A stretch of DNA of 64,000 bases from an uncultured Acidobacteriota bacterium (GTDB lineage Bacteria > Acidobacteriota > Thermoanaerobaculia > Multivoradales > JAHEKO01), in assembly GCA_963713825.1 (NCBI GenBank), contig CAVQNG010000025.1:608001-672000 (forward strand), in the 5' to 3' direction. The translations under genes were made by a program, and so were the position numbers. Below the pieces are notes generated by a model. The model saw only the letters and a list, made by a program, of their open reading frames with translations, was not told the origin of the DNA and did no database searches. Shown one piece after another: positions 1 through 64,000 of the stretch (positions within the stretch are counted from its first letter, which is position 1; the number at the start of each line of letters is the position of its first letter).

Positions 1-1471
1 CATGCCCGGGCGCCGACTTTCGAATGGTCTCGCGGTAGGGCACCTTCGGAGGGTGCAGAATCACTTCCACGTTGAATCGCTTCTTGAGCTTCGCCACGGC
101 GATCTCGACGTGGAGCTGGCCACTTCCCGCCAATAGGAATTCTCCGGTCTCGGCATTGCGCCGGCTGTGTAGCCTGGGATCTTCCTCCTGCAGGCGGGCC
201 AGCGACTCACTGATCTTCTCTTCGTCACCCTTCGATTTCGGCTCGATGGCAAAAGCGATCGCATCCTCTCGTGGGGCTAGCCAGGCCAGCCTGACGGGCG
301 AGGCCTTCTCACACAGCGTGTTTCCGGTATGGGCGTGCTTGAGTTTTGCGACACCGCCGATGTCGCCGGTCACCAGGCCTGGCACGGCGCTACCTGTCTT
401 GCCCTGCATGACCATGAGATGTCCGACCTTCTCGTCCATCTCCTGCTGGAAATTCCAATACGGGGTATCGGACGCGAGTCTGCCCGAGACCACTCGCAGC
501 AAGGAGACCTTGCCAGTGAATGGGTCGCTCAGCGTCTTGAATACCAGAGTGGCTACCTTGCCGTCCGGGTCACAAGCCAGGTCCTGCTCCTCGCCGCCGA
601 AATCGACCGCTGGAAAGCTACCCCGATCAATGGGTGACGGCAGAGTCTCGACGATGGAGTCGAGCAGTGTGGCAGGGCCAATTCCATGTAGCGAAGAGCT
701 CAACGTGACTGGGAAGAGCTTGCGCTCCTGTACAGCCCGACGCAGGCCTTCTTTGAGCTCGTCTGCGGACAGCTCGCCCGCTTCAAAGAACTTCTCGAGC
801 AGGGCGTCATCGGTCTCCGCGACAGCCTCGACCAGAGCATTCTTCCACTGGTTGAAGTCCTCCTGCGCGGCTTCGGGAATGTCTGTTGTCTTGCCCTTGC
901 CGTCTCCATCGTTGGTGAAGATCATGGCTCTGTCGCTGATCAGATCGATGACCCCCTCGAAGTCCTGGGAGAGGCCAATCGGCACCTGAATCGGAATCAC
1001 CTCCCGACCAAAGGCCTTCCGCATCTGCTCTACAGCGCTCTTGAGCTCGGCGCGATCTCGATCCATCTTGGTGAGATGAAGCATCACCGGTTGGCCAATC
1101 TGGGTGGCATACTCCCAGACCTTCTCGCTCGTAACCTCGACGCCCGAGGCGGCGTTGATGCACAGCAGGGTCGCGTCGGCAGCGCGCATGGCACTACGCG
1201 TCTCATCGAAGAAGATGCCATATCCAGGACAATCGAGAAGGTTGATCTTGTGCTGCTGCCAAGGGGTGAAACAGATGGCCAGGCCGATGGAGATGCCGCG
1301 GTCGATCTCTTCGGAATCGAAGTCGGTGATGGTGTTCCCGTCCTCGACCTTGTTGAGTCGATTGACGACACCGCCGGCGTAGAGCAGGGCGCTGGCCAGA
1401 GTCGTTTTACCGGTATCACTGTGGCCGGTAACAGCGACGTTTCTGATCATGTCTGGACTCTCGACCTGCAT
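1..1471 (-). CDS. fusA: Elongation factor G paralogue (EF-G2-like), 5' part; runs off the left edge
   Basis: Missing from the ORF track because it is open at the edge. Manual translation from ATG 1471 (AGGAGG upstream): MQVESPDMIRNVAVTGHSDTGKTT..EIDRGISI..INLLDCPGY..TKMD..PKVPYRETI. These are the EF-G G-domain and domain IV entry motifs. Confidence 0.9.
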   Translation of the reverse strand, partial: MQVESPDMIRNVAVTGHSDTGKTTLASALLYAGGVVNRLNKVEDGNTITDFDSEEIDRGISIGLAICFTPWQQHKINLLDCPGYGIFFDETRSAMRAADATLLCINAASGVEVTSEKVWEYATQIGQPVMLHLTKMDRDRAELKSAVEQMRKAFGREVIPIQVPIGLSQDFEGVIDLISDRAMIFTNDGDGKGKTTDIPEAAQEDFNQWKNALVEAVAETDDALLEKFFEAGELSADELKEGLRRAVQERKLFPVTLSSSLHGIGPATLLDSIVETLPSPIDRGSFPAVDFGGEEQDLACDPDGKVATLVFKTLSDPFTGKVSLLRVVSGRLASDTPYWNFQQEMDEKVGHLMVMQGKTGSAVPGLVTGDIGGVAKLKHAHTGNTLCEKASPVRLAWLAPREDAIAFAIEPKSKGDEEKISESLARLQEEDPRLHSRRNAETGEFLLAGSGQLHVEIAVAKLKKRFNVEVILHPPKVPYRETIRKSAPGH

Positions 1472-1509
1472 GCTTTGAACCTCCTATCGAGCCAACAAAA
1501 TGAGCCGTA

Positions 1510-1518
1510 ACTATAGCA
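1510..1518 (-). promoter_or_regulatory. Putative extended -10 promoter (TGcTATAGT) for fusA
   Basis: TGn-TAnnnT match about 40 nt upstream of the start codon. Confidence 0.45.
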
Positions 1519-1671
1519 CAGCAGCGGCGCTCTGATGGCGACTTTGATGGCCTCGTAACTTACGGAAAAAAAAGGACTTAAGGGGTCTTTGAATTCGACT
1601 TCAACGACTTGGTTTGAGTCCCCGACGCGCTGTGCGCTGGAGAGGAAATCGAGAGCCGTCCCAAGCACCAC

Positions 1672-3063
1672 TCAGGTGGGAACGTTGCCGGCTTCCAGCA
1701 CCTCCTGTGGCGCCACGACGGAGATTGGGCCGAAGCCCTCGAGCTGGGGTTCTAGCTTGTCCGCCGGGCCAACCGCCACGATCGTCATCCGAGTCGGTCG
1801 CAGGTGCTTCCTTGCCAATGATTGGATAGCCGTCGGCTCGAGATTGCGGACGATCTCGAGTTGTCGATCGAAGTAGTCGTCGGGAAGAGACGCGACCCCG
1901 AGGTCGGCCAAGCGACTGGCGAGGCCGTCGATCCGTTGCAGGGAATAGGGGAAGACTCCCAAAAGGTAGGTCTTGGTGTCCTGCAGCTCCTCTTCGCCGA
2001 CGCTTTCGTCTTGCAGTCGGTGCAGCTCTGCAAGGATCTTCTCGGTGCCGATCCCGACTCCCGCCGTTTCGACGTCGGCCGCGACTTGAAACGGACCGGG
2101 TCCGAGGCGGGAGGAGAAGCTGCTGCTGGCGCCGTAGGTTATGCCCAATTCTTCACGCAGGATGAGGTTGATGCGACTCGTGAACTTGCCGCCCAGAAGG
2201 CTGTTCAAGACCTGCAGTGATCCGAAGTCGGAATGGGTACGTGGGACGGAAGGGTGGGCGATTCGCAGTGTTGTCTGAGCGGCTTCCGCTCTGTCCACGA
2301 CAATGACTCTCGTCTCCTCCCGATCACGGCCTTGAATTGGTGCCGCGGCCCGCGGCTCGCCTCCGACCCAGCCGCCGAAAGCGTTCTCGATAGCTGCTTT
2401 CGCGGCCAACAGGTCGAGATCTCCCGTCAGGATCAGTGAGGAGCCTTGCGGGTTGAGATGCTGTTGATAGAAGCTGAGAAGAGAGTTGCGGTCGAGAGCC
2501 TGCACCGAATCGGAGGTGCCAAGCGGAGACTGCCCGTAGGCCGTCCCCGGATAGAGGGCCCCAGCCACGGCGTCGGTTGCCAGTGCGGAGGGCTGCGAGG
2601 CCCTCGTTTGCAGATTTGCCAGTCTCTGCTGGCGAAGTCGTTCGATCTCGCCTGCCGGGAAAGTGGCTTTATCGACGATATGAGCCAGCAGTTCGAGGCC
2701 TGCCGCCAGATGCTGTGACAGCAGGCTGATCGAGAGCCAGCTGGTGTTCCAGTCGGCCTGGCTGAACAGAAAGCCCCCCAGGCGGTCGACTCTCGCGGCG
2801 ATCTCCATGGCGGAGTAGTCCTCGGTTCCTTCATCGAGAAGCTCGGCCACCAGGGTGGCTCGCCCCGCCTTCGCTGGCGAATCGTGCCAGGCTCCAGCTG
2901 GGCAGGCCAGGTGCAGGCTTACCAGCGGACCGCGGTCGATCGAGGCCAGATAGACCTCGAGGCCGGACGGCAGTTGGAAATGATCGAAATGCGGGAAAGT
3001 GAAAGGGACGACGCCGCCCGGTGCGGGAGCCTTGGTGCGAATCTCGTTTTTGACGTTGTCCAC
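1672..3063 (-). CDS. M16B (pitrilysin-family) peptidase, non-catalytic subunit
   Basis: M16 signature (LLDEGT..EIAARVDRLGG; LGGKFTSRINLILREELGITYGASS). Lacks HxxEH. Lies directly downstream of the catalytic partner. Confidence 0.85.
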   Translation of the reverse strand: MDNVKNEIRTKAPAPGGVVPFTFPHFDHFQLPSGLEVYLASIDRGPLVSLHLACPAGAWHDSPAKAGRATLVAELLDEGTEDYSAMEIAARVDRLGGFLFSQADWNTSWLSISLLSQHLAAGLELLAHIVDKATFPAGEIERLRQQRLANLQTRASQPSALATDAVAGALYPGTAYGQSPLGTSDSVQALDRNSLLSFYQQHLNPQGSSLILTGDLDLLAAKAAIENAFGGWVGGEPRAAAPIQGRDREETRVIVVDRAEAAQTTLRIAHPSVPRTHSDFGSLQVLNSLLGGKFTSRINLILREELGITYGASSSFSSRLGPGPFQVAADVETAGVGIGTEKILAELHRLQDESVGEEELQDTKTYLLGVFPYSLQRIDGLASRLADLGVASLPDDYFDRQLEIVRNLEPTAIQSLARKHLRPTRMTIVAVGPADKLEPQLEGFGPISVVAPQEVLEAGNVPT

Positions 3064-3079
3064 GCCCAGCCTCCTCAGG

Positions 3080-4351
3080 CTATCGGGGTATCACCCGAAT
3101 GGTGACGGCCTTTTCCGGGGTCAGGCGATCTCGGGCCACCGAGGCCAGATCCTCGGCACTTTGGCCGAGATAGCGTTCAATCTCGCTCGTGATGCGCTGC
3201 GGCTCGTCGAAATAGGTGGTGAACAGCGACAGCAGGTCGGCCCGGTCGTCGAGTGCCTGGAGTTGGTCACTGAACGAAGTGACGAGCTTGTTGCGTGCCC
3301 TTGCCAGGTCAGCGCTGCGGAGCTTGCCGCTGGCGACCGTCTCGATGGCGCCGTGGACGATCTCTTCCAGCTCTGCGAGATCGGTGTCTGGACGACCGGT
3401 TGCCACGACAACGAAACTGGCGGCCAACTCCGTTGGCAAGACGAAGGCGCTGACATCCTGTGCAATCTGACGCTCGTAGACCAGTTGCCGGTAGAGGGGA
3501 CTGGTCTTGCCGCCTGTCAAGGCTGCACTCAGGAGGTCGGCGGAGTACCATTCTGGTTCCCCGAAGGTAGGCAGTCTGAACGCCATATACACCCTCGGCA
3601 ACTGGATGTCGTCGTCGAGGGTCACAACCTGCCCGAGCATCTCGTCTGGCAGTGTGGCGTCGACTTCGGGACGCGCCAATCCTCTGGGAATCGGGCCAAA
3701 GTAGGTCTCGACGAGCCGCAGGGCTTCGTCTGGGTCGAAGTGACCGGCCAGAGTCAGCACCGCGTTGTCGGGTGTGTAGAAGGTGCGGAAAAAGGCCTCC
3801 ACATCCTCTTGTTCAGCGGCAGCGATGTCGTCCATGTAGCCGATCACCGGCCAATGATAGGGATGGCTGGCGGGGAAGAGCGTCTCGTTCAGGCGCTCGA
3901 AGGCCCGACCGTAGGGTTGATTGTCGACCCTTTGGCGACGCTCGTTCATCACGACTTCGCGCTGATTCTCGAGCTTCTCGCTGTCGAGGGCCGGCAGAAA
4001 GAAGCCCATTCGGTCGGACTCGAGCCACAGCCCCAAGCTCAGGCAGTGAGCCGGCAGAGTCTCGTAGTAGTTCGTGCGATCGAACCAGGTGGAGCCGTTG
4101 GCGACACCGCCAACCTGCTGCACGAGGCGAAAGTGGTCGTTCTTGCCGACATGCTGGCTGCCCTGGAACAGCATGTGCTCGAAGAGGTGTGCCAAGCCTG
4201 TCTTGCCAGGGACCTCGTTCTTCGAGCCGACGTGATACCAAAGGTTGATGGCCACCAGCGGTAGGCTGGTGTCGGGCTGCAGGACCACTTGCAGGCCGTT
4301 GGCCAGAGTGTGTCGCTCGATCGGAAATCGAGCTGAAGATACGGTGCTCAC
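3080..4351 (-). CDS. M16B zinc peptidase, catalytic subunit
   Basis: YHVGSKNE..GLAHLFEHMLFQGS (HxxEH), NGSTWFDRTNYYE, NERRQR. Confidence 0.92.
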   Translation of the reverse strand: MSTVSSARFPIERHTLANGLQVVLQPDTSLPLVAINLWYHVGSKNEVPGKTGLAHLFEHMLFQGSQHVGKNDHFRLVQQVGGVANGSTWFDRTNYYETLPAHCLSLGLWLESDRMGFFLPALDSEKLENQREVVMNERRQRVDNQPYGRAFERLNETLFPASHPYHWPVIGYMDDIAAAEQEDVEAFFRTFYTPDNAVLTLAGHFDPDEALRLVETYFGPIPRGLARPEVDATLPDEMLGQVVTLDDDIQLPRVYMAFRLPTFGEPEWYSADLLSAALTGGKTSPLYRQLVYERQIAQDVSAFVLPTELAASFVVVATGRPDTDLAELEEIVHGAIETVASGKLRSADLARARNKLVTSFSDQLQALDDRADLLSLFTTYFDEPQRITSEIERYLGQSAEDLASVARDRLTPEKAVTIRVIPR

Positions 4352-4365
4352 TCGCCGGTAGTCCT

Positions 4366-4995
4366 CTAGGGGTGGCGGAAGACGTATTCCTGGAACCCGT
4401 TGCGCAGGAGAAACGAAGTCTCGACCTCGAAATCGGCGAGCCAGCGTTTCAGGTCGGGTTCCTTGAAGAGGGGTGACGGACGCCCGATCTCTGAGTCGAT
4501 GGTGTAGGAGAGGGTTTCCGTGTCGATGATACGGAAACCGATCGGCTGGCTGGGCATCTCCTTGGAATTCGTGATGAGGGCGAAGATGAGACTGTCGGGT
4601 CGGCAGAGGCGAGCCAACTGGCGACCGAGGCTTGCCACCTGCTCGCCGCTCAGGTAGTTCAGAAGATCCCAGGCGAGGATGAGGTCGAAGGGGCCGAGGT
4701 CGTCCGGTGGGAGCTCTTTGGTGAGCAGGCGTTCGAGCAGCTTTGTGTCCTTGGGGAGTCCACCGGCTCGGCTCCTGAGAGTGTGGTGAAGATCGGCAAT
4801 GTAGAGCTTCGGGGCGTAGCGACCGACGAAGGAGACATTGGGTCCAGTGGCCGCTCCGAGGTCCAGGACCCTGGCTCGTCGCTTTTCCAGCATGCGGCGC
4901 AGAACATACTTCAATGCCAGAGTGTGGTGCTGAACCGAGCCCGATTTCAGCTGACTCGCCGCGTCGTTCCAGCGCTGTCGAGACCTCTGCTTCAC
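4366..4995 (-). CDS. Class I SAM-dependent methyltransferase-like protein
   Basis: VLDLGAATG (motif I) and FDLILAWDLLNYL (motif II-like). Start placed at GTG 4995 to avoid overlap with bactofilin; start uncertain. Confidence 0.6.
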   Translation of the reverse strand: MKQRSRQRWNDAASQLKSGSVQHHTLALKYVLRRMLEKRRARVLDLGAATGPNVSFVGRYAPKLYIADLHHTLRSRAGGLPKDTKLLERLLTKELPPDDLGPFDLILAWDLLNYLSGEQVASLGRQLARLCRPDSLIFALITNSKEMPSQPIGFRIIDTETLSYTIDSEIGRPSPLFKEPDLKRWLADFEVETSFLLRNGFQEYVFRHP

Positions 4996-5005
4996 ACGTT
5001 TGAGC

Positions 5006-5554
5006 CTAGGACCTTGAGAGTGGGTCCCCTGGAGGCTTCGACTTCGCCGGTGAGGCAGGCTGCCGAGGTCCACCAGAGGGAGTGGCCTGGATGCCAGGAC
5101 CCTTCCCCATAGCTGGTATCTGCTGACCAGGCTTGGGTTGAGCGTGCTGCGCGGCGCCTTCCATGTCGATCGAGCCCTTGAATCGCGACCCATTCTCGAG
5201 ATTGACCCGGGGTGCCACCAGGTTGCCCGTCACCTGGCCGGAGGCTTCGATGATGATCTCTTGTTCTCCGTACAGGTCTCCGATCACCTCGCCTTCGACG
5301 CGGATGGCTTTGGCGTGGATGTCCGCCTGGACCTTGCCTGATTTGCCGACCGTCACATCCTGTCCTCGTAACGAGATCTTGCCCTCGATGCGGCCCTGAA
5401 TTCTCAAGTTCTCCTGGCCAGTCACCTCACCTTTGATGGAGACACTGGTACCAATCATGGCCACTGACTCCGATCGCGGCTGGGGGCGGCTCGGCGGCGG
5501 CGGTGGAGCAGTGGGCTGTGCTGCGATGGGCTCGTCTTCCTTTTTCTTCCACAC
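5006..5554 (-). CDS. Bactofilin (polymer-forming cytoskeletal protein, CcmA family)
   Basis: IGTSVSIKGEVTGQENLRIQGRIEGKI..V.G.V.G..L.APRVNLENGSRFKGSIDM beta-helix repeats; Pro-rich termini; GGAGG RBS. Confidence 0.92.
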   Translation of the reverse strand: MWKKKEDEPIAAQPTAPPPPPSRPQPRSESVAMIGTSVSIKGEVTGQENLRIQGRIEGKISLRGQDVTVGKSGKVQADIHAKAIRVEGEVIGDLYGEQEIIIEASGQVTGNLVAPRVNLENGSRFKGSIDMEGAAQHAQPKPGQQIPAMGKGPGIQATPSGGPRQPASPAKSKPPGDPLSRS

Positions 5555-5600
5555 CTTGGGAGCCTCCAGTTGAGATCAGCGAGTCGATGAGCGAATCCTG

Positions 5601-5664
5601 AGGGTATTGAGGGGTAGATGCAAAGTCAAGCCGTTTGACTTACGCTCGAGTTTCGCCCTAGAAT
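5601..5664. promoter_or_regulatory. Back-to-back sigma70-type promoters for bactofilin (-) and lexA (+), sharing the palindrome AAGTCAA-N5-TTGACTT
   Basis: Plus strand: TTGACT 5635-5640, 18 nt, TAGAAT 5659-5664. Minus strand: TTGACT 5629-5624, 17 nt, TACCCT 5606-5601. Confidence 0.6.
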
Positions 5665-5670
5665 CCTGCC

Positions 5671-6291
5671 ATGGCCCGTTACCTCACGGAGCGACAAAAG
5701 CAGGTCTTGGACTTCGTGCGCCAGTTTGCGGCCGAAAACGGATACGCTCCCACGCATCGCGAGATCTGCGAGGAATTCGGATTCTCCTCGTATGGGACCG
5801 TCCACAAGCACCTCAAACTGCTTGAAAGCAAGGGCTATCTGCGCCGTCACTGGAACCAGAAGCGGGGCGTCGAGCTGTCGTCTCAGGCGGTCTCGGAGAG
5901 CGAGCCGAGTCTGTCGAGATTGCCCTTTTTTGGCCGCATCGCTGCCGGGCGCCCAATCGAAGCCGTTGCAGGAGACGAGAGCGTGACGGTTCCCGAGCAC
6001 CTTTTGGGAGCCGTTCCGGAAGACCATTTCGTCCTCAAGGTGGTTGGGGATTCGATGATTGAAGAGGGTATCCACGACGGCGACCTGGTTGTCGTTTCCC
6101 GGCGGGACGAGGCGGGTGTCGGCGAGATGGTCGTGGCGTTGGTGGGTGATGAAGCGACGCTCAAGCGATTCTTCCCTGAAGGTGACCGTGTCCGATTGCA
6201 GCCTGCCAATCAGCGCATGGAACCGATCTACGCCGCTGCCAATGAGGTCAGGGTGCAAGGGGTCGTCGTCGGCCTGATGCGTAAGTTCTGA
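5671..6291 (+). CDS. lexA: SOS repressor LexA
   Basis: N-terminal wHTH (LTERQKQVLDF..PTHREICEEFG..VHKHLKLLESKGYL), Ala-Gly cleavage site (IAAGRP), catalytic GDSM and ATLKR. Confidence 0.96.
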   Translation: MARYLTERQKQVLDFVRQFAAENGYAPTHREICEEFGFSSYGTVHKHLKLLESKGYLRRHWNQKRGVELSSQAVSESEPSLSRLPFFGRIAAGRPIEAVAGDESVTVPEHLLGAVPEDHFVLKVVGDSMIEEGIHDGDLVVVSRRDEAGVGEMVVALVGDEATLKRFFPEGDRVRLQPANQRMEPIYAAANEVRVQGVVVGLMRKF

Positions 6292-6376
6292 CGCTCGACT
6301 CTCAACACCCCGCTGTCTGCTGTGGCCCATTCCCTAGGTCCAGGTGGAGTCTCTGTGTACAATCTGCCGTGAACCG

Positions 6377-7777
6377 ATGAACCTCGAACAACTGCTCAAA
6401 TTCGTCACCGAGAAGGGCGCCTCGGATCTTCATCTGAAGCCGATGCGTCCGCCCATGCTGCGGATTCACGGGCGCCTGATTCCGATCGAGGCCGAGCCCC
6501 TGAAGCCGGAGAAGATCAAAGAGATGCTGCTGCCGATTTTGACCCCGCAGCAGAAGGCCAAGCTGGACGAGACTCTGGCCGTGGATCTGGGCTATGGGGT
6601 CAGGGGTCTGGCACGTTTCCGCGGCAACATCTACATGCAACGTGGCACCCTGGCGGCCGCTTTTCGACGCATTCCGTACGACATCCTCGGCGTCGACGAA
6701 CTGGATTTGCCCGAGGTCCTCTACGAATTCTGCGACCTACCCATGGGCCTGGTCCTGGTCACCGGACCGACAGGTAGCGGCAAGTCCACGACACTTGCCG
6801 CCATGGTCAAGAGGATCACAGCACGGCGCCCGGTGCATCTTCTAACCATCGAGGACCCCATCGAATTCCTCTTTGGAGACGACGTCGCGTCCATCGCACA
6901 GCGGGAGGTCGGGACGGACACGGTCTCTTTTGCCGAGGCGCTGCGCAACGCCATGCGACAGGATCCCGACGTCATCATGGTTGGCGAGATGCGCGATCCT
7001 GAAACCGTCTCGACGGTGCTGACGGCGGCGGAGACGGGGCACCTGGTTTTCTCCACACTCCATACCAACAGCGCCTCCCAGACCATCGATCGAATCCTCG
7101 ACACGTTCTCCGGTGATAGCCAGAAGCAGGCTCGGGTGCAGCTCACACAGGTACTCAAAGGGGTTGTCTCGATGCAGTTGGTCGAGCGCCAGGACGGCCA
7201 GGGTCTGGTGGCGGCCATGGAGATCATGCGGGCCACCCCTCGGATCTGCGAGCTGATTGACAGGGGTGAGACGGCAAAGCTCATGGAGGAGATGGAGTCT
7301 TCGGTTTCGTTCTTCCGAATGCAGTCCATGAACCAGTCGTTGCTGGCCCTCCTGGTTCACGGCACGATCACCTATGCCGAGGCGATGAGGAACTCTTCCG
7401 ACCCCGAGGACCTCTCATTGAAAATGCGCAAGATGTTCCCGGCCATCGAGGAACGAGGAGGCGATATGAGCCCGACAACGTCGGATTTCTCTCAGATCAT
7501 GGAGCTGCAGCAGTACCGCAAGCTGTACGAAGAGCAGGAGGAGAAATTCAAGATCCGCCTGGCCGAGAAGGAGTCGGAGATCACCAAGCTCGACCATTCG
7601 GTGGCCGATCGGGACCATGACATTCAGGAGCTCAAGGAGCAGGCCGAGGAGATGGAGCGGCAGACCGAAAAGCTGCGCAATGAGTACTCGAGACTGCGCA
7701 AGGAAGCTCAGGAGAAGATCGACAAGCTCTCCGAGCGAATCAAAGAGCTCAACCAACGCCTCATGAACTCTCGCTGA
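6377..7777 (+). CDS. pilT: PilT/PilU-family type IV pilus ATPase with C-terminal coiled-coil extension
   Basis: GASDLHL, Walker A GPTGSGKST, TIEDPIEF, QREVGTDT, RQDPDVIMVGEMRD, ETGHLVFSTLHT; about 100-aa E/K/Q/R-rich tail. Confidence 0.88.
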   Translation: MNLEQLLKFVTEKGASDLHLKPMRPPMLRIHGRLIPIEAEPLKPEKIKEMLLPILTPQQKAKLDETLAVDLGYGVRGLARFRGNIYMQRGTLAAAFRRIPYDILGVDELDLPEVLYEFCDLPMGLVLVTGPTGSGKSTTLAAMVKRITARRPVHLLTIEDPIEFLFGDDVASIAQREVGTDTVSFAEALRNAMRQDPDVIMVGEMRDPETVSTVLTAAETGHLVFSTLHTNSASQTIDRILDTFSGDSQKQARVQLTQVLKGVVSMQLVERQDGQGLVAAMEIMRATPRICELIDRGETAKLMEEMESSVSFFRMQSMNQSLLALLVHGTITYAEAMRNSSDPEDLSLKMRKMFPAIEERGGDMSPTTSDFSQIMELQQYRKLYEEQEEKFKIRLAEKESEITKLDHSVADRDHDIQELKEQAEEMERQTEKLRNEYSRLRKEAQEKIDKLSERIKELNQRLMNSR

Positions 7778-7828
7778 ATGCGAGCTCGGGGTGTCCGGCC
7801 CTCGGGGTCCTGGGCTCCCGCTCTAGAA

Positions 7829-9139
7829 TCAACTCTTTGTACCAGATCTGTGGAGGGCGAATTCCCTCGCTAGGGCCAGTGCGTCGTCGCGGGTGGAGAT
7901 ACCACCTTCGACTTGACGGCGCTCTATGGTTGCAAGGATCTGGCCAAGCATCCGACCCTCCGGGATGTCGAGATGATCGATCAGATCTCTGGCTGAGAGC
8001 AGTGGTTCGGGGTCGAAGATCTCTGCACCGGAGTCGCGACACAGTGCATCGAGACCGTCCAGATACCCGCGGAAGGCTGCCTCAGTCTGGAAACTCGGGT
8101 CGCGAGCGGCGAGAAAACAGGTCACGGTGGGCCACAGGCTGCCACTTCGATGCAGGTACCAGCGCTGGCTCACGGTGTCGAGAGGCAGAGCGAGCCAGCC
8201 GAGGAGTTGGTGCAGTTTCTTGCTGGTGGCCCTGGTCAGTAGCCCCTTCTGTCGAGCGCTCTCGACGGTTTCGGTAGCCGACTGTTCCTGGTCAGACACC
8301 AGCTGATCGAACAAGATAGCCTGCCGTGCGATTGCCCTGTCGGCGCGATCGCCAGCCAGGTCGAGGAATAGCTCCAGGTGGTGCAGTCGGTTGATCAGGC
8401 CAGCCGCATCCTCGAGCTGGCCAAACCCAGTTCGGGGCTGCCAGAGACCTGGATAGAGTGCCAATCGGACGAGGAGATCGGCCGAAGTCAGGAAGTCGGG
8501 AAGCTCCAGAAGAGTCTCCAACTCGACTCGAATGCGCTCGCCTGCGACCTTCACGAGATCTGCTGCGGAGTCGGAGGCCAACTCCAACGTTGGCTCGAGA
8601 GTCTTGAATCCGGGGAGCTGACCCGCGAAACGAGCCAGGCGAAGCACTCGCAGTGGGTCGCTGGAGAAACTGGTTTCGGAAGTGGCTCGAAGGAGCCTGC
8701 TAGCGAGATCCGTGAGACCAAGAAAGGGATCGACGACGACTCCACTGGAAATCTCGACGGCAAACGAATGGATGGTCAGGTCGCGACGAGCCAGATCGAC
8801 TGCCAATGGAACTCCCCGCCGATCCCAGAGATCCAGCGTCAGGTCGTGGGCAACCAGTCGATAGGCCGCAAAACGGTCCCCTCCCAACTCGACCAGTCGG
8901 GCCGGCAGGCTCGAGGCGAGTCGTTGGGCGATGGACAGGCCGTCGCTCTCGACAACCAGATCCAGGTCGCGATACCCGAGGCCCAGAGCGGTATCCCGCA
9001 AGGCGCCGCCGACCAAATGACAGGCAGTGGTGCCAGCTGCCTCCGCCATCAGCTTGAGAGGGCGTTGCTGCAACAGAATGGCAAAGGATGCCGCCTGATC
9101 GGCGCTATGCTGAGGCGGGTCCGTCTCTGGTCGGGTCAT
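7829..9139 (-). CDS. tRNA nucleotidyltransferase / poly(A) polymerase class II family, probably CC-adding type
   Basis: VGGALRD..DLDLVV (motif A), DLARRDLTIHS (motif B), DPFLGLTDL, SDPLRVLRLARF, ERIRVEL. Start uncertain. Confidence 0.85.
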   Translation of the reverse strand: MTRPETDPPQHSADQAASFAILLQQRPLKLMAEAAGTTACHLVGGALRDTALGLGYRDLDLVVESDGLSIAQRLASSLPARLVELGGDRFAAYRLVAHDLTLDLWDRRGVPLAVDLARRDLTIHSFAVEISSGVVVDPFLGLTDLASRLLRATSETSFSSDPLRVLRLARFAGQLPGFKTLEPTLELASDSAADLVKVAGERIRVELETLLELPDFLTSADLLVRLALYPGLWQPRTGFGQLEDAAGLINRLHHLELFLDLAGDRADRAIARQAILFDQLVSDQEQSATETVESARQKGLLTRATSKKLHQLLGWLALPLDTVSQRWYLHRSGSLWPTVTCFLAARDPSFQTEAAFRGYLDGLDALCRDSGAEIFDPEPLLSARDLIDHLDIPEGRMLGQILATIERRQVEGGISTRDDALALAREFALHRSGTKS

Positions 9140-9258
9140 GGCGAAATGCGATCGGCAGTGACCTGTGGAAGTCGCCTGTTGCCTTGCCTGGCTGTCAACA
9201 CTAAAATTTAACTTTAACAAATGGCTATAACTACCGACGAATCAAGGGGAATTTTGCT

Positions 9259-11007
9259 TTGACGAAAAGCCTGAGAGTGCTGGTGGCAGGATTGTTCTGC
9301 CTCCTCGCTCTGGGACCCCCCGTGGTGGCCGAGGACTCCGAGCCAGAGCCAGCGACGCTGCGGGTCCACCTTCGCGATGGCTCGGTAGCCGTATTGACCG
9401 AGAGCCAGGATCTCTATCTCGAGGCCTCGCCGAGAAGGGGCGAAGGGCTGCTGAGCTTCAGCCGTCGATTCTGCTCGAACGAGGACGCGGCCTCGATGGT
9501 CGCGGCAGAGAACGGCGGCTCTCAGAAACTCCTGGCAGGGATTCGCTACCGAATTCCCTTCGCAGCACTCGACAGTACGTATCAGGTGCAGATCGTGGTC
9601 GGTTTGTTCGAGGACGACAGGGCTGTCGCTGAAGGCTGGCAGCATCGGGTGCACAGCGCCAATGGGCACTCGAGGGAGAGTCTTTGGAATGTCGCGGAGT
9701 GGTTCACCGGGCAAGGTGACAACTACCGGGTGATTCGGGAAAGCAACCAGCTCGATGATGACGATCTGACTCCCGGCCAGGTAATCCTCGTCCCGGCACA
9801 TCTACTGCGCCCGTCTTTGCGCGCCGCATTGCCACCCAGCTCGCCGTACCATCTCGGATACGCCGCTGACCAGGAGGGTGAGTTCGCCATCTATCGGTTG
9901 AAACCTGGAGAGGCGCTCTATTCGAGCGTGGTGGTGCGTTTTACCGGACGAGTTTTCGCTGAGGATGTCAACGCCCTGGCGCAGGAGGTAGCCAAGAGGA
10001 GCGGGATTCGAGATGTGACGGACATCCCCATCGGCTATGAAGTGAAGGTTCCTTTCAGCTTGCTCTTGCCCGAGTATCTGCCTGCCGGACATCCCGAGCG
10101 CCAGGAGTACGAGCAAGGACTGATGGCTAGCGCCCAGTTCAGCAACGCGGTGACGGCGAGCCGGCTAGCGGGCGTCACCGTAGTCCTGGATGCGGGGCAT
10201 GGCGGCAAGGATGTCGGGGCATCGGTGTCGGGGGTCTGGGAGAGTCTCTACGTCTACGACATCATGGTGCGGGCCATGAAGCTCCTCGAAGGCAGTACCG
10301 CTGCCACGGTCATCGCTACGACTCAGGACGGTCGCGCTCACACCGCCTCGCAGCGAGATCAACTTCCCTATTCAAAGGGTCATCGGGTGCTGACGACCCC
10401 GAACTACCAGATCGAAGACTCGCGGGTCGGGGTGCACCTGCGGTGGTACCTGTCCAACAGCATCTACAGGCAGGCGGTCGAGAACGGTGGCGATCCTGAC
10501 AAGGTGGTGTTCGTCTCCATTCACGCCGATTCCTTGCATTCGTCCCTGCGGGGAGCCATGGTGTACATACCCGGCGCCAAGTATCGGTCAGGCACGTACG
10601 GCAAGAGTGGAGCCGTCTACGCTTCGCGACGGGAGGTCAAGGAGCGCCCCCAGGTGACCTATTCGAGTCGCGAGCGAGTCAAGAGTGAAGGACTGTCGAG
10701 AGAGCTGGCCTCGAACATCCTGGGAGCCTTTCACGATCGGGGCCTGGCAGTTCATCCGGACAAACCTGTCCGTGAGAAGGTCATCCGCCAGCGTCGAGCT
10801 TGGGTTCCCGCGGTTCTGCGGTACAACGCCATCCCGGCACAGGTTCTGCTGGAGGTCTGCAATCTGGCAAATTCCCAGGATCGCAAGCTCATACAGACTG
10901 CGGAGTTTCGCCAGCAGGTGGCTAAAGCAGTCGTTAGCGGAATCCTCAGCTACTATGGCCAGGCCGAGGGCGATGACTCTCAGCGGGTCGCGGTGGCTGG
11001 CCGTTAG
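9259..11007 (+). CDS. Secreted N-acetylmuramoyl-L-alanine amidase (Amidase_3) with LysM-like N-terminal domains
   Basis: Signal peptide; ESLWNVAEWF..IRESNQL..LTPGQVILVP (LysM-like); VVLDAGHGGKD..E..VSIHADS..LLEVCNL zinc ligands. Confidence 0.88.
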   Translation: MTKSLRVLVAGLFCLLALGPPVVAEDSEPEPATLRVHLRDGSVAVLTESQDLYLEASPRRGEGLLSFSRRFCSNEDAASMVAAENGGSQKLLAGIRYRIPFAALDSTYQVQIVVGLFEDDRAVAEGWQHRVHSANGHSRESLWNVAEWFTGQGDNYRVIRESNQLDDDDLTPGQVILVPAHLLRPSLRAALPPSSPYHLGYAADQEGEFAIYRLKPGEALYSSVVVRFTGRVFAEDVNALAQEVAKRSGIRDVTDIPIGYEVKVPFSLLLPEYLPAGHPERQEYEQGLMASAQFSNAVTASRLAGVTVVLDAGHGGKDVGASVSGVWESLYVYDIMVRAMKLLEGSTAATVIATTQDGRAHTASQRDQLPYSKGHRVLTTPNYQIEDSRVGVHLRWYLSNSIYRQAVENGGDPDKVVFVSIHADSLHSSLRGAMVYIPGAKYRSGTYGKSGAVYASRREVKERPQVTYSSRERVKSEGLSRELASNILGAFHDRGLAVHPDKPVREKVIRQRRAWVPAVLRYNAIPAQVLLEVCNLANSQDRKLIQTAEFRQQVAKAVVSGILSYYGQAEGDDSQRVAVAGR

Positions 11008-11099
11008 GGCCGTTGCGGGAACTTTCGCCCCTCGATCGGGGTCCCATTGTCCAGAGGCGGGTTGGCAGGATCGGGTCACAGCCCGCCCGCGGGAGACCC

Positions 11100-11702
11100 A
11101 TGAAAGCTGCTGTCCTCATGGCGAAAGCAACGGGTGATACCGATCTGGAGCTTGTCGAGCTCCACCGTTACGGCGATCCAGCGGCATTCGAGGAGATCTA
11201 CAGGCGTCACGCAGAGATGGTCTTCAATGTGGCTCTTCGCATGACGGGTGACGCCGAGGAAGCCGCCGACGTTTCGCAGGAGACATTTCTGAGGGTGCAC
11301 CGCTACTGTGCTCGGTTTCGCGGGCGTTCTAGCCTCAAGACATGGATCTACCGGGTCACCGTCAACTGTTGCCGGAGTCGATATCGGAAGAACCAGTCCT
11401 GGAAGAATAGATTCTTGTCGGGTTCACTGGAGAAGGTGGAACAGCTGCCGGATACCCGCCGGGGACCGGAGGACCGCACGCTGGCCCGTGATCGGGGTGA
11501 CGTAGTCATGCAGTCTCTGCGGCGCCTTCCCGAGCCCTTTCGTGAGGCCGTGGTCCTGCGTGACCTCGAAGGTCTCAGCTACGAGGAGATTGCGGGTGTG
11601 CTCGGAGTCAGGATCGGCACCGTACGTTCGAGAATCGCTCGGGGTCGAGATCGACTGCGGATCCTGCTGGAGAGTTCAAAGTCATGCGACACGCATCGAT
11701 AG
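11100..11702 (+). CDS. ECF sigma-70 factor (RpoE/SigW-like)
   Basis: AADVSQETFLRV..FRGRSSLKTWIYRV (region 2); LRDLEGLSYEEIAGVLG..GTVRSRIARGR (region 4). Confidence 0.93.
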   Translation: MKAAVLMAKATGDTDLELVELHRYGDPAAFEEIYRRHAEMVFNVALRMTGDAEEAADVSQETFLRVHRYCARFRGRSSLKTWIYRVTVNCCRSRYRKNQSWKNRFLSGSLEKVEQLPDTRRGPEDRTLARDRGDVVMQSLRRLPEPFREAVVLRDLEGLSYEEIAGVLGVRIGTVRSRIARGRDRLRILLESSKSCDTHR

Positions 11703-12400
11703 AAGTGCTGTCAAGCTATCTGGATGGTGAGCTGACGTCGGATCGTCGGCGACAGGTCGAGCTACACCTAGATGAGTGCCAGGAATGTCGCCATCGACTC
11801 GAGGGGCTGCATGGTGTCGTTGAGAACCTCGAGAGATTGGGACGAATCTCGCCGGCACCTTTTCTCGAGCGGCAGGTGCTACACAGTGCCGCAACCAGCG
11901 CGTACCCTCAGAGCCTGATGGATCGCCTGGAGAAGGGTGCCTCACGGCTGCACATCGAGCGCTGGGTATGGATGCCGACGTTCGGCATGGTCATCGCTCT
12001 GGTATCGATCATCTACCTGTTCTCTTGGGGGCTCGAACGGCGGAATCATGGTCTGCCGGTTGTCTTCAACGACGAGACGCCAGAGGTGAAGAGTGCAGAC
12101 AACCTCGGGTCCCCTCAGCGTCTGCGGCAAGAGTCGATGCTGGGCGAGGCACCGGATGAGGCGCTGTCGCCTCGGACTGCCCAAGTCGGAGACCGGTCCT
12201 TCGAGCTCGTGGACGGTCTGTGGATCGAGAAGGGGGTGGATCCGAGGGCGCCGTCGATGTCCGTGGACCCTGTCGAAACGGGCGCACCAGAGTGGTTGGA
12301 GCAGTTGCCGAATCTGGCCGAGCTAGAACGCCTCGGCGGCCCTGTCCGCCTACGAATCGGCGATCGGTTGGTCCAGCTCGAGTTCAATCGGGGGGAGTAG
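11684..12400 (+). CDS. Zinc-binding (zf-HC2) transmembrane anti-sigma factor
   Basis: LSSYLDGEL..VELHLDECQEC (HxxxCxxC), one TM helix, overlaps the sigma factor stop. Confidence 0.88.
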   Translation: MRHASIEVLSSYLDGELTSDRRRQVELHLDECQECRHRLEGLHGVVENLERLGRISPAPFLERQVLHSAATSAYPQSLMDRLEKGASRLHIERWVWMPTFGMVIALVSIIYLFSWGLERRNHGLPVVFNDETPEVKSADNLGSPQRLRQESMLGEAPDEALSPRTAQVGDRSFELVDGLWIEKGVDPRAPSMSVDPVETGAPEWLEQLPNLAELERLGGPVRLRIGDRLVQLEFNRGE

Positions 12401-12464
12401 GCGACCGACCCGCTCGTCTCCCGCTGTCAGGAGATGGGCGCCCGTGGTCGGTGGGGGAGTCGAC

Positions 12465-14540
12465 CTAGCTTCGAGTCCCGACCTGCTTCAGCTCGTACTT
12501 CTTACCCTCGATCACCACGTCGTCTCCCACCCTGCTACCCAGAAGGGACTGCCCCAGCTCGGAGTCATAGGAGATGATGTCCTTCTCGGGGGCGCTTTCC
12601 CACGGTCCTAGGATCGTCAGGGATCGGTCATCCCCGTCGGCGGACTGGAGCAAGAGTGTGCTACCGATTCGAACTTCAGAGGAATCGATGCTGGAGGGAT
12701 CGAAGGTTCGCACGCGACCCAGGTCCCCTTTGAGTGCCTCGACGCGAGCTGAAAGATACTCATGTCTCTGTCGGGCCGACTTGTACTCGAAATTCTCCCT
12801 CAGGTCTCCCATCGCCCGAGCCTCTTCGATGGCACGCCGATTGGCCGGAATCTCTTCGTCCAGCAACTTCTTGAGCTCTCGCCGACGGGATTCGATGGAT
12901 TCCGCCGTGGCATACAGAGGGATCTCGAGATCCGGGCGGAGAGCTGGAAACCGCAAATGCAGGGCATTGATGAGAGGTTCCCGTAGGTAGTCTTCGAGCG
13001 CCGCTCTCTCGATCGCCTTCTCGGCCTGGGTCGCCTGATCCGGAGTGAGCTGGGAGAGCAGATGAGGCAGTGAGCCGCCGGTTTCGAACAACTTCGTCAG
13101 CCTGACGCGATAGGGAGTGAACTCGGGCCAGTGAAGGGCCGAGATGATGAGCTGAATCAAGCGCAGCGAATTGCGGTCGCCGAACTGCGACTCCGACTCC
13201 GCATTCTCGGCCAGCCAGACGAAGGCTGCCGGCATCGGCCGCGGCTTGCTGATGAGATCGTCGATGAAAGCTTGGAGATGATCGTTCTCCTCGGCTTCCA
13301 TCGACTGGGCGAGGAAATTGAGGAGACGCGTGTCGTCTTCTCTCCCGAGCTGAGCTCGAAAGATCGCTCCCCAATCCGCTCTGCAAGCACGAGTCTGCTG
13401 TAGGGCCTGCTCTCTGAGAGCGCGATCCTCGATCCCGGAGACCAGGTCGGCTGGATTCGGGCTGGCTTCGAGAATCGAAGTCGGTGAGCCGTCCCCGGAA
13501 GGCGTTGCTGCCGCCTTGTCGAGCGCCAGAGCGACCGCCAAAGCAGTCGAGGGGTCCTTGGTCAGGGACTCATCGACGAGGCTTTGAAGTTCGGAGACCA
13601 TGGCCGCTTTGAGCTCTTCGGAACGACCGGAGTTCCTCCGGAAGAGCTCGATCTTCTGGGCTGGATCGGCAGCGGAAAAATCCCGCTTCATCGACTCGAT
13701 GGCATCGGCGTCGCTCGCCGCCCAGCCATAGCTCTGGCGGCTCCCAGATCCCTCGGTGAGGATCTGCGGATGCTTGCGAGCCGCCGACCACCAGGATGTC
13801 CATTCGGCGTCGGTGACGATGCCGGTCAGCACCCGCTTGATGTCTCCTGCCGAACGAGGTTCTGGATAGCTGCGCAGGAGGGCCAGCAGGAGCTCGCCGG
13901 GATTCTCATCCTTGAGCTGCAGAAGCTCACCGGGATTTTCTAGCTTGCGGCGTAGAATGTGGCCGGCTGGCAGCGGGTGCAGAAGCTTGGCGGCGGCCCG
14001 GAAGCCAACTCTCAAGCCTGGTTGGTGTTCGAGGTCGACCTTGAAATTGTCGAGCTCGAGGTTGACCTCGATCACCCGGCCGGCGCCCTTGCCCTCCATC
14101 CAGACCGGTGCTCCGACTTCGAATTGCAGGATCCGCCGCAGTCTGTCGACCTTGGTCCAGGTCTTCGGAATGTCTTCCCTGGCCTTCAGCAGCCCCACCT
14201 TCTCGATTACGCCTTCCAGGCTTGGAGAGTTCTCATAGAGCTGGCGAACCGTTTCCAGTATGGCGTCGTGGAGCTGAGTCGCGTCGGGATAGAGCCAGTC
14301 CAGCCCACGCAGGACCTCGAGCCGGGTAGACCAGTCGCCAGTCTCTCGTATTCGATCTTCCAGAAGCTCGATCAGGAATGTTGCACGATCCTGCTCATCG
14401 GCTGCGACGAGGGCCTGCGCTACCGCGACGAAGAACTCGTGATCGGTTGGCTGATCGGCGAGTCGCTCGAGCCAACGATCCTCGATGGGATCGAACTCTC
14501 CCTCGTCGATGAGCTGCTGGATTTCTGCTGTATCACTCAT
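12465..14540 (-). CDS. greA: Transcript cleavage factor GreA with about 530-aa N-terminal extension
   Basis: C-terminal EIPANRRAIEEARAMGDLRENFEYKSAR..VRIGSTL..ILGPWES..ISYDSELGQSLLG is the Gre domain. Confidence 0.85.
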   Translation of the reverse strand: MSDTAEIQQLIDEGEFDPIEDRWLERLADQPTDHEFFVAVAQALVAADEQDRATFLIELLEDRIRETGDWSTRLEVLRGLDWLYPDATQLHDAILETVRQLYENSPSLEGVIEKVGLLKAREDIPKTWTKVDRLRRILQFEVGAPVWMEGKGAGRVIEVNLELDNFKVDLEHQPGLRVGFRAAAKLLHPLPAGHILRRKLENPGELLQLKDENPGELLLALLRSYPEPRSAGDIKRVLTGIVTDAEWTSWWSAARKHPQILTEGSGSRQSYGWAASDADAIESMKRDFSAADPAQKIELFRRNSGRSEELKAAMVSELQSLVDESLTKDPSTALAVALALDKAAATPSGDGSPTSILEASPNPADLVSGIEDRALREQALQQTRACRADWGAIFRAQLGREDDTRLLNFLAQSMEAEENDHLQAFIDDLISKPRPMPAAFVWLAENAESESQFGDRNSLRLIQLIISALHWPEFTPYRVRLTKLFETGGSLPHLLSQLTPDQATQAEKAIERAALEDYLREPLINALHLRFPALRPDLEIPLYATAESIESRRRELKKLLDEEIPANRRAIEEARAMGDLRENFEYKSARQRHEYLSARVEALKGDLGRVRTFDPSSIDSSEVRIGSTLLLQSADGDDRSLTILGPWESAPEKDIISYDSELGQSLLGSRVGDDVVIEGKKYELKQVGTRS

Positions 14541-14765
14541 GTCGGGCGGGGATTGTATACCAGGCCGCCGGAGTGGGCGGCCTGGGGGTTGAGACGGCCG
14601 ATCGAACCAGGGATCTCCCCCGTCTGCGGCCTCACCCGACCATGCCCCTCCGACGAGGGAGACCCATGGCCCGATCTACCACCTGCGAGATACATCAATA
14701 ATCGGATTGCTGACTCACTCCCTACGCCCTTAAGCCCCTTAGCCCCTGCTACCCTCACCGGTGCC

Positions 14766-14878
14766 AGAGGCTCGTCCGGGTGGCTCGACAGGGGGCCGTG
14801 ACGAGACGAGGCGGCGGCCCCCCGTCGCAGTCTGAGTAGCCGGCGCTGTCCCCCTGCGGGCCACCCGGACGAGCCTCT
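14766..14878. ncRNA. Candidate structured RNA or inverted-repeat element (family not recognised)
   Basis: Perfect 19-bp inverted repeat, 14766-14784 / 14860-14878, extendable by about 10 bp. Extended -10 TGcTACCCT at 14747-14755 just upstream on the plus strand. Confidence 0.45.
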
Positions 14879-14966
14879 CAGAGAAGAGAGTCATGCGCGC
14901 AGGATCCGACTGACCAGACCCTGTTCCACAGCGGTCGGTCGGCCGAGGAGTTAGAGTAACTGGCCG

Positions 14967-15707
14967 ATGAGTGATGAATCGCCCAAGAGCCTGGCGGTTC
15001 GCTTGCGCGAGTCCGATGCGGACGAGCTGATGAAGCTCTTGCAGAAGCACCTTCATGAGCTCGAGGTGCCCGAGGTCCGGCAGGTGGTCCGCAATCCGTT
15101 TCTCACCCAACAGGCCATCGAGCTGCTGCTCGAGGAGCGCCGACTGCTGGCGTACTCGGAGATCAAGAGAAGCCTTGTCTGCCACCCGAGAACGCCGGAG
15201 ATCAGGGCTCGGCGACTCGTGCCCACACTGTTCTGGCGTGATCTGATTCAGATCAGCGGTGACGGTCGCGTGCCGCCCAAAGTGAGGCGCAGTGCCGATC
15301 TACAGCTGCGGGGTCGGCTGCAGGGGCTGTCGGTCGGAGAACGGATGTCGATTGCCAGGCGGGCCAGCCCAACCTTGATCCAGCAGCTCCGCATGGACAA
15401 GGACCCGCGGGTAGTCGAGGCTCTGTTGGAGAACCCGAGGCTGACCGAGGGCAGTCTGATGCCCTTGCTCGGAAGTGACCGGGCCAGCCCCAAGGCTCTG
15501 GCTTTGGTTGCGAGGCATCGAAGGTGGGGCATCCGCTATGGTGTGAAGTCAGCCCTTTGCCGGAATGCGAGGACTCCGCCCGAGATCTGTCTGGGTCTCC
15601 TGTCACAACTCAAGAAGTCCGACCTGAGGGCCGTCTTCCAGGATCGGCGCTTGCCTGCCGTAGTGCGTCGGAGGGCTGGGACCCTCCTGGGACAGGAACC
15701 GCGCTGA
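14967..15707 (+). CDS. Hypothetical alpha-solenoid (LRV/HEAT-like repeat) protein
   Basis: Repeating 'V..NP.(L/T)' units (VVRNPFLT, LVCHPRTP, LLENPRLT, LCRNARTP); paralogous to 16633-17661. Confidence 0.7.
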   Translation: MSDESPKSLAVRLRESDADELMKLLQKHLHELEVPEVRQVVRNPFLTQQAIELLLEERRLLAYSEIKRSLVCHPRTPEIRARRLVPTLFWRDLIQISGDGRVPPKVRRSADLQLRGRLQGLSVGERMSIARRASPTLIQQLRMDKDPRVVEALLENPRLTEGSLMPLLGSDRASPKALALVARHRRWGIRYGVKSALCRNARTPPEICLGLLSQLKKSDLRAVFQDRRLPAVVRRRAGTLLGQEPR

Positions 15708-15826
15708 GATGTTCTCCCGTGGGGCATTTGACCAGGCCTCGACTGGTTCACTAGAGTAGCTTCCTGTAGTAGTAAGCTGTGGTTCTGTAGCGGGTCGCTG
15801 CAGGACAGCGGCTTGGGTGTGCGCGA

Positions 15827-16636
15827 ATGTCCTCGCCAAATCGATACAGCAACCGGCAACCACCTTGGGAACAGGGCGCGGAAGCCGATGTCATCTCCTT
15901 CGGAACCTGGCTGCGCAGGCAGCGCGAGTTGCGAGAGATCAGTCTGCGTGAAATCGCGGACGTGACCAAGATCAGCATCCGGTACCTCGAAGCCCTCGAG
16001 CAGGATCGGTTCGATGTCCTACCAGCGCCGGTCTTCGCGCACGGCTTCCTGAGGGAATACGCACGATACGTCGGACTCGATGCCGATGAGGTCGTCAACT
16101 CGTACCTGACTGCCCAGAAGGCGACTGAGCCCGACGAGGCAGACGACCCCCAGCCGGTCGCGCGCAGGCGAGAAACAAAACGCCCCACCGGGGTGCTCCT
16201 GGCTTTGGCAGCGGTCCTCATCCTGGCACTCGTTGCGGTGCTCGCCTACTTTGCAGAGTCGTTCCGAGGCGAGGCACGGTCGGAGCCGCCGCCCATGGCG
16301 GCGCCGGTGACTCAGCCAGCCCCGAAACCGCTTCCGGTCCTCGAGTCGGAGCCGGAGCCGGTCGTGCCACTGCTGGTCACCATCGACTTCTCAGAGGAGT
16401 GCTGGATCGAAGCGACGATCGATGGGGAAGGGCAGGTCAACGAGCTACACGTGCCCGGCGAATCGCTGCGCATCGAAGCTCAGGAGACGGTCAGCCTGAC
16501 GATCGGCAACCCGGAAGCAGTCCGTGTCGAGGTCAATGGGCAACCGTTCCCTATTGCGGCCCCGGCAGGGCAGGTGCTTCGAGGTCTCGAGATCGACCTG
16601 GCCGCATTGCAGGCGTCGGATCCGACTGAACCGTGA
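15827..16636 (+). CDS. rodZ: RodZ-like protein (HTH, TM helix, C-terminal DUF4115-like domain)
   Basis: FGTWLRRQRELREISLREIADVTKISIRYLEALE..FAHGFLREYARYVGLD; TM helix; CWIEATIDG..IGNPEAVRVEVNG. Confidence 0.85.
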   Translation: MSSPNRYSNRQPPWEQGAEADVISFGTWLRRQRELREISLREIADVTKISIRYLEALEQDRFDVLPAPVFAHGFLREYARYVGLDADEVVNSYLTAQKATEPDEADDPQPVARRRETKRPTGVLLALAAVLILALVAVLAYFAESFRGEARSEPPPMAAPVTQPAPKPLPVLESEPEPVVPLLVTIDFSEECWIEATIDGEGQVNELHVPGESLRIEAQETVSLTIGNPEAVRVEVNGQPFPIAAPAGQVLRGLEIDLAALQASDPTEP

Positions 16637-17661
16637 TCGAAGACGGCACCTCACAGTCTCTCTCTGAAAGAGTCCTATCCGGTGAAAATCGGGAGCTCCA
16701 GCTCCTCGTCGCCAGAAGCATGTTTCCACTGCCGGTGGAGATCATGATTCCGCTGCAGATTCGACTCAGCAGTGTCGAAGACGCAGAGGTTGCGGCCGCT
16801 GCGGCCGAGTCTCTGGGGAGTCTCGATCCCGAAATCGTCGGCCCGGTCATCGTCGAATCGGAAGAGGCCGAGGTGGTCGCCTACTTCGCGTCGCGAACCG
16901 ATCAGCCTGCTCTCATTGAGACGATCATTCAGCACCGACTGGTGCCCACAGAGGTGCTGGCGCAGATGGCGGTAGGTCTGTCGCCCGAGCTGCAGGAGAT
17001 CCTGCTTCTGCGCCAGGATGCGATTCTCGAGGAGCCGTTGCTTCTGGATCGACTGGAAGAGAATCCCGAGCTCACATCGTATGCCGAGAGGCGCATCCGC
17101 GAGTATCGTGAGCACCTTCTGCCACGACAGCGCCAACCGGACGAGGAAGAGGCTCCGGAAGCCGAGGTGGAAGAGCTGACTGACGAGGAGGTCGAGGAGG
17201 CCATCACGTGGGCCAGGAAGGAACCTAGCAAAGGCGAGCTGGACGAAGTGACGGGGCTCACCGAGGCCCAGATCCGTACTTTGCCGATTCCCGTTCGCCT
17301 CAAGTTGAGTCGGGGAGCCTCGCGCACGCTACGGAATATCCTCGTCAAGGACAAGAATCCCATGGTCGCCGTTTCGGTGATGACCGGCAATGCCATGGGC
17401 GATGGGGAGGTCGAGTTGATCGCTTCCAGCAAGGTGGTGGCCGAAGAGGTCTTGGAGACTATCGCCCGGAGCCGGCAATGGGGCAGGCGGTATTCGATCG
17501 TCCACACTCTGGTGAAGAACCCGAGAATGCCAGCTGGCCTGGCGGCACGGCTGGTTCCCAGGTTGGGTGTCCGTGACCTCAGGGTCTTGAGCCGGGACCG
17601 CAATGTCTCGGAAGTGGTTCGATCGACGGCCACAAGGTTGTATAGAATCAAGTCCAAGTGA
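16633..17661 (+). CDS. Hypothetical alpha-solenoid (LRV/HEAT-like) protein with acidic linker
   Basis: Long ORF coupled to rodZ (GTGA overlap); the C-terminal 130 aa resemble the 14967-15707 product. Confidence 0.72.
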   Translation: MIEDGTSQSLSERVLSGENRELQLLVARSMFPLPVEIMIPLQIRLSSVEDAEVAAAAAESLGSLDPEIVGPVIVESEEAEVVAYFASRTDQPALIETIIQHRLVPTEVLAQMAVGLSPELQEILLLRQDAILEEPLLLDRLEENPELTSYAERRIREYREHLLPRQRQPDEEEAPEAEVEELTDEEVEEAITWARKEPSKGELDEVTGLTEAQIRTLPIPVRLKLSRGASRTLRNILVKDKNPMVAVSVMTGNAMGDGEVELIASSKVVAEEVLETIARSRQWGRRYSIVHTLVKNPRMPAGLAARLVPRLGVRDLRVLSRDRNVSEVVRSTATRLYRIKSK

Positions 17662-17665
17662 CGGA

Positions 17666-18289
17666 ATGACAATGAGCGTCAATTACTACACGATTCTGGG
17701 TGTGCCCAGCAACGCGACGACGAATCAGATTCGCGAGCGGTTTCTGCAGCTGGCTCGTGAACAACATCCCGATCGCTATGCCGCTGCAGAGAAGGACGAC
17801 GCAGAGGCCCAGTTCCAACAGGTGACGCAGGCGTACAATGTGCTCGTCGACCCCGATCGGCGGCGGCAGTACGACCAGGAGTTGGCACAACAAACGACAG
17901 GCTCCGAAGCGACGTCTTCTGGTCAGGCGGCGCGGGTCTATATCAAGCGCGGGGTGGAATCCTACAAGAAGAAGAACTATACGCAGGCGGTAGAGTTTTT
18001 CGAACGCGCTACCCAGGACAGCCCGAGCGATGCCCAGGCCTGGTACTACCTGGCGCGAGCATTGAACCACCGCTCCGCCTGGCTGTCACGGGCTCTGGCA
18101 GCTGCCGCCAAGTCCTGCGAGCTGGACTCGATGAATGCGACCTACCTGAAGCTGGCTGGCGAGTTGGCTTCTCAGGCGGGGATGACCTCTCGTGCGGAGA
18201 GATACCTCCAGAATGCTCTCACCTTCGGTGGCGACGACTCGGAGGTTCAACTGGCTCTCGATCAGGTGCGAAGGAACAAGAGGTCTTGA
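17666..18289 (+). CDS. J-domain (DnaJ) plus TPR protein
   Basis: NYYTILGV..LAREQHPDR..AYNVLVDPDRRRQYD (HPD motif) followed by TPR helices. Confidence 0.88.
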   Translation: MTMSVNYYTILGVPSNATTNQIRERFLQLAREQHPDRYAAAEKDDAEAQFQQVTQAYNVLVDPDRRRQYDQELAQQTTGSEATSSGQAARVYIKRGVESYKKKNYTQAVEFFERATQDSPSDAQAWYYLARALNHRSAWLSRALAAAAKSCELDSMNATYLKLAGELASQAGMTSRAERYLQNALTFGGDDSEVQLALDQVRRNKRS

Positions 18290-18310
18290 CTTGCGCGAGG
18301 CGCGACTGCT

Positions 18311-19084
18311 TTGAGCTTACGAGTTAAAGCTGCCGGACTGTCAGATGTGGGGCGGACACGCTCTCACAACGAGGATAGCTTCAATATCGACGTGGAGCAC
18401 GGCTTCTTTCTGGTCGCCGATGGCATGGGCGGTCACGGCAATGGCGAGGTGGCTTCGAGCCTGACGATCGAAGCGGCGTCGGACTTCCTTCGGCACGCCG
18501 AGGGCAGCGTGTCCGGTGAAGGCGACGAGGCCGGTACGGGGGATTCGGTCTCGCGAACCCTTCGTTTGGCGATCGAGGCGGGCCACGACAAGGTGGTCGG
18601 AGCCGTTGCCGAAGATGAAGCCCTGACAGGTATGGGGACGACGGTCGTAGGACTGAAGCTCGGACCAGAGCTTGTGTCCGTAGCCCATGTCGGTGACAGT
18701 CGGGCCTATCTGTTACGGAACGCCGGAATGCAGCTGGTCACGGAAGACCATACGTGGGTCAACGAGCAGGTCAAGGCTGGCTATCTATCACCGGATCAAG
18801 CCCGAACCCACCCTCTCAAGAGTGTCGTTACTCGGGCCATCGGCGGCGAGCACGACGTCGACGTGGAAGTCCAGGAGGTCGACGTCGAGTCGGGTGATTG
18901 CATCCTGCTCTGTTCGGACGGATTGACGACGATGCTGACGGACGAGGAGATCCGCTCTCACCTCGTGGCAGAGACGGATCTCGAGGATCGATGCGCCGCC
19001 ATGGTTCAGCACGCCAATGCCCGCGGCGGCGTCGACAACATCACCGTGATCCTGCTCGAGTTCGAAACCGACTCCAACTCCTGA
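18311..19084 (+). CDS. PP2C-family Ser/Thr protein phosphatase (Stp1/PrpC-like)
   Basis: GRTRSHNED, VADGMGGH, GMGTT, HVGDSRAY, LLCSDGL, GGVDNIT. Confidence 0.95.
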   Translation: MSLRVKAAGLSDVGRTRSHNEDSFNIDVEHGFFLVADGMGGHGNGEVASSLTIEAASDFLRHAEGSVSGEGDEAGTGDSVSRTLRLAIEAGHDKVVGAVAEDEALTGMGTTVVGLKLGPELVSVAHVGDSRAYLLRNAGMQLVTEDHTWVNEQVKAGYLSPDQARTHPLKSVVTRAIGGEHDVDVEVQEVDVESGDCILLCSDGLTTMLTDEEIRSHLVAETDLEDRCAAMVQHANARGGVDNITVILLEFETDSNS

Positions 19085-19102
19085 GTGCAGCGAGAGACGG
19101 TT

Positions 19103-20203
19103 TTACTCTCCGTACAGGTACCCGTTCCTACCCCGGACCCTGAATTCTGGATTGCGGGTCGTGACCTCGACCGCTTGATACCCCTTTTGACCCCTCTCGT
19201 GCTCGGCGCTGTAGCTCAATAGGTAATAGCCGTTGTTGTCCTCGACCACCTTGATGAGTGGTGTCTGGAAATTGACGAAATTGAAATAGAACGTGCCGTC
19301 GGTGTCGGAAGACAGGAGGCTGAGAACGTTTTCCACCTGATCCTGACCGGGGCTCTGCACGCCGAGGTTCTTGAACCAGGAGATGGAATAGACGGCGACG
19401 TTGTTGTCATTCAGCGCTTGCATCATCGGGGGGTAGTAGCGGGGGTCGGGATAGAAAGTCCCGAAGTCGTTCTGGTCTCCGAATCCGAAGCTGAACAGCA
19501 GCATGTTCTTGCGGCCCATGATGTGGCCCGCGGCCTCGGCGGTCAGGGACAAGCCGCTGTAGACGCGGCGAGTCTGTCTCCGGAGCTCCTTGCCCTGCGG
19601 TAGGTTCTGGCGCAGGGAGGGTCCCTCATGCATCGCGGTCCTTGATGGCCAGGTGCTTTCCGGGTCCTTCATCTTGGCGACGCTCTCCAACGCGTCGACG
19701 AGCTCCTGACGATCGAGGGTGAAGTCCTGGTGGATCTTCAGCTTGACGTCATAGCTCAGGACGGCCACGTAGTCGTAGGCCAGAGTCTCTTCTTCGACCC
19801 AGACCTTCGCCCACCGCAGCGCGTCGAGGACATTGCTGGTGATCGAAGGGTCTTCGAAGCGCTGATCGTGAAAGAAGAGGATGAAGAAGCGATCCGACGG
19901 TACCTCGTCCGGTTGAACCCCGAGACGCTCTGCAACTTGCGCCGACTCGACGAATCGGCGGTTGCTGTAGAAGGTGGCCGAGGTCACTTCGACCTCTTCG
20001 CCGCCGTCTTTGACGATGAAATCCTCGGGCTGCAAGCCGACGATGACGTTGCCGGACGAATCAGAGACCAGCACATCGAGGAGGACTTCGGTTACATCGA
20101 TCTGTCCGCGGAACTCGGACTGGGGCTCATCCTGGGCCGACGAGCTCAGCGGCATCACGAGGGTGAGAATCAGGGCAGTTGTCAGGCAGGCTATTGGTCT
20201 CAT
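19103..20203 (-). CDS. Secreted VWA-related protein (Acidobacteria-expanded type)
   Basis: Signal peptide; EVLLDVLVSD..IVGLQPEDFIVKDGG; QDFT; GRKNMLLFS; YYLLSY..VRGRNGY. Confidence 0.78.
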   Translation of the reverse strand: MRPIACLTTALILTLVMPLSSSAQDEPQSEFRGQIDVTEVLLDVLVSDSSGNVIVGLQPEDFIVKDGGEEVEVTSATFYSNRRFVESAQVAERLGVQPDEVPSDRFFILFFHDQRFEDPSITSNVLDALRWAKVWVEEETLAYDYVAVLSYDVKLKIHQDFTLDRQELVDALESVAKMKDPESTWPSRTAMHEGPSLRQNLPQGKELRRQTRRVYSGLSLTAEAAGHIMGRKNMLLFSFGFGDQNDFGTFYPDPRYYPPMMQALNDNNVAVYSISWFKNLGVQSPGQDQVENVLSLLSSDTDGTFYFNFVNFQTPLIKVVEDNNGYYLLSYSAEHERGQKGYQAVEVTTRNPEFRVRGRNGYLYGE

Positions 20204-20470
20204 GTCGAGGGACTCCTTACTTGGTAATTCCCGGGGCACTCTAACGCCAAAGTCCTTTTCGGTTTGAGTCGAAACGATCCAGTCTCTATCTCAGTGCAAA
20301 TAGCGGGCCAGTCGTGTTTCTCGGGTTCGCGACTGGCGAGTCTGCCTTTTCCCGGCCGATCGTAGGCGAGAGAGTCTCAGCTGTGCACGCGGCATTGTCT
20401 ACCGGGAGACCCGGTGGGTGACATCTGTTGTGGACACTTCGAGACCAGGTGGCAGCCTGGCAAGCTCCCG

Positions 20471-22603
20471 CTAGCCGAACGTGGCGTAGATTCCCGCACC
20501 TTCGGAAGCCTCGAGAAGAGCCGTCGAAGGTCGGAACCGTTGGCCATGCTCTTCCTCCAATCGCCGCAGGACTTGGACCAGGTGCTCGATTCCTTGGCAG
20601 TCTGCCCACCGGCACAGCCCACCGCGAAACGGCGGCAAGCCGGTTCCCATGATCATGGCGAGATCGAGGTCCGCTGGGCTTCGCACCAGTCCTTCCGCCA
20701 GGCATCGTGCCGCCTCGTTGACCATCGGCAGGACCATCCGATCGACGAGGGGACCCTGAACGGACGGGCTTGTGTTGGGGGGCAAGCCGAGACTCTGGTA
20801 GATCGCTTGGTTCGGCTTCTTTCGCTCTTGCCCGTCGTACAGGTAAAAACCCGCCCCGGTCTTGATCCCGAGCTGATCGGGGCTGACCAGGCGGTCTGCC
20901 CACGTTGGTAGGACCAGGCGCTCGCCGAAGGCCTGCGACAAGATATGCGACACCTTGACGGCCACATCGATGCCGACGGTGTCGATCAGAGCCAACGGCC
21001 CCAAGGGCATCCCCCAGTCTGTCATGGCGCCATCGATGTGCTCGATTCCGTTCCCTTCACCCAGTAGCCACAGCGCTTCGGTCATATAGAAGGTTAGAAG
21101 ACGGTTGACCAGAAACCCCGGGCCGTCCTGTACTACTACGGGGGTCTTACCTAGGCTCCGGCAGAGCGCGAGGATCGTCTGCAGGGTCTGCGGGCTCGTC
21201 TTCGAGCCCTGGATGACCTCGACCAGGGGCATGCGGTGAACGGGGTTGAAGAAGTGCATCCCGACGACCCGCTCGGGGATGGGGGTGTCGCGACCGATCC
21301 GATCGATCGAAAGAGACGACGTGTTGGAGGCCAGGACCGTCTCCGGCCCGACGCGCTCGGCAACCTCGGAGAAGGCCTTTTGCTTGATCTCGAGGTTCTC
21401 GACAATCGCCTCGATGACCAGATCGACGCGCTCGAAGCCGGAGTAATCGAGGCAGGGTAGCAAGAGGTTCATCTTCTCGGCAGCCTCGGGTGGTGTCATT
21501 CGCCGGCGCCCGACCAGTTTCTGAAAGACCTGGTTGGCGTGAGCCATACCGGTGGCCAGGGGTGTCGTTCCCAGGTCTTTGAGGCGAACGGGGATCCCAG
21601 CCTTTTGGGCGAGGATCTGTGCGATGCCACCTCCCATGACGCCAGCCCCCAGTACAGCCGCTTCGGATATCGGATGTTGGTCTGGGCTTGCCGAGTCTGC
21701 CTCGCGCTTGGAAGACTCCATGATCTTGAAAATGTGGATGAGGTTCTTGCAAACCGGCGACACGGCCAGCTCGCCTGTAGCCCTTGCTTCCGCCTGCATT
21801 CCAGCTTCCAAACCGCGACGGACTCCAACTTCGACCACCTCGATGGCTCGTAGCGCAGCAGGATAGTGCCCACCTGTCGCCTTCAGGACTTTCTTCCTTG
21901 CCTGTCCGAAGACAATCTGGCGTCCAACTGGGTTCTTGTCGAGAAGAGTGGTTTTCAGATCAGCGCGTCTCTTGGAAGGTGGTCGACCCGCCATGACTTG
22001 CTCGGCGAAGTGGCGCACCTCCTGCATGAAAGTCGGGTCCGGCAACAGGGCATCGGCCAGTCCGATCCTGAAGGCCTTCCGACCATCGACCGATTTGCCA
22101 CCAACGATGATGTCCAAAGCCGCTGCCAATCCAGTGCGACGAGGCAGGCGGCTGCAGCCGCCCCAGGCTGGGACGATGCCGATTCGAACCTCCGGTAGGC
22201 CGATTCGCACGGTGTCTCGATCGCTGATCAGAATGTAGTCGCCAGCCAAGGAGAGCTCCGTACCGCCACCAACGCAGGTCGCCCGAATTGCGGCTATGGT
22301 GGGAAACGGCAACTCACTCCAGGCTTGGAACAGGCGCTGTCCCACTTTTGCGCCCTCTTCCGCCACCGCGGGATCGGTGACGTCGGCGATCTCGTCGATG
22401 TCGGCGCCGGCCACGAAGTTGCCGTCCTTGCCTGACACCAGAACCAGGCAGCGAATGTCCCGGCGGTTGGACAGGCTCTCGATGAGCGTCTCGAGCTCGC
22501 CGAGAGCCGTCCGCGTGAAGACGTTGACTCTCTTGTCCGGCAGGTCGAAGACCAGGGTCGCTAGACCGCTGCTCGATACCTCGAGATCAAAGGCTGAAGA
22601 CAT
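20471..22603 (-). CDS. fadJ: Fatty-acid oxidation complex alpha subunit (enoyl-CoA hydratase / 3-hydroxyacyl-CoA dehydrogenase)
   Basis: FVAGADI, CVGGGTEL, GLPEV; GAGVMGGGIA, IEAIVENL, ASNTSSL, GMHFFNPV, GFLVNR. Confidence 0.92.
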   Translation of the reverse strand: MSSAFDLEVSSSGLATLVFDLPDKRVNVFTRTALGELETLIESLSNRRDIRCLVLVSGKDGNFVAGADIDEIADVTDPAVAEEGAKVGQRLFQAWSELPFPTIAAIRATCVGGGTELSLAGDYILISDRDTVRIGLPEVRIGIVPAWGGCSRLPRRTGLAAALDIIVGGKSVDGRKAFRIGLADALLPDPTFMQEVRHFAEQVMAGRPPSKRRADLKTTLLDKNPVGRQIVFGQARKKVLKATGGHYPAALRAIEVVEVGVRRGLEAGMQAEARATGELAVSPVCKNLIHIFKIMESSKREADSASPDQHPISEAAVLGAGVMGGGIAQILAQKAGIPVRLKDLGTTPLATGMAHANQVFQKLVGRRRMTPPEAAEKMNLLLPCLDYSGFERVDLVIEAIVENLEIKQKAFSEVAERVGPETVLASNTSSLSIDRIGRDTPIPERVVGMHFFNPVHRMPLVEVIQGSKTSPQTLQTILALCRSLGKTPVVVQDGPGFLVNRLLTFYMTEALWLLGEGNGIEHIDGAMTDWGMPLGPLALIDTVGIDVAVKVSHILSQAFGERLVLPTWADRLVSPDQLGIKTGAGFYLYDGQERKKPNQAIYQSLGLPPNTSPSVQGPLVDRMVLPMVNEAARCLAEGLVRSPADLDLAMIMGTGLPPFRGGLCRWADCQGIEHLVQVLRRLEEEHGQRFRPSTALLEASEGAGIYATFG

Positions 22604-22633
22604 ACTCGGAAGCTCTCGATCCAGACGGCCTGG

Positions 22634-24418
22634 CTAGGCGGGCGCATCGCCCTGGTAGAGCTGATCGATGACGCCCGAGTACTTCTCGTTGATTACCCGC
22701 CGCTTGATCTTCTGCGTCGGGGTCAGCTCGCCGGTCTCGATGGTGAAATCGGCAGGCAGCACCTCCCAGATCCGGATCTGTTCGTACCGCGCCAGGCCTT
22801 CGTTGACAACTCGGATCTCTTCGGTGAAGAGAGTCTGGACCTGCTCAGAGCCGAGCAGTGCCGACATCTCGGTGACGTCGAGTCCCTGCTGGATAGCCCA
22901 CGCTTGGAGAGTCTCGAAGTCGGGTACCAGCAGCGCCGCCAGGAGCTTGCGCCGATCGCCAATGACTACGGCCTGACCGATGAAACGACTTCCTTTGAGG
23001 GCATTCTCGATCGGCGCCGGGGCCACATTCTTGCCGTAGGCGTTGACGATGATCTCCTTCTTGCGGTCGGTGATCTTCAAGAACCCATCGCTGTCGATTT
23101 CACCGATGTCACCGGTATGGAACCAACCTTCGGGGTCGATGGCTTCAGCCGTCTGCTCGGGCAGGTTGTGATAGCCCACCATGATCTGTGGACCCCGGGC
23201 GAGGATCTCGCCGTCTTTGGCGATGCGCAGCTCGGTCTCGGGGATTGCCGGTCCGACGCTGCCGAGACGGACTCGGCCTGTGGCATTGACCGTCAAGACG
23301 GGGGAGGTCTCGGAAAGCCCATAGCCCTCGAAGATCTGGATGCCGGCGCCCCAGAAGAACTCGGCGAGGTCACGCGACAATGGTGCCCCACCCGACATGG
23401 CGAACTGGAAGTTGGTTCCCAGGCGTGCCTTGATCTTGCCGAAGACCAACTTGTCCGCCAGGGCCAGCTTGAGGCCGAGCAGCCCCGATGTCTTCTTCTC
23501 CTGCAGCCGATCAGGCAGTGCCTGGCGCGCGACCTCCACGGCCCAGCGAAAGATCTTCTGTTTCAAAGGAGAGCTGGAGGCCACGTTCTCCTGCACCTTG
23601 GCCAAGATCTTTTCGTAGACGCGAGGCACGGACACGAAGACGTGTGGGTTGACCTCTTGGAAGTTCTGGGCCACGGCCTGTACTGATTCGGCATAGGCGA
23701 TGCTGACGCCTTTGTAGAAGTAGATGTAGTCGACCATTCGTTCGAAGGAGTGAGACAGCGGTAGGAACGAAAGCGCCGTCCAGCCGTTCTCGATATCCAT
23801 CATTTGTAGCGCATTGACAACGTTGGAGGCGATATTGCGGTGCGTCAGCACAACGCCCTTGGGGTTGCCGGTAGTGCCACTGGTATAGATGAAAGTCGCA
23901 ACGTCATCGGGCTCTGCCTCGCGAGCGGTGGTTTCGAGCTCTTCGCGGGTCAGTGGGTCGGTGCCGGCCAGGAGTTGCTCGAGCGTCGGCACTCCGGCGG
24001 TCTCACCTTTGCCGATGAGCACGAATCGGGTGACGTTCGGCATTTCGTGTCGCCGGCTCAAGAGTCCCTGCAGGCGTTGGGTGCCCTCGACGAAAACGAT
24101 GTTGGCGCCGCAATCGTTGACGATGTAGGCGGCCTGATCCGGGGTCAAGGTCGGATAGATCGGCACCAGAACCGCCCCAGAGCAGAGCGTGGCGAAATCG
24201 ACAGTCGGCCAGTGCGGGCCGTTCTCCGCCATCAGTGCGATGCGGTCGCCCTTCTGGACCCCGAACTCCCGCAGCGCCCCGACCAATCGCTGTACCCGGT
24301 CCACCAGCTCGGTGGTTGGAATCGGCTGGAATTGGCCTGCGGTTTTGTACTGCAGACAGTTGGGCATCTGATAGCTCGCTGCCTGCAGGAAAAGCTCGTT
24401 GAGCGTTTGAATCGACAT
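22634..24418 (-). CDS. fadD: Long-chain-fatty-acid--CoA ligase
   Basis: YTSGTTGNPKG, LPLSHSFER, EGYGLSETSP, FHTGDIG, TDRKKE, ELTPTQKIKR. Confidence 0.92.
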   Translation of the reverse strand: MSIQTLNELFLQAASYQMPNCLQYKTAGQFQPIPTTELVDRVQRLVGALREFGVQKGDRIALMAENGPHWPTVDFATLCSGAVLVPIYPTLTPDQAAYIVNDCGANIVFVEGTQRLQGLLSRRHEMPNVTRFVLIGKGETAGVPTLEQLLAGTDPLTREELETTAREAEPDDVATFIYTSGTTGNPKGVVLTHRNIASNVVNALQMMDIENGWTALSFLPLSHSFERMVDYIYFYKGVSIAYAESVQAVAQNFQEVNPHVFVSVPRVYEKILAKVQENVASSSPLKQKIFRWAVEVARQALPDRLQEKKTSGLLGLKLALADKLVFGKIKARLGTNFQFAMSGGAPLSRDLAEFFWGAGIQIFEGYGLSETSPVLTVNATGRVRLGSVGPAIPETELRIAKDGEILARGPQIMVGYHNLPEQTAEAIDPEGWFHTGDIGEIDSDGFLKITDRKKEIIVNAYGKNVAPAPIENALKGSRFIGQAVVIGDRRKLLAALLVPDFETLQAWAIQQGLDVTEMSALLGSEQVQTLFTEEIRVVNEGLARYEQIRIWEVLPADFTIETGELTPTQKIKRRVINEKYSGVIDQLYQGDAPA

Positions 24419-24610
24419 CCCATCCCCCCTTCTACGGGTTGGCCTTTGACTGTAGGAAAAGTCTACCTCATGCTGAATCCCTTGGTGCGGAAAGTCGGAT
24501 ACCGCGGATCGTTCTTGACCATGCCTGGCGCCGGCGGTATTCTTTCGCGTCTCTCCCGCGCTCTTCGCCTGGCATAGACCAGAGGCGATCGAGTTCGGTG
24601 TGGTTCCTTT

Positions 24611-24687
24611 CGGGGCGTAGCTCAGCCTGGTAGAGCGCACGGTTCGGGACCGTGAGGCCGGAGGTTCAAATCCTCTCGCCCCGACCA
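24611..24687 (+). tRNA. tRNA-Pro (anticodon CGG)
   Basis: Acceptor stem CGGGGCG/CGCCCCG; D-arm GCTC..GAGC; anticodon arm CACGG-TTCGGGA-CCGTG (CGG at 24645-24647); T-arm GGAGG-TTCAAAT-CCTCT; encoded CCA. Confidence 0.97.
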
Positions 24688-24717
24688 GTCTTTCAATCCC
24701 GACAAGAAGAGGAAGGC

Positions 24718-24924
24718 ATGGCCTCGCAGCGGTTCAATCCGTATGCTCCAGCGGAGACCGACCTTCCGGAGCTCTCCCTCAGGGCGATAGTCCTCGGAAT
24801 CCCCATCGTTGTAGAGCCAGGTGGGATGGGACCAGGCACCGGCTTGCGGCTCACGCCCGCATCTCCTATCCTGGGGTCGCCTTTTGACGGTGGAACGCGC
24901 ATAGCGCTGAGGAGGTTGATGTGA
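24718..24924 (+). pseudogene. Probable N-terminal remnant of an OPT-family oligopeptide transporter
   Basis: RBS GAGGAAGG plus ATG. MASQRFNPYAPAETDLPELSLRAIVLGI resembles the OPT N-terminus (F.PY.P....PE.T.RA..LG); similarity is then lost and the ORF stops at 68 aa. Confidence 0.5.
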
Positions 24925-26396
24925 TCTACGTCTGGTCGATCGCCATTTACTTGCTGTTTCTGGTCGGGGTCAGTGTTCACAAGAGCCGCAAGGTCAAGAC
25001 GCAGGACGACTTCATGGTGGCTGGCAGGGGTGTGACCTCCATGTTCCTCGTCGGCACGCTGGTCTGCACCTGGATCGGCTCCGGGAGTCTCTTTGGTGGC
25101 GCCGGACGGGCCTTTCGTCAAGGCTTTTCGGCTCTCTGGATGAGCGCTGGAGCCTGGCTCGGCCTGGCGATCGTCTACTACCTGGCTCCTCGGGTCCGCA
25201 AGATCGCCCAGTACACAGTGCCTGACATCCTGGAGACGCGATACAACGCCGCGTCTCGCGTGCTCGGGACCATCGCGATCGTAATCGCCTACCTCACCAT
25301 CGCCGGTTATCAGTTCATCGGTGGCGGCAGGCTGTTGGAGATCGTCACCGAAGGAGCCATCAGCGCCGACACGGGCAAGATCGTCGTCTGCGTGCTGGTC
25401 GTCCTCTACACGGTCATGGCCGGCATGTCGTCGATCGTTGCGCTGGACGTGTTCAACGGCATTCTCATCACATTGGGAGTGATTATCGCCGCGCCGCTGG
25501 CGCTCAAAGGGGCCGGTGGCTGGGAAGGACTGACGACGACCCTGCCGGAGACCCACTTTACGGTTTTCGGAGCGCCCGGCATCGCTGCGGCGCTCGGGTT
25601 GTTCCTGCCGACGTTTTTCCTCTTGTTGGGTGAGAGCAGCATCTACCAGAAATTCATGTCAGCCAAAGATGGCAAGTCGGCACGCCGGGCCGTGATCGGC
25701 ATGATCGTCGGAGTCATCATCATCGAAACCGTACTGAATGCGACGGCGATCTTCGGTGCCGGTCAGTACTGGACGGACGCCGCATTCCGCACTGCTGACG
25801 GAGCGCTGAACCGGGCCACGACGGAGACGATTCTGCTGCAACTGGCGTTCGAAAAGCTGCCGCTGATGGCAGGCATTCTGCTTCTGATCGGCGGCTCGGC
25901 AATCGTCTTCTCGACGGCCAATACCTTCCTCATGGTGCCGTCCACGAACCTGACCCGGGACATTTTTCAACGGTTCATTCGGCCCGATGCGAGCGACAAG
26001 ACCATCATCTGGTTCCAGCGGTTGATGATCGTGCTCCTGGCAGGCGTGACCCTGCTGGTGACGACGCAATTCGAGAACATCCTGGATATGGCGCTCTATG
26101 CCTACACGATGGTCGGTGCCGCCGTGACACCGGCCTTGCTGGCAGCCTTTTTGTGGCGGCGGGTGACTCCCCTGGGCGGCATGGTCTCCATCGCCGCCGG
26201 GATGCTTGGGACCATCGTATTCGCCGGCCTGGCGCGCGCTGGTATGGAGAGTCTGCCGCTCGGATTCATGAACTTGCCGTTGGACTACGACTACATCATC
26301 TATCCGGCGGGCTTCCTGTCGTTCGCATCGTTGATCATTGTCAGCTTTCTGACGCCACAGTCTCCCCCGGAGAAGTGGCAGCCGTTCTGGGAATAG
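24921..26396 (+). CDS. Sodium:solute symporter (SSS/PutP family)
   Basis: DDFMVAGR, TWIGSGSLFGG, TVPDILETRY, YTVMAGMSS; about 13 TM segments; AGGAGG RBS. Confidence 0.92.
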   Translation: MIYVWSIAIYLLFLVGVSVHKSRKVKTQDDFMVAGRGVTSMFLVGTLVCTWIGSGSLFGGAGRAFRQGFSALWMSAGAWLGLAIVYYLAPRVRKIAQYTVPDILETRYNAASRVLGTIAIVIAYLTIAGYQFIGGGRLLEIVTEGAISADTGKIVVCVLVVLYTVMAGMSSIVALDVFNGILITLGVIIAAPLALKGAGGWEGLTTTLPETHFTVFGAPGIAAALGLFLPTFFLLLGESSIYQKFMSAKDGKSARRAVIGMIVGVIIIETVLNATAIFGAGQYWTDAAFRTADGALNRATTETILLQLAFEKLPLMAGILLLIGGSAIVFSTANTFLMVPSTNLTRDIFQRFIRPDASDKTIIWFQRLMIVLLAGVTLLVTTQFENILDMALYAYTMVGAAVTPALLAAFLWRRVTPLGGMVSIAAGMLGTIVFAGLARAGMESLPLGFMNLPLDYDYIIYPAGFLSFASLIIVSFLTPQSPPEKWQPFWE

Positions 26397-26544
26397 CTCC
26401 GCCGCCGAGCTCACGGCAGCGAGGTGGTGGATACTCGTCTGAGATCGGAGCGGATCGGTCGCGCAGTTTCCCTTCAGCTGCACTGTTGAAGATGGAAGGA
26501 GAGCGATTCAAGCCGGGATTTCGAAGGTTCAGGAGGTTGCTGTC

Positions 26545-27345
26545 ATGGAGTCGGTCCGAAGAAGTGCAGTCGCCGGTCTCTTCTATCCGAGCTCACCTCG
26601 CGAGCTCCAGTCGATGGTCGAGGAGTACCTGGAGAAGGCGCCGGGAGGAGGGCACACGGAGACGGGTCCCAAAGCGGTCATCGTGCCGCATGCCGGCTTT
26701 GTCTATTCCGGCCCGATAGCGGGCTCAGCCTTGTCGCTATTGCGCCGAGAATCCGACCAGATTCGACGAATTGTGCTCCTGGGTCCGGCCCATCGGGTGC
26801 CGGTACGTGGTCTCGCCTTGCCCGGTGTCGATGGTTTCGAGACGCCTCTGGGTGTCGTGCCGGTCGATGCCGAGCTGGTCGATCAGGTGGTTGGCTTGCC
26901 GCAGGTCGGGATCAGTCGAGAGGCTCACGCGCCGGAGCACTGCCTGGAAGTGGAGCTGCCATTCCTGCAGGTGCTACTCGGCTCGTTCAGCGTTCTGCCC
27001 CTGTTGGTTGGGGACGCGACGCCGGGTGAAGTGGCTGCAGTGCTGGACTGCGTCTGGGGTGGTGCCGAGACCCGAATCGTCATCAGCTCCGATCTCTCCC
27101 ACTATCTCGAGTATTCACAGGCGCAGGAGGTCGACGCAAGAACGGCCGAGGAAGTCATGGCTCTGCGGTCGCCCATCTCGGTGAATCAGGCCTGTGGGGC
27201 AGGGGCCATCAATGGTCTGCTGGTCGCGGCGGTCGAGCACGGCCTGAAAGCGAGCCTGCTGGACTTGCGAAGCTCGGGAGACACCGCTGGCGACCGATCC
27301 CGGGTCGTGGGATACGGTGCCTTCGCCTTTGCCGAGCCACACTGA
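26545..27345 (+). CDS. amrB: AmmeMemoRadiSam system protein B (MEMO1 family)
   Basis: RRSAVAGLFYP, IVPHAGFVYSG, LGPAH, EHCLEVELPFLQ, ISSDLSHY, ACG, VVGYGA. Confidence 0.92.
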   Translation: MESVRRSAVAGLFYPSSPRELQSMVEEYLEKAPGGGHTETGPKAVIVPHAGFVYSGPIAGSALSLLRRESDQIRRIVLLGPAHRVPVRGLALPGVDGFETPLGVVPVDAELVDQVVGLPQVGISREAHAPEHCLEVELPFLQVLLGSFSVLPLLVGDATPGEVAAVLDCVWGGAETRIVISSDLSHYLEYSQAQEVDARTAEEVMALRSPISVNQACGAGAINGLLVAAVEHGLKASLLDLRSSGDTAGDRSRVVGYGAFAFAEPH

Positions 27346-27358
27346 GGAGGAGGATTCC

Positions 27359-27910
27359 TTGTCTGATGACCGTCGAGGAGAGACCCTCCTCAGGATCGCG
27401 CGACACACCCTGCTCGAGATGTTCGAAGCCCCTGACGAGCCACAAGAGGTGGAGCCTTGGCTCGAGGAGAAGGGCGCCTGTTTCGTGACTCTGCGCCGGG
27501 GTTCCGAGCTGCGAGGGTGTATTGGCACGATCCTGCCTCACCGATCCCTGATCGAGGATCTGCGCGCCAATACCGTGGCCGCCGCGAGGCGCGACCCGCG
27601 ATTTCCCCCGCTTGCCAGAGAAGAGCTCGATCTCACCGTTATCCAGGTGTCGCTGCTGTCGCCGCTGCAGGCGATGCAATTCGATAGCGAGGCGGACCTG
27701 GTGCGGCAATTGAGGCCCAACCTCGATGGCCTGGTTCTGGAGTACGGTCCCCAGCGCGGCACTTTCTTGCCAGCGGTTTGGAAGGATTTGCCGGATCCGC
27801 CGACATTTCTCGCTCACCTGAAGCGAAAATCCGGCCTCGCAGCGGACTTCTGGTCCCCAGAGATCCGCATTCGCCGCTATACGACCGAGAGTTGGACCGA
27901 GGCCAGCTAG
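27359..27910 (+). CDS. amrA: AmmeMemoRadiSam system protein A (AMMECR1 family)
   Basis: GACFVTL, LRGCIG, DPRFPP, GTFLPAVW, FLAHLKRKSG; TTG start after GGAGGAGG. Confidence 0.92.
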   Translation: MSDDRRGETLLRIARHTLLEMFEAPDEPQEVEPWLEEKGACFVTLRRGSELRGCIGTILPHRSLIEDLRANTVAAARRDPRFPPLAREELDLTVIQVSLLSPLQAMQFDSEADLVRQLRPNLDGLVLEYGPQRGTFLPAVWKDLPDPPTFLAHLKRKSGLAADFWSPEIRIRRYTTESWTEAS

Positions 27911-27925
27911 CGGCTCTGGGCGTTC

Positions 27926-29122
27926 TCACTCCGCCCTGAGCGCCTCGATCGGGTCGAGACTCGCGGCGCGTCTGGCTGGCATCACACCAGACAGCAGGCC
28001 GACGGCGAAGCTCACCGTCACTGCCAGAGCGACGAATAGGAAGGGTGTGCGGATCGGCAGCCCCGGCACGGCGACACGAAGCAGCGCACAGAGCGCCAGC
28101 CCGCAGCCGATTCCAATCAGACCGCCGAGGGTGGAGAGCGTCGCTGCCTCGGTGAGAAACACCAACTGCACCTGTCTCCGTGTTGCGCCGATGGATCGGA
28201 TGAGACCGATCTCGTTCATACGCTCGCCGACTGCGATCCACATCATGGTGAGTATCCCGATCACCCCGACGAGAAGGGAAACCCCGCCGATGGCGCCGAC
28301 GGCCATGGTGATGATGTTCATGATGTTGCCGAAGACTTCCAACATGGCGGCTTGCGAGGTGATGGCGAAGTCCTCTTTGCCGCCATGTCTGTCGGTCAGG
28401 ACCAGCCGCACGCTTTCCTTCACCTCGTCCAACATGCTGGCATTGGCGAAGGTCAGGTCGATCTCCATGAGCTCATCCATGTTGAAGATCTTCATGGCAG
28501 AGGCGACAGGGATATAGGCGGCATCGTCCAGGTCGAAGCCCAGGAACTGCCCCTTGGGCTCCATCAGGCCGACGACCCGGAATCGAGACCCGGCGATGCG
28601 AACAAACTGTCCCAGCGCATTGCCATTCCCGAAGAGCTCTCTCTTGAGCTTCGGTCCCAATACTGCCTGGGCCACCCCCCGGCGAGGATCACCCGATGGC
28701 CAGAAGGAGCCGACCCGAACTCCCCACTGCCAGACCGTTGGAACCTCGGGCGTGACCCCATAGACAAAGACGCTCCGCCCTCGGCCGCCGCCTTCGACGC
28801 GAGCCGAGCCAAAGGTCATCGGTACGACTTCCAGGACGCCTGGAATTCGAGCCAGAGCCTCCGCATCATCGATGGTCAGTTTGTGGGTCGTGCCTCCCAG
28901 GGCCCCTGGCAGTCCCGATGTCTCCGACTTCCCTGGGTTGATGCCAATCAGATTGGTTCCGAACTGGGTGAACTGGGACACCATGTAGGCTCGAGTGCCT
29001 TCGCCAATCGACGTCAGGAGAATCACCGACGCGATGCCGATGGCGACGCCCAGCATGGAAAGAACCGAGCGCAGTCGGTGTCCGCGGATCGCCCTCAGAG
29101 CGAGAAAGATCAATTCACGCAT
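27926..29122 (-). CDS. MacB/FtsX-type ABC transporter permease
   Basis: RSVLSMLGVAIGIASV, ERMNEIGLIRSIGA, PARRAASLDPIEALR. Confidence 0.92.
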   Translation of the reverse strand: MRELIFLALRAIRGHRLRSVLSMLGVAIGIASVILLTSIGEGTRAYMVSQFTQFGTNLIGINPGKSETSGLPGALGGTTHKLTIDDAEALARIPGVLEVVPMTFGSARVEGGGRGRSVFVYGVTPEVPTVWQWGVRVGSFWPSGDPRRGVAQAVLGPKLKRELFGNGNALGQFVRIAGSRFRVVGLMEPKGQFLGFDLDDAAYIPVASAMKIFNMDELMEIDLTFANASMLDEVKESVRLVLTDRHGGKEDFAITSQAAMLEVFGNIMNIITMAVGAIGGVSLLVGVIGILTMMWIAVGERMNEIGLIRSIGATRRQVQLVFLTEAATLSTLGGLIGIGCGLALCALLRVAVPGLPIRTPFLFVALAVTVSFAVGLLSGVMPARRAASLDPIEALRAE

Positions 29123-29198
29123 GACTTCCCACTCGCGGCTCTTCTCTCACGAAGACGCGCCTCGGGTGCGGAATGGCCAGAGTCTGCGGCGAATGCAA

Positions 29199-30398
29199 TC
29201 ATCGCCCGGCGAGTGCGATTACGGGGTCGAGCCGGCTCGCGCGACGCGCTGGCAGGAGCCCAAAGGTGATGCCAACCGCCACCGATACCAGGAGGGCGGC
29301 TGCGACCGCCCAATTGGGCGGAGCGGCTGGAAAGGCTGGATAGACTCTCACCAGGACTCCCACCATCAGCCAACCGAACCCGAGACCGACCAGTCCTCCG
29401 AAGGTCGAAAGCAGCGCCGCCTCGGTGAGAAAGACGGAGAGAATCTGGCGCCTGCCCACTCCCAGCGCCTTGAGCAGCCCGACCTCGCGCGTGCGCTCGG
29501 AAACCGAGACCAGCATCACATTCATGATGCCGATGCCGGCTACCGTCAGGGAGATTGCGGCGATGGCTCCCAAGGCCAGCGTGAGGGCTGTCAGGATGCC
29601 TGAGAATGTCGTCAGCAGTGCATCCTGGCTGATGACGGTGATGTCTTCCTCGCCGTGACGTTCGGTCAGCAGTCGGCGGGATTTGTCCCGCAGCATATCG
29701 ATGTCCGCGTGGCTGGAGGACTGAATCAGGATACGGAACAACGAGGTCCGATTGAACATCTGCATGGCGGTTGTTACCGGCACCATCGCCAGGTCGTCGA
29801 AATCGACGCCCATCTTGACACCCTGCCAGGCCAGGACACCGATGACCCGTATTCTCCAGCCACCGATCCGAATGATCTTGCCGACGGGGTCTTCTCCCGC
29901 GAAGACCTCCCGCGCCAACTTTGGGCCCACGACCGCCACGGGCGAGCCACGGAACATCTCTTCATTGGGAAGGAAGCTACCCTTGGCGACCTCGATCTGG
30001 CGTGCCAGCATGTAGTCGTGGGTCGTGCCCAGAATCGCCACCTGCCTGCGGCGCTCACCGAAGGCGACCTGCTCGGTACCCATGGTCAGTGGGGCGACTC
30101 TCTGAATCTCGGCAATCGAGCGCACCAGCGCCTCAGCATCCTGTAGCGTCAGGTCGTTGGGCACACCACCAGCGCCCACGGTACCGGTGGTCTCGGTTTT
30201 GCCCGGCACGACGATCAGCAGATTGGTGCCGAGACTGGCGAACTGGTCGATGACATACCGGCGGGCACCCTCTCCCAAAGCTGTGAGAATCACGACGGCA
30301 GCCACCCCGATCACGACTCCCAGCAGGCTCAACGCAGTGCGCAGCCCATGGCCGGTCAGGCCCTTTAAAGAGAATCGGAAGAGATCGGCCAGTGTCAT
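29199..30398 (-). CDS. MacB/FtsX-type ABC transporter permease
   Basis: RTALSLLGVVIGVAAV, GIMNVMLVSVSERTREVG, PARRASRLDP. Confidence 0.92.
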   Translation of the reverse strand: MTLADLFRFSLKGLTGHGLRTALSLLGVVIGVAAVVILTALGEGARRYVIDQFASLGTNLLIVVPGKTETTGTVGAGGVPNDLTLQDAEALVRSIAEIQRVAPLTMGTEQVAFGERRRQVAILGTTHDYMLARQIEVAKGSFLPNEEMFRGSPVAVVGPKLAREVFAGEDPVGKIIRIGGWRIRVIGVLAWQGVKMGVDFDDLAMVPVTTAMQMFNRTSLFRILIQSSSHADIDMLRDKSRRLLTERHGEEDITVISQDALLTTFSGILTALTLALGAIAAISLTVAGIGIMNVMLVSVSERTREVGLLKALGVGRRQILSVFLTEAALLSTFGGLVGLGFGWLMVGVLVRVYPAFPAAPPNWAVAAALLVSVAVGITFGLLPARRASRLDPVIALAGR

Positions 30399-30417
30399 GT
30401 GCCCCTCGTGATAGGTC

Positions 30418-31140
30418 TCAAGCCTCGTCCTCCTCGGCCAGCATCGCGAGGACCTCGCTGATCTGGTCACTGGCGACCCGCCGCTCGATTCGCCCATCCA
30501 CGAGCACCAGAATGCGCTCGGCTCGGTGGGCTACCTTCGGATCGTGAGTCACGACGATGAGTGTCAGACCTTCGTCGTTCATCCGATCCAGCAGGTCGAG
30601 GACGACTTTCCCCGATGCGCTGTCGAGGTTGCCGGTCGGCTCGTCGGCCAGCAGTATCTCGGGCTCCATGACTGTGGCGCGGGCCAGTGCGACTCGTTGA
30701 CGTTCGCCGCCGGAGAGCTGATCGGGAAGATGGTCGGCGCGGTGCGTCAGCCCGACGGCCTCGAGCGCGCTCGCCACCCGACGTCGGCGCTCGGCTCTCG
30801 GCTGTCCGGCGAAGATCATCGGTAGCTCCACGTTCTCGGCCGCCGATAGCCGATGCACGAGGTGGAAGAATTGAAACACGAACCCGATCTTGTGGCGGCG
30901 CACCATAGTGAGTGCCGATTCATCCAGCTCGGCGACTTCCTGGTCGTCGAGGCGGAAGCTGCCTGTCGATGGTTTGTCGAGACAGCCGAGAATGTTGAGC
31001 AGGGTGGATTTGCCAGACCCGGACGGTCCCATGATCGCGACGTGCTCTCCGGGCTGGATCTCCTCGTCGATATCGACCAGGGCGTGGACCGGCTGATCGC
31101 CGACCTGGAACGTGCGACTGATTTTCGACAGCTTGATCAT
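30418..31140 (-). CDS. ABC transporter ATP-binding protein (LolD/MacB-like)
   Basis: GPSGSGKST, LSGGERQR, LLADEPTGNLD, VVTHD. Confidence 0.95.
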   Translation of the reverse strand: MIKLSKISRTFQVGDQPVHALVDIDEEIQPGEHVAIMGPSGSGKSTLLNILGCLDKPSTGSFRLDDQEVAELDESALTMVRRHKIGFVFQFFHLVHRLSAAENVELPMIFAGQPRAERRRRVASALEAVGLTHRADHLPDQLSGGERQRVALARATVMEPEILLADEPTGNLDSASGKVVLDLLDRMNDEGLTLIVVTHDPKVAHRAERILVLVDGRIERRVASDQISEVLAMLAEEDEA

Positions 31141-31163
31141 CGGAGGATAGCCGCTCCCTCAAT

Positions 31164-32312
31164 CTACTCGTCAGGTTCAGAGGCAGCTTCGGCCAGGGCC
31201 CCGTCTTCGACCTCTTGCCGATCGAGAGAGGTCACAATCAGATCTCCCTCGGACAGGCCGTCGACGATCTCGGTGAAGTTCCAGTTGCGCAGGCCCAACT
31301 CTACCGCTCGCTCGCTCAGCCGGTCTCCTTCCAGTACGAGGACCTTGCCGCCCTCGATCAAGGAGGAAGTCGAGATCCGCAGCACGTCTTGGCGTGTGCT
31401 CAGAATCACTTCGACGTCGGCTGAGGTTCCAGGCAGCAGGAGGGTTTCCCTCAGGTCGGTAAGCTCGACCTCGATCTCGACGGTGCGATTCTGTGCCTCG
31501 ATGTCGAGGACATAGGGAGCTACCCGGGTGACGATCCCGGCGAAATCTCTGTCGCGGTGGGAATCGACCGTCACTCGCGTCGGTTGGTTGGCGTGAATCC
31601 GAGCCGAGTCCACTTCATCCATCGGTGCGCTCACGTAGAGGGAATCGGGGTCCAGCACATCGATCACCGGTGGAACCGGCAGCGCTGGAGGGGAGGGCGT
31701 CGTCCACTCGCCGACTTCGGTCGCGACTTCGGCTACGACGCCGGCAAACGGTGCCCGGACAATGGTCTTGTCGACCTCCGTATGAGCCACCGCCACCGCC
31801 GCTGAGGCGCGCTCGACCGTGGCGCCTGCCGCAGCGCAGGCAGCGTCTGCGGCACGTTTCCCGCTGTCGATCTCGTCCAGGAGATCTGCCGAGATGATGC
31901 TCTCCTCGGCCAGTCGTTCGGAGCGCTCGAGCTCGCGACTGGAGCGTTCCGCTGCGAGGCAGGCCCGGTCCCTTTCGGCCCGGGTGGCCTCGAGGTCTTC
32001 CTCCGCCAGTCTCAGGCGCGCCCTCTGGAGACTGTCGTCCAAGCGCAGGAGGGTATTGCCGGCCATGACCCGATCGCCTTCGCGAAACGGCACCTCGACG
32101 ACCAGTCCCCCATACTCCGGCGACAACTTCGCCCGGCGGCGGGCCTTGACGGTACCCGCTCTGGAGTTGGTGACGGTCTCCTCTACCAGACCCCGAGTCA
32201 CCGCCTGGACCTCGACCTCGATCGGCTTGGGCTTGAAGACCGTCATCTTCAAGGCGATGCCAACCGCGACGAGAAGAGCCACGACGAGAAACCGTTTGAG
32301 CCATTTGTTCAT
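31164..32312 (-). CDS. Efflux periplasmic adaptor subunit (MacA-like membrane fusion protein)
   Basis: N-terminal anchor; G.V..V...EGDRV..G..L lipoyl half-motif; coiled hairpin; IVRAPFAGVV; EIVDGLSEGD. Confidence 0.9.
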   Translation of the reverse strand: MNKWLKRFLVVALLVAVGIALKMTVFKPKPIEVEVQAVTRGLVEETVTNSRAGTVKARRRAKLSPEYGGLVVEVPFREGDRVMAGNTLLRLDDSLQRARLRLAEEDLEATRAERDRACLAAERSSRELERSERLAEESIISADLLDEIDSGKRAADAACAAAGATVERASAAVAVAHTEVDKTIVRAPFAGVVAEVATEVGEWTTPSPPALPVPPVIDVLDPDSLYVSAPMDEVDSARIHANQPTRVTVDSHRDRDFAGIVTRVAPYVLDIEAQNRTVEIEVELTDLRETLLLPGTSADVEVILSTRQDVLRISTSSLIEGGKVLVLEGDRLSERAVELGLRNWNFTEIVDGLSEGDLIVTSLDRQEVEDGALAEAASEPDE

Positions 32313-32476
32313 GGGTTCACCCCGATGCGCGTAGGTCCGATCTCGAACTGTAGCAGAGGGGAGCGGTGGAGTTCCCAGGTGATCTTGCTCCCTCTTGGGC
32401 AGGCGGGTACCATAGCCGAGGACAGGGTCTTCTGCCCTGGTTCGACGATTCACCAATCAGGTACGGCGAGATCGAA

Positions 32477-33436
32477 ATGAAGAGGATTTTGGTCACAGGA
32501 GCTCTGGGTCAGATCGGCTCGGAGCTGGTTCCCGCATTGCGTCGCAAGTATGGCTCCGACAACGTGGTCGCCTCTGACATTCGGGTGATTCGGCTCGAAC
32601 AGATCGGTGACGAAGGCCCGTTCGAGGTCTTGGACTGCACCCGTCTCAGGCAGTTGTTGGAGGTCGTCCGTCGGTACGACATCGACACGGTCTTTCACCT
32701 TGCTGCCCTGCTCTCGGCAGTCGCTGAAGAGAAACCGCAAGTGGCGTGGGATGTCAACATGGGTGGCCTCTATCGGGTTCTGGAAGTGGCTCGCCAGACA
32801 CGCTGCGCGGTGTTCTTCCCAAGCTCGATTGGAGCCTTTGGACCCGGCACACCGAAGGACCTGGCACCGCAGGATACGGTGCAGCGGCCCAACACGATGT
32901 ATGGCGTCACGAAGGTGTCCGGGGAGTTGCTGTGCGACTACTATCACCAGCGCTTCGGTGTTGACACGCGCGGCGTGCGCTTTCCTGGGCTGATTTCCTA
33001 CGGGGCCCCGCCTGGAGGTGGCACGACGGATTACGCAGTGGAGATCTTCTACGCTGCGATTCAGCATCAGGGCTATACCTGCTTTTTGGGCCGCGACACG
33101 TGCCTCGACATGATGTACATGCCCGACGCGGTGCGGGCGACGATTGGTGTCATGGAAGCCGAATCGACCAACCTCGAGCATAGAAACGCCTTCAATGTGG
33201 CGGCCATGAACTTCACCCCCGAGCGCCTGGCCGAGGAGATTCGACGGCACATACCGGAGTTCACGATCGACTATCAGGTGGATCCGGTGCGTCAGTCGAT
33301 CGCCGACTCGTGGCCGAACTCACTCGACGATTCGGCGGCGCGACAAGAATGGGGCTGGGCCCCGGAGTACGACATCGAGACCATGACGTTGGAGATGCTC
33401 GAGAAGCTTCGCGTCAAGCTCGCAGTCGATGGCTGA
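32477..33436 (+). CDS. tdh: SDR-type L-threonine 3-dehydrogenase
   Basis: TGALGQIGSEL, HLAALLSA, PSSIGAFG, MYGVTK, PGGGTTDYA, MMYMPD, IADSWP; adjacent to kbl. Confidence 0.9.
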   Translation: MKRILVTGALGQIGSELVPALRRKYGSDNVVASDIRVIRLEQIGDEGPFEVLDCTRLRQLLEVVRRYDIDTVFHLAALLSAVAEEKPQVAWDVNMGGLYRVLEVARQTRCAVFFPSSIGAFGPGTPKDLAPQDTVQRPNTMYGVTKVSGELLCDYYHQRFGVDTRGVRFPGLISYGAPPGGGTTDYAVEIFYAAIQHQGYTCFLGRDTCLDMMYMPDAVRATIGVMEAESTNLEHRNAFNVAAMNFTPERLAEEIRRHIPEFTIDYQVDPVRQSIADSWPNSLDDSAARQEWGWAPEYDIETMTLEMLEKLRVKLAVDG

Positions 33437-33505
33437 TTACAAACGACGGAATCGCGCCGATAGGCCGATGGGGTCCGACCCCTTTGACTGAGAAGGAGAG
33501 CTGCA

Positions 33506-34729
33506 ATGCCTTGCGATCGATTGGATCAGGCCCTGAGTCGAGAACTTGCTGAGCTGCGGGAAATGGGGACTCTGAAAGGTGCCGAGTCCGTTGTGACGAG
33601 GGTAGTCCCGGCCGACGGCGAGAGGGGGCCCCGATTCGAGCTGGCCGGCGACACGCAGCAGCAGTACCTGCGGATGAATTCCAACAGCTATCTGGGTTTG
33701 TCGTTGCGTCAGGAGCTGGTCGAGGCCGAGGAGGTGGCAGCTCGTCGATTCGGTACTGGCCCCGGAGCTGTACGGTTCATCAGCGGCACTTACCAGGCCC
33801 ATGTGGATCTGGAGGCCCGACTCGCGGCCTACCATGATCGTCAGGCTGGGATGGTCTTCAGCTCTGCCTACGCCACGACCATGGGCGTCTTGCCCGCGTT
33901 GATTACCAGCGACACGGTGGTCATCAGTGATGCCTTGAACCACAATTGCATCATCAACGCCATGCGATTGGCCCGGCCCGGGGCGAAAGAAGTCTACGAC
34001 CACGTAGATCTGGCAGACCTGGACAAAAAGCTGGATTCTGCGGCTGGCACCCACCGTCGTGCCTTGGTGGTGACCGACGGCATATTCAGTATGCGGGGTG
34101 ACTGGGCCCCTCTGTCGGAGATCCTCGCGCTAGCACGCTCGTACGACTCCCGGTTCGAGGAGAACGTCGTGGTCGTCGTCGACGACTCCCACGGTGTCGG
34201 TGCCTTCGGCAAGACCGGTCGAGGCACCGAGGAGTTCACTGGCAGTGATCAAGCAGATGTGCTGGTGGCGACTCTCGGCAAGGCCTTCGGGGTCAACGGT
34301 GGCTACGTGGTCGGTGGCGAGCGCCTGATCGAGTATCTGCGCGAGAAGTCTGCGTTCTACATCTATTCGAATCCGATTACTCCGGCCGAGGCTTCGGCGG
34401 CGCTGCGGGCCGTGGAATTGGTCGACAGTCCTCAGGGTCTGGAAATGCTGGAGCATCTCAGGGCGATGACCGCAAGATTCGAGCAGGGACTGGTGAACCT
34501 GGGCTTCGAGACGATTCCTGGAGAGCATCCAGTGGTGCCGCTGATGGTTCGGGATACGGCTCGCACGTCGTCCCTCGTAGGACACTTGAAGCGCCACGGT
34601 GTCCTCGCTACGGGTCTCAACTTTCCTGTGGTTCCCAAGGGAGATGAGGAGATCCGCTTTCAGGTGTCGGCGGATCACACGCCCTACGATATCGACTACA
34701 CCCTGGGGGTTCTGGGGTCGTTCGAATAG
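33506..34729 (+). CDS. kbl: 2-amino-3-ketobutyrate CoA ligase (glycine C-acetyltransferase)
   Basis: NSYLGL, AVRFISGT, SDALNHNCII, DGIFSMRG, DDSHG, TLGKA (PLP Lys); paired with tdh. Confidence 0.88.
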   Translation: MPCDRLDQALSRELAELREMGTLKGAESVVTRVVPADGERGPRFELAGDTQQQYLRMNSNSYLGLSLRQELVEAEEVAARRFGTGPGAVRFISGTYQAHVDLEARLAAYHDRQAGMVFSSAYATTMGVLPALITSDTVVISDALNHNCIINAMRLARPGAKEVYDHVDLADLDKKLDSAAGTHRRALVVTDGIFSMRGDWAPLSEILALARSYDSRFEENVVVVVDDSHGVGAFGKTGRGTEEFTGSDQADVLVATLGKAFGVNGGYVVGGERLIEYLREKSAFYIYSNPITPAEASAALRAVELVDSPQGLEMLEHLRAMTARFEQGLVNLGFETIPGEHPVVPLMVRDTARTSSLVGHLKRHGVLATGLNFPVVPKGDEEIRFQVSADHTPYDIDYTLGVLGSFE

Positions 34730-34767
34730 CCGCAGGATTGCAGGCCCGGCGGCTTGCAGTTCGAGAT

Positions 34768-35520
34768 CTATTGAAGTGAGAAACGGATCGTCAGGCTGAA
34801 GTAGACAGCCACCGGCTCACCTTGCATCGTCGCCGGCTCGAACTTCCACTGCATGGCGGTTTCGACCGCTGATTCACCGAGCCCCATGGGCAGACCCTTC
34901 AGGACCTTCACGTCCCGAACGTTACCTTCCGCATCGATGATGGCCTCCAGAATGACCACTCCCTGAATTCGCCCCTGCCGCGCTTCCTCGGTATAGGGAG
35001 GGGCGGGGGAGAAGGTCTTTCTGGGAGGTAGGACCGACCCGCCCACCTTCATCGGTCCGCTGCCGGGATAGCGGCCAAACCCCTGAGGAACATTGGGCAC
35101 TCCGAAGACCGCGTCGTCGAAGTCCGTCAGGTCGGTGTCGGGTGCATCGACGTTCTCGACGATAATCGGCTCGGGCTCGTCCGGTGTCGGATCCGGTATC
35201 GGGACCTTCTTGCGCTTCTCGGAGCGCTTGGGAATCTGCTGCTGCTGTTGCGGCGGAGGGGGGTTGAAGCGGATCTGCTGCACGACGTAGACCTCTTGCT
35301 TACGACCCACTCGCATCGGCTTGGCCTCCATTTCGGGCAGGTTCAATGCGAACAGAAGCACATGGAGGCCAGCAGCGACGGCAATCGCGATCCGCGTGCG
35401 GATCTTCGACTCTCTTTCTTCAGCAGACGTGTCGATCTCGGGCACGTAACCGAGGTGCACCCTGATGGTCTTCGGTTCCCCACCCTTGACGCGTTGCCAG
35501 CTGGAGCTGTCTTCGAACAT
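34768..35520 (-). CDS. TonB-family energy transducer (TM helix, Pro-rich linker, TonB_C)
   Basis: TM with His (AAGLHVLL); PPPPQQQQ linker; PPYTEEARQGRIQGVVILEAIID..WKFEPA. Confidence 0.85.
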   Translation of the reverse strand: MFEDSSSWQRVKGGEPKTIRVHLGYVPEIDTSAEERESKIRTRIAIAVAAGLHVLLFALNLPEMEAKPMRVGRKQEVYVVQQIRFNPPPPQQQQQIPKRSEKRKKVPIPDPTPDEPEPIIVENVDAPDTDLTDFDDAVFGVPNVPQGFGRYPGSGPMKVGGSVLPPRKTFSPAPPYTEEARQGRIQGVVILEAIIDAEGNVRDVKVLKGLPMGLGESAVETAMQWKFEPATMQGEPVAVYFSLTIRFSLQ

Positions 35521-35675
35521 ATTCAGATCAACCGATGCAATTCTCGGGCCGTCACGTCTTGATTAGATACGGAGAAGGTGCCACCGGGTTCCCATCACTT
35601 CGATGGGTGCTCGAATAGAGGCCATGTCATGCGGACCGCTCGAGCCGGGCGAAGACTACCCCAACGTCCGTCATT

Positions 35676-36485
35676 CTAGCTGCCGGCGAAGGCGGTTCGC
35701 TTGTCCGGCAAGGCAAACCCTCCCATCAGCCCGGCTCGTAGGACGAACTCTTCGGACAGCAATCGGTATGCCTCGGCGCCGGGAGAGCCGGGGTCGAACT
35801 CGAAAATGGTCTGACCCTGTGCCGGGGCCTCCGCCAAACGGATATTGGTACGGATCTCCACCGCGAAGACCCGCTCTTCGAATTCCGCGCGGATTTGGCG
35901 TACGTTGTCCCGGTTCGCTCGGGTCCGGTAGTCGACCATGGTGAGCACGACTCCGAGCAGGCGGGTGGGGCTACCCAGGCGCTGGCAAAGTCGGTCGGCT
36001 GACGCGCAGACATTGCGGACTCCTTCGATAGCCAGATAGTGGGGTACGGCTGGGACGATATAGCAGTCCGATGCCATCAGAGCGTTGACCGGTGCCAACG
36101 AGGGAAATGCTGGGCAGTCGATGAGCACGAAGTCGAAGCTGTCAGCGACCACCGAGAGCTCCTCTTTCAGCAGGCTTTCCCGCCTTGGCAACGGTCCCAA
36201 CTCGCGGTCGAGGCTGGTCAGATCGGTCGAGGCCGTGACCAGATAGAGACCCATGACTCTGGTCGCTCTGATGGCATCCGCGATCGGATAGGAGTTCAAG
36301 AGCACATCGGCTGACGAGGGAGCCAAAGCCCATCTGGATACCCCCAGGGAGAGCGAGGTCGAAGCCTGGCTATCGAGATCCAGCAGCAGGACTTTGTAGC
36401 CCTGGCCAGCCAGGGCCGCTGCTAGATTGACGGAAGTCGTGGTTTTTCCCACACCTCCTTTTCTGCTCAGGATGGCAGTAATCAC
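35676..36485 (-). CDS. ParA/Soj-family ATPase (orphan)
   Basis: Deviant Walker A KGGVGKTT, LDLDSQAS, VLIDCP, IRLAEAP; no parB nearby. Confidence 0.9.
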   Translation of the reverse strand: MITAILSRKGGVGKTTTSVNLAAALAGQGYKVLLLDLDSQASTSLSLGVSRWALAPSSADVLLNSYPIADAIRATRVMGLYLVTASTDLTSLDRELGPLPRRESLLKEELSVVADSFDFVLIDCPAFPSLAPVNALMASDCYIVPAVPHYLAIEGVRNVCASADRLCQRLGSPTRLLGVVLTMVDYRTRANRDNVRQIRAEFEERVFAVEIRTNIRLAEAPAQGQTIFEFDPGSPGAEAYRLLSEEFVLRAGLMGGFALPDKRTAFAGS

Positions 36486-36587
36486 AACTCTTCCCTAAGG
36501 CACACGGACCCGCTCCACGCATGCAGTGGTTGGAGGCCAGGCGGTGCCACGGTTCAGCCGCTAGCTATTCTAGCTCGTCGAACCGCT

Positions 36588-38459
36588 CTACGGCCGGAAG
36601 GGCAGGCGAACGAGGGTCGTAGGCCAGGGGCGGCGGCGAAATCCATAGATGGAAAAGGCGAGGGCGGGAGTGCGGTCCATCGTCAGACCCAAGCCTCCGC
36701 CAGGTGCTCGGGCAGCGCCTTCGATTCCCAATTGCACGATCCTGTCGACGTCGTCTCCACTCGCCCGGAGTGCCTCCATTGTCCGTTGAGTCAAGTCGTC
36801 CCTGTCCTTCAACTTGGCGGTCTGCAAGAGCCTCGGTTCGAGGCGCACCGCGGTTGCCGCCCAATGCGGAGCCTCGGGGTGCTGCGGTCGACTCAGCGCC
36901 ATCAGGAAAGGTGGCAAAGGTGCAAGAGGATCCAAGTTCCGTGCCTTCACCAGAGTCTCCAGGGTCCAATCAGCCGAGATTTCCATGCCCATGAAGCCGG
37001 CTGTCAGCCAAAAAGCTGCTAGTCCTTCGGCCTCTTCGGCGGCCTGCAAAGCGAGCCGGGCCGACTCTTCATCGATGCCCTGGAGGGTGCCTTGAAGCCA
37101 TGCCTTTCTGGCCCCATAGAGAGGGAACGCAGGATCCAGGTCCCTGGCCCAACCAATCTCGTCCAGGGCTCGAATCGGGGTTTCGGCGGCTACGGCCCGA
37201 TCATAGTGGACCTGTGCCAGGACCTTGGGTAGGAGCAAGGCGCATACCGGCAGGAGGTACAGCAAAGTGAACAGAAGTCGTGGTCGAATGCCACGGGACC
37301 CAGTTTCGGATCTGCTGGCCAGACTCGCTCCGGATGCGGTGATGGCGGCAGCTGGAAGAGCGAGGATGCTAATGGCGGCATTGCCCAGGAGGAAGAGAGA
37401 TCCACCGGCCAGCCCGAGCAGGGCAGTGAGCTGTGCCGGGCTTCGGCGTCGATTGTTGTCTCGAGACCCGCTTCGGGCGATGAAGAGTATCCAGAGGCAG
37501 GCGGCGAGCACCAGACCTGTCAGGCCGAGCTCGAACGCCAGTTGAGCGGGTAGCGAGTGTAAGTCCCCGACGACCTGGCTGGGTGGATTGACCCCAGGAT
37601 CCGGCCTCAGGAAGCGGGCAATCAGCCAGGGTGTCGAGCCAGGACCCCAACCCATCAGCGGGCGCTCGACGAAGCCGTCCCAGGAGGCCCGCAGGTAGAG
37701 GAATCGCGCCTCGGCGGAGAGGTCGGTTGCGGTGAGAATGCGCCAGCCTCTCGGTAGCTGGCTCAGGGCCGCGAGCCCTGCAGCAGTTGCGAAGGGCAAC
37801 CGAAGTGCTGGCCACCATAGGGCTGCCAGAGCACCCTGTAGCGCCAGGACCACCATGCCGAGCATCGAGCCGGTTGCCAAAATGGCACTAACTCCCATGG
37901 TCAGGGCTGTGGCAGCAAGCCAGCGACGAGCCCCGGTTTTTTGGAGTCCAGCCGCGGCCATGGGGAGGAGAAAGACAAGCCATCCGGCGAGCAGGTTGTG
38001 GTGGCCGAGTGGCATGGCGGCGCGGGAGGAGTCGAGGTGAAGCCACTGCAAGAGGCTCCAACCGGCGACGGCTACGACGACCACCGAAATGGTGACCAGA
38101 CCGATCTGGAGTTGCTCCGGTTGGCGCCAGCATCGTGCGACGCCAGCAGGCGCCGTGAGGAACGCCGGCAGGAGAAGAACACCCACCAGGCCAGCCCTAC
38201 CGACGGGAGACAGGTACCAGCTCGTGATAGCGGTTGCGACGAGAGCGAGCGGGAGCAGTGTTCCGAGCCGTGTACCGAGGCGAAGCGGGTCCGGCCAGTC
38301 AGCGGCGCCGATCAGAGCCAACAACAACACAGAGGCGAAGCCGACGGCACTGCCGCCCGCAGTTGCGCCGCCCGGCAACGTGCCGTACCAGAACGATAGA
38401 AGGGCCAGGAGGAGGCCCGGCACTACGGAACGATAGAGATTACCCCGGACTGGGTTCAC
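36588..38459 (-). CDS. O-antigen ligase / Wzy_C-family membrane protein with C-terminal TPR-like region
   Basis: Multiple TMs; PLGHHNLLAG, ATGS, R..Y..SW......PLMGWGPGS, DLHSLPAQLAFELGLTG. Confidence 0.78.
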   Translation of the reverse strand: MNPVRGNLYRSVVPGLLLALLSFWYGTLPGGATAGGSAVGFASVLLLALIGAADWPDPLRLGTRLGTLLPLALVATAITSWYLSPVGRAGLVGVLLLPAFLTAPAGVARCWRQPEQLQIGLVTISVVVVAVAGWSLLQWLHLDSSRAAMPLGHHNLLAGWLVFLLPMAAAGLQKTGARRWLAATALTMGVSAILATGSMLGMVVLALQGALAALWWPALRLPFATAAGLAALSQLPRGWRILTATDLSAEARFLYLRASWDGFVERPLMGWGPGSTPWLIARFLRPDPGVNPPSQVVGDLHSLPAQLAFELGLTGLVLAACLWILFIARSGSRDNNRRRSPAQLTALLGLAGGSLFLLGNAAISILALPAAAITASGASLASRSETGSRGIRPRLLFTLLYLLPVCALLLPKVLAQVHYDRAVAAETPIRALDEIGWARDLDPAFPLYGARKAWLQGTLQGIDEESARLALQAAEEAEGLAAFWLTAGFMGMEISADWTLETLVKARNLDPLAPLPPFLMALSRPQHPEAPHWAATAVRLEPRLLQTAKLKDRDDLTQRTMEALRASGDDVDRIVQLGIEGAARAPGGGLGLTMDRTPALAFSIYGFRRRPWPTTLVRLPFRP

Positions 38460-39601
38460 GGACCGGGAGCGACGGCTGGCGTGTCGTCTCCGAAGAGCAG
38501 CTCCAGGTCCAGCCTTCCCGTGCTACCGATGGACGGCACGAACGATTGCGGTCGCGGAGTCGGTTGGGTTCGGGGCGCCGTCGTCTGGGATGGAGCTGGG
38601 CTCGAAGGGCTACTGGGCCTTGGGGTCGTCGTCCGAGGGTAGGAGACGGATCCGCCGCTGCGGGGAGTCGATGACGTCGATGAAGGCGGACTGGACGAGC
38701 CGGTGTAGCCTACGCCTTGTCCCACGGTGGTTGGAAGGAGGTCTTCTTCGGTCAGCCTTCGGGGCGAGTCGCTCGACTCCTGTTGTCCCGCCTCGGGATA
38801 GGTGCTTTCAGACCCGAGATCTTCCTGGTCGATCGCGGACTCTTCGACAGGTTCCCAGCGGGCTTTAGGCTGCGGCTCCCGGACCTCTGTCGCCTCGGAA
38901 TCGACTCCTGCTTGATCGACAGGCTCTTCTCTCCAGGTGAGGGTCTCTCCCTCGGGGTGGGACTCCGGTTCGGCACCTGGCTCGACGTCCGGAGTGGTGA
39001 CCGGCTCTGCACCTGAAGCTGGGATCAGCAGTGCCGCTACCTGGTTCGGTCTCTGATAGAGGCGGGGTGCCTGGGCCGCCTCCACTTTCGCCAGATAGAG
39101 GCGCAGCTGTGACTCGGTAAGGTAGCGGTTCTCGATGATGTGCGGATTGACGGCTGGGGAAGCGAGGTCGGGATCCAAGGCCAGAGCCCTCGTGTAATAG
39201 TCCACGGCTTTGTTGCGACGTCCGGCCAAAGCACTGAGCGTTCCCAACTGGTACAGGGACCAGGCGTGCTGCGGCTGGATGGCGAGCACCCGGTTCAGTT
39301 CCTTCTTCGCCTGGCTACTATTACCCTGTTCCATCAGCACGAGAGCCAGGTTGTACCGCGTCGCGGTGTTGTCGGGACTGATCTCGAGAGACTGGCGATA
39401 GATCTCCTCCGCTTCGGCGATCGATCCAGCCAGAACGAGGAGATTTCCGAGATCGTTGAGGATCTCGGGGTCGTTCGGATTTTGCGAGGCTTGAGCCCGC
39501 TGCGCCTCGACAGCCTCGTACAGATTGGGAGGTGACGTTGCCGGGGAAACGGAACTGCAGAACAACAAAGCTGCGACGGTGACAAGGCCAGATAAACGCA
39601 C
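38456..39601 (-). CDS. Secreted TPR protein with long acidic and Pro/Ser/Thr-rich tail
   Basis: Signal peptide; three TPRs (ILNDLGNLL, TRYNLALVL, SLYQLGTL); low-complexity C-terminal half. Confidence 0.8.
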   Translation of the reverse strand: MRLSGLVTVAALLFCSSVSPATSPPNLYEAVEAQRAQASQNPNDPEILNDLGNLLVLAGSIAEAEEIYRQSLEISPDNTATRYNLALVLMEQGNSSQAKKELNRVLAIQPQHAWSLYQLGTLSALAGRRNKAVDYYTRALALDPDLASPAVNPHIIENRYLTESQLRLYLAKVEAAQAPRLYQRPNQVAALLIPASGAEPVTTPDVEPGAEPESHPEGETLTWREEPVDQAGVDSEATEVREPQPKARWEPVEESAIDQEDLGSESTYPEAGQQESSDSPRRLTEEDLLPTTVGQGVGYTGSSSPPSSTSSTPRSGGSVSYPRTTTPRPSSPSSPAPSQTTAPRTQPTPRPQSFVPSIGSTGRLDLELLFGDDTPAVAPGP

Positions 39602-39756
39602 AATCTACTCCTTCCGGTCACGGGACACAGCCCAGTTAGCCATGCGCCTCCCAAGGCGGGCAGCCTGCGAGACAGAATCGCTGACAGCGAGGCTCCCTGA
39701 GCGATGGTAGCACGAGCCTGAAAGCGTGAAGCCCTGGTGGAGCGGCACCCGATCGC

Positions 39757-40731
39757 TCAGGGAACCAGACCTTGTTGCCTCAGCCACTCGGTATTCAGCT
39801 TGGAGAGATACCGCTCACCCGAATCGGGGAAGAGCGTCACCACGAGAGCATCCCCAGGGAGAGGTTTGGCGATCTGGCGTGCCGCGACGGCGGCGGCACC
39901 TCCCGAAGAGCCGGTGAAGATCGCCTCCTGGCGCGACAACTCGAAGACAGCCTTGTAGGCGCTGCTGTCGTCGACCGTGACGACCTCGTCGATGCTGTCC
40001 ATCCAGACGCTCTCTGGAAGCAGGTCTTCGCCGATACCATCGATCAGGTAGGGGCGGATCTGATCTTTGGGTGGCAGCTCTCCATGTTCCTTGAAGAACC
40101 GGTAGATGCTGCCGACCGGGTCTACACCGATAACGCGAATCTCGGGATTCTGTTCCTTGAGATACCTGGCCACTCCGCTGATCGTGCCCCCTGTGCCGAT
40201 CCCTGCGACCCAGTGGGTGATCCTGCCCTCCGTCTGTTGCCAGATCTCGGGCCCCGTGCTTCGGTAGTGGGCTTCGGGGTTGGCCTGGTTGTAGTACTGG
40301 TAGGGCAGGAAGGCGCCCCGTTCCTCTCGGATTCGCTCCGCCGTCCGGTAGTAGGAGCTTGGATCGTCGGGCTCGACGTCGGCTGGACAGACGATGACTT
40401 CGACGCCGAAAGCCTCCAACAGCGAGACCTTCTCCAACGGGATCTTGTCCGTCACTGTGCACACCAGGGGGTAGCCCTTGAGGATTGCCGCCATGGCCAG
40501 GCCGAGTCCTGTATTGCCTGATGTCGGCTCGACGATGGTGTCCCCTGGCCGCAACTCGCCCGCCTCCTCTGCCGCTTCGATCATCGCCAGACCGATACGG
40601 TCCTTGACGCTACCTCCGGGGTTGAAGTACTCGAGTTTGACGGCCAGTGAGGCCGGCCCTGGGAAGAAGCGATCCAATCGTACGATCGGCGTGTCGCCCA
40701 GGGTGTCCAGTATGTTGTTGAAAAGTTTCAT
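39757..40731 (-). CDS. PLP-dependent cysteine synthase / cystathionine beta-synthase family
   Basis: KLEYFNPGGSVKDR, EPTSGNTG, GIGTGGT, DPVGS, GSSGG, PDSGERYLSK. Confidence 0.9.
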   Translation of the reverse strand: MKLFNNILDTLGDTPIVRLDRFFPGPASLAVKLEYFNPGGSVKDRIGLAMIEAAEEAGELRPGDTIVEPTSGNTGLGLAMAAILKGYPLVCTVTDKIPLEKVSLLEAFGVEVIVCPADVEPDDPSSYYRTAERIREERGAFLPYQYYNQANPEAHYRSTGPEIWQQTEGRITHWVAGIGTGGTISGVARYLKEQNPEIRVIGVDPVGSIYRFFKEHGELPPKDQIRPYLIDGIGEDLLPESVWMDSIDEVVTVDDSSAYKAVFELSRQEAIFTGSSGGAAAVAARQIAKPLPGDALVVTLFPDSGERYLSKLNTEWLRQQGLVP

Positions 40732-40878
40732 AGAATCGGTGCCTCCCAGTGCAGCTGAGCTCTCGATTCGGGTAGGGTCGGCAAATCTAGCACACGGGAA
40801 AGATGGCGCTGATCTCATCCCCGAATTGGGAGTAGAGCCTCGGCTTTGCCGGACCGACGACGATTCAAGGAGGTAGTT

Positions 40879-41970
40879 ATGTTGCGATTCGATTCTTGCT
40901 CGACACCATGCAGCGCCCGCTCGTTTCTCGGGATGCTGCTGATGGTTCTTGTGATGGCGGGTGCTGGTGCTGTGGTGTCCGCTGCCTCCCCCGAGGAGGG
41001 AGAGCTTCGTTTGAAGAATGTTCGCCAGCTGACATTCGGAGGGGAGAACGCTGAAGCCTACTGGTCTCCCGATGGCCGCGAGCTGATCATGCAATCGACT
41101 CGAGAGCCCTACGCCTGTGACCAGATCTTCAGGCTCGCTGTCGAAGGATCAGTAGATCCGATTCTGGTCTCGACGGGCAAGGGTAGGACGACCTGTGCCT
41201 ATTTCACTGCCGATGGCGAGAGGGTTCTGTACTCATCGACGCATCTCGAGGGCCCCGAATGTCCTCCCGTGCCCGATCACTCCCAGGGCTATGTCTGGCC
41301 GCTCTACGACAGCATGGATATCTTCAGCGCCAAGACTGACGGCTCGGACCTTCAGAAACTCACCAATTCTGGATCCTATGATGCCGAAGCCACGGTCTGC
41401 AGCCGGGACGGCTCGATCGTATTCACTTCGACGCGCGACGGCGACCTCGATCTCTATTCGATGGACGCGGATGGCGGCAACGTCAGGCGATTGACCGACA
41501 CGCCCGGCTACGATGGCGGGGCGTTCTTTTCAGCCGACTGCACCAAAATTGTCTGGCGAGCCTCGAGGCCGGCGCCTGGAGAAGAGCTCGAGGACTACCG
41601 GCGTTTACTGACGGAGAACCTGGTCCGGCCGTCCAAGCTGGAGGTCTTCGTTGCCAACGCGGACGGCAGCGAGGCGCAACAGGTAACCGATCTGGGGGCC
41701 GCGTCATTTGCACCGTTCTTCCACCCGTCGGGTCAACGGATTCTGTTCTCGACCAACCATGGCGATCCATCGGGTCGCGAGTTCGACATCTGGGCGGTCG
41801 ACGTCGATGGGAGCAATCTCGAGCGGATCACCTTCAGCCCGGGTTTCGACGGTTTTCCAATGTTCTCCCCGGATGGATCCAGGCTGGCGTTCGCCTCGAA
41901 TCGGAATCAGCAGAAGCCCGGGGAGACCAACGTCTTCGTGGCTGACTGGGTAGAGACCTCGAAGAAGTAG
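40879..41970 (+). CDS. Secreted TolB-like PD40 beta-propeller protein
   Basis: NVRQLTFGGENAEAYWSPDG, YDAEAT, YDGGAFFS, FDGFPMFSPDG; AGGAGG RBS. Confidence 0.85.
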   Translation: MLRFDSCSTPCSARSFLGMLLMVLVMAGAGAVVSAASPEEGELRLKNVRQLTFGGENAEAYWSPDGRELIMQSTREPYACDQIFRLAVEGSVDPILVSTGKGRTTCAYFTADGERVLYSSTHLEGPECPPVPDHSQGYVWPLYDSMDIFSAKTDGSDLQKLTNSGSYDAEATVCSRDGSIVFTSTRDGDLDLYSMDADGGNVRRLTDTPGYDGGAFFSADCTKIVWRASRPAPGEELEDYRRLLTENLVRPSKLEVFVANADGSEAQQVTDLGAASFAPFFHPSGQRILFSTNHGDPSGREFDIWAVDVDGSNLERITFSPGFDGFPMFSPDGSRLAFASNRNQQKPGETNVFVADWVETSKK

Positions 41971-41999
41971 TCGGTCGATTCATCGGGAATCTCGGTCGC

Positions 42000-42938
42000 A
42001 TGTCTTTGCTGGGCCATGCCTGGACCATGGGCGCCTATCTACGGCGCTGGCTGCGTCCTCAGAGACCACCGCCATCAGAGAGTTGGACCGGTTTCGTCGA
42101 GGATCCCCGCCGCGGCTCCCTCCGACTGACAGGCAGATTGAATCGGGTCGATGGGGCGCCGGGGCTGGTCGTTTTGTTGCACGGCCTGGGAGGCTGTGCC
42201 GATAGCTCCTACCTCGTTCCCGGCGCCGCAGCCTGCGTCGCGGCCGGCCTCTCCTGCTTGCGACTCAACCTGCGGGGTGCAGACCGGCGTGGTGAGGATG
42301 TCTACCATGCAGGTCTGACAGCCGATCTTCGTGCCGCGGTGACGAGTGATGTTGCTCGTGACCACCACCATGTCTGGGTCATCGGTTACTCCATGGGGGG
42401 GCACATCGGATTGCGTCTGGCGGTGGACGTCGAGGACTGTCCGGTCCGGGCGGTCGCCGCTATCTGCCCCCCCGTGGATTTGCTGGCGACGTGCAGGCTC
42501 CTGGATCGTCCTTCTCGGTGGCCCTACAGAATCTATCTTCTGCGACAACTCACCGAGATCTACGCGGAAGTGGCCCGCCGGCACCCGGATGGTCCCTCTG
42601 TGGAGGAGGTGGCAGCAGCCCGCTCCTTCCTGGAGTTCGATGGCCTGGTGGTGGCGCCACGATACGGTTTTCGCGACGCTCTCGACTACTATGAAAAGGC
42701 CAGCGTCGGTCCCTTGCTGCCTCACCTGAGAGTCCCGAGCCTGATTGTCGCTGCTGAAAAGGACCCGATGGTTCCGGCCGAGAGCCTCCGCCATGCCTTC
42801 GAGGCGCCAGCCGAGAATCTGCAGGTATTCTGGAGCCCACAGGGTGGGCATCTCGCCTTTCCTGGTACCGTGGGGCTGCTCGGCGGCAAGAACGGCAGTT
42901 TGGAGGCTCAGGTCGTAGAATGGTTGCAGCGACAGTGA
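42000..42938 (+). CDS. YheT-family alpha/beta hydrolase
   Basis: LHGLGG, NLRG, GYSMGG nucleophile, DPMVP, GGH. Confidence 0.85.
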   Translation: MSLLGHAWTMGAYLRRWLRPQRPPPSESWTGFVEDPRRGSLRLTGRLNRVDGAPGLVVLLHGLGGCADSSYLVPGAAACVAAGLSCLRLNLRGADRRGEDVYHAGLTADLRAAVTSDVARDHHHVWVIGYSMGGHIGLRLAVDVEDCPVRAVAAICPPVDLLATCRLLDRPSRWPYRIYLLRQLTEIYAEVARRHPDGPSVEEVAAARSFLEFDGLVVAPRYGFRDALDYYEKASVGPLLPHLRVPSLIVAAEKDPMVPAESLRHAFEAPAENLQVFWSPQGGHLAFPGTVGLLGGKNGSLEAQVVEWLQRQ

Positions 42939-42992
42939 TCCGCCGGGGAAGGCAGCTCCAGTGGTCCAGTTGCGGTATCCTCGGAATTCGAA

Positions 42993-43697
42993 ATGCTATC
43001 TCCCGACTCCCGGTTCCGTTGGTTGGCTCCCAACCTGATCACCGCGGCGAACATCAGCGCCGGCTTCCTCTCCATGTTGGCGGCCTCGGAGGGGCTGTTC
43101 AGGGGAGCCGTCTACCTCCTGATGTTGGCTGTCCTGCTGGACCTGTTCGATGGCAAGGTGGCTCGACGACTGAATGCCACCAGTGAATTCGGTCAGGAAA
43201 TGGACAGCTTCAGCGATGCCGTGAGCTTTTGTGCGGCGCCCGCGTTCTTGGCTCATGCGGCGATCCTGCGCCCCCTCGGACCGACGGGTGTGATCGTAGC
43301 CCTGGCCTACCTCCTGGCCGGTGTCCTGCGTCTCGCACGCTTCAACCTGACGACCGACGCTCACAGCAAGGCTCGGTCGACCACCGGGGTTCCGACGCCG
43401 GTTGGAGCGGGCTATGTCATGGCTCTGGTCCTGATGAGAGATCAGATTCCGGTTGCCGTGGCCGCATTGGTCGTGTTGATTCTGGCGGCACTCATGGTTT
43501 CGCGCCTGCCGCTACCCGAGTTTCGCGGCAAGAGCAGCGTCACGTTGGCGCTGTTGGTGGGGATCTTCAACTACTTTGCAGTGGTGGCCTGGCCCAACTG
43601 GTACACGGTCGGGTGGTGGAACTTCTGGAATGTGGTGATTCTACTGGTTGCCAAGAGCGAAGATCGGCGCTTCCAGGAAGCCAGTTCGACTTCATGA
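42993..43697 (+). CDS. pssA: CDP-diacylglycerol--serine O-phosphatidyltransferase (CDP-alcohol phosphatidyltransferase)
   Basis: [38 protein letters not shown]. Confidence 0.88.
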
Positions 43698-45982
43698 GCG
43701 CCGATGAGGGGCGCGAGAACCGACTCGCTGCCGAGACAAGTCCCTATCTTCAGCTACACAAGACCAACCCCGTAGACTGGTATCCATGGGGTGAGGCGGC
43801 CCTCGCCAGGGCGAAGGCTGAGGATAAACCGATCTTCCTTTCGGTCGGCTACTCGACCTGCTATTGGTGTCACGTGATGGAACGGGAGTCTTTCTCCGAT
43901 CCGGCGATCGCCGAGACGATGAATCGGCATTTCGTGTGCATCAAAGTGGACCGGGAGGAGAGACCCGATATCGACGAGATCTACATGTTGGCGACGCAGA
44001 TCCTGTCGCATCACGGTGGTTGGCCAAACTCCGTCTTTCTGACGTCCGAATTGCAGCCCTTCTTCGCTGGCACCTATTTTCCGCCCCGTGACGTAGCTGG
44101 TCGCCCTGGTTTCGTCACCGTCTTGAACTCCCTGGACGAGGCCTGGAGAAGCCGGCGGCAGGACGTCGAGGAGCAGGCCAGGAGTGTCGCTGACGCGATG
44201 CACCGCTACCTCGCGGATCAGCGGGGAGCCCCTGCAGGGCTGGTGGGCGAGGTTCCCATCGGCCGGGCAGTGAGTGATCTCGAGCACCATTTCGACAGCC
44301 GCTGGGGTGGCTTTGGGGGCGCTCCCAAGTTCCCGACACCGGCCAACCTCATGTTGCTGCAGGAGGTCGCGTCAGGAAACGACTCGGCCGCCCGCATGCT
44401 GTCGAAAACGCTCGACAGCATGGCGCGAGGTGGCATTTTCGACCAACTGGCCGGCGGCTTCCATCGATACTCGACCGATGCGGAGTGGAAGGTGCCCCAT
44501 TTCGAGAAGATGCTTTACGACAACGGTCTTCTCCTAGAGGTCTACGCCAGGGAGTGGGCTCGCACGGCGGATCCTGAAGCGGCCCGAATCGTGCGACAAA
44601 CGGCACGATACCTCGCCTCCGAGATGACCTCTCCCGACGGAGCGTTCTGGAGCGCGGTCGATGCCGAGACCGAGGGTCGTGAAGGTGCCTACTATGTTTG
44701 GCAACGCGAGGAGCTGCGGGAAGCTCTCGGTCGCGAGGACTTCGGCTTCCTGGCTTCGTTGCTCGGGTTCGACGGACCACCTTTCTTCGAAGCGGATCGG
44801 TACGTACTCCATCTCCCAGAAGAAGTCGAAGATCAAGCGCGGCGGAGGCGAATGGATCGCGAGGAGCTGTGGGCACAAATCCGACCCCTGGCGGCGCGGC
44901 TGCTGGAGGTCCGTCGTCGACGCCAGCGACCGGCGATCGACGACAAGATCCTGACCGACTGGAACGGGCTGGCGATCGCGGGATTGGCGACGGCCGGCCG
45001 CCTGCTGCCTGACGGGGCAATGACGAAACAGGCTGTGGCCGCGGCCGAATTCGTGCTGGCCACAATGTGTCCTGAGGGCGGTCCCCTGAAGCACACCTGG
45101 CGCACGGGTACCGCGCGGGTCGATGCCTTTCTCGCCGATTACGCCTTCCTGATCTGGGGGCTGTTGGATCTTCATGAGACAACGGGTGAGAGTCGCTGGT
45201 TGGCGCAGGCCCTGCGTTTGGCCGAGGAGCAGGAGGTGCGCCTGGGCGACCCCGAGGGGGGCTATTTCGTAGCCGCCGCGAGTGAGGAGCTGCCATTTCG
45301 CAGCAAGGAGATCTTCGACGGAGCCTTGCCGAGCGGCAATGGGATCGCTGCCCAGAATCTCTTGCGGCTCGGAGTAGCCACCGGTGAGGCTCGCTGGTTG
45401 GAAAGGGCCCAGAAGTTGATCGGCACTTTCTCCTCCCTACTCGAGCAGCGGCCGGAAGCTGTCAAGACACTGTTGGTGGCCGCGCATCGTGCTCAGAAGG
45501 GGAAACGTCGATTTGCGGCGGCCGACGTCTCGGGAGAGAGGGCTGATACGCCCGAGGGTTCGTTCGATTTGGACGAAGAGTCGCGTCAGAAGATCTCGGC
45601 CGCCCTGTCGATCGGCGAGCCCGATGAGGCAGGGTGGCGACCGTTTCGATTGGCGCTCGAGATCGAGACCGGATGGCATATCAATGCACCAGGCGGCGAC
45701 GAGACCAGTCGCCCGGTCAGCCTGCAGGGTGAGGCGGTCGAGATTCGAGACCTCGGTTGGCCCGAGGCTGATTGGATGCGCCTCAGTGGGTCTTTCGAGG
45801 CGATTCGCGTCTACGAGGGCGTGATCCAGATCTTCGGACAGCTACGAAGTGATTCCGAGGTCCCGGCACGACTGTGGCTCGATGCCCAGCCCTGTGATGC
45901 GACGCGATGCTTGCCGTTGGCCCGCATCGAGCTGCCGCTGGCAGCGGCAGCCGAGCTGGCGACGGAATCGGGTGATGGATAG
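43694..45982 (+). CDS. YyaL/SSP411 (DUF255) thioredoxin-domain protein with C-terminal DsbD-N-like domain
   Basis: [45 protein letters not shown]; tail [15 protein letters not shown]. Confidence 0.88.
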
Positions 45983-46044
45983 GCCACGCCACGCACAGAT
46001 CCCATTGAGAGAGCTTCAGGAGCGGGCTATACTGAATCACTGAG

Positions 46045-47412
46045 ATGAGATCCACACTGTCTACGCGTCCTTTGTCCGCTTTCAGACTGGCAGCCGCTCT
46101 CGGGCTGCTTCTCGTTGGAGCGCTGTTGTTCGCTGCGGAACCGGAGCCGGCTCCCGAGGCGGAGCGGGTTGTGGTGCTGGTCAGCGTGGACTCCATCATC
46201 CATCCCGTTGCCGAGACTTTCATTGTCGAATCTCTGGCTCAGGCGGACGACCTCGGCGCCGAGGCTTTCGTGATCGAGCTATCGACTCCTGGCGGTCTGC
46301 TCACCTCCACGCGGGAAATCTTCACAGCCATGCTCGAGGCGGAGACTCCGGTGGTCGTTTTCGTTTCTCCACGGGGCTCGCAGGCGGCCTCTGCCGGCTT
46401 CTTCCTCCTCATGGCGGCCGATGTGGCGGCCATGTCGCCAGGTACGAATACCGGAGCCGCTCACCCTGTGGGCGGCCAGGGCGAGGAGATCGAGGGCCCC
46501 ATGGGCGAGAAGGTGGAGAAGGATGCTGCCGCCACGATCCGCTCGTTGGCCACCCGCAGTGGTCGCAATGCTGAGCTGGCGGAGGAGGCGGTGCTGGAAA
46601 GCCGGTCATTCACCGCCGATGAGGCGCTGGACTCCGGGTTGGTCGACATCCTGGCGGCCAACATCCCAGAGCTTCTGGAAGCGCTGGATGGCATAGAAGT
46701 GAGTCGAGAGGGACGGGACACCGTCGTGCTCCAGACAGTGGGCGCCAGGATCGAGACCCTGGAGATGTCCGGTTTCCAGAAGTTTCTCTCGACCATCGCT
46801 CACCCCAATATCGCCTATATCTTGCTGACCCTGGGCGGTCTGGGCCTCTACTTCGAGCTGTCGAATCCTGGCGCGGTCCTGCCCGGCGTGGTGGGTGGAA
46901 TCTGCCTGATTCTGGCGTTCTTCGCCCTTTCGGTCCTGCCCGTCAACTATGCGGGGATCGCCTTGATCATCTTGGCGATGATCTTCTTTATCGCCGAGGT
47001 CAAGGTCACCAGCTATGGACTGCTGACCGTGGCTGGCGTGATAGCACTGGTTCTCGGCTCTCTGATGCTCTTCAAGAGTGCGGATCCGGCGATTCGGGTG
47101 AGCTTGGAGTTGATCGTGTCGATGGCCATTTTCACTCTGGTCGTAGTGACGTTCCTGGTGTCGATGGTCGTGCGCGCTCATCGTGTCCAGGTGGCAACCG
47201 GTGCGGAGGGTCTGCTTCACAAGCATGGGGTGGCGCGGACTCGGGTCGCCGGACGAGGAAAAGTCTTCGTGCACGGCGAGATCTGGGACGCGGCAGCCGA
47301 CGAAGAGATTCCCGCTGGGTCTCCAATCGAGGTAGTCTCTGTCGACGGTCTGAGGTTGCGCGTGCGAGCCGAGACCAGACAAGAACTGCAAAGCAACGGG
47401 GAGATAACATGA
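46045..47412 (+). CDS. nfeD: Membrane-bound ClpP-class serine protease NfeD (long form)
   Basis: [17 protein letters not shown], four TMs, C-terminal OB fold [12 protein letters not shown]. Confidence 0.9.
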
Positions 47413-48164
47413 CGCTCTACGGTCTGATTTTTGTGGTCTTCTTGGGAATTGTCTTCCTGAGCCGCTGGGTCAACATCCTCAACGAGTACGAGCGGGCCGT
47501 CATCTTTCGGCTCGGTCGCCTCCTACCCGAGACGAAGGGTCCCGGTCTGGTCTTGATCTTCTGGCCCATCGACAAGATGGTGAAGATCTCTTTGAGGACC
47601 GTGGTTCACGATGTGCCCTCACAGGACGTCATCACCAAGGACAACGTTTCGGTGAAGGTCAACGCGGTGGTCTACTTCCGGGTCATGGATCCGACCAAGG
47701 CCGTGGTCGAAGTGGAGAACTACTTGTTCGCGACCAGCCAGATGGCGCAGACGACCTTGCGCTCGGTCCTGGGGCAGGCTGAGCTGGACGAGCTGCTCTC
47801 CGAGCGTGAGAAGCTGAACGAAGAGCTGCAGACGATCATCGACGCCCACACCGATCCGTGGGGTGTCAAGGTCTCGTCAGTCGAGGTCAAACACGTCGAT
47901 CTGCCGCAGGAGATGCAACGTGCCATGGCCAAGCAGGCCGAGGCCGAGCGCGAGAAGCGGGCCAAGATCATCCACGCCGAGGGAGAGATGCAGGCTTCTC
48001 ACCGCCTGGCTGAGGCTGCAAATATCATCAGTCAGAATCCCACGACGTTGCAGCTGCGCTACCTCCAGACGCTGACCGAGATCGCTGCCGAGCAGAACTC
48101 GACGATTCTGTTCCCGATTCCTATCGATCTCGTCAAAGCCTTCATGCCGCAGTCCGACAACTAA
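47409..48164 (+). CDS. SPFH/stomatin (slipin) family protein
   Basis: [39 protein letters not shown]; canonical nfeD partner. Confidence 0.93.
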
Positions 48165-48190
48165 CCATCTCTGGTGGAGTCGATTGAGCC

Positions 48191-48874
48191 TTGAGTCAGT
48201 CCAACGAACCCAGCTACTACGAGATCGCCCTCACCAACCGACAGGTTCTGATGGTGTTCGTGGTGCTGCTTGTCTGCGTTGTGATCGCCTTCATCTCGGG
48301 CGTCTGGGTGGGCCGAGGCAACGACTCGGCACTGCCGACAGTAGGCCTTGCCGAGGTCGAATCGACCGACGCGGAGACCGGGGCCCCAGAAGTCGGCGAG
48401 CTGAATTTCTTTGCCGAGAAGTCCGAAGTCGATCGAGGCAGTGGGACGCTTGCCCAGGCCGCCGAGACGCCGAGCACCGGGACGACGCTGCTGGAGGATG
48501 TCAGCAAAGACAAGACCTCACGAGAGGCGGTGCCTGAGTCGACTACGCCACCGCCAGCCGCTGTCGAGCAAGCCCGTTCAGAACCGACTCCCGAGCCGGT
48601 CGCGTCTGCAGCCACGCAACCGGAGAGTGCAGCCCCCGCTGGGCAGGGCGAGCACGTCATCCAGGTCTTCTCGTCGACCGATCAGCAGCAGGCAAAGCAA
48701 CTGATCCAGACACTGACCAGTGGTGGGTATCCTGCTTTTCTGTCCCCTGTCGATGTCCGGGGTCAGACCATGTACCGGGTACGAATTGGTCCCTACGTCG
48801 ATCCGGAGGAAGCGGAAACCGTGGCTGAACGGGTCCGCAAGTCCTACCGACTCGACACCTGGGTAACGCGCTAG
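48191..48874 (+). CDS. SPOR-domain membrane protein (FtsN/DedD-like)
   Basis: TM helix, linker, VIQVFS..YRVRIGPY. Confidence 0.85.
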   Translation: MSQSNEPSYYEIALTNRQVLMVFVVLLVCVVIAFISGVWVGRGNDSALPTVGLAEVESTDAETGAPEVGELNFFAEKSEVDRGSGTLAQAAETPSTGTTLLEDVSKDKTSREAVPESTTPPPAAVEQARSEPTPEPVASAATQPESAAPAGQGEHVIQVFSSTDQQQAKQLIQTLTSGGYPAFLSPVDVRGQTMYRVRIGPYVDPEEAETVAERVRKSYRLDTWVTR

Positions 48875-48924
48875 AGTCTGGTGTCGGCTGGCGATCCCAG
48901 GAGGAGAAAGCCTGATCCCAGGCT

Positions 48925-50445
48925 GTGCTGTTCTCAAATCTTCGCCCGAAGCCACTCTTGAGGCGTCTCTTCGTTCATGAGCTCGTGCCCGCGCTCCTGG
49001 CCTTGGTCAGCGGCGCTATCTGGGCATTCTGTTTCGCCCGCCAGCCGCTGAACGCGGTCAGTTGGGTTGCGCTTGTTCCCCTGTTGCTTCTGTTGGGCCA
49101 CCGGCGAGCCTGGTGGCTCGGGTTTCTGCACGGTCTGGCCTTCTGGTTGGTCTCGATTCCCTGGATCGCTCCAACGCTCGAGGTCTACGGCCAGCTCCCA
49201 CCCTGGATGGCTCGCTTGGCGCTCGTCGCGGCTTGCGGCTACCTGGGCTCCTATTCCGCTCTGTTTGCCTGGCTGGCCGCACCCGTTTGGAAGCGAAGGG
49301 GAGTGCTGGCCCTGGTCGGCCCTCCGACCCTGTGGATTGCCGTGGAATGGCTCCGAACCTATCTACTGGGTGGATTCCCATGGAACCTGGCTGCCTACGC
49401 ATGGGTCGATCTTCCAGGGGCTCTGCCCCTGGCGGCCTGGATTGGCTGCTACGGGGTCTCGCTGCTTCTGCTTCTGGCCAACAGCGGCGTAGCGCGAGGT
49501 GTTGCCGACCGTCGGTGGCAGCCTGTTGCCGTCACCCTGGGCCCGATCGTGCTCTTGCTGGTGTTGGGAGCTTGGAGCCCCGCTTGGACGGTGAGGGACA
49601 GCGGCGTCGATGGCGACCCTGTCAGGGTCGTACAGCCGAATATCCAGAATCTTGTTGAGTGGGATCGAGATCTGGTGGAGTCCAACTATCGCCAGCTTCT
49701 CGAGCTCTCGGGGCGGGCCTGCGACGCGCCAGGGGCCCTGCTGGTCTGGCCTGAGAGTGCGACCTGGCCCTACTCCTACGGTCGTGACGCCGGCCTGAGG
49801 TCGGATGTGCACAGATTGGCGCAGTCGGGTTGTTCGGTCCTTCTCAACACGGTCTTGGAGTCAGAGGAAGGCGACACGAACTCGGCACTTCTGGTTTCGA
49901 CAACAGGAGAACCAACGCGCTACGACAAGAGGCACCTGGTGCCGTTCGGCGAGTTCGTTCCCATGGCCGGTTGGCTGCCCTTCCTGGACAAACTGGCCAG
50001 GAACGCCGGCGATTTCGCGACCGGCCACGGCCCAGCCCTCCTGAGATGGGGCGAGCAGGAGATCGGCGCCGCGATCTGCTTCGAGATCGTCTACCCGGCT
50101 CCCCTGGCAGAACAGGTCAGGCACGGTGCGACCGTCCTTGTGACCATTACCAACGATGCCTGGTACGGTGATAGCTCGGCACCGTGGCAGCACTTTCGCG
50201 CCGCTCGATTCCGGGCGGCAGAGAATCGACGTACGGTTCTGCGCGCGGCGATCACCGGTGTTTCCGCGATCATCGGTCCCGACGGCTCTGTACAGCAGTT
50301 CCTGGGAGTCGGCGAGCAGGGAGTTCTCGAAGCCCAGGTTGCAGGTCGCCGCGACCTGACGGTCTTTACCCGAGCCCCGTGGCTCGTGCCTTTGCTCTGC
50401 TGCTTTGTGGGTGGCTTTGCTATATTCGTCGGCCGCAGGAGATAA
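48925..50445 (+). CDS. lnt: Apolipoprotein N-acyltransferase
   Basis: GGFPW, VQPNI, VWPESA, YDKRHLVPFGEF, ICFE, TNDAW, RAAEN. Start uncertain. Confidence 0.93.
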   Translation: MLFSNLRPKPLLRRLFVHELVPALLALVSGAIWAFCFARQPLNAVSWVALVPLLLLLGHRRAWWLGFLHGLAFWLVSIPWIAPTLEVYGQLPPWMARLALVAACGYLGSYSALFAWLAAPVWKRRGVLALVGPPTLWIAVEWLRTYLLGGFPWNLAAYAWVDLPGALPLAAWIGCYGVSLLLLLANSGVARGVADRRWQPVAVTLGPIVLLLVLGAWSPAWTVRDSGVDGDPVRVVQPNIQNLVEWDRDLVESNYRQLLELSGRACDAPGALLVWPESATWPYSYGRDAGLRSDVHRLAQSGCSVLLNTVLESEEGDTNSALLVSTTGEPTRYDKRHLVPFGEFVPMAGWLPFLDKLARNAGDFATGHGPALLRWGEQEIGAAICFEIVYPAPLAEQVRHGATVLVTITNDAWYGDSSAPWQHFRAARFRAAENRRTVLRAAITGVSAIIGPDGSVQQFLGVGEQGVLEAQVAGRRDLTVFTRAPWLVPLLCCFVGGFAIFVGRRR

Positions 50446-50452
50446 GACGATC

Positions 50453-51578
50453 ATGACTTCACCAGAGATCCAACAGCACCTCGAACGACTCGAGTCCCGC
50501 CTCTTGACCCTTCGGGGGTATCTTTGAGGGCACCGACCTCGAAGGACAGATCCAGACAATCGACAAGAAGATGGAGGCGCCCGGCTTCTGGGACGACCGG
50601 GTTGGCGCTGCCCCTCTGCTGCAGAAGCGTCGCAGCCTCGAGAAGCGGCTGGCGACCCTGAATCGACTGCGTGAGGACGCTGAAGAGCTGGCCGCTTGGC
50701 AGGAGCTCCTGGCAGAAGGGGAAGGCGACGACGAGGTCGATCAATTCCTCGCACGTCTCGAGCTCGAGCTGCATCAGCTCGAGTTGCAGCTCAAGCTCTC
50801 GGGATCGGACGACGACAAGAGCGCCCTGGTCGCGGTTCATCCCGGCGCTGGGGGTACCGAATCGCAGGACTGGGCCGAGATGCTCCTGCGGATGTACCTC
50901 CGTTGGGCCGAGCAGAACAACTTCGAGACCGAGCTCCTCGACCGCCTCGAAGGGGATGAGGCGGGAATCAAGAGCGCGACCTTTGCGGTACGCGGGGACT
51001 ACGCATACGGCTACTTGCACGGCGAGTCCGGTGTTCATCGGCTGGTGAGAATCAGTCCCTTCGACGCCGCGAGCCGCCGGCACACATCCTTCGCTTCGGT
51101 GTTCGTCTACCCGGAAGTCGATGACGACGTCGAGATCGAGATCAACGACGGCGACTTGCGGGTCGACACCTATCGTGCTTCCGGGGCTGGTGGTCAGCAT
51201 GTCAACAAGACCGAGTCGGCCGTGCGGATCACCCACCTGCCATCTGGCATTGCGGTGGCGTGCCAGAACGAGCGCAGCCAGCACAAGAACCGTGCTACCG
51301 CCATGAAGATCCTGCGATCGCGTCTCTATGATCTCGAGATCAGCAAGCGTGAGGCAGAAGCGGCGATCACAGAAGGACAGAAGATGGAGATCGCCTGGGG
51401 CAGCCAGATCCGAAGCTACGTCCTGCACCCCTACCGCATGGTCAAGGATCATCGCACCAACATCGAGGTGGGAGATGCCGATCGGGTGCTGGACGGGGGC
51501 GTCGATCCTTTCATCGAGTCCTGGTTGGATCAGCAGATGGGCGATCGCGGCCAGAGCGACAAGAAGCCTGCAGATTGA
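50453..51578 (+). CDS. prfB: Peptide chain release factor 2, expressed through a programmed +1 frameshift (about 374 aa)
   Basis: ATG 50453 gives MTSPEIQQHLERLESRLLTLRGYL then TGA (50525-50527). The +1 frame from 50526 continues into the 50571-51578 ORF with SPF and GGQ motifs. Confidence 0.95.
50513..50528 (+). promoter_or_regulatory. RF2 autoregulatory frameshift site CGGGGG-TAT-CTT-TGA-G
   Basis: SD-like G run 3 nt before the slippery CTT-T and an in-frame TGA. Confidence 0.92.
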
Positions 51579-51604
51579 GGTCTCTGCCTCCTCCAGGTTC
51601 TGCC

Positions 51605-53197
51605 ATGGCGAATCAGCTTGCCATCGACTACGTCTCGCCGCTGCCACCCGTGCGCTCGGGGATAGCGGACTACAGCCTGGACCTGTTGCCGAATCTGGAG
51701 AAGCTGTGCGATTTGCGCGTGATTCGACTCCCGGATCAGCCAGTCGATGCAGCCGTGATCGAACGCTGGGACCCGCAACCGGCGGAGCTCACCGGCCAGG
51801 CTGGCCGGTTGCCGCTCTACCAGATGGGCAACAACCGATATCACGAAGGGGTCGAAGCTCTGGCCCTCGAGCGGCCAGGAGTGCTGACCCTGCACGACCT
51901 GGTTCTGCATCATCTGGCCGTGGAGCTGACTCTGGCGGAGGGCGTTCTCGAGCCCTATCTCGAGCGACTGGCGGCCGACCACGGTTGGGTAGGCGAGGCC
52001 GTGGGGCAAGCCAGGAAGTGGTGGGAGATAGGACAAGCAGCACTGTTCACCTTGCATGCCCATCGAACCCTACTGCGGTCGCAACGTGGAGTCCTCGTCC
52101 ACAGTGAGTGGGCCGTCGAGACGCTTGGCGAGAACGATCCAGAGCTGCAGGTACGCAAGGTGCCCATGGGCGTGCCTCTACCGGACCGCCCGGATCCCCA
52201 GGCGGGTCTCGAGTTCCGGCGGCGACTCGGGCTGGAAGAGGGAACTCCTCTCCTGGGCTCTTTCGGATTCCAGACACCGATCAAGCGCACGGAACGCGTC
52301 ATCGCCGCTCTGGCCAGTGAGGAGTTGGCGGCGGCGCACTTGGTTATCGCTGGAGAGGTTTCACCGGCACTCGATCTGGAGGCAGAGGCTCGTCGACTTG
52401 GCGTCGCCGACCGGATTCACATCACCGGGTTTCTCGACTACCAAGAGTTCGAGGCGGCGATCAGTGCCTGCGATCTGTGTGTCAACCTGCGATATCCGAC
52501 CGCCGGGGAGACTTCAGCGTCGCTGCTGCGGGTCCTGGCAGTGGGTCGAGCCGTTGTCGTTTCCGACTACGCTCAATCGGCCGAGCTGCCCGACGAAGTT
52601 GTCATCAAGGTTCCCCTGGGTGAGGCCGAAGTAGAATCTCTCGCCTCTCGTCTCGGTGAGCTGCTCGAGGATCGGAGCCGGCTGCGAGCCATGGCTGAGG
52701 CGGCTCGCCAGTACATGCGGTCGAATCACGATCCAGCCAGGGCCGCCGCGGCCGTGGTGGAGGCGTGCCAAGAGATGATCTCTTTGAGTCCTCCGGGGCC
52801 TGGCAGGCCAGAATTGGAGCCGCCAACGACTCGCTTCTGGTACCAGGTCGATGGCGAGATCGAAGTCGAGGGTGCTGAAGAGCCCTGGCCAGAGGGCGAG
52901 CGTCGCCGTCTCCGTGTCGAGCTTCGGAACACCGGCCTGGCGCGGTGGCTACCCAGTAGAGAGGAGACGGGGGGGCTGGTACTGCAGACCCACTGGCGCC
53001 GAGGGGCGGCACAGGAGCCTATGGATTCACACTGGTTTCGAGTCCCCCGACCCGTCGCTCCCGGCGAATCGACGATTCTCGATGCCGAGGTGAGGCGCCC
53101 CCTTGGCGGCCGGTTGCTGATCGTGGAGCCGCATTTGGCGGAGATTGCGGGGTTCCGCTCACTCGGGGGCCCCTGGTGGTACCGGATTTTTAGCTAG
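51605..53197 (+). CDS. GT4-family glycosyltransferase with C-terminal Ig-like extension
   Basis: SPLPPVRSGIADYS, YQMGNN.YH, LHD, NLRYPTAGETSA; tail VELRNTG..W..V.PGES. Confidence 0.82.
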   Translation: MANQLAIDYVSPLPPVRSGIADYSLDLLPNLEKLCDLRVIRLPDQPVDAAVIERWDPQPAELTGQAGRLPLYQMGNNRYHEGVEALALERPGVLTLHDLVLHHLAVELTLAEGVLEPYLERLAADHGWVGEAVGQARKWWEIGQAALFTLHAHRTLLRSQRGVLVHSEWAVETLGENDPELQVRKVPMGVPLPDRPDPQAGLEFRRRLGLEEGTPLLGSFGFQTPIKRTERVIAALASEELAAAHLVIAGEVSPALDLEAEARRLGVADRIHITGFLDYQEFEAAISACDLCVNLRYPTAGETSASLLRVLAVGRAVVVSDYAQSAELPDEVVIKVPLGEAEVESLASRLGELLEDRSRLRAMAEAARQYMRSNHDPARAAAAVVEACQEMISLSPPGPGRPELEPPTTRFWYQVDGEIEVEGAEEPWPEGERRRLRVELRNTGLARWLPSREETGGLVLQTHWRRGAAQEPMDSHWFRVPRPVAPGESTILDAEVRRPLGGRLLIVEPHLAEIAGFRSLGGPWWYRIFS

Positions 53198-53200
53198 GCC

Positions 53201-54979
53201 ATGAACGACGATTGGACCAACGCAGGCGGGCGCAGGAGCTCGATCATTCTGGTAATCGTGGTCGCTCTTTGGGGCCTCACCGTCGCCGTTCTCGATCGAC
53301 CGGGCTGGCCGCGCTGGATCGGGGAGGAAGCGACCCACGTTCTGCAGGCCGAGAGCCTGGCACACGATCTGGATGCGGTCTTTGATGGCAAGGACCGTCA
53401 GCGGGCAGCGACGACTGGGGTCGAGATTACGGGTTTGCGCCTGCGCGATGGACGTCTCGACGAGGAACCGGTGTTCGCGCGTCCTGTCTTCTACTCCGCT
53501 TATTTGGCGCCTTTCGTTCGTCTTGCTCCATCCAGAGGTCCGACACTAGCGAACCTGTTGTTGCTCTGCATGGCCGTGGGACTGGCCAGTCGCCGCCTCC
53601 ACATGCGCCTCGGTTCCTCGGCGCCCTGGCTTGTCGGCCTGTTCCTGTTCGCATCGCTCACTTTTCGGTTTCTGCAGGTCGGCGAGCCTCCGATCTTCCT
53701 GCTGGCACTGGCTGTGACGGCGTTCTACCTGGTGTATGGCCTGGAGGAGCCGGTCTCGGAAGGACCTGCGGAGATGTACCGGTCGTTGCCGACTCGGGGC
53801 AGGATCGGCGGGCGTTGGGGCGCCGCGGGATTGCTGCTCGGCCTGATGGCCACCTTCAATCCCGTCTACATCCTCTTGGCCGTGCCTGCCGTTGCAGCGG
53901 CGCCACGCGATCGTCGGCGGGCTGCTCTGGGTTTCCTTACAGTCGGGCTCTTGACGGTTATGGTGGTCAACGGTCTGGTGGAGTGGGGTAGGGCCGGCAG
54001 CTGGCAGCTGCCGTTTCCCGAGTCGTCGTCTTCGGTCCTGCTGGCGGCGGAGCCACTAGGCCAGGGGCAGTTGAGCGATCTGTCTGGAGCGTCCCTTTCG
54101 AGCCCATTCGAGGCTGCCCCCGGGAGGCCCTACCCGGCTCGTATCAGCGCTCGGTTGACGGCCTGGAACGCCGCCTATGCGATCGTCGGGCGCCACCTGG
54201 GATTGTTGCCGTTCTTCTTCCCGGTTGTACTTCTCCTGGGCCTGTGGACCATGGGGTCCGGACGCTCTACTCTGGTGACGACCTGTTGGGTCGCGGTCGG
54301 TCTCATTGTGCTGCTGTCACCCTTCGATTTCGTTGGCGGCTCGACACCGATTGGCAACCGCTGGTTCGTGCCCCTGTTCGGGGCCCTGTGGTTCGTTCCG
54401 TCCCGCCCGCCCCGGCTCCGATGGATAGGCATCACGGCGGCTTTGGCTGGCCTCTTTCTCTATCCGGTCTGGCTCGCACCGGCGGGCTCACCTATCGAGG
54501 CCGATGGCAGCTTGCAGCACGCCAACAGCCTGGCTGCGAGTTACCTGCCTCTGGAGACCAGTCAGCGCTCGCTGCCGAGCTTCGGTGAGATCCTCGGGCG
54601 AGGTGCCTGGGTCCGGTCGATGAGGAACACGGTCCGGCTGCGAAGCACAGGTCGGTGGGAGTTGGAGGGTGGGCGACCGGCGGAATTGCTGGTCGCTTCG
54701 CCGGCGGCGCTGGACTCCCTGTACCTCGAATTCGGCGGTGGAGCCCAGCCCGAGCTCGAGGTGAAGGGCGGAGTGTTGGGCAACATGGTGTTGCAGCCCA
54801 ATGGCCGGGTGGCGTTTCACATCGGCGACCTCGATCCGGCGGCGCGCCATCCGACCTGGTGGGAGGAGACCGACCAGGATCTCTATGATCTGAAGCTGAG
54901 AATGCCCGGTGCCGAGGACAGCAAGCAAGTCTTCTCGGTGACCGGTTTGTCACTGCCTGACCGAGGGGCCGACCCATGA
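53201..54979 (+). CDS. Polytopic membrane protein, GT-C glycosyltransferase-like
   Basis: About 10 TMs; acidic GEE after TM1 (where GT-C enzymes have DE); GNRWFVP; soluble tail; follows GT4. Confidence 0.55.
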   Translation: MNDDWTNAGGRRSSIILVIVVALWGLTVAVLDRPGWPRWIGEEATHVLQAESLAHDLDAVFDGKDRQRAATTGVEITGLRLRDGRLDEEPVFARPVFYSAYLAPFVRLAPSRGPTLANLLLLCMAVGLASRRLHMRLGSSAPWLVGLFLFASLTFRFLQVGEPPIFLLALAVTAFYLVYGLEEPVSEGPAEMYRSLPTRGRIGGRWGAAGLLLGLMATFNPVYILLAVPAVAAAPRDRRRAALGFLTVGLLTVMVVNGLVEWGRAGSWQLPFPESSSSVLLAAEPLGQGQLSDLSGASLSSPFEAAPGRPYPARISARLTAWNAAYAIVGRHLGLLPFFFPVVLLLGLWTMGSGRSTLVTTCWVAVGLIVLLSPFDFVGGSTPIGNRWFVPLFGALWFVPSRPPRLRWIGITAALAGLFLYPVWLAPAGSPIEADGSLQHANSLAASYLPLETSQRSLPSFGEILGRGAWVRSMRNTVRLRSTGRWELEGGRPAELLVASPAALDSLYLEFGGGAQPELEVKGGVLGNMVLQPNGRVAFHIGDLDPAARHPTWWEETDQDLYDLKLRMPGAEDSKQVFSVTGLSLPDRGADP

Positions 54980-55575
54980 CCGACGAACAGGGACCGAATA
55001 GTTGGATCCTGGAGGTGAGGCGACGCCTGGCTTCGCCATCGCCGCAACGATTGCCGGCCAGTGATGCCCGGGAGGCAGCGGTACTCGTACCGTTGTTCGT
55101 CGACGCGGGCGAGCTCTGGACACTGCTCACCAAGCGGGCTGAGTCGCTACCCCACCACAAGAGTCAGATCGCTTTCCCGGGGGGAGGGCGGGAGATCGGA
55201 GAGGATCCCTGGGCCGCCGCCCTGCGCGAGACCGAGGAGGAGCTTGGCTTCGACAGCAAGCAGGTGGTCCGAATGGGTGAGCTGGACGAGGCCGAGACGC
55301 CGAGCGGTTTCCGGATCATTCCGTGCGTGGGTGCGGTGCCGAGCGGCGTCGAGACGAACATCAACGAAGACGAGATCGCGGAGGTTTTCGCGGTCCCACT
55401 GCTGGCCTTCACGGACTTCAGAGCGATCGAGGATCGAATCGTGAAGATCGACGGCATCGAGCGCATGATCCGTGTCTACCATCTGGGTTCCCGACAGGTC
55501 TGGGGCCTCACCGCTCGAATCATGCAGAACCTGTTGCATCGCCTCGGGCTGGAGATGCCGGAAGAGGAGGGGTGA
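54976..55575 (+). CDS. Nudix CoA pyrophosphatase (NudL/PCD1 family)
   Basis: AAVLVPL, LLTKR..HKSQIAFPGG, AALRETEEELG, VWGLTA. Confidence 0.9.
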   Translation: MTDEQGPNSWILEVRRRLASPSPQRLPASDAREAAVLVPLFVDAGELWTLLTKRAESLPHHKSQIAFPGGGREIGEDPWAAALRETEEELGFDSKQVVRMGELDEAETPSGFRIIPCVGAVPSGVETNINEDEIAEVFAVPLLAFTDFRAIEDRIVKIDGIERMIRVYHLGSRQVWGLTARIMQNLLHRLGLEMPEEEG

Positions 55576-56417
55576 GGATCGAGGCGAAGCTCGGCCGGTT
55601 GTCCATCTTCCTGGGTCCGGCCGCCTGTCTCATCCTCTTGAGCTGTTCCGTGCGCCATATCGTCTATCCGGCTCCGGCAGTCAGCGTCGCAGACCCCCCT
55701 CGGCCCTTGCGCAGTGTGGAGTGGAGCCTCGCGGACGGTAGCCGGATCTCGGCCTGGGTCCATGACGATCCGGGCGCACCGCCAGGGCGACCGGTCGTGC
55801 TGTTCCTGCACGGGAATGGCGAGAATCTGGAAACGATGCGTCGGGCCGGTCTCTTCGAGGAGTTGCTGGCCCTCGACGCTCCGTTCGTAGCCCTCGACTA
55901 CCCTGGCTACGGCAGGAGCTCGGGAGCGCCATCCGAGTCCTCCCTCCTGGAAGCCGGGTCGGTGGCTCTCGAGTGGATGCACCAGCGCTTCGCAGACCGA
56001 CCTCGGGTCGTCGTGGGCTGGTCGCTGGGAGCGGCAGTGGCCGTCGGGCTGGTGGCTGCAAATCCCGATCGGTGCGACGGCTTGGTCGCGATGAGTGCCT
56101 GGACTTCGCTGGCCGACGTCGGGGCCTCTCACTTTCCCAGGTGGCTGGTGGAGATCGCGGTAGCCGATCGGTACGAGTCAACCGTGGCTGCCGAACGGGT
56201 CACCTGTCCTGGGCTGGTCATCCATGGCTCCAGAGATCAGATCATTCCAGTAGACCAGGGGAGGGAAGTGGGGCGGGCGCTGGGCGCAGAGTGGTTGGAG
56301 GTACCTTCGGCGGGCCACAATGATCTGCTGAGCCAAGACATCGTGTGGCGCCGGCTGGCTGATTTTCTGGCTTCGATTCAGGATTCAACGCCGCCCGAAG
56401 GGTCCTCCGGGCTGTGA
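55572..56417 (+). CDS. Alpha/beta hydrolase (ABHD/Bem46-like), possible lipoprotein
   Basis: LFLHGNGE, DYPGYGRS, GWSLG, HGSRD, AGHND; LLSC lipobox-like sequence. Confidence 0.85.
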   Translation: MRIEAKLGRLSIFLGPAACLILLSCSVRHIVYPAPAVSVADPPRPLRSVEWSLADGSRISAWVHDDPGAPPGRPVVLFLHGNGENLETMRRAGLFEELLALDAPFVALDYPGYGRSSGAPSESSLLEAGSVALEWMHQRFADRPRVVVGWSLGAAVAVGLVAANPDRCDGLVAMSAWTSLADVGASHFPRWLVEIAVADRYESTVAAERVTCPGLVIHGSRDQIIPVDQGREVGRALGAEWLEVPSAGHNDLLSQDIVWRRLADFLASIQDSTPPEGSSGL

Positions 56418-56464
56418 GATAATCGGATCTTGCACAAGACATCGATCCTGGAGGCGAAACGACA

Positions 56465-57547
56465 ATGACGACTGTGACACAAAAGACGACGGGAATTGAT
56501 CGCATCACCGAGCTACTCGGCGACGAAGCCGACAGCCTGCTGAATCACACCTGCAGGGGCATCCCGAAGGAAACCCTGCATTTGCCGGGTTCGGATCACA
56601 TCGACCGGTGCTTCGGGCCCTCGGATCGCAAGCCGATTGTGCTGGTGAACCTGGCCCGCCTCTACAATTCGGGTCGTCTGGCTGGCAGTGGCTACCTGTC
56701 CATTCTGCCGGTGGATCAGGGTATCGAGCACTCCGCAGCCGCCTCGTTCGCGCCGAATCCGGCGTACTTCGATCCAGAGAACATCGTGCGGTTGGCGATC
56801 GAGGGCGGCTGCAACGGCGTCGCCTCGACCCTGGGTGTTCTGGGCTCCATCAGTCGCCAGTACGCTCACAAGATCCCTTTCGTGGTCAAGATCAACCACA
56901 ACGAAATACTGACCTACCCCAACCGATACAAGCAGGTTCTCTTCGCGCAGGTCGAGCAGGCCTGGGAGCTGGGGGCGGCCGCTGTCGGCGCGACGATCTA
57001 CTTCGGCTCGGAGGACTGTGATCGCGAGTTGGTCGAGATTTCCGAGGCGTTCGCTCAAGCCCACGACCTCGGGCTGGCGACGATCCTCTGGTGCTATCTG
57101 CGGAATCCCGCCTTCAAGAAAGAGGGCGTGGACTACCACGACGCGGCCGATCTGACAGGCCAGGCCAACCATCTCGGTGTGACCATCGAGGCGGATATCG
57201 TCAAACAGAAGCAGGCCACGAAGGATGGCGGCTACACGGCCATTAATTTCGGTAAGACCAGTCCGCTGGTCTACAGCGAATTGAGCTCCGATCACCCAGT
57301 CGATCTCGTCCGGTGGCAGGTAGCCAACTGCTACATGGGAAGAGTAGGCATGATCAACTCGGGCGGCGCATCGGGCGGTCAGGGCGATCTGGCCCAGGCC
57401 GTTCGAACCGCCGTGATCAACAAGCGCGGCGGTGGTACCGGACTGATCTCGGGCCGCAAGGCATTCCAGCGACCGATGGCCGAAGGTGTCGAGCTTCTGA
57501 ACGCCATCCAGGATGTTTTCCTGAATCCAGAGATCACTGTCGCCTAG
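56465..57547 (+). CDS. fbaB: Class I fructose-bisphosphate aldolase
   Basis: [48 protein letters not shown]. Confidence 0.95.
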
Positions 57548-57583
57548 CTCTGGTGCGAGCTCACCTCGGGAGTTTCGAAGACC

Positions 57584-58981
57584 ATGGCAGAGCAACGCGA
57601 TCTCGTCATCATCGGCAGTGGTCCTGGCGGCTACGTCGCCGCGATTCGTGCCGCACAGTTGGGCCTCGGTGTCACCGTGGTGGAGAAGGACCCCAAATTC
57701 GGCGGCACCTGCCTGCACCGAGGGTGCATTCCGACCAAGGCGCTTCTCCGCACGGCGGGCATGTTGGACGACATCCGGTCAGCGGAGAAGTTCGGGATCG
57801 AAGTGGCTGCGCCGAGCTTGGATCTGGACCGGGCTCAGGCATTCAAGCAGCAGGTCGTCGACAAGAGCGCCAAGGGAATCGAGTACCTGTTCAAGAAGTA
57901 CGGCGTCGAAGGTGTTCAGGGTAGGGGCCGGCTGGTCGGTAGCCATGAGGTCGAAGTGCGGGGTGAGACCGGCACGATCACATTCGGGGCCCGCAACATT
58001 CTGATCGCCACGGGCTCGATTCCACGCCAGTTGCCGTTTGTCTCTACAGACGGCGAGCGCGTCCTGAGCTCGGACGATGTTCTGGAGTTAACGACGATTC
58101 CTGAGTCGCTGGTGGTCCTGGGCGCGGGTGCCGTGGGCTGTGAGTTCGCCTCGATCTTCAATTCGTTCGGGTCTGAAGTGGTTCTGGTCGAGATGCTGCC
58201 TCGCGTGCTGCCTCTCGAGGACGAGGAGGTCTCGAAGCAGCTGCAGCGTTCGCTGAAGAAGAGGGGAATCAAGGTCCTCACTGGCAGTCGGTTGAAAGAT
58301 GTCGTGCCGACGGGGAGTGGGCTCGAGATTGGCGTCGAGAGGGAAAAGGGAGACGGCAAGCAGTTGTCTGCCGAGGCGCTGTTGGTGGCCGTCGGGCGAG
58401 CGCCAGTGACCTCGGATCTAGGACTGGAAGCGCTAGGAATCAAGCTCGATCGCGGCTACATCGAAGTCAACGATCTGATGCAGACCGACGTGCCCCACAT
58501 TTACGCCATCGGAGATGTCGTCAATACGCCATGGTTGGCCCATGTCGCGTCGGCCGAAGGCATCCTGGCCGTCGAGCATGTGGCGGGCCAGGAGGTGCGG
58601 CCGATCGACTACGATCGAATTCCGGCCGTCACCTACTGCGATCCGGAAGTAGCCAGTGTCGGCCTGACGGAATCGCAAGCCAAAGAGCGAGGCTACGACG
58701 TCGCGACTGGCAAGTTCCCGTTCACAGCGCTGGCCAAGGCAGCGATCGAGGGTCACACCGAAGGCTTCGTCAAGGTGGTTCGAGAGAAGCGCTACGACGA
58801 GCTCCTGGGAGTCCATATCATCGGCCGCCACGCCACCGACCTGATCGCCGAAGCCTGTGTCGCTCTGCAGGTCGAATCGACGACAGAGGAGTTGTTTCGA
58901 ACCATTCATGCTCATCCGACGCTGTCGGAGGCCGTCGCGGAGGCAGCGCATGCGGCCGTCGGGCATGCGATCCATATCTGA
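57584..58981 (+). CDS. lpdA: Dihydrolipoamide dehydrogenase (E3)
   Basis: GSGPGGY, GGTCLHRGCIPTK, GAGAVG, HAHPTLSE. Confidence 0.96.
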   Translation: MAEQRDLVIIGSGPGGYVAAIRAAQLGLGVTVVEKDPKFGGTCLHRGCIPTKALLRTAGMLDDIRSAEKFGIEVAAPSLDLDRAQAFKQQVVDKSAKGIEYLFKKYGVEGVQGRGRLVGSHEVEVRGETGTITFGARNILIATGSIPRQLPFVSTDGERVLSSDDVLELTTIPESLVVLGAGAVGCEFASIFNSFGSEVVLVEMLPRVLPLEDEEVSKQLQRSLKKRGIKVLTGSRLKDVVPTGSGLEIGVEREKGDGKQLSAEALLVAVGRAPVTSDLGLEALGIKLDRGYIEVNDLMQTDVPHIYAIGDVVNTPWLAHVASAEGILAVEHVAGQEVRPIDYDRIPAVTYCDPEVASVGLTESQAKERGYDVATGKFPFTALAKAAIEGHTEGFVKVVREKRYDELLGVHIIGRHATDLIAEACVALQVESTTEELFRTIHAHPTLSEAVAEAAHAAVGHAIHI

Positions 58982-59074
58982 TGGACCTGTGGCGAGCGGA
59001 TCGATTGGCGCTGGAATCGAAGCTGACCAGGAGCCGCGAATCGGGGAATCGAGTCGAGTAAGGGAGAGACCTAC

Positions 59075-60463
59075 ATGGCGACAGAAGTCATCATGCCCGA
59101 GATGGGCGAATCCATCGCCGAGGGCACCATCACGAAATGGCTGGTCCAGGTCGGAGAGCGAGTGGAGAGAGACCAGCCTTTGTTCGAGGTTTCGACCGAC
59201 AAGGTCGATGCCGAGATTCCCAGTCCGGCCTCCGGAACCCTCCTGGTGGTGCACCACGGGGAAGGTGCAACCGTTCAGGTCAATGAGCTGGTCGCCATCG
59301 TCGGGGAGCCTGGTGAGCAACCGGAGGCCCAACCGGTGGCGGCGCCGGCTGGAGTCGAGGCCCCGGTTGTCGAGGCCTCGGAGCCCATTGAGGCCGCGGT
59401 CGAACAACCTGCTCCCGTTGCGGAGCCCGCTCCGACGCAGCAGGTAGTGGTCGGCGAAGATAGTCAGCTTGTCGACAGAATTCGTCGGTTCTCGAGTCCA
59501 CTGGTCCGCAAGATGGCGGCTGCAGAGGGGGTCGATCTCTCGCAGATCCAGGGTACGGGAATCCAGGGACGGGTGACCAAGCAGGACATGCAGGAGTACT
59601 TGGAGCGCCGATCGGCGGCACCGCCTTCGACGGCAGCCCCACCTCCCGCTGCTCCGGCTTCGCCGATGCGCACGGCAGAAGTCGTCACAGCGGCTCGACG
59701 TGCGCCAGTCGGTGACTTTCAGGTCGCTGCCTACCACGAGGGGGACAACGTCGAGATCGAGCCGATGTCCAATATCCGTCGCCTGACGGCGTCTCATATG
59801 GTCTATTCCAAGGCCACTTCGGCGCACGTCAGCACGGTCTTCCACGTCGACCTGTCCAGAGTGGCCAAGGTGAGGGCCCGCGCCAAGCGAGGCTTCGCGC
59901 AGACCCACGGTACGAAGCTCACCTTCATGCCGTTCATCTTCAAGGCGGTGGCCAACGCGCTCACCGCCTTTCCAAATCTGAATTCGTCCATCGACGGCAC
60001 CAACATCGTGCACAAGAAGGACATCAACCTGGGTATGGCTGTCGCTCTCGATTGGGGCCTTCTGGTACCCGTCATCCGACACGCCGATCGGCTCAACCTC
60101 GTTGGCCTCGCGAAGACAGCCAACGATCTGGCCGAGCGCGCCCGAAGCAAGCGTCTGAGTCCGGAGGAAGTTCAGGGCGGCACTTTTACGGTGACAAACC
60201 CAGGAGTCTTCGGCTCGCTGTTCGGTACTCCCATCATCAATCAGCCCCAGGTGGCGATCCTGGGCATCGGGGCCATCGAGAAGCGTCCGGTGGTGGTGAA
60301 CGACGACGATGGTAACGACACCATCGCGATCAAGACCATGTGTTATTTCGCTCTGACCTTCGATCATCGCCTGGTCGACGGCGCCGAGGCCGACAGCTTC
60401 ATGAATCACCTCCGGCGAACCCTGCTGGAGGAGACCTGGTCGGAGCTCGATTCGTTTCAGTAG
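59075..60463 (+). CDS. 2-oxoacid dehydrogenase E2 (dihydrolipoamide acyltransferase, SucB/DlaT-like)
   Basis: Lipoyl domain STDKVD; E3-binding SPLVRK..GTG..GRVTKQD; GTFTVTN; DHRLVDG. Confidence 0.92.
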   Translation: MATEVIMPEMGESIAEGTITKWLVQVGERVERDQPLFEVSTDKVDAEIPSPASGTLLVVHHGEGATVQVNELVAIVGEPGEQPEAQPVAAPAGVEAPVVEASEPIEAAVEQPAPVAEPAPTQQVVVGEDSQLVDRIRRFSSPLVRKMAAAEGVDLSQIQGTGIQGRVTKQDMQEYLERRSAAPPSTAAPPPAAPASPMRTAEVVTAARRAPVGDFQVAAYHEGDNVEIEPMSNIRRLTASHMVYSKATSAHVSTVFHVDLSRVAKVRARAKRGFAQTHGTKLTFMPFIFKAVANALTAFPNLNSSIDGTNIVHKKDINLGMAVALDWGLLVPVIRHADRLNLVGLAKTANDLAERARSKRLSPEEVQGGTFTVTNPGVFGSLFGTPIINQPQVAILGIGAIEKRPVVVNDDDGNDTIAIKTMCYFALTFDHRLVDGAEADSFMNHLRRTLLEETWSELDSFQ

Positions 60464-60525
60464 CCGCGCCCTGGTCGAGCCCGTCGCGAGAGCACTCACG
60501 GAGCGCTCGAGACAACGGTCCACAG

Positions 60526-61218
60526 GTGAGAGGAATTACCCTGCGAGCTTTGGATTGGAGCTACCTCGGCACGCTGGACTACCGGCGATCGCTGGCGCTA
60601 CAGGAGTTACGCCGAGAGAAGCTTCGTGCCGGTCAGGCGAATGAAGCGTTGCTCCTACTCGAGCACCCTCACACCTACACGCTGGGCCGCAACGCCGATC
60701 GCGCCGACATCCTGGCCGGTTCGGATTGGTTGCAGTCCAGGGGAGTGAAAGTCGAGGAGTGTGACCGCGGCGGTCAGGTCACCTACCATGGTCCCGGCCA
60801 GCTCGTCGGCTATCCGATCCTCGACCTGAATCCAGATCGACGCGACCTGAGACGCTACGTGCGTGACTTGCAGGAAGTCCTGGTCCGTGTGTTGGCCGAG
60901 GTCGGCCTGGCCGCCGAGCCTCGTTCGAAGAGTCCTGAGATCGGCGTCTGGGTGGAGGGGAAGAAGATCGCCTCTCTCGGTGTTCATGTCAGTCGGTGGA
61001 TCACGACCCACGGATTCGCTCTCAACGTGAACACCGATCTGAGCTACTTTGCCGCCATTGTGCCGTGCGGCATCCAGGGAGTGGAGATGACGTCGGTCGC
61101 TGAGCTCACAGGAAGGAATCTGCCGCTGAAAGACCTGGCGGCCTTGTGTGTCCACCACACGGCCGAGGTCTTTCAACGTCGCCCGCTCGCCATGACTTCC
61201 GAAGAGTTGATGGGCTGA
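60526..61218 (+). CDS. lipB: Lipoyl(octanoyl) transferase
   Basis: LLEHPHTYTLGR, RGGQVTYHGPGQLVGYP, KIASLG, HGFALN, IVPCG. Start uncertain (60526-60550). Confidence 0.93.
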   Translation: MRGITLRALDWSYLGTLDYRRSLALQELRREKLRAGQANEALLLLEHPHTYTLGRNADRADILAGSDWLQSRGVKVEECDRGGQVTYHGPGQLVGYPILDLNPDRRDLRRYVRDLQEVLVRVLAEVGLAAEPRSKSPEIGVWVEGKKIASLGVHVSRWITTHGFALNVNTDLSYFAAIVPCGIQGVEMTSVAELTGRNLPLKDLAALCVHHTAEVFQRRPLAMTSEELMG

Positions 61219-61640
61219 TGACCTACCGGTTCGTCGAACATACGGCCGACGTCGGTGTCGAGCTCGAGGCGAGCAGCTACGAGGGATTGCTGTCCGAGGG
61301 TCTTTTGGCGCTCACTGACACTCTGACCGAGGTCGAGCGGGTGAGCCTGGAGATCGAGCTGTCCGTCGATCTCCGTGCGCCGAGTCGTGAGGATCTTTTG
61401 GTCGGTTGGCTCAACGAGCTGGTCTACCTCTTTGATTCGAAATCGGTGCTGCTGCGCCAATCGGACATCGGAGTCGGGAAAGAAGGCGGCGAGTGGCGTC
61501 TACGGGCAACGGTAGGCGGTGAGCGCTACGATCCTGAACGGCACCGTATCAAAACGCTGATCAAGGCGGTCACCTACCACCAACTGGCGGTGAGATCATC
61601 GACGTCTGGATGGCAGGCCCGAGTCGTCTTTGACATCTGA
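61218..61640 (+). CDS. Archease (RtcB activator)
   Basis: MTYRFVEHTADVG (HTAD), LVGWLNELVY, IKAVTYH, C-terminal VFDI; TGATG coupling to lipB; directly upstream of rtcB. Confidence 0.92.
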   Translation: MTYRFVEHTADVGVELEASSYEGLLSEGLLALTDTLTEVERVSLEIELSVDLRAPSREDLLVGWLNELVYLFDSKSVLLRQSDIGVGKEGGEWRLRATVGGERYDPERHRIKTLIKAVTYHQLAVRSSTSGWQARVVFDI

Positions 61641-61732
61641 TCCGGCGATACTTGCGGTAGTAGACCGACAGGACTAGCCTCTAGAGGACAGGCACGGCAA
61701 GACCAATCGTGTTCGGGTGGAGGATCGGATCG

Positions 61733-63169
61733 ATGAGAATCGAACAGGTCGATGAGTTCCGCTGGAGGATTCCCAAGCAGGGAAAGATGCAAGTCGATGG
61801 CCTGATCTTCGCGAGTGCAGCGATGATGAGCGACATCCGCCACGACCCATGCCTTCAACAAGTCGTCAACGTAGCTCATCTACCGGGGATTGTCGGGGCT
61901 TCCATGGCCATGCCCGATATCCACTGGGGCTATGGTTTTCCCATCGGTGGCGTCGCCGCAATGGACGGCAAGAAGGGTGTCGTCTCGCCGGGCGGTGTCG
62001 GCTACGACATCAACTGAGGCGTTCGCCTCTTGCGCTCAGGTCTGAGTCGCTCCGAAATCCAGCCCAAACTGAGGCACCTCGTGACCCGCCTCTATCAGAA
62101 CATCCCAACCGGCATCGGCAAGGGCCGTGGCGATCTGCGGTTGAATCGACAGGAGCTGACAGGGGTCATGACTCGAGGGGCGGCGTGGTGCGTCGACCGG
62201 GGGATGGGCTACGAAGAGGACTTGGAGTTCCTCGAGGAGAAAGGCTGTATCGAGGGAGCGCGGCCCGATCTGGTGACGGACAAGGCCTATCAACGAGGGC
62301 GAAGTCAGCTTGGATCGTTGGGCTCGGGGAATCACTTCGCGGAAATCCAGTATGTGGCTGAAATCTACGACGAAGTTGCAGCTACCGCTTTGGGCCTCTT
62401 CGAGGACCAGGTGACTCTGACGATTCACAGTGGATCGAGAGGCCTCGGTCACCAGGTCTGCACGGACCACCTCCGGGTGATGGTGGAAGCGGCGGCTCGG
62501 TACGGCATCGAGCTACCCGATCGTCAGCTCTGTTGCGCTCCCATTCAATCCGCGGAAGGACGCCATTACCTTGGTGCCATGTCGGCGGCCGCCAACTTCG
62601 CCTTCGCCAATCGGCAGGTCATGACGCACTGGGCTCGCGAGAGTTTCATGCAGACCCTGGGCCTGGGACCCGGCCGGGCTGGGCTCGACGTGGTTTACGA
62701 TGTCTGTCACAACATCGCGAAGTTCGAGACGTTCGAGCTCGACGGTAGGAGTCGACGCCTCTGCGTTCACCGCAAAGGAGCCACCCGGGCTTATCCACCC
62801 GGTCACCCGCAGACACCCGAGGCCTACAGGGAAGTCGGGCAGCCTGTATTGATTCCCGGGGATATGGGACGCTACTCCTATGTGCTCGTGGGAACCGAGA
62901 AAGCCTACCGTGAGACCTATGGCTCCACTTGTCATGGGGCGGGCAGAAGGCTCAGCCGCAAGCAGGCCAAGAAGCAGGCGAGAGGGAGAAGACTCTTGGA
63001 GGAGCTCGAAAATGAGGGTGTTGTGGTGATGGCCGCCGGAATGGGCACGGTAGCCGAGGAGATGCCCGAGGCATACAAAGACGTCTCGGTTGTGGTCGAC
63101 GTGGTTCAAGGCGCCGGGATCAGCCGCAAAGTCGCCCAACTGAAACCGATGGGAGTGATCAAGGGATGA
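61733..63169 (+). CDS. rtcB: RNA-splicing/repair ligase RtcB, 478 aa, with in-frame TGA (putative selenocysteine) at codon 95
   Basis: ORFs 61709-62017 and 62030-63169 are in the same frame, separated only by TGA 62015-62017: [81 protein letters not shown] at 61719-61723. Confidence 0.92.
62032..62050 (+). promoter_or_regulatory. Candidate bacterial SECIS element
   Basis: GCG-CUCA-[GGUC]-UGAG-U-CGC: 7-bp stem with a bulged U; the loop starts with G, 21 nt after the UGA. Confidence 0.78.
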
Positions 63170-64000
63170 GTGCCGAGAAACAGAGCGCCAGGTTCACTTC
63201 AGAGTCTATGGATGCGGCGGAGGCGACCGCTCCATCTTCTTCGGATCAACGAGCCGACGCGATTCTCGATCGCTGGCGGAGCGTGATTCCCGAGATCGAG
63301 TGGGCCGTGCAGGCGTCACTTATCGAACGGATCCGACGCCTCAAGAAGCAGCGAAAAGCCGTCATTCTGGCCCACAACTACCAGACGCCCGAGATCTTCT
63401 TTGGTGTCGCCGATTTCACCGGGGATTCGCTGGGTCTGGCGCGGCAGGGGTCCGAAACCGAGGCGGAGGTCATCGTCCTCTGTGGAGTCCACTTCATGGC
63501 GGAGACGGCGAAGATCTTGAGCCCAGAGAAGACGGTGCTCCTTCCCGACCAGGAGGCGGGTTGCTCCTTGGCCAGCTCATTAGCGGCCGGTGATGTGCGG
63601 CAGCTCCGCGAGCGCTATCCAGGAGTTCCCGTGGTGAGCTATGTGAATACTTCCGCGGCCGTCAAAGCGGAGTCCGATATCTGCTGTACCTCGGCGAACG
63701 CCGTGGAAGTGGTGCAGTCGCTCGATAGCGATCGGGTGATTCTTCTTCCGGACGAATACCTCGGCGACTACGTGGCGCGACACTCGGACGTGGAGATCAT
63801 TCGGTGGGAGGGCCGTTGCGAGGTCCATGAGCGCTTCTCTGCCGAGGAGGTGCGCGGCTATCGGCAGCAGCATCCTGGAATCCAGGTTCTGGCACACCCC
63901 GAATGTCCGAGCGACGTGCTGACGGAGGCGGATTTCGTCGGCTCGACCAGCGGCATGATTCGTCATCTCGAGAGCAGCCGGCCCGAGCGGGTCGTGCTGA
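63166..64000 (+). CDS. nadA: Quinolinate synthase, 5' part; runs off the right edge
   Basis: Manual translation from ATG 63166 (ATGA overlap with the rtcB stop): ILAHNYQ..GDSLGL..CGVHFMAETAK..AGCSLA..YVNTSA..CCTSANA..PDEYLG..CEVH..AHPEC. Confidence 0.93.
   Translation, partial: MSAEKQSARFTSESMDAAEATAPSSSDQRADAILDRWRSVIPEIEWAVQASLIERIRRLKKQRKAVILAHNYQTPEIFFGVADFTGDSLGLARQGSETEAEVIVLCGVHFMAETAKILSPEKTVLLPDQEAGCSLASSLAAGDVRQLRERYPGVPVVSYVNTSAAVKAESDICCTSANAVEVVQSLDSDRVILLPDEYLGDYVARHSDVEIIRWEGRCEVHERFSAEEVRGYRQQHPGIQVLAHPECPSDVLTEADFVGSTSGMIRHLESSRPERVVL

Follow-up and report, generated by a model that had tools for sequence, protein, structure and literature searches.

The window, a stretch of 64,000 nucleotides from an uncultured Acidobacteriota bacterium, carries on its forward strand a gene for the RNA ligase RtcB (61733-63169). 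If codon 95 is read as selenocysteine (Sec), the gene comprises 478 codons between an ATG at 61733 and a TGA stop at 63167-63169. On translation, the frame has a single internal stop, a TGA at 62015-62017 in the context GGC TAC GAC ATC AAC TGA GGC GTT CGC (G-Y-D-I-N-stop-G-V-R), and contains GNHF, HSGSRG, CHNIAK, HRKGA, CHGAGR, EAYKD and a terminal KG. This confirms a preliminary description of the locus, which had noted the TGA as the only interruption of a 478-codon frame and the downstream motifs as intact. A Shine-Dalgarno-like GGAGGA, read from the sequence, lies at 61719-61724 on the same strand, 8 nt ahead of the ATG. Directly upstream, across a gap of 92 nt, is a forward-strand gene for archease (61146-61640; 136.7 bits to Pfam PF01951 Archease, for which the cut-off is 25; E = 8e-40), the activation factor of RtcB and a cofactor typical of long RtcBs of the archaeal/eukaryal type. 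Because the Pfam match starts only at residue 27, the true start of this gene may be an internal codon.

The identity of the product is clear along its whole length. Residues 43-478 match positions 1-426 of the 426-position RtcB profile (Pfam PF01139; 583.9 bits against a cut-off of 27), and in a genome-wide search (576.9 bits) this locus was the sole rtcB match. Full-length alignments to solved structures were obtained for Thermus thermophilus TTHA1785 (E = 5.7e-185) and Pyrococcus horikoshii RtcB (PH1602; 8.8e-176), with about 60% identity to RtcB crystal structures, and human RTCB aligned with E = 1e-129. All three belong to the same length class as the window protein (~480 aa). In a search of NCBIfam, the product scored below the cut-off of every model, and the models included no selenoprotein version of RtcB. 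The model for intein-containing RtcB (NF038162) scored 726 bits against a cut-off of 1150, matching by its extein parts alone; the window gene has no intein.

In the structure alignment, codon 95 falls at the position of Cys98 in the P. horikoshii enzyme, in agreement with the preliminary description, which had assigned the TGA to the invariant metal-binding cysteine. The remaining residues of the binuclear metal site align exactly, all encoded on the forward strand and with ligand roles taken from PMC9745838: Asp92 (GAC, 62006-62008) with the M2 ligand Asp95, His201 (62333-62335) with the M2 ligand His203, His232 (62426-62428) with the M1 ligand His234, His326 (62708-62710) with the M1 ligand His329, and His401 (62933-62935) with the guanylylated nucleophile His404. 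Only position 98 differs, where the UGA would supply Sec, the chalcogen analogue of Cys. According to the same paper, Cys98 bridges the metals M1 and M2, and alanine in its place abolishes all steps of the reaction (PMC9745838). The corresponding active-site residue of human RTCB, Cys122, is inactivated by Cu(II)-dependent oxidation (PMC12263435), which agrees with the earlier statement that this cysteine is oxidation-sensitive in the human enzyme.

The preliminary description had proposed searching the genome for selA, selB, selC and selD, and all four are present. In this Acidobacteriota genome (96.4% complete), profile searches returned selA (460.9 bits), selB (320.3 bits, or 353.1 with the C-terminal part), selD (339.5 bits) and tRNA-Sec (selC; 69.2 bits, anticodon TCA), all over curated cut-offs. 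The selD gene itself contains one TGA, followed by a hairpin. Reassignment of TGA in this genome was considered and rejected; TGA terminates 225 of the 421 long ORFs on the contig, and rtcB too.

To establish how widespread the internal TGA is, we fetched 30 rtcB loci from 61 related genomes. Twelve of these, across two families, have TGA at the equivalent of codon 95, while the other 18 have TGC or TGT, giving the alignment of an in-frame UGA with a homologue's Cys that defines a Sec/Cys pair. Within the genus itself, four of six genomes carry TGA and two carry TGT. Such exchange of Sec and Cys is a common pattern among selenoproteins. The rtcB tree requires at least 4-6 Sec/Cys switches; in a further tree, built with FastTree, the Cys rows come from Acidobacteriota only. 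This repeated switching suggests that the Sec and Cys forms of RtcB are nearly interchangeable. In an even sample of the phylum, TGA was found in only 4 of 72 rtcB-bearing genomes, and this frequency, together with the number of switches, argues against a strong general advantage of Sec.

Beyond these relatives, scanning species-representative genomes with the degenerate pattern G-[YF]-D-I-N-TGA-G-V-R returned at least 119 more TGA-bearing stretches in several phyla, compared with a chance expectation of about 2 (an arithmetic estimate). Phyla with a TGA-bearing rtcB include Acidobacteriota, Thermodesulfobacteriota and Nitrospirota. Downstream of the TGA, the frame is complete (376-383 codons) in 88 of these loci, open to the end of the locus in 28, and stopped early in three, by an early stop or a run of N. 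Purifying selection acts on both sides of the TGA, with a dN/dS of 0.05-0.15 at near-saturated dS values of about 0.9-2.5; independent homologues retain the UGA under this selection. Both the recurrence of TGA in homologues and the dN/dS of the 3' part had been suggested beforehand as checks on the Sec reading, and both came out in its favour.

Immediately after the UGA, the transcript can form a SECIS-type hairpin (62032-62050, forward strand), as had been noted from the sequence. In the minimum free energy (MFE) fold, the 5' arm G62032-A62038 pairs with the 3' arm U62043-C62050, in which U62047 is bulged, enclosing a GGUC loop (62039-62042). The hairpin begins 14 nt downstream of the UGA, and the loop lies 21 nt after it. 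By its stability alone this fold is unremarkable (z = -1.31, with 23 of 200 shuffles at least as stable), and its significance rests instead on conservation. In all 12 related TGA forms, the 19-nt hairpin GCGCUCA-GGUC-UGAG-Y-CGC is identical but for the bulged pyrimidine, compared with 42-83% conservation of the flanking third positions. The region also uses TCA and GGT codons within an otherwise GC-rich gene. The hairpin has the features of a bacterial SECIS element, namely a stem-loop directly 3' of the UGA, at a constrained distance from it and with G and U in its apical loop, although its stability alone is not significant.

Among the related Cys forms, the hairpin is missing from 14 of 18. 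The other four keep it (at least 85% pairing); two of these are the TGT forms of the genus itself, apparently the result of recent conversion from Sec to Cys, and one (L046) retains it without an obvious explanation as a relic. In pair counts across 91 TGA contexts, pairing reached 70.5%, compared with 58.1% after shuffling (0 of 500 shuffles as high), and controls slid along the sequence reached 27-43%. Over the 57 nt that follow the codon, the MFE averaged -19.4 kcal/mol in the 91 TGA forms, weaker than the -23.7 kcal/mol of the 18 Cys forms, which come from GC-rich genomes. Since folding energy does not discriminate TGA from Cys forms, we relied on conservation, position and pair counts.

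Three types of hairpin occur among the TGA-bearing rtcB genes, with a GAAGACC/GGUCUUC stem and a long Nitrospirota-type stem in other lineages. The loci of the pattern scan (at least 119) include 85 with the short hairpin at a fixed offset and 33 whose MFE fold shows a different helix. For the long Nitrospirota-type hairpin, a fixed list of pairs was tried and discarded; because the register varies, it fitted only four sequences at 85% or above, although MFE folds do show long helices.

Taken together, it is very probable, judging from the genomic evidence, that the gene encodes a full-length RtcB of 478 residues with UGA95 decoded as Sec. A selenium-containing RNA ligase is the most likely product because the UGA and its Sec-insertion hairpin fall exactly at the position of the metal-bridging cysteine. 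The reading of UGA95 as a Sec codon, first put forward in the preliminary description, is supported by the Sec machinery of the genome, the recurrence of TGA with its hairpin, the dN/dS values and the contigs of independent runs described below. Following the canonical bacterial mechanism, SelB with Sec-tRNA(Sec) would bind the hairpin at 62032-62050, and Sec would be inserted instead of termination. The selenolate of Sec95 would then replace the thiolate of Cys98 and bridge the catalytic metals M1 and M2. The product would be a GTP-dependent, archease-assisted RtcB 3'-phosphate/5'-hydroxyl RNA ligase, whose chemistry should stay the same because the other ligands (Asp92, His201, His232, His326) are kept, as is His401, the acceptor of GMP. 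We infer both the actual insertion of selenium and the catalytic competence of the resulting enzyme from sequence; the predicted activity, dependent on GTP and Mn, would join ends bearing a 3'-phosphate or a 2',3'-cyclic phosphate to 5'-OH ends.

The alternative that survives best is that the UGA is read through mostly with another residue, either Cys from a mis-acylated tRNA(Sec) or Trp or Cys by near-cognate suppression. The working enzyme would in that case be for the most part a Cys form, leaving the UGA mainly as a selenium-responsive or translational throttle. The repeated interchange of Cys and Sec forms would fit this, selenium in the protein is itself predicted from sequence, and an engineered RtcB with Sec at position 98 was unstable (PMC4150793). 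However, the hairpin is maintained wherever TGA occurs and degrades once the codon is Cys, and the genome keeps all of the Sec pathway, with a SelD that itself contains Sec. We therefore regard readthrough with another residue as improbable.

Still less likely is a truly split gene, in which a 94-residue N-terminal peptide would assemble with a separately made C-terminal protein of 379 residues, initiated at TTG 62030. Gene callers do annotate this shorter ORF (62030-63169, forward strand; 379 aa), whose TTG start follows the TGA by 13 nt, rather than the full gene. Protein collection entry P0009 is a 379-aa product, 100% identical over 79% of the query, and the cluster of the truncated product has 22 members of 362-379 aa; a miscall of this kind had been anticipated in the preliminary description. 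However, neither piece would contain the metal-bridging residue, the loss of which abolishes all activity (PMC9745838). The TTG also lies in the spacer between UGA and hairpin and is CTG in several TGA forms, and no solved RtcB is split at this point.

A nonsense mutation, in which a change from TGC or TGT to TGA inactivated rtcB and left the downstream frame as a decaying remnant, has very little probability left. Gene callers do treat the gene as truncated, and three scan loci do have an early stop or a run of N downstream. However, TGA recurs at the same codon in both the related and the scanned loci across several phyla, the downstream dN/dS is low (0.05-0.15) at near-saturated dS, the hairpin is conserved, and the locus is the only rtcB in its genome.

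A single-base mistake in a Cys codon, made in sequencing or assembly, can be practically dismissed: we found nothing in its favour beyond a contig in one run (X4) that diverges just after 62016 toward a TGT-bearing relative, showing that such relatives co-occur in these samples, whereas contigs of four runs from four studies span 62015-62017 with no alternative letter listed there, and the five other assemblies of the genus comprise three with TGA and two with TGT. The best-matching of the four runs may be the source sample; looking for the TGA in other data had been among the checks proposed at the outset, and these contigs bear it out. In five RNA runs, only 7-9% of sampled words were present.

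What Sec would bring to RtcB is a separate question from whether it is inserted. It may change the metal preference or the oxidation resistance of the enzyme. A chemical advantage is not obvious, since Mn(II), the preferred cofactor, is a hard ion and a selenolate is softer as a ligand than a thiolate. Speculatively, the most likely benefit is protection from irreversible over-oxidation, which Sec would withstand at the sole position of RtcB where oxidation is known to inactivate the enzyme. A stronger proposal is that Sec-RtcB is an adaptive alternative in sediment bacteria, in which the selenolate bridge makes the one oxidation-sensitive residue of RtcB reversibly oxidisable and so self-repairing, and may in addition alter the set of metals that sustain or inhibit the ligase; we consider this possible but doubtful.

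To our knowledge, almost every selenoprotein described so far is a redox enzyme. The known roles of selenium in proteins would be extended by a Sec residue that bridges both catalytic metals in an RNA ligase of the nucleotidyl-transferase type; if the adaptive proposal is true, this would be the first selenoenzyme in RNA repair or ligation, and its Sec would act, structurally and in catalysis, as the bridge in a binuclear metal centre without a redox role. A natural Sec-RtcB is named neither in the main texts of the full-text literature searched nor in a 2026 review, which counts more than 110 prokaryotic selenoprotein families; the sole Sec form of RtcB that these sources yielded is the engineered U98 enzyme. 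The gene is reported truncated to about 379 residues in at least 119 species-representative genomes and in many metagenome contigs. Consequently, RtcB is mis-annotated and selenoproteome sizes come out too low in a number of phyla, among them Acidobacteriota, Thermodesulfobacteriota and Nitrospirota. The exchange of Cys for Sec has apparently been run repeatedly in nature, and the occurrence of Sec and Cys enzymes within one genus offers ready pairs for biochemical comparison.

A close known arrangement of codon and hairpin is that of E. coli fdhF, the reference selenoprotein gene and SECIS of bacteria, which like the window gene has an in-frame TGA followed by a hairpin with a GGUC apical loop closed by an A-U pair. 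Counted from the T of TGA, the loop occupies offsets 21-24 in fdhF and 24-27, 3 nt further, in the window gene, and the fdhF bulge is presumably on the opposite strand from that of the rtcB hairpin. The product of fdhF, formate dehydrogenase H, is a redox enzyme, whereas RtcB is an RNA ligase. The Sec of formate dehydrogenase H is also a metal ligand, to molybdenum.

Compared with the solved RtcBs, the window protein keeps the Asp, the three His ligands and the His-GMP nucleophile, but has UGA where the solved and biochemically studied enzymes, as far as the available sources describe them, all have Cys at the metal-bridging position. In intein-containing RtcBs (NF038162), the intein splice junction is the same Cys98, while the window gene is without an intein. 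Oxidative or copper stress strikes RtcB at its active-site cysteine, for which animals require PYROXD1 as a dedicated protector; this partner flavoprotein protects human RTCB by occluding the site (PMC12263435). For the window RtcB, the proposed solution is instead a swap to a residue with reversible oxidation, which if true would be a built-in counterpart of the animal system. Finally, Sec has been placed artificially at the same position and in the same GYDIN-C/U-GVR context in P. horikoshii RtcB (Haruna et al., 2014), where the U98 protein underwent spontaneous self-cleavage (PMC4150793). It follows that placing Sec here need not be harmless. However, the engineered protein relied on a UAG codon and an engineered EF-Tu, with no SECIS (PMC4150793), whereas conservation and purifying selection mark the forms found in nature.

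The window's rtcB gene runs on the forward strand from an ATG at 61733, with a GGAGGA motif 8 nt upstream, to a TGA at 63167-63169. Read in this frame it comprises 478 sense codons, interrupted once, by the TGA at 62015-62017 (codon 95), within the peptide G-Y-D-I-N-*-G-V-R. This agrees with the preliminary description, and all the RtcB motifs listed there were found in the translation. The protein covers the Pfam RtcB profile entirely (583.9 bits) and aligns end to end with the structures of T. thermophilus TTHA1785 (E = 5.7e-185), P. horikoshii RtcB (E = 8.8e-176) and human RTCB (E ~1e-129). The genome (5.42-Mb assembly, 96.4% complete) has no rtcB match elsewhere, making the gene single-copy by match.

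Counted along the printed structure alignment, codon 95 lies opposite P. horikoshii Cys98, while Asp92, His201, His232, His326 and His401 correspond to P. horikoshii Asp95, His203, His234, His329 and His404. According to the available excerpts of Jacewicz et al. (2022; PMC9745838), His234, His329 and Cys98 bind the M1 metal of RtcB and Cys98, Asp95 and His203 bind M2; the Cys bridges both metals, its replacement by Ala abolishes all steps, and its sulfonic acid form is present in one crystal. The equivalent human residue, Cys122, is oxidation-sensitive and shielded by PYROXD1 (PMC12263435, in excerpt). Together, the alignment and these published roles bear out the earlier claim that the UGA lies at the invariant, metal-coordinating Cys, a residue that is oxidation-sensitive in the human enzyme.

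The TGA itself appears genuine. At least 15 sequencing runs contain half or more of the words sampled from the window stretch, and assembled contigs (rather than raw reads) of four runs from four studies, all covering 61973-62020, list TGA alone at 62015-62017, with the proviso that the best-matching run may be the source sample. Synonymous differences are listed close by (e.g. at 62020 and 61978), so a difference at the TGA would also have shown. A contig from run X4 matches the window up to 62016 and continues with a T and diverged sequence, indicating a Cys-coding (TGT) rtcB relative in the same sediment sample. Reassignment of TGA can be ruled out, since TGA terminates 225 of the 421 ORFs of at least 400 codons on the window's contig, C25, as well as rtcB itself.

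We consider it very probable that UGA95 is decoded as selenocysteine (Sec). All four genes that the preliminary description proposed to look for are present in the genome: profile matches identified selA (460.9 bits, cut-off 267.9), selB (320.3 bits, or 353.1 with the C-terminal wing, cut-off 242) and selD (339.5 bits), and the tRNA-Sec scores 69.2 bits with Rfam and is called tRNA-SeC, anticodon TCA, by ARAGORN. The selD gene, outside the window on the minus strand (G000:C25:839157-840080, in the window's own genome), is itself a selenoprotein gene; its one in-frame TGA lies in T-T-G-G-*-A-A-K, the usual N-terminal G-G-U-x-x-K context, and an 8-bp stem capped by a GGG loop comes after it.

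Full-text literature searches for a natural Sec-RtcB returned only the engineered U98 enzyme (P. horikoshii RtcB with Sec at position 98) and unrelated papers. The whole text of a 2026 review tabulating over 110 selenoprotein families of prokaryotes (PMC13188914) contains no RtcB, ligase, PF01139, COG1690, tRNA-splicing or RNA-splicing; 'ligase' is likewise missing from deep-Sep (PMC12013277), BSepDB (PMC13326102), Peng et al. 2016 (PMC5029168) and a 2022 review (PMC9312934). RtcB is not among the non-redox candidates named in the main text of Kivenson et al. 2021 (PMC8318568), and NCBIfam has no selenoprotein model for it. Since these searches gave only the engineered enzyme, a natural Sec-RtcB appears undescribed in searchable text, with a listing in a supplement, database or subscription paper possible. 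As anticipated, pipelines miscall the gene: the protein collection holds it as a 379-aa truncation, as it does about 25 of the 120 matches listed. The gene would represent a new selenoprotein form of a familiar enzyme, at present wrongly annotated as truncated.

The TGA also recurs in relatives. RtcB matches occurred in 51 of 61 related genomes, and among the 30 best loci (the window's own included) 12 have TGA and 18 TGC or TGT at this position. Two more TGA-bearing fragments, in genomes G026 and G009 (contig C61), fall outside this set. Within the window's genus, four of six genomes have TGA and two TGT. In the IQ-TREE phylogeny built from these 30 proteins, six changes are needed to explain where Sec occurs, and well-supported branches force at least four. 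When the phylum was sampled evenly, 72 genomes had a match at E <= 1e-100, and 4 of these have the TGA. Two rows come from unpublished genomes (Cys locus L029 in G006 and a TGA-free match in G207); no conclusion rests on either. The G026 relative (G026:C238:5488-6763) is split between two frames (matches 1-264 and 274-426), likely a frameshift or assembly error in a draft genome. In two genomes of the same phylum (G065:C7:28221-29378 and G153:C376:2-862), the rtcB match begins at query residue 93 within open reading frames of 1073 and 1070 aa, respectively, a pattern consistent with an intein inserted at this Cys, where P. horikoshii RtcB has one. Among NCBIfam models, the window protein scores best with that for intein-containing RtcB, though below its cut-off.

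The window's rtcB was compared with ten other TGA forms by the Nei-Gojobori method. For the 88 codons before the TGA, dN/dS was 0.046-0.149, with three comparisons saturated; for the 382-383 codons after it, dN/dS was 0.055-0.154. With dS at 0.9-2.5, both gene halves and the TGA between them have therefore survived a divergence of about one or more substitutions per synonymous site.

We also scanned one genome from each of 185,579 species with the degenerate pattern G-[Y/F]-D-I-N-TGA-G-V-R. This gave at least 119 TGA-bearing stretches, against about two expected by chance from uniform-composition arithmetic, extending the independent homologues well beyond the close relatives. Among the stretches listed, 110 have 85 or more codons of upstream frame, and in nine this frame is truncated where the locus begins. 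Downstream, 88 have a complete frame of 376-383 codons, 28 stay open as far as the locus reaches and three stop early. These three (L089, TGA after 133 codons; L116, an N-run then TAA after 86; L118, TAA at 324) may reflect assembly errors or real decay. Of 80 record titles among the stretches listed, 39 were Deltaproteobacteria, Thermodesulfobacteriota or Syntrophia-type, 19 Nitrospirota or Thermodesulfovibrionia (including Candidatus Magnetobacterium casense), 14 Acidobacteriota and two Binatia, with one each from Eisenbacteria, Gemmatimonadales, Polyangiaceae and Pseudomonadota and two unclassified. The carriers are mostly from largely anaerobic lineages. The Polyangiaceae label, on the metagenome bin carrying L106, may result from misbinning or mislabelling; the 57 nt after its TGA are identical to those of L050 (G009, an acidobacteriote of the window's family).

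As judged from sequence, the TGA and Cys codons form a genuine Sec/Cys pair at the residue that bridges the RtcB metals, and the pair is both conserved and widespread. The evidence best supports Sec insertion by the standard bacterial route, in which SelB, Sec-tRNA(Sec) and GTP would act on a hairpin 3' of the UGA. The product would be a full-length RtcB with a selenolate in place of the bridging thiolate; since no other part of the active site differs, archease-assisted guanylylation of His401 and then 3'-P/5'-OH joining would be expected. Archease is a known activator of RtcB guanylylation (PMC10944509, in excerpt), and its gene (61146-61640, plus strand; PF01951, E = 8e-40) ends 92 nt upstream of rtcB. 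Further upstream (57584-61218) are genes for lipoamide dehydrogenase (E3), 2-oxoacid dehydrogenase E2 and a lipoyl ligase/transferase (LplA-B catalytic domain), the last overlapping the archease ORF as listed; downstream (63166-63999), nadA starts at 63166 and overlaps the rtcB stop codon (ATGA).

In general, Sec has a lower pKa and its oxidation is reversible (PMC11431864, in excerpt). Since this residue is the known oxidation target in RtcB, it is plausible that Sec would lessen irreversible inactivation of the enzyme. Against a strong advantage stand the repeated interchange of Sec and Cys on the tree of 30 proteins and the placement of most carriers, among the scan stretches listed, in selenoprotein-rich, largely anaerobic lineages. 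A third point against it is the engineered P. horikoshii U98 enzyme, which self-cleaved (PMC4150793).

The SECIS-like hairpin noted after the TGA does fold, with G62032-A62038 paired to U62043-C62050 around a GGUC loop and U62047 bulged. GCGCTCA-GGTC-TGAG-Y-CGC is kept at the same offset in all 12 close TGA forms, varying only at the bulged pyrimidine, while conservation of the third codon positions on both flanks is 42-83%. The Ser and Gly codons in the block are TCA and GGT, in a gene that is GC-rich. Stability alone is no evidence (z = -1.31 for the window), and TGA forms fold no more strongly overall than Cys forms. In Cys forms the peptides at this site are variable and the hairpin is missing in 14 of 18; at least 85% pairing is reached in L036 (sister of a Sec form), L046 and the two same-genus genes L023 (G002) and L024 (G001). 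The latter two have TGT at the Sec codon yet keep a SECIS-type hairpin, one through a compensating A-to-G change that preserves a G-U pair; their sequences suggest a recent change from Sec to Cys that left the hairpin behind as a relic.

Across the scan, a short hairpin (offsets 17-35, at least 85% paired) is present in 85 of the 119 stretches listed and another helix of at least five pairs in the MFE fold in 33; one context was too short. Three types occur in TGA forms: GCGCUC(A)-type stems, bulged or unbulged; GAAGACC/GGUCUUC-type stems with the same G/U-rich loop; and long 10-12-bp stems in Nitrospirota. In a gap-free alignment of 91 TGA contexts, 70.5% of cells paired in the window-type structure against 58.1% when shuffled (slid controls 27-43%), figures lowered because hairpin registers are mixed. 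None of 500 shuffles reached the observed pairing, a count that is not a probability because the 91 sequences are related; both sides had changed in five of seven hairpin pairs. The same apical GGUC loop, closed by an A-U pair, follows the TGA (codon 140) of E. coli fdhF, which we fetched as a reference, at offsets 21-24, compared with 24-27 in the window's rtcB.

What the first reader, a model, noticed from the sequence alone, without database searches (positions are those of the whole stretch)
62032..62050. SECIS-like hairpin whose apex matches the E. coli fdhF SECIS
Seen: GCG-CUCA-GGUC-UGAG-U-CGC with apex CAGGUCUG, built from codons that look infrequent in this GC-rich window (TCA, GGT, AGT). 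Established (from memory): fdhF reads UGA CAC GGC CCA UCG GUU GCA GGU CUG CAC, with the same CAGGUCUG apex whose loop GU binds SelB. Here the GGU lies 21 nt after UGA versus 18 nt in fdhF, and the bulged U is on the 3' side. Inference: independent support that the UGA is recoded rather than a nonsense mutation, and a lead on SECIS geometry in this lineage.
Basis: partly seen in the sequence, partly recalled or inferred. Interest (0 to 1): 0.75.

Follow-up and report, generated by a model that had tools for sequence, protein, structure and literature searches.

The report
SECIS hairpin of selenocysteine RtcB ligase
This short RNA hairpin follows a UGA 'stop' codon at the key metal-binding position of an RNA-repair ligase gene, is kept in relatives that share the UGA and is mostly lost in those with cysteine, so it likely makes the ribosome insert selenocysteine there, which would make the ligase RtcB a selenium enzyme.

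Summary
The hairpin (62032-62050) is real and starts 14 nt after an in-frame UGA (62015-62017). That UGA replaces the Mn-bridging cysteine codon of the genome's only rtcB, which follows an archease gene. Alone the hairpin is not significant (z -1.6). Comparison makes it convincing: a G-loop hairpin follows 123 of 145 UGA-rtcB sequences but 9 of 83 Cys-rtcB sequences. The exact apex occurs in 50 of 145 versus 1 of 83 (a same-genus UGU gene). Synonymous codons are frozen (TCA in 80 of 84) and a variant register shows compensatory pairs. The genome has selA, selB, selD and tRNA-Sec. The CAGGUCUG match to E. coli fdhF and the 21 versus 18 nt spacing are confirmed, but the geometry is ordinary: spacing in this genome's other Sec genes runs 17-27 nt. 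The 3' bulged U is not conserved (7 of 82), fdhF's 5' U17 is absent, and GGT is not a rare codon. So: an ordinary bacterial SECIS that supports an uncatalogued selenoprotein, seleno-RtcB, absent from the 2025-2026 catalogues I searched. Sec insertion is inferred, not shown. This scan already noted seleno-RtcB in at least 13 genomes.

The parts
62032..62050 (+). SECIS-like hairpin inside rtcB; 4-bp apex stem, GGUC loop at 62039-62042 (loop G and U at 62040-62041 correspond to fdhF G23/U24 shifted by one codon), 3-bp lower stem
   Evidence: Fold; enrichment in UGA orthologues, synonymous constraint and covariation
62015..62017 (+). In-frame UGA, residue 95, in the motif GYDIN-U-GVR; aligns with P. 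horikoshii Cys98
   Evidence: 26 of 110 homologous loci have TGA here and the other 84 have TGC/TGT
61733..63169 (+). rtcB, 478 aa when UGA95 is read through; RtcB RNA ligase with D92, H201, H232, H326, H401 intact; only rtcB copy found in the genome
   Evidence: Pfam PF01139 E 3e-175; PDB 2epg and 1uc2 matched over residues 3-478; single copy; catalytic columns invariant in 107 of 107
61221..61640 (+). Archease gene (activator of RtcB) directly upstream
   Evidence: Pfam PF01951 E 4.5e-40; present in 22 of 24 UGA loci with enough upstream DNA
62016..62030 (+). Small hairpin overlapping the UGA; judged incidental
   Evidence: Seen; a similar fold in 54 of 145 UGA versus 49 of 83 Cys sequences

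Best explanation
The hairpin is likely a working bacterial SECIS element: SelB would bind the G-U at its loop tip and deliver selenocysteinyl-tRNA to the UGA 21 nucleotides upstream, so that the gene is predicted to make one 478-residue RtcB RNA ligase with selenocysteine in place of the cysteine that bridges its two manganese ions. Shown here: the UGA position, the intact ligase frame and catalytic residues, the archease neighbour, the complete Sec machinery, and the link between hairpin and UGA across orthologues. Inferred: SelB binding, Sec insertion and activity of the Sec enzyme. Most speculative (about 40%): selenium is kept because it makes the oxidation-prone metal site less easily destroyed. 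The RNA constraint also appears to dictate the protein sequence at residues 102-105 (S-G-L-S).
For: UGA sits only at the Cys98-equivalent codon: 26 of 110 loci, each with exactly one internal stop, and 84 of 84 Cys loci have none. selA, selB, selD (itself with UGA) and tRNA-Sec are present, and tRNA-Sec is the only UCA-anticodon tRNA among 49. A hairpin with a G loop 16-24 nt downstream and at least 5 bp occurs in 123 of 145 UGA versus 9 of 83 Cys sequences. Mean fold energy of +13..+36 is -8.7 versus -3.7 kcal/mol, with no difference upstream. Among 84 UGA sequences coding S-G-L-S, Ser102 is TCA in 80, Gly103 GGT in 71, Leu104 CTG/TTG in 84 and Ser105 AGY in 84, while the codons between UGA and the stem vary freely. 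In 22 sequences picked by apex letters only, three outer pairs covary beyond 2000 shuffles. Over 141 distinct rows the structure beats 500 shuffles and all slid controls on % paired and covariation score. On the tree, 9 independent UGA/Cys pairs: the hairpin goes with UGA in about 5.5 and never the other way. This genome's FdhA, Rdx, MerB-like and HdrA-like Sec genes use GGUC(U) loops at 18, 21, 19 and 27 nt.
Against: No protein-level evidence. The hairpin alone is weak (-6.9 kcal/mol, above the -7.5 limit of the published model; -8.1 with flanks) and not significant against shuffles. A loose published-style SECIS rule passes 55 of 83 Cys controls and 668 of 1399 coding-like TGA sites in the genome. 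RNAalifold found no consensus structure over all 145 sequences. The tree test is small (median p 0.03, range to 0.25). Co-occurrence with selB does not discriminate: 13 of 14 UGA genomes versus 44 of 56 bacterial Cys genomes, p 0.44, and one UGA genome (G080) shows only a partial selA and no selB or tRNA-Sec over cut-off. 22 of 145 UGA sequences fail the short-hairpin rule. Engineered P. horikoshii RtcB with Sec98 cleaved itself (PMC4150793). 128 of the 154 UGA loci were found with a pattern that fixes the UGA and its flanking codons, so they are not an unbiased sample.
Confidence: 0.93

Rival explanations
1. The UGA is read as Sec, but this hairpin is a passenger of conserved protein sequence and is not the signal.
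For: The hairpin is weak on its own; two same-genus Cys (UGU) genes still carry it or a G-U variant of it; some UGA orthologues lack it.
Against: Synonymous positions are fixed exactly where pairing and the loop GU need them; with this genome's codon use the exact apex arises in 0.19% of 20,000 synonymous versions of the peptide; a second register keeps pairing through compensatory changes; the Cys genes that keep it are nested among UGA genes, as expected of recent reversions.
Confidence: 0.03
2. The UGA is a true stop: the gene is a pseudogene, or is split, with a second product restarting at the TTG at 62030.
For: Table-11 ORF calling gives two ORFs; codon 5 after the UGA is ATG in 58 of 145 UGA sequences versus 6 of 83 Cys.
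Against: The same codon is UGA across many lineages with no other stop and all catalytic residues kept; G-V-R-L between UGA and the supposed restart is conserved as amino acids with free third positions in the 26 loci not selected by pattern; a split would delete a ligand whose mutation abolishes activity (PMC9745838); it is the only rtcB found; a G at that codon's third position is needed for the stem, which explains the ATG excess.
Confidence: 0.02
3. The UGA is read through with Cys or Trp (changed genetic code or a suppressor tRNA), giving an ordinary RtcB.
For: Cys would restore the canonical active site and avoid the self-cleavage seen with engineered Sec-RtcB.
Against: UGA ends lipB, archease and rtcB itself; the only tRNA with a UCA anticodon is tRNA-Sec; the other in-frame UGAs found sit in known selenoprotein families.
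Confidence: 0.02

Closest known systems
E. coli fdhF SECIS
   Same: Identical 8-nt apex with a GGUC loop, inside the coding region shortly after UGA.
   Different: Loop 21 nt after UGA instead of 18; no bulged U on the 5' side (U17, which PMC8659212 calls essential in E. coli); no long lower stem down to the UGA.
Consensus bacterial SECIS model (as given in PMC13188914, Fig. 2A legend)
   Same: Loop 3-9 nt, G in the first two loop positions, stem of 4-16 bp, spacing 16-37 nt are all met.
   Different: Energy is marginal against the -7.5 kcal/mol limit (-6.9 alone, -8.1 with flanks).
SECIS elements of this genome's FdhA, Rdx (SelW-like), MerB-like, HdrA-like, Prx and SelD genes
   Same: Short stems with G-rich loops; the Rdx and Prx genes have the same 21-nt spacing.
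   Different: FdhA and Rdx use a 5-nt GGUCU loop closed by C-G; spacing ranges 17-27 nt.
Cys-type RtcB with archease (T. thermophilus TTHA1785, PDB 2epg; P. horikoshii PH1602, PDB 1uc2; human RTCB)
   Same: Full-length homology, all other metal and guanylylation residues, archease neighbour.
   Different: The bridging Cys codon is UGA with a SECIS; no natural Sec form is listed in the catalogues searched.
Engineered P. horikoshii RtcB U98 (PMC4150793)
   Same: Sec at the same position.
   Different: Artificial and SECIS-free; it cleaved itself, so natural seleno-RtcB must tolerate or avoid this.

Membership tests
Bacterial SECIS (consensus model) | In the coding region, apical loop 16-37 nt after an in-frame UGA | tested here: met
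   21 nt
Bacterial SECIS (consensus model) | [quoted passage not shown] | tested here: met
   GGUC loop, 4+3 bp
Bacterial SECIS (consensus model) | Free energy at or below -7.5 kcal/mol | tested here: inconclusive
   -6.9 for the 19-mer, -8.1 for 62025-62060
Bacterial SECIS (consensus model) | Conserved with UGA, lost with Cys | tested here: met
   123 of 145 versus 9 of 83; exact apex 50 of 145 versus 1 of 83
Bacterial SECIS (consensus model) | Binds SelB and is needed for read-through | not testable with these tools
   Needs binding and reporter assays
E. coli fdhF-type SECIS | Loop G23/U24 | tested here: met
   GU present, one codon further from UGA; GT at that place in 93 of 145 UGA versus 3 of 83 Cys sequences
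E. coli fdhF-type SECIS | Bulged U17 on the 5' side of a stem starting 11 nt after UGA | tested here: not met
   No 5' bulge; stem starts 14 nt after UGA; the 3' bulge is not conserved
Rfam SECIS families | Match to a covariance model | tested here: not met
   No Rfam match at E<=10 in 61900-62200
RtcB RNA ligase (PF01139) | Full-length domain with Asp, four His and the bridging Cys | tested here: met
   D92, H201, H232, H326, H401 present; residue 95 is UGA in place of Cys
RtcB RNA ligase (PF01139) | GTP- and Mn-dependent RNA ligation | not testable with these tools
   Needs purified protein
Selenoprotein | UGA aligned to a conserved Cys, and Sec machinery in the genome | tested here: met
Selenoprotein | Selenium shown in the protein | not testable with these tools
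   Needs 75Se labelling or mass spectrometry

The most novel reading that the evidence does not exclude
RtcB is a widespread, uncatalogued selenoprotein family: a nucleic-acid ligase whose two catalytic manganese ions are bridged by selenolate, switched repeatedly between Sec and Cys across Acidobacteriota, Thermodesulfobacteriota, Nitrospirota and other phyla, with several separate SECIS solutions written into the same few codons, including a long, GU-less hairpin that does not fit the consensus model.
Probability: 0.75. Interest if true: 0.8.

Novelty: new variant of a known kind. Interest (0 to 1): 0.68.

Why it matters
The hairpin itself is an ordinary SECIS, but it is the best sequence evidence that the UGA in rtcB is selenocysteine. 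The catalogued prokaryotic selenoproteins are mostly redox enzymes (PMC13188914); a ligase with Se as the bridge of a two-Mn site would be a non-redox use. RtcB's bridging cysteine is its known weak point: it is essential, oxidises, and is shielded by PYROXD1 in animals (PMC9745838, PMC12263435). Natural Sec and Cys versions within one genus allow a direct test of what selenium does for metal choice and oxidation resistance, and of how the protein avoids the self-cleavage seen with engineered Sec-RtcB. It would also tie RNA repair to selenium supply, and standard ORF calling cuts this gene in two.

Tried and rejected
Shuffle tests of the lone hairpin: not significant. fdhF likeness as evidence: the 8-mer is common. 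Rfam: no match. Loose SECIS rules: unspecific. My first hairpin classes (126 of 145 versus 4 of 83) were drawn from the UGA data and are partly circular, so I rely on the class-free rule, whose 16-24 nt limit was also chosen after seeing the data. An energy-only trait (<= -5 kcal/mol) in the tree pair test gave median p 0.06. selA/selB co-occurrence: uninformative, as 59 and 58 of 61 relatives have them and p 0.44 outside. Hairpin overlapping the UGA: not enriched. The 3' bulged U as a lineage feature: rejected. Viral contigs: no match to the UGA pattern. Sequencing runs: RNA runs hold only small shares; one contig from an RNA library matches 62002-62161 with no difference, but contigs cannot show transcription or translation. 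The IQ-TREE run did not finish; FastTree was used. A rule for the long hairpin class also passed 14 of 83 Cys controls. How public protein sets annotate the gene could not be looked up.

Full report
Observation. Window 62032-62050 folds into a 4-bp apex stem with a GGUC loop, a 1-nt 3' bulge and three more pairs, -6.9 kcal/mol; 17 of 200 shuffles fold as well. It starts 14 nt after a TGA at 62015-62017, and its loop starts 21 nt after it. E. coli K-12 fdhF has the same CAGGUCUG apex with the loop at 18 nt. The 8-mer is not rare: 284 copies in the genome. Codon use in long ORFs: TCA 6.3% and AGT 9.5% of Ser, GGT 21% of Gly, so two of the three codons named are uncommon. Rfam gives nothing. On the single sequence the hairpin is suggestive only.

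Context. The TGA is codon 95 of a 478-residue RtcB (61733-63169) that aligns over residues 3-478 with T. thermophilus and P. horikoshii RtcB, residue 95 falling on Cys98. In P. horikoshii Cys98 bridges both Mn ions, its mutation abolishes all steps, and it has been seen oxidised (PMC9745838, passages); human RTCB is protected from such oxidation by PYROXD1 (PMC12263435, passages). D92, H201, H232, H326 and H401 are intact here and in 107 of 107 aligned homologues. An archease gene lies directly upstream. This is the only rtcB found in the genome. The genome has tRNA-Sec, selB, selA and a UGA-containing selD; tRNA-Sec is the only UCA tRNA of 49. The nearest named relatives are Acidobacteriota, class Thermoanaerobaculia.

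Orthologues. Of 110 loci found by protein search (they include the window's own and two duplicates), 26 have TGA at this codon, 67 TGC and 17 TGT; each TGA gene has exactly one internal stop. 18 of these 26 carry the window's exact TCA-GGT-CTG-AG. Pattern searches added 130 loci, 128 usable; after removing duplicates there are 145 UGA and 83 Cys sequences. One Cys row (L117) is from G006, marked unpublished; no claim depends on it. The exact apex is in 50 of 145 versus 1 of 83. A class-free rule (G in the first two loop positions, loop 3-6 nt, at least 5 bp, 16-24 nt from the codon) is met by 123 of 145 versus 9 of 83; widening to 16-37 nt gives 126 versus 30, and the loosest published-style rule 141 versus 55. 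Mean energy of +13..+36 is -8.7 versus -3.7 kcal/mol; the upstream control does not differ and the downstream control differs the other way. The pattern-selected sequences fix the UGA and nearby codons, not the hairpin.

Selection on the RNA. In 84 UGA sequences coding S-G-L-S, the codons are TCA in 80, GGT in 71, CTG/TTG in 84 and AGY in 84: exactly what the A-U, C-G, U-A, C-G pairs and the loop GU require, while codons 1-4 after the UGA vary freely. With this genome's codon use, 0.19% of 20,000 synonymous versions give the exact apex and 7.6% give any of my hairpin classes. A second register (22 sequences chosen by apex letters) pairs 22 of 22 at +19:+29 (11 A-U, 11 U-A), 22 of 22 at +18:+30 and 19 of 22 at +16:+32, beyond 2000 shuffles; two other pairs were not beyond shuffles. 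The window's structure on 141 distinct rows gives 74.8% paired and covariation 0.234, above 500 shuffles and all slid controls, though these rows are related. RNAalifold found no single consensus for all 145. Residues 102, 103 and 105 are three of the four columns most tied to the UGA state.

Phylogeny. On a FastTree of 107 proteins with the codon and the next 12 residues masked, UGA needs 16 changes, 9 forced by well-supported branches. Two same-genus genes have TGT and keep the hairpin or a G-U variant, in genomes that still have selA, selB and tRNA-Sec: likely recent reversions. More distant Cys neighbours have mostly lost it. In 9 independent pairs the hairpin goes with UGA in about 5.5 and never the other way, median p 0.03. 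selB co-occurrence is 13 of 14 UGA genomes versus 44 of 66 Cys genomes (44 of 56 without archaea, p 0.44): consistent but not discriminating.

Geometry. Other UGA genes of known selenoprotein families in this genome place their loops at 17 (SelD), 18 (FdhA, GGUCU), 19 (MerB-like, GGUC), 21 (Rdx, GGUCU; Prx) and 27 nt (HdrA-like, GGUC) (10 of 13 fetched candidates matched a Pfam family). The consensus model allows 16-37 nt (PMC13188914 section 5), and a SelB hinge is proposed to absorb such differences (PMC4605307, passages). E. coli needs a bulged U17 on the 5' side (PMC8659212, passages); it is absent here. The 3' bulged base is C in 75 and U in 7 of 82, and can pair with G+17 in all. This genome's SelB C-terminus is closer to PDB 1wsu/1lva (M. 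thermoacetica; E 2e-11) than to 2pjp (E 1e-5) and has PPSP where 2pjp has PWWV; that 2pjp is E. coli and that these residues form the U17 pocket is recalled, not from a call. So the element works like the fdhF apex but is not an fdhF-type SECIS.

Mechanism. Shown: UGA at the bridging-ligand codon, intact enzyme, Sec machinery, hairpin tied to UGA. Inferred: SelB binds the loop GU and inserts Sec; the selenolate bridges the two metals; archease activates the enzyme. Speculative: Se protects the site from irreversible oxidation. Against: engineered P. horikoshii RtcB U98 cleaved itself (PMC4150793, section 17 and passages).

Literature. RtcB is not among the 119 families of the 2026 review PMC13188914 (abstract, section 5, section 7 parts 1-2 of 3 with all of Table 1, word search), nor in deep-Sep PMC12013277 (word search of text and 4 supplements), BSepDB PMC13326102 (text and one supplement of about 4 million characters that may be cut) or SelCysML PMC13745706 (text only). 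NCBIfam 20.0 returned no selenoprotein RtcB model. Searches for RtcB with selenoprotein or selenocysteine listed only the engineered protein as relevant; the other hits were judged from listings. The 2025 selenoprotein-neighbourhood paper was not found in the library and is covered only through the review's table. Further searches; PMC10778597 and PMC7590224 were seen as passages. Subscription papers, bioRxiv supplements and RefSeq were not searchable. This scan's own notes hold 15 findings in at least 13 genomes on seleno-RtcB; they agree but are not independent support.

Verdict. A real, ordinary bacterial SECIS (0.93) whose value is to support a natural selenocysteine RtcB that the catalogues searched do not list. 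The geometry lead is not borne out. Novelty: new variant of a known kind. Interest 0.68.

Noticed in passing
L025:2780-2845 (Thermodesulfovibrionia); also L148, L149, L152, L159, L160, L165, L167, L185, L188, L206, L207, L217, L225, L232, L239, L249, L250: About 17-18 of 145 UGA-rtcB sequences lack the GGU apex and instead fold one long stem over +1..+63 (-23 to -36 kcal/mol; z -3.8 to -8.3 in the four tested) with a purine-rich loop near +28..+36. The L025 genome's fdhA has a normal GGUCU loop at 18 nt, so this may be a second SECIS architecture read by an ordinary SelB, or a switch with a weak short hairpin.
   Followed up: partly
L098 and L099 (G002, G001; same genus): Cys codon is TGT, one base from TGA, with the SECIS kept or slightly eroded and Sec machinery present: likely recent Sec-to-Cys reversions, a natural pair for experiments.
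   Followed up: partly
window 62012-62017; L069: The Sec codon is at the RtcB intein splice junction (PMC4150793 names Cys98 as the junction; NCBIfam intein-RtcB model matches from residue 94; L069 looks intein-bearing). No UGA gene among the 26 appeared to carry an intein.
   Followed up: no
codon 5 after the UGA in orthologues: ATG in 58 of 145 UGA versus 6 of 83 Cys sequences; probably Ile replaced by Met to supply a stem G.
   Followed up: partly
G000 C3:527109-527837 (L262): MerB-like (alkylmercury lyase) gene with two in-frame UGAs, each followed by a hairpin.
   Followed up: partly
G000 C3:516769-517398 (L268), C3:1183544-1184179 (L263), C3:1079339-1080019 (L266), C3:1019631-1020044 (L260): Further UGA genes with hairpins: GrdB-like, CMD/AhpD-like, thioredoxin-like and DsbA-like; the genome has a large selenoproteome.
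   Followed up: partly
window 57584-64000: archease-rtcB lies between lipoamide dehydrogenase, E2 and lipB upstream and nadA downstream; the rtcB stop overlaps the nadA start.
   Followed up: no
G000 contigs C3/C29, C3/C7, C5/C21/C22, C5/C32, C14/C38: Identical stretches recur on different contigs, suggesting duplicated assembly pieces.
   Followed up: no
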